A DNA stretch of 10,200 nucleotides from an uncultured Thermococci archaeon. Lineage in GTDB: Archaea; Methanobacteriota_B; Thermococci; Thermococcales; Thermococcaceae. The position numbers were made by a program, and so were the translations under genes. The notes under the pieces are model-generated. The model searched no databases, was not told the origin of the DNA, and worked only from the letters and a program-made list of their open reading frames with translations. This document shows, piece after piece, positions 1 to 10,200 of this stretch; within the stretch, counting starts at the first letter, position 1; every line of letters begins with the position of its first letter. The stretch covers positions 1 to 10,200 of the forward strand of contig CAZAPD010000105.1 in assembly GCA_964487115.1 (NCBI GenBank), written 5' to 3'.

Positions 1-1
1 A

Positions 2-51
2 TTTAAAAGCCCAACTTTTATAAACCCTCTCGCATCGCTATGCGAGGGTGA
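2..51 (+). promoter_or_regulatory. Putative promoter and RBS of the yhbY-rps19e unit
   Basis: TATA-like TTTAAAA (2-8) and TTTATAA (17-23); GGTGA Shine-Dalgarno at 47-51, 5 nt before ATG 57. Confidence 0.55.
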
Positions 52-56
52 GAGAG

Positions 57-473
57 ATGGAAAAACGTTTGCCAGGGAAGGTGAGAAGAGCCATTCGCGC
101 TAAATATCATGACATCGAGCCCAAAGCGTGGATTGGTAAGAAAGGTTTGGATGAGGGGGTAATTCACGAGATAAACACCCAGCTCAAAAAGGACGGCATC
201 TTAAAGGTTGAGATTAGGAAAGGTGCTCTAATTTCCACTGAAATGGAGAGAAAAGAAATAGCCGAGAAGGTGGCTGAACTAACGAACAGTGAGCTTATAG
301 ATATCAGAGGCAAAAGGTTTATATTGTTCAAGCCGAGAGAGGGTTGGGAAAAGTATTTAAGAAAGCTTAAGAGAAAAGAACTCTCAAAGGAGAAACGGGA
401 GGAGAAACCCGTTAAAAAGGTCAAGCTCGATATTGCTCAATTCAGGAAAAAGTTCAAGAAAGGGAGGGATTAA
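57..473 (+). CDS. yhbY: YhbY/CRM-domain RNA-binding protein with a Lys-rich C-terminal tail
   Basis: CRM motifs ([37 protein letters not shown]); position next to rps19e is typical of archaea. Start moved from GTG 48 to ATG 57 because GTG 48 lies inside the SD. Confidence 0.88.
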
Positions 474-475
474 GT

Positions 476-928
476 ATGGCGACAGTTTATGATGTTCCCG
501 GTGATTTGCTCGTTGAGAGGGTTGCTCAAAAGCTCAAGGAGATAGAGGCCATAAAACCCCCAGAATGGGCACCTTTTGTCAAAACCGGAAGGCATAGAGA
601 GCGCTTGCCCGAGCAGGAGGACTGGTGGTACCATAGGGTCGCCTCAATTTTCAGAAAAGTTTATATCGATGGACCGGTTGGCATTGAAAGGCTCCGCACA
701 TGGTATGGAGGCAGGAAGAATCGCGGACACGCTCCGGAGCACTTTTATAAGGGCAGCGGGTCAATAATAAGAAAAGCCCTTCAGCAGTTGGAGGCAGCGG
801 GCTTTATAACAAAGCTGCCCGGAGAGGGTAGAGTCGTTACTCCTCAGGGAAGGAGCTATCTCGATAAAATAGCCACGGAGCTCAAAAAAGAACTTGAAGA
901 ACAAATTCCAGAACTTAAGAAATACTGA
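476..928 (+). CDS. rps19e: 30S ribosomal protein S19e
   Basis: [56 protein letters not shown] are S19e family motifs; 150 aa. Confidence 0.98.
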
Positions 929-930
929 GC

Positions 931-949
931 TCTTTTATCACATTTCTTC
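931..949 (+). terminator. Possible pyrimidine/T-rich archaeal terminator after rps19e
   Basis: TCTTTTATCCACATTTCTT immediately after the stop codon. Confidence 0.35.
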
Positions 950-1010
950 CCAGCTTAATTCAGGATAGATTTTTAATCTGAATTCCCAAAAAATAATTCA
1001 GGTGATGAAA

Positions 1011-1349
1011 ATGGCGGAGGATATAGAAGAAATCAGGAAAAGGAAGCTCCTTGAGCTGCAAAAGAGGTTGGCAGAACAACAGAAAGCACAGGAAGAAGCC
1101 ATACGGCAAGAAATGGAGCTTGAAGCGCAGCTTGATGCCATAATGAGGCAAATACTGACACCTGACGCCAGAGAGAGGTTAGGAAGAGTTAAACTTGTTA
1201 AACCAGAACTGGCCAGACAGGTTGAGCTGATTTTAGTCCAGCTCTTTCAGGCGGGTCAGGTTAAAGAGAAAATTGATGATGCAAAGCTGAAGAGAATTCT
1301 CGCCCAAATAGATGCCAGAACCCGGAGGGAATACAGGATAAAATGGTAG
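1011..1349 (+). CDS. PDCD5/TFAR19-family DNA-binding protein
   Basis: ILTPDARERLGRVKLVKPELARQVE and KIDDAKLKRIL are PDCD5 signatures; SD GGTGA at 1001-1005 favours ATG 1011 (ATG 1005 is the alternative). Confidence 0.93.
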   Translation: MAEDIEEIRKRKLLELQKRLAEQQKAQEEAIRQEMELEAQLDAIMRQILTPDARERLGRVKLVKPELARQVELILVQLFQAGQVKEKIDDAKLKRILAQIDARTRREYRIKW

Positions 1350-1364
1350 CCTGAAGGGAGCAAC

Positions 1365-1631
1365 ATGGATATTAGAGAGATACTCCAGATTCTCAATGAA
1401 AAGGGAGAGGTTAGCAAGGATACTTGGAAGCCTCTATCAGTGAAAAAGAATAAAGACGGAACAGTTGACGTGCTCTACAAAAACAGGGTTATCGGAACTA
1501 ATGATGATCCAGTTTTTCTTTGGATTTATGCAAATATTGTTGAAGATGACGAGTTAGATGTCAAAGTTCTTGAGAGGATCACTTTTAAAAAAGAAGATAT
1601 AAAATGGATTCTCCGCTATGCTCAACCTTAA
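1365..1631 (+). CDS. Hypothetical protein (88 aa)
   Basis: ATG preceded by purine-rich GAAGGGAG; fills the gap between PDCD5 and tfb; Lys/Asp/Glu-rich composition typical of the host; no family recognised. Confidence 0.75.
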   Translation: MDIREILQILNEKGEVSKDTWKPLSVKKNKDGTVDVLYKNRVIGTNDDPVFLWIYANIVEDDELDVKVLERITFKKEDIKWILRYAQP

Positions 1632-1633
1632 CC

Positions 1634-1680
1634 TTTATATACCATAAAATTTTTAAAGGTATCCGCATGCGGGGGTGAGG
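1634..1680 (+). promoter_or_regulatory. Putative tfb promoter and RBS
   Basis: TTTATATA (1634-1641), AAAATTTTTAAA (1646-1657) and SD GGGGGTGAGG (1671-1680) before GTG 1683. Confidence 0.55.
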
Positions 1681-1682
1681 AA

Positions 1683-2582
1683 GTGGATAAGCGTAGAGTT
1701 TGCCCTGTTTGCGGCTCAACTGAGTTCATTTATGACCCTGGAAGGGGCGAAATCATCTGTACAAAGTGTGGTTTTGTCATTGAGGAAAACGTCATAGATA
1801 CCGGTCCTGAATGGCGTGCTTTTGATGCTTCCCAGAGAGAGAAGCGTTCCAGAACTGGGGCTCCTGAGAGCATTCTCCTTCATGATAAAGGTCTTTCAAC
1901 GGATATAGGAATTGATAGAAGCCTCACAGGTCTGATGAGAGAAAAGATGTATCGCCTGAGAAAGTGGCAGAGCCGTTTAAGGGTCAGTGATGCTGCCGAG
2001 CGTAATTTAGCCTTTGCCCTTAGCGAGCTCGACAGAATTGCTTCACAGCTCAAGCTTCCAAAACATGTGGAGGAAGAGGCCGCAAGACTTTATAGAGAAG
2101 CTGTAAGAAAAGGTCTTATCAGGGGAAGGTCAATTGAAAGCGTTATTGCTGCCTGTGTTTATGCAGCGTGCAGACTGTTGAAGATTCCAAGAACTCTGGA
2201 TGAAATAACTGAAATCTCCAGAGTTGATAAGAAGGAAATTGGACGAAGTTTCAGATTTATCGCGAGAAACCTCAATTTAACTCCAAAAAAACTCTTTGTT
2301 AAGCCGACAGATTATGTAAATAAATTTGCTGATGAGCTTGGTCTGAGTGAAAAGGTTAGGCGGAAAGCTATTGAGTTGTTGGATGAAGCCTATGACAAAG
2401 GGCTCACGAGTGGTAAAAGTCCTGCTGGATTAGTTGCTGCTGCTCTCTACATAGCTGGCCTGCTTGAAGGGGAAAAGAGAACCCAGAGAGAAGTTGCTGA
2501 AGTTGCGAGAGTCACCGAAGTCACAGTAAGAAATAGGTATAAGGAGCTCGTTGACAAGCTCAAGCTGAAGATACCTATGTGA
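1683..2582 (+). CDS. tfb: Transcription initiation factor IIB (TFB)
   Basis: Zn ribbon CPVC...CTKC, B-reader GPEWRAF, two cyclin repeats (GLIRGRSIE, GLTSGKSPAG), C-terminal TEVTVRNRYKEL. Confidence 0.98.
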   Translation: MDKRRVCPVCGSTEFIYDPGRGEIICTKCGFVIEENVIDTGPEWRAFDASQREKRSRTGAPESILLHDKGLSTDIGIDRSLTGLMREKMYRLRKWQSRLRVSDAAERNLAFALSELDRIASQLKLPKHVEEEAARLYREAVRKGLIRGRSIESVIAACVYAACRLLKIPRTLDEITEISRVDKKEIGRSFRFIARNLNLTPKKLFVKPTDYVNKFADELGLSEKVRRKAIELLDEAYDKGLTSGKSPAGLVAAALYIAGLLEGEKRTQREVAEVARVTEVTVRNRYKELVDKLKLKIPM

Positions 2583-2583
2583 T

Positions 2584-3609
2584 TTACTTTTTCATAAACC
2601 AGCTCTCAAGGGTTGACTGCCTGCTGGCTTTTATTGCTTTTTTAAGTCTTTCAAGACCGTTGAGAACCCTTGACTCGCTGAAGTCATGCTCATCACACAG
2701 GAATCTGATTATTCCTTCTTCATCAGGCATCTTCCATTCAAGCCTAAAATCATCTGTTACTGGAGGATTCAGGAAAAACTCCTTTATCGCGTAGAGATCA
2801 ACCTCACTCTCCTTCTGGTATTTTTTCAGAGGATCCTTTGACCGCTTCACAATCTCAAGAGCCTTCTTCGGCCCTATACCTTTTATCCCTCCAGGATTAT
2901 AGTCAGTCCCAACGAGGATTGCCATTTCAATGAGCTTTTCCCTGTCTATACCGAGCTCTTTTAGAGATCCCTCAAGGGTTATGAGTTCAGGTCTAACCTC
3001 CACATAAACATCCTTTCCCGGAAGTTTCCTCCGCCCTGTTATCGTGAGATTTCTGACCAGCCGAGGAGCACCAAAGAGGAGCGAGTCATAATCCTGAGAT
3101 GCTGAAGCATAAGTTTTTCTCTTCATCGCCATATATGCCGCCTGAGCTTCTCCCTCACTTGGCGCCTGAATAACAGGAATCCCCATCAGACTCAGGAGTT
3201 GTTTGGCATCATTGATAAGCTGTTCGTTCACCCTGCTGGCTCTCTGGGCATATTTCTTCGCTTCCTCTAAGTCACCTCTGGCCAGAGCCTCTTCCCATTT
3301 TTCCTCCGCTTCTTCTCTCGCTTCTCTCCTCTTCTCAAGCTCTTTCTTTTTGAATTCTGGTGGCTCACCGTCAAAGACGTAAGCGGGCTTTATACCAGCT
3401 TCCATCAGATTGATAGTTCTATAGAACAGGCCGGAAAGATGAGAGGTTATCCTTCCCCTGGAATCCATTAAAGGCATCCCATCTCTCTGCCTTATTGTTG
3501 ACAGGAACTGATAAATGGCATTGAAGGCATCTATCGAAACTTTCCTACCGTAAAGATTCTCAAGTTCAATCTCTCTCCTTGGGATGAGCTCGCCTATCTG
3601 AACCCCCAT
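2584..3609 (-). CDS. fen: Flap endonuclease 1
   Basis: MGVQIGELI start, [57 protein letters not shown] and C-terminal PIP box QSTLESWF. Start placed at ATG 3609 with SD GGTGA just upstream. Confidence 0.98.
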
Positions 3610-3662
3610 TATATCACCCACCGTAATGTTTGATATGTTCCAAAATTCAAATAGGCACTGCG

Positions 3663-3678
3663 GGTTATAACATTTTCC
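3663..3678 (-). promoter_or_regulatory. Putative fen promoter (BRE + TATA)
   Basis: Minus strand reads GGAAAATG-TTATAA (TATA at 3665-3670). Confidence 0.5.
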
Positions 3679-3777
3679 AAGCTCGCTGGAGATAGAAAAC
3701 ACATTCAATTTTATCCTAAGGTTAAACTCTTATGGTTCATTTGACATATGCCGATATGGAGCTCGTCAAATCGAGAA

Positions 3778-3833
3778 GAGAAAAGTTATAACCTATTTTT
3801 CCGAAATAAAACTGTAAATTTCATCCGAGGTGA
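3778..3833 (+). promoter_or_regulatory. Putative acd promoter (BRE + TATA) and RBS
   Basis: GAGAAAAG-TTATAA (TATA at 3786-3791); SD GAGGTGA at 3827-3833. Confidence 0.6.
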
Positions 3834-3838
3834 TAAAA

Positions 3839-5227
3839 ATGGGTGTCGAGGCACTTTTTGAACCAAAGAGCATCGCTGTGATAGGAGCGTCTGAGAAGCC
3901 CGGAAAGATAGGATACGCGGTTATGAAAAACCTCGTGGAATATGGATATGAAGGGAAGATATACGCCGTTAATGTCAAGGGCGTCGAAATAAAGATAGGA
4001 AACAGAGTTTTTAAGGCATACAAGAGCATACTCGATGTTCCGGATGACGTCGATATGGCTGTTGTAGTTGTCCCGGCAAAATTTGTTCCACAGGTTGTCG
4101 AGGAATGCGGTCAGAAAGGCGTTAAAGTCCTTCCAATAATAACATCCGGCTTTGGTGAGCTTGGAGAGGAAGGAAAGAAGGTTGAAGAGCAGATAGTCGA
4201 GACAGCTCACAAATACGGAATGAGAATTCTCGGTCCGAATATTTTTGGCGTCGTTTACACTCCAAACAAAATAAACGCTACCTTCGGCCCAACCGATGTT
4301 ATGCCCGGAAGCTTAGCTTTAATCAGCCAAAGCGGGGCCCTTGGAATAGCCCTGATGGGATGGACAATCCTCGAAAAAGTAGGCCTCTCAGCAGTTGTCA
4401 GCATAGGAAACAAGAGTGACATTGATGATGCTGATCTGCTTGAGTACTTCAAAAAGGATGACAACACAAAGGCAATCCTCATTTACATGGAAGGCGTAAA
4501 GGATGGCAGAAAGTTCATGGAAACAGCCAAGGAGGTCAGCAAGAAGAAGCCTATCATCACCATCAAAGCAGGGAGAAGCGAGCGCGGTGCTAAAGCCGCA
4601 GCTTCACACACTGGATCACTCGCGGGTGCTGATAAGATATATGATGCCGCCTTCAAACAAAGCGGTGTCCTTCGTGCTCTCACAATTGGCGAGGCTTTTG
4701 ACTGGGCCAGAACTCTGAGCAATCTCCCGGAGCCAGAAGGAGAAAATGTTGTCATTCTCACAAACGGTGGTGGGATTGGAGTTATGGCTACAGATGCAGC
4801 CGAAGAAGAAGGACTGCACCTCTATGATAACCTCGAAGATTTAAAGCTCTTTGCCAATTACATGCCACCCTTCGGTTCCTACAAAAACCCCGTAGATCTC
4901 ACTGGTATGGCCGGAGCAGAAAGCTATGAAGGGGCTGTCAGAGCTGCCCTTGAAAATCCAAACATGCATGCTATAGCAGTTCTCTACTGTCAGACAGCTG
5001 TGCTTGACCCGAGAGATCTTGCAAAGCTTGTTATAAGAGAGTATAACGCAAGCGGTAAGAAGAAACCTCTTGTTGTTGCTATCGTTGGAGGCATTGAAGC
5101 TAAAGAGGCCATAGACCTGCTCAACGAGGAAGGTATTCCAGCCTATCCTGAGCCTGAGAGAGCCATAAAGGCATTATCAGCCCTCTACCGCTGGAGCAGA
5201 TGGAAGAACCGGCAGAAAACCGAGTAA
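3839..5227 (+). CDS. acdA: ADP-forming acetyl/acyl-CoA synthetase (acetate--CoA ligase) alpha subunit
   Basis: CoA-binding SIAVIGAS, RILGPN, ISQSGALG, IYMEG, phospho-His motif ASHTGSLAG, ILTNGGGIGV, NPVDLTG. ATG 3839 chosen by SD spacing. Probably an ACS I-type paralogue, but the paralogue is not certain. Confidence 0.93.
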   Translation: MGVEALFEPKSIAVIGASEKPGKIGYAVMKNLVEYGYEGKIYAVNVKGVEIKIGNRVFKAYKSILDVPDDVDMAVVVVPAKFVPQVVEECGQKGVKVLPIITSGFGELGEEGKKVEEQIVETAHKYGMRILGPNIFGVVYTPNKINATFGPTDVMPGSLALISQSGALGIALMGWTILEKVGLSAVVSIGNKSDIDDADLLEYFKKDDNTKAILIYMEGVKDGRKFMETAKEVSKKKPIITIKAGRSERGAKAAASHTGSLAGADKIYDAAFKQSGVLRALTIGEAFDWARTLSNLPEPEGENVVILTNGGGIGVMATDAAEEEGLHLYDNLEDLKLFANYMPPFGSYKNPVDLTGMAGAESYEGAVRAALENPNMHAIAVLYCQTAVLDPRDLAKLVIREYNASGKKKPLVVAIVGGIEAKEAIDLLNEEGIPAYPEPERAIKALSALYRWSRWKNRQKTE

Positions 5228-5230
5228 CCC

Positions 5231-5244
5231 CTTTTCTCTTTCAT
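5231..5244 (+). terminator. Probable T-rich terminator after acdA
   Basis: CTTTTCTCTTTCAT directly after the TAA stop. Confidence 0.45.
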
Positions 5245-5307
5245 CTTCCCTCCATGATCCAAGAATAGTTTTTAACTTTCGGGGGTCAAACCTCCTAAGG
5301 GATAACC

Positions 5308-6006
5308 ATGCTCATCGCCCTCATCTCTGACATACACTCAAACCTTGAAGCACTTCAAGCTGTTTGGAAGGAAATAAAGCACGCTGATGTAATCCTCTGC
5401 ATGGGCGATTTAGTCGGCTATGGTGCCTCTCCAGATGAAGTTGTTGAGTTCGTAAAGTCTCAGATGAAAAAACGGCTTTTTCTTTGCGTGCGCGGTAATC
5501 ACGACAATGCAATAGCTTTCGGAGTAGACTGGCATTTCAATCCCTATGCAAGGCAGGCAGTTAGATGGCACCAGCGCATCATGAAAAGCAAAAATCTTGA
5601 GTTCCTTAGAAAGCTCCCTGTTAGACAGATTTTCACAGATGATACTGGACGGAGTTATCTCCTGATTCACGGCTCCCCAAGGGCACCTCTTGATGAATAT
5701 CTATTCCCATGGTTTCCGGATAGTGAGTTTAAGGCTGTTCTCAGCTATATCAAACAGGACGACCTCATAGTGGGGCACACTCATATGCCAATGCTCGTAA
5801 AGATTGACGGAAGAAGGATCATCAACCCCGGTGGCGTGGGACAGCCAAGGGATGGAGACTGGAGGGCAGCGTATGCCATCATAGATACCGAGGTTGGCGA
5901 GATAATATTCAAAAGAGTTGAGTATGAAGTACAAGAAGCGGCACGGAAAATAATTGAGGCAGGTCTGCCGCGCTTTTTGGCAGATAGGCTCTATGATGGC
6001 TATTAA
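5308..6006 (+). CDS. Calcineurin-like metallophosphoesterase (YfcE/MJ0912-like)
   Basis: All five motifs present: SDIHSN, GDLVGYG, RGNHD, HGSP, GHTH, plus NPGGVGQPRDGD. Confidence 0.93.
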   Translation: MLIALISDIHSNLEALQAVWKEIKHADVILCMGDLVGYGASPDEVVEFVKSQMKKRLFLCVRGNHDNAIAFGVDWHFNPYARQAVRWHQRIMKSKNLEFLRKLPVRQIFTDDTGRSYLLIHGSPRAPLDEYLFPWFPDSEFKAVLSYIKQDDLIVGHTHMPMLVKIDGRRIINPGGVGQPRDGDWRAAYAIIDTEVGEIIFKRVEYEVQEAARKIIEAGLPRFLADRLYDGY

Positions 6007-6027
6007 CATTGAAATTAAAATAGAAAG

Positions 6028-6381
6028 TCACTCAAGCTCTCCTTCCATATCCATGTCCAATTCGGGCTCTGGTTCTTCCCTCGTACCAACAAGTTCTTTC
6101 ACTGTTCTGAGCCTTCTGAGTTTTGATTTCACTGCGAGCTTGTTCGAATCAATAATTATAACTTCTCCAATGCTCTTCACAGCGCTTACAGGGATCAGAA
6201 GGAGACCTTCATGATCAGTGACAAATTCACTTGTATCGAGATCCTCATCGGGCTCAGCGACTATCACAAGAATATCACCGGTTTCCTCATCCATACTGAG
6301 ATCATAAACCCAGCCGAGCCTTATGCCTGTATCCGTAATAAGCTCAACGTCCCTAAGCTTTGAGGCTCTTATCTTTACCAT
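6028..6381 (-). CDS. PRC-barrel domain protein with acidic tail
   Basis: RASKLRDVELITDTGIRLGWVYDLSMDEETG...LLIPVSAVKSIGEVIII fits the PRC-barrel pattern; SD GAGGTGG at 6387-6393 supports ATG 6381. Confidence 0.88.
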   Translation of the reverse strand: MVKIRASKLRDVELITDTGIRLGWVYDLSMDEETGDILVIVAEPDEDLDTSEFVTDHEGLLLIPVSAVKSIGEVIIIDSNKLAVKSKLRRLRTVKELVGTREEPEPELDMDMEGELE

Positions 6382-6427
6382 TTTTTCCACCTCTTGGTTT
6401 AATCGTGTAATCCTTTAAGCATTAATG

Positions 6428-6462
6428 TATAAAACTTTTTCCACTGAAAAACACAGAAAAAG
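6428..6462 (-). promoter_or_regulatory. T-tract after cdc48 followed by BRE/TATA for the PRC-barrel gene
   Basis: Minus strand reads CTTTTCTGTGTTTTT, then GGAAAAAG-TTTTATA (TATA at 6428-6434). Confidence 0.55.
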
Positions 6463-6464
6463 GG

Positions 6465-8975
6465 TCAGAAAGTGAAGTAGTCCATTTTCTCCTCCTTCTC
6501 ACCTCTAACCTGTCTGCTTTCCTCAAAGTTCCTGTAGTAATCCAGCATGTATTTTGTTATGCTCGGTTTTACCTTTTTCATGGCTTCCTCAAAGTCCCTC
6601 CTTGAAACTTTCAGCTTCTCAAGAAACTCCTCACTTTGCTCTTCCACCAGCTCAGATTCCGTGCGTGCCATTATTCTACGCATCGCATTTAATGCCGCCT
6701 CTCTTACGAGTGCTGCCAGATCTGCTCCGCTGTAGCCTTTGGTTCTCTTTGCGAGATCTTCAAGACTTACATCCGAAGCAAGCGGAACCCTTCTCGTGTG
6801 AACCCTGAGAATCTCAAACCTTGTCTTTTCATCTGGTGCCGGGACATATATTAATCTATCAAGCCTTCCGGGTCTGAGTAAGGCGGGATCGAGGATGTCC
6901 GGCCTGTTGGTCGCAGCTATGACAACAACTCCACTGTTCCGTTCTATGCCATCCATCTCCGTCAGGAGCTGATTTATAAGTCTGTCAGTTACTCTGTTCA
7001 TATCTGTGCCTCTGGCAGGAGCTATTGAATCGATTTCATCTATGAATACTACAGTTGGAGCAGCCTGTCTCGCCTTCCTGAAAATTTCCCTAACTCTCTT
7101 CTCGCTTTCTCCCACCCATTTTGAGAGAACTTCAGGCCCCCTAATCCCAATAAAGTTAGCCTCACTCTCAGTAGCGACAGCCTTGGCCAGCAGAGTCTTA
7201 CCAGTCCCCGGCGGACCGTAAAGCAGAACACCCTTCGGCGGCTCTATCCCAAGCCTCTCGAAGGCTTTCGGGTACTTTATCGGCCACTCAACAGCTTCTT
7301 TAAGCTCTTCTTTTATATTCTCAAGGCCTCCTATGTCTTCCCAGTGCACGTTCGGAACTTCAAGGAGGACTTCCCTCAGCGCCGATGGTTCAACCATCTT
7401 AAGAGCCTCATAGAAATCAGCTTTTGTTACCTTGAGCTCCTGAAGAACCTCCGCAGGTATTCTCTCATGTTCTGGATTTATTTTTCCCTGCTCTATAAGC
7501 CGCCTGAGGACTACCATAGCTGCCTCTCTTGCAAGGGCGGCTAAATCTGCACCAACAAAGCCATGGGTCTTTTCGGCAATCTCTTCGAGCATTTTATCAA
7601 CCAGTCTGCTGCGAACTTCCCGGTACAGCTCACTGTCTTCTTTTAAAACTTCTTTAATCTCCCTCTCATCCTTTAAACTTCCAATTTTCTCAGTAAGTTT
7701 CTGGATTTTCTTTCCATCAAAACGCTCATCTTTCACAAGATCCTTCAGAACCCTAACAACAGCATGTCTGTCAAAATCCGGCTCAAGGGGCATTCCTCTT
7801 GTGTGTATTTGAAGTATCTCCTTCCTTCCCTGTTTATCTGGGACACCAACTTCAATTTCCCTGTCAAACCTTCCGGGTCTCCTCAAAGCCGGATCAATAG
7901 CGTCTGGTCTGTTAGTCGCGGCTATAACTATAACCTTCCCCCTCTTTTTAAGTCCATCCATGAGGGTTAATAACTGGCTTACGACTCTTTTTTCAACTTC
8001 TCCAGTAACTTCCTCCCTCTTGGGAGCAATTGCATCAATCTCATCAATGAAAATTATACTCGGAGAATTCTCCTCAGCTTCCTTGAATATCTCCCTTAAT
8101 CTCTCTTCACTCTCACCGTAGAACTTGCTCATGACTTCAGGTCCATTTATTGCTATGAAGTGGGCATTAGCCTCGTTAGCAACAGCCTTGGCCAGCAGAG
8201 TCTTACCAGTCCCCGGCGGACCGTAAAGCAGAACACCCTTCGGCGGCTCTATCCCAAGCCTCTCGAAGAGCTCAGGATGTTTGAGCGGAAGCTCAACCAT
8301 CTCGCGGATCTTTTGTATTGCCTCTTTGAGACCGCCTATATCCTCATAGGTAACTTCAGGTATGCTCTCCTCCCTTACCTCAACCGCCTGAGGCAGGACT
8401 TCAATCTCAGTGTTGTAGGTTATCTGGACTATACCCTTGGGATTCGTGTTGACAACTATGAACTTCAATTCTCCAAAGCCAAGAGGCATGGCTTCAAAAA
8501 GTCCTCTAAAAAGCTCATCGAAGGGGTCTCTCGGATAAATCTCACTTCCTCCCCTGCCGCTGGCAACCACAACGTCACCTTTAACAAGTGGTCTGCCCAG
8601 GAGGTTGTTTTTCACAATCTCACCGGGAATCTGAATGTAAACCCCCTTCTGAGCAGGAGCAAGAGTAACTTTCTTCGCCTCATGGACTTCAGCCCTCTTC
8701 ACTCTTATGTAGTCTCCTATGCTCACTCCCGCATTCCTCCTTATATAACCGTCTATCCTGATGATGTCTATGCCCCTATCATCCGGATGGGGATTGGCAA
8801 CTATCGCCGCTGTGCTCTTCTCTCCAATGAGCTCGACAATATCACCCGGTTCCACAGCGAGCTGTTTTTGATATTTTCTATCAAACCTCGCTATCCCTCT
8901 TCCAACATCCTTCTTCAGGGCCTCAGCTACCCTGAGCTTGATTTCCTCTTTGGTCTCTTCCTTTCCAAAAATCAT
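6465..8975 (-). CDS. cdc48: Cdc48/VAT (p97) family type II AAA+ ATPase
   Basis: N domain ([14 protein letters not shown]), two AAA modules each with [21 protein letters not shown] and RPGR; pore loops KFYG and KWVG; SD GGTGA upstream. Confidence 0.97.
7177..7263. repeat. 87-bp perfect direct repeat, D2 Walker A copy in cdc48
   Basis: Identical base-for-base to 8182-8268. Confidence 0.95.
8182..8268. repeat. 87-bp perfect direct repeat, D1 Walker A copy in cdc48
   Basis: Identical base-for-base to 7177-7263. Confidence 0.95.
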
Positions 8976-9745
8976 TTTCCATCACCTTTAATTCTCTTTT
9001 TATGAGCTTCAATAGCCTCTTCAAGAGTCAGGTTGCCTTTGGCAACCTCTTTGGCAAGATCAGATGAAATCGTTATAGTCCTGCTCAGCTCCCTGCTCCT
9101 CTTCTTTATGTATTCAATCTCCCCCTTAGTCGGCTCACCTGATTCCATCAGCTCTCCAATCTTAACTTCTCTACCATCCCTTAAAGCTATATTGATTGAG
9201 GCCACTATATCCTGCACTTGGGAAACCTCAATCCCACCAACTTTAGGGGTTGTCTTCTTTTCATTCACGAGAATTATGGGATGGTCCTCACCCAGTACAT
9301 TTGCCAGAGCCTTCAGCATAAGAATTCTGTGTCTTTTTGCCCCGTGGCCAATCTTCAGCTTTGCCCCCGGGTATTTCTCAAGCAGTTCAAGAATTATCCC
9401 CACATCACGGGGATTTTTTAAGTGGTAAACTTCCAGAACCCTATTATCTGCAACCACGCTAACCCCCGGTCTCTCCCCCGGATCAATGGCTATGTACATA
9501 TGCCTGAATTTTCCCCTTCCCTCAAGCTTTGCCAGCAGTTCATCAATAAAATTCTCATTCTGCACGATGATTTTAACAGGAAAATCGACTCTATCATAAT
9601 CTTCCTCGCCTGTCAAAACAACCTCAACGTCAAATGGAATCCTCTCTCCCGGCCGCAGGCTATAAAAGGGAATCCTGTATTCTTTCAAAACCTTCGAAGC
9701 GAGATAATAAACTCTTGCATTTGATGTTACCACTGCAACCCTCAT
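8972..9745 (-). CDS. Uncharacterised protein with a central YqgF/RuvX-like RNase H-fold domain
   Basis: [30 protein letters not shown] and [10 protein letters not shown] follow the YqgF/Tex motif order. The stop overlaps the cdc48 start (ATGA). ATG 9745 is preferred (probably leaderless, TATA about 23 nt upstream). Confidence 0.8.
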
Positions 9746-9767
9746 GGTTGAGGCTATGAACATTGAG

Positions 9768-9824
9768 TATTAAAGCATTTCCCGAAAATTATTTTAAATC
9801 ACAGGCATAGCGTAGAACGAGGTG
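9768..9824. promoter_or_regulatory. Back-to-back divergent promoters plus RBS
   Basis: Minus-strand TTTAATA at 9768-9774; plus-strand CGAAAA (9783-9788) and TTTTAAA (9792-9798); SD GAGGTG at 9819-9824. Confidence 0.6.
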
Positions 9825-9829
9825 TTTGC

Positions 9830-9973
9830 ATGCAGCCCCCAAAAAAGAGAAGGCAGACTGAAGGGGAGGAAGAGTTCGAGGAGGAGTGGGAAGAGTTTGA
9901 AGAAGAGTGGGAGGAGGAAGAGGACTGGGAAGAAGAATGGGAGGACGAATGGGAAGAAGAGGAAGAATGGTGA
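9830..9973 (+). CDS. 47-aa Glu/Trp-rich acidic microprotein MQPPKKRRQTEGEEEFEEEWEEFEEEWEEEEDWEEEWEDEWEEEEEW
   Basis: Not in the ORF track. ATG is 5 nt after SD GAGGTG with a TATA box upstream; GAA/GAG alternation preserves Glu in this frame; TGA at 9971-9973. Confidence 0.8.
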   Translation: MQPPKKRRQTEGEEEFEEEWEEFEEEWEEEEDWEEEWEDEWEEEEEW

Positions 9974-10005
9974 CCTCCAATCTTTCCTCACGGAAGTTGC
10001 CTATC

Positions 10006-10200
10006 TCACAGTTCTTTGAGCTTTTCTGCTTTTTTCCACTCAGCTCTCTTTATCAGCTCGATGGTGTAAGCATAAAAGCCGATTTTCGTGAGGAGCTCTG
10101 GAAAAGGCTCGTTCTCGGACAGCTCCTTAATCTTTGCGGAGAGCTTTTTAATGGCCTTTTTCTTTGCTTCCTCAGAGTGGTCAGTGAACTCTAAAGCCTG
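10006..10200 (-). CDS. 3' end of a hypothetical protein (partial, starts beyond the window)
   Basis: Open frame from the edge reads QALEFTDHSEEAKKKAIKKLSAKIKELSENEPFPELLTKIGFYAYTIELIKRAEWKKAEKLKEL*, with host-like helical K/E-rich composition. Confidence 0.7.
   Translation of the reverse strand, partial: QALEFTDHSEEAKKKAIKKLSAKIKELSENEPFPELLTKIGFYAYTIELIKRAEWKKAEKLKEL

Follow-up and report, generated by a model that had tools for sequence, protein, structure and literature searches.

The window analysed here is a stretch of 10,200 nucleotides from an uncultured archaeon of the Thermococcaceae, and near its right end it carries a very short open reading frame (ORF) preceded by its own translation and putative promoter signals and divergent from a longer conserved gene. 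The features on which the following analysis turns, together with a second copy found elsewhere in the same genome, are these:

8972..9763, minus strand: conserved gene for a 263-aa protein, divergent from the ORF and heading the cdc48 operon; by gene-order comparison a usual but not an obligatory neighbour
9783..9788, plus strand: putative BRE-like purine-rich element, CGAAAA (sequence; relatives have an A-rich run upstream of the TATA box)
9792..9799, plus strand: TATA-like box TTTTAAAT, 38 nt upstream, of a putative promoter (sequence and relatives)
9819..9824, plus strand: Shine-Dalgarno (SD) site GAGGTG, 5 nt upstream of the ATG (sequence and the 16S 3′-end of the same genome)
9830..9973, plus strand: microprotein ORF of 47 aa, family type A, with an M-Q-P-P-basic head, an acidic/Trp body and a terminal Trp (translation, homologs and codon test)
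9830..9859, plus strand: conserved basic head (comparison of copies across the Thermococcaceae)
9860..9970, plus strand: acidic body with aromatics every 3-6 residues and Trp at its end (sequence)
Contig C33 of the window genome (G000), 37804-37980 (4805-4981 in locus L069), minus strand: second family copy, 58 aa (six-frame scan)

At the opposite end of the window (48-2582, plus strand), a gene for a YhbY-like CRM protein, whose profile match was tested, is followed by others, among them one for an unknown 88-aa protein; those after the CRM gene include what we take to be relatives of ribosomal protein S19e, a PDCD5-like protein and TFB.

The earlier note had described the ORF as an unannotated microprotein with a basic head, a Glu/Trp body, a strongly negative charge and a terminal Trp, and translation of 9830-9973 bears this out: a 10-residue head with four K/R is followed by 37 residues comprising 26 E, 2 D, 6 W, 2 F and 1 G, the net charge is -24, and W is the last residue. 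Read from the sequence, the spacing of the aromatics along the ORF is 4, 3, 4, 6, 4, 4 and 6, while Glu is encoded by 14 GAA and 12 GAG codons and Phe by both TTC and TTT. The upstream signals that had been pointed out are likewise present as sequence. GAGGTG is complementary to the 16S 3′-end GATCACCTCC on contig C85 of the same genome, and TTTTAAAT lies close to the position of a TATA-like site found at -39 in 11 of 71 relatives; from the TATA-like box and the BRE-like run we infer a promoter of the gene's own. Scanning the whole 2.06-Mb genome in six frames for stretches of 30 aa that contain 18 or more D/E returned two matches, the window ORF and the paralog on contig C33.

When codon patterns, a profile and direct reading of loci were combined, a copy of the microprotein gene was found in 94 of 97 Thermococcaceae genomes, and since the three genomes lacking one are 74, 81 and 86% complete, all 79 high-quality genomes carry it. 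Individually, an N-terminal codon pattern matched 68 of the 97 genomes, a C-terminal codon pattern matched 84 (against one for its reversed control), and an HMM profile of the family matched 63, missing the window genome's own copy. On reading, eight N-terminal pattern matches proved to be non-members and were dropped (G001:C6, G012, G026, G032, G047:C31, G050:C77, G051 and G087:C41), as were one HMM match in G079 and four of the five matches of a loose search, all false positives. At least two copies occur in 13 genomes. The statistics that follow rest on 71 fully read copies, many further copies being represented by pattern matches only.

Across the family, the microproteins are 44-71 aa long, carry charges of -22 to -39 and hold 2-8 Trp residues, with a body of 73% E/D and 14% W in which the aromatics are mostly spaced by 4-6. 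The first 14 residues contain 4-5 K/R in 70 of the 71 copies. Two subtypes can be distinguished, namely type A (56 copies), which ends in Trp in 53 cases, and type B (15 copies), which has a Tyr-containing head and in no case a terminal Trp. SD-like sites, by a loose pattern, precede 70 of the 71 copies, and a TATA-like motif lies within 60 nt upstream of 59.

Protein-level selection had been proposed from the window copy, and it is confirmed by the relatives. Among the 56 type A copies, differences at codon positions 1, 2 and 3 amount to 0.11, 0.13 and 0.55, and the median pN is 0.17 against a pS of 0.93 over their 1540 pairs, which are not independent of one another; all four Pro codons are used in the head, the stop codons vary (TGA 55, TAA 11 and TAG 5 of 71), and the frames are intact in the copies read. 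Therefore, the window ORF is a real, conserved gene under purifying selection at the protein level. That it might instead be a purine-rich slippage repeat, or a non-coding RNA with a chance ORF, is highly improbable: its low complexity and one relative with AGG in the place of the start codon could be read in this way, but the codon-position bias, the varying stop codons and the conserved SD spacing speak against it, as does an RNA that shows no structure and no Rfam match above chance.

Several copies depart from the common form. The one with AGG for its start codon lies in a complete genome (G015, L040:1787-1900, minus strand) and represents either a loss in progress or a sequencing error. 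The copy at the syntenic position in G042 (L049:320-490, plus strand) has diverged and holds just two Trp, neither of them terminal; as this genome has a type B copy too (L101), relaxed selection on a redundant gene is suggested. The same type B copy stands at the ends of two contigs of G056 (L117 and L121), likely an assembly duplicate, and was counted once. In G171, two Cys-containing proteins of about 116 aa (L253:1250-1597, minus strand, and L254:880-1233, plus strand) bear the acidic/Trp tail fused at their C-termini; one of the two genes adjoins a thermonuclease-like gene, an ordinary stand-alone copy is also present (L255), and the fusions possibly reflect capture by a mobile element.

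The neighbourhood of the gene changes within the family. The 263-aa protein of the divergent gene is itself present in 95 of 97 family genomes, its gene overlapping the start of cdc48, and in 64 of these 95 the microprotein gene holds the syntenic position, divergent from the operon and usually with moeA downstream, so that the synteny check proposed in the earlier note came out positive. It had been suggested that the microprotein inhibits the divergent nuclease-like protein or serves Cdc48 as an adaptor or tag. The neighbour's predicted structure (pLDDT 82) does resemble RNase H-like folds weakly (Tex, TMq 0.33; IS110 RuvC-like; Argonaute, E 7e-5 and TMq 0.23), an A-x-D-P-G-E-R-P-G motif is invariant in its central domain, and its sequence matched nothing in Pfam, NCBIfam or the PDB. 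However, 31 of the 95 genomes, among them every genome of genera g3 and g5, have no copy beside the cdc48 operon, and 29 of these 31 carry one elsewhere; no Cdc48 family match occurred among 110 flank fragments from other archaea; and the divergent genes have separate promoters, so that their linkage may be inherited gene order only. Neither the inhibitor nor the adaptor was thus upheld, and a role of this local kind is improbable.

Away from the cdc48 operon, the microprotein gene is found in other company. All nine genomes of genus g3 have it directly upstream of nip7, and at the loci read (L076-L083 and L073) its last codons overlap the nip7 start while a gene for a pterin-binding DUF4346 protein lies upstream; translational coupling of the microprotein with nip7 is possible in this genus. 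The C33 paralog of the window genome also precedes nip7, here by 95 nt, and a gene for a KaiC-like ATPase. A general link to nip7 was considered and dropped, as none of 11 other genomes checked in the window's genus has a copy upstream of nip7 and the closest relatives checked (G064 and G047) have none at that locus. In genus g5 the gene lies between those for a metallophosphoesterase and a PHO4 transporter (three loci read), while type B copies and a number of second copies have an MFS gene downstream. Among the 49 Thermococcaceae genomes with both genes on one contig, the microprotein gene was within 19 kb of the gene for the ribosome-splitting ATPase ABCE1 in none. These changing neighbours favour a product that acts in trans, and disfavour one tied specifically to the divergent gene or to Cdc48.

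Transcription, whose absence would have counted against the gene by the criteria of the earlier note, was seen for the type B copy of one relative, G024 (L096:1169-1384, plus strand), whereas the window copy is of type A and lies outside the RNA data. In four studies, each with one run, RNA contigs extend from L096:1141-1145 to 1510-1537, and in the raw reads of a fifth study 13 molecules start at 1141. The transcript thus begins 28 nt upstream of the ATG and 29 nt past the start of the box TTTATAAA, and the contigs stop 126-153 nt beyond the stop codon, within the MFS gene. First mates over the ORF map to the plus strand only and those over the adjoining minus-strand prefoldin gene mostly to the minus strand; since these strands match the orientations of the two genes, the G024 copy appears to be transcribed in the sense direction. 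In runs X1, X2 and X6 the contigs span the ORF and its flanks without a break and are therefore uninformative on transcript ends. Within the MFS gene, molecules start on both strands near L096:1809 (minus) and 1830 (plus), possibly at divergent internal starts or processing sites.

The run of the G024 contigs into the MFS gene, together with the frequent location of the microprotein gene ahead of a gene in the same orientation (moeA, nip7, MFS, PHO4 or ABCE1), would suit a cis-acting, Trp-rich leader peptide that stalls ribosomes and so couples translation to the expression of the gene behind it. We consider this improbable. The next gene in the window (10006-10200) is convergent to the microprotein ORF and so leaves no downstream gene to control, as is the case for many Asgard copies and copies flanking EF-2; the downstream genes vary by clade, none of those seen being for Trp biosynthesis; and the microprotein RNA folds worse than its shuffles (z +1.65). 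A Trp attenuator in the strict sense was rejected on the same convergent gene, fold score and unrelated neighbours, there being neither a Trp-related operon nor alternative hairpins.

The family has left few traces in databases and in the literature. All 20 members looked up are missing from a collection of about 15 billion predicted proteins, and profile searches, which perform weakly on such low-complexity composition, recovered two proteins among 1.84 billion representatives and four among 5.8 billion clusters, so that most copies have gone uncalled or been filtered out. The three of these proteins that bear a name are called 'hypothetical protein', and one entry so named, WP_173866246.1 from Thermococcus henrietii, is a type B member called by a gene finder. 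Pfam and NCBIfam gave no family match for the microprotein, a PDB sequence search gave centrin at E 0.07 only, and the ESM Atlas holds the exact window sequence and no convincing relative (best match 0.79, within chance). A search of the openly accessible literature by title and abstract opening found no description of the family, and six of its peptide motifs matched no paper. The accessible part of one report describes 55 new orphan RNAs without an ORF over 10 codons (PMC4247193), and family terms had no match in the accessible part of another (PMC6640164). We regard the microproteins as an undescribed archaeal family, real and strongly conserved, for which a role in translation is plausible.

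Stand-alone micro-ORFs of a similar acidic/Trp make-up are also present in Bathyarchaeia, Thermoprotei and Asgard archaea. A strict pattern of W, acidic residues, W and stop was searched over 185,579 genomes and gave at least 120 matches; among the 120 listed, 18 are of the Thermococci type, 84 come from other archaea (102 archaeal matches) and 18 from bacteria. Among these listed matches, 80 of the 84 non-Thermococcal archaeal ones are short stand-alone frames with a start codon and a W end, whereas 14 of the 18 bacterial ones sit in long or open frames, and the named hosts include Bathyarchaeia, Desulfurococcales, Thermofilaceae, Nitrososphaerota, Methanomethylicota, Culexmicrobium, Thorarchaeota and Promethearchaeota. 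A basic head with Pro, resembling that of the Thermococcal form, is present in some of the listed Bathyarchaeia copies, and many of the listed non-Thermococcal copies have no such head. In 12 of the 60 named loci among the matches listed, from Bathyarchaeia and from Desulfurococcales/Ignisphaera, the start of ABCE1 follows just downstream.

This linkage recurred in an even sample of 221 genomes from the phylum that holds Bathyarchaeia and Desulfurococcales/Ignisphaera, of which 66 carry the pattern against 10 for the reversed control. Of the 66 carriers, 28 have the micro-ORF upstream of ABCE1 in the same orientation, at a distance of 47-367 nt, and 11 have it within about 3.5 kb; the other 27 are unlinked, the two genes being far apart in 11 and on different contigs in 16. 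Related genomes in these counts are not independent, and kin inflate them. Elsewhere among non-Thermococcal archaea the flanks include EF-2, an Fcf1/PIN nuclease, Sua5, TFS and an aIF1A-RIO-KH cluster. The strict pattern returned nothing from 36 genomes of other families of the Thermococcaceae's phylum. In Asgard archaea it matched only 14 of 121 genomes (control, 7), and in 13 of these 14 the match is a short acidic ORF with W as its last residue; these copies mostly flank a phosphorylase gene, and no ABCE1-like ORF lies within 1.5 kb of them. In two Asgard genomes the first ORF is accompanied, at about 1.2 kb, by another that is likewise short, acidic and Trp-terminated (L416:2748-3029, minus strand; L423:1-237, plus strand), and L151 and L152, too, are two copies on a single contig. 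Among 2.9 million viral contigs, the strict pattern found one locus, a longer acidic ORF, and of 120 matches listed for a loose pattern 25 are in frame and none is family-like, so that neither search gives evidence of viral carriage.

The window ORF shares with the ABCE1-upstream class a short stand-alone E/D frame, spaced W residues, a terminal W and an SD site of its own; adjacency to ABCE1, the remaining trait of that class, is not seen in the Thermococcaceae. The Thermococcaceae genes and the ABCE1-linked genes probably form one family, a kinship that we infer because low-complexity sequence cannot prove descent.

Starting from what was observed, namely the gene, its conservation, the RNA of one relative and the ABCE1 linkage in other archaea, we propose a model in which every step beyond that linkage is conjectural. 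The microprotein could be a disordered ligand of ABCE1 or of the ribosome, working by analogy with the stalk tail of aP1 or the acidic-Trp motif of eIF3j; we hold this reading tentatively, at somewhat less than even chance. The peptide would act in trans on the translation machinery, its likeliest targets being ABCE1 and other factors that bind the P-stalk. Free, it would be unfolded; on its target, hydrophobic pockets would take up the Trp residues, the terminal one above all, and the acidic backbone would pair with surfaces that are basic and face RNA; this docking would tune the recruitment or the ATPase activity of the bound factor. In the Thermococcaceae the basic head might tether the microprotein to rRNA, and as a free peptide of repeated motifs it might compete with the stalk or assist it. 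Each of the contacts has a precedent in the accessible parts of the reports concerned: the hydrophobic C-terminal residues of aP1 bind a pocket on NBD1 of ABCE1 (PMC6125642), the eIF3j N-terminus takes a similar position on ABCE1, termed a multivalent interaction patch by its authors (PMC7780240), and the binding of eIF3j to eIF3b is driven by Trp52 and its flanking acids (PMC2824034), a case in which one Trp with flanking acids is enough for a specific contact.

The neighbours bear on this proposal in both directions. In its favour, they are often translation or ribosome-maturation genes (EF-2, Fcf1/PIN nuclease, Sua5, aIF1A-RIO-KH and nip7); against it count the distance from ABCE1 in the Thermococcaceae, the 27 unlinked carriers among 66, the Asgard flanks, the few Asgard matches of the strict pattern and its absence from the 36 genomes of other families, and type B, which has no terminal Trp, and many neighbours are unrelated to translation (moeA, MFS, PHO4, AdoMetDC and asparaginase). 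Complex prediction of the microprotein with the genome's ABCE1 (alignments A2 and A3) scored 0.00 twice, with the fold of the partner uncertain, and bears on binding in neither direction. Of the functions first imagined from the window alone, an acidic, disordered, aromatic-studded ligand remains the natural reading and the ribosome-related option has gained from the neighbours in other archaea, while the nuclease inhibitor and the Cdc48 adaptor found no support.

Two other trans-acting roles have to be weighed against the translation ligand. The microprotein might be a general polyanionic chaperone or nucleic-acid mimic with many partners, shielding basic proteins such as histones, Alba, RPA, free ribosomal proteins and PUA proteins like Nip7, in the manner of DSS1/Sem1 or prothymosin alpha. 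Its high charge in so few residues, a length that varies while the composition stays fixed, a mobile genome position with its own promoter, the multiple copies in 13 genomes and the nip7 overlap of genus g3 would all agree with this. Such a chaperone, however, would leave the tight ABCE1 linkage in two classes unexplained, and the retention of the terminal Trp in nearly all type A copies suggests a specific pocket; DSS1_SEM1 matched neither 59 members nor the window genome. We regard the chaperone as possible but rather less likely than the ligand. Alternatively, the microprotein could be an adaptor that delivers Fe-S clusters to ABCE1, as Lto1/Yae1 and the C-terminal Trp targeting signal of eukaryotes would suggest. 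ABCE1 is an Fe-S protein and, in one phylum, the neighbour found most often, and type A has its terminal Trp after acidic residues; but type B lacks that Trp, and no Fe-S assembly gene is found among the identified neighbours, so that this function is improbable.

That all high-quality genomes of a well-studied archaeal family share a gene which family libraries and searchable papers lack points to a missing core archaeal component, and the gene may well encode an overlooked helper of protein synthesis. This work adds the near-universal Thermococcaceae branch, which has a basic head and two subtypes and stands apart from the ABCE1 locus, together with the overlap with nip7 and an RNA 5′-end mapped in a relative. 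If the microprotein does regulate ABCE1, archaea would have in it an accessory recycling factor, with implications for where the acidic-Trp motifs of eukaryotic factors came from. In a bolder form, which we think doubtful, it could be an ancient, near-essential translation factor consisting of nothing but a free acidic-Trp motif, regulating ABCE1-driven ribosome recycling from Thermococci to Asgard archaea and representing a stand-alone precursor of the eIF3j motif that has escaped notice because micro-ORFs are discarded by gene callers and low-complexity filters. The function is directly testable in the Thermococcales, since genetics, reconstituted ABCE1 ribosome-splitting assays and ribosome structures exist for them.

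Among known systems, DSS1/Sem1 (PF05160) and prothymosin alpha resemble the microprotein in being small, very acidic and probably disordered. DSS1 also has spaced aromatics and prothymosin a short basic patch, whereas the microprotein is shorter and simpler than both and ends in Trp; membership in DSS1/Sem1 was rejected, since PF05160 matched none of 59 members (E up to 10) and nothing in the window genome (E up to 1). With eIF3j/Hcr1, the microprotein shares a Trp flanked by acids in the N-terminal motif, and the N-terminal region of eIF3j contacts ABCE1, according to the accessible parts of PMC2824034 and PMC7780240. An acidic motif centred on Trp is indeed present, a low-complexity resemblance by composition only. 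However, eIF3j is a long protein that dimerises through a six-helix bundle, and the target of the Trp motif characterised in it is the RRM of eIF3b, while the microprotein is only the repeated motif in 44-71 aa; membership was rejected, as neither the helical dimerisation domain nor a Pfam match was found.

The aP1 tail comes close in another way, being a flexible Glu-rich stretch with a hydrophobic or aromatic end that binds ABCE1 NBD1, aEF1A and aEF2 (PMC6125642, accessible part), so that the binding partner of the tail is the product of the very gene that neighbours the micro-ORF class. Unlike the microprotein, aP1 is a ribosome-anchored protein of 109 aa with a dimerisation domain, and its tail, in the window genome's own aP1, has no Trp and ends in Leu-Phe-Gly; the microprotein is free-standing and holds 2-8 Trp. 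Ribosomal_60s (PF00428) matched no microprotein, its sole match in the window genome being the true aP1 on contig C71, and membership in aP1/P1/P2 was rejected, as the family ends in acidic residues with or without a W and does not have the C-terminal Leu/Phe motif (L103, L106 and F107 in the accessible part of PMC6125642). In conclusion, judged by sequence, the microprotein is not a member of the aP1, eIF3j or DSS1 families, whose defining domains are absent, yet it may work like the motifs of any of the three. Therefore, the gene family is counted as new, because the membership tests against described families failed, while its likely binding chemistry resembles that of known motifs.
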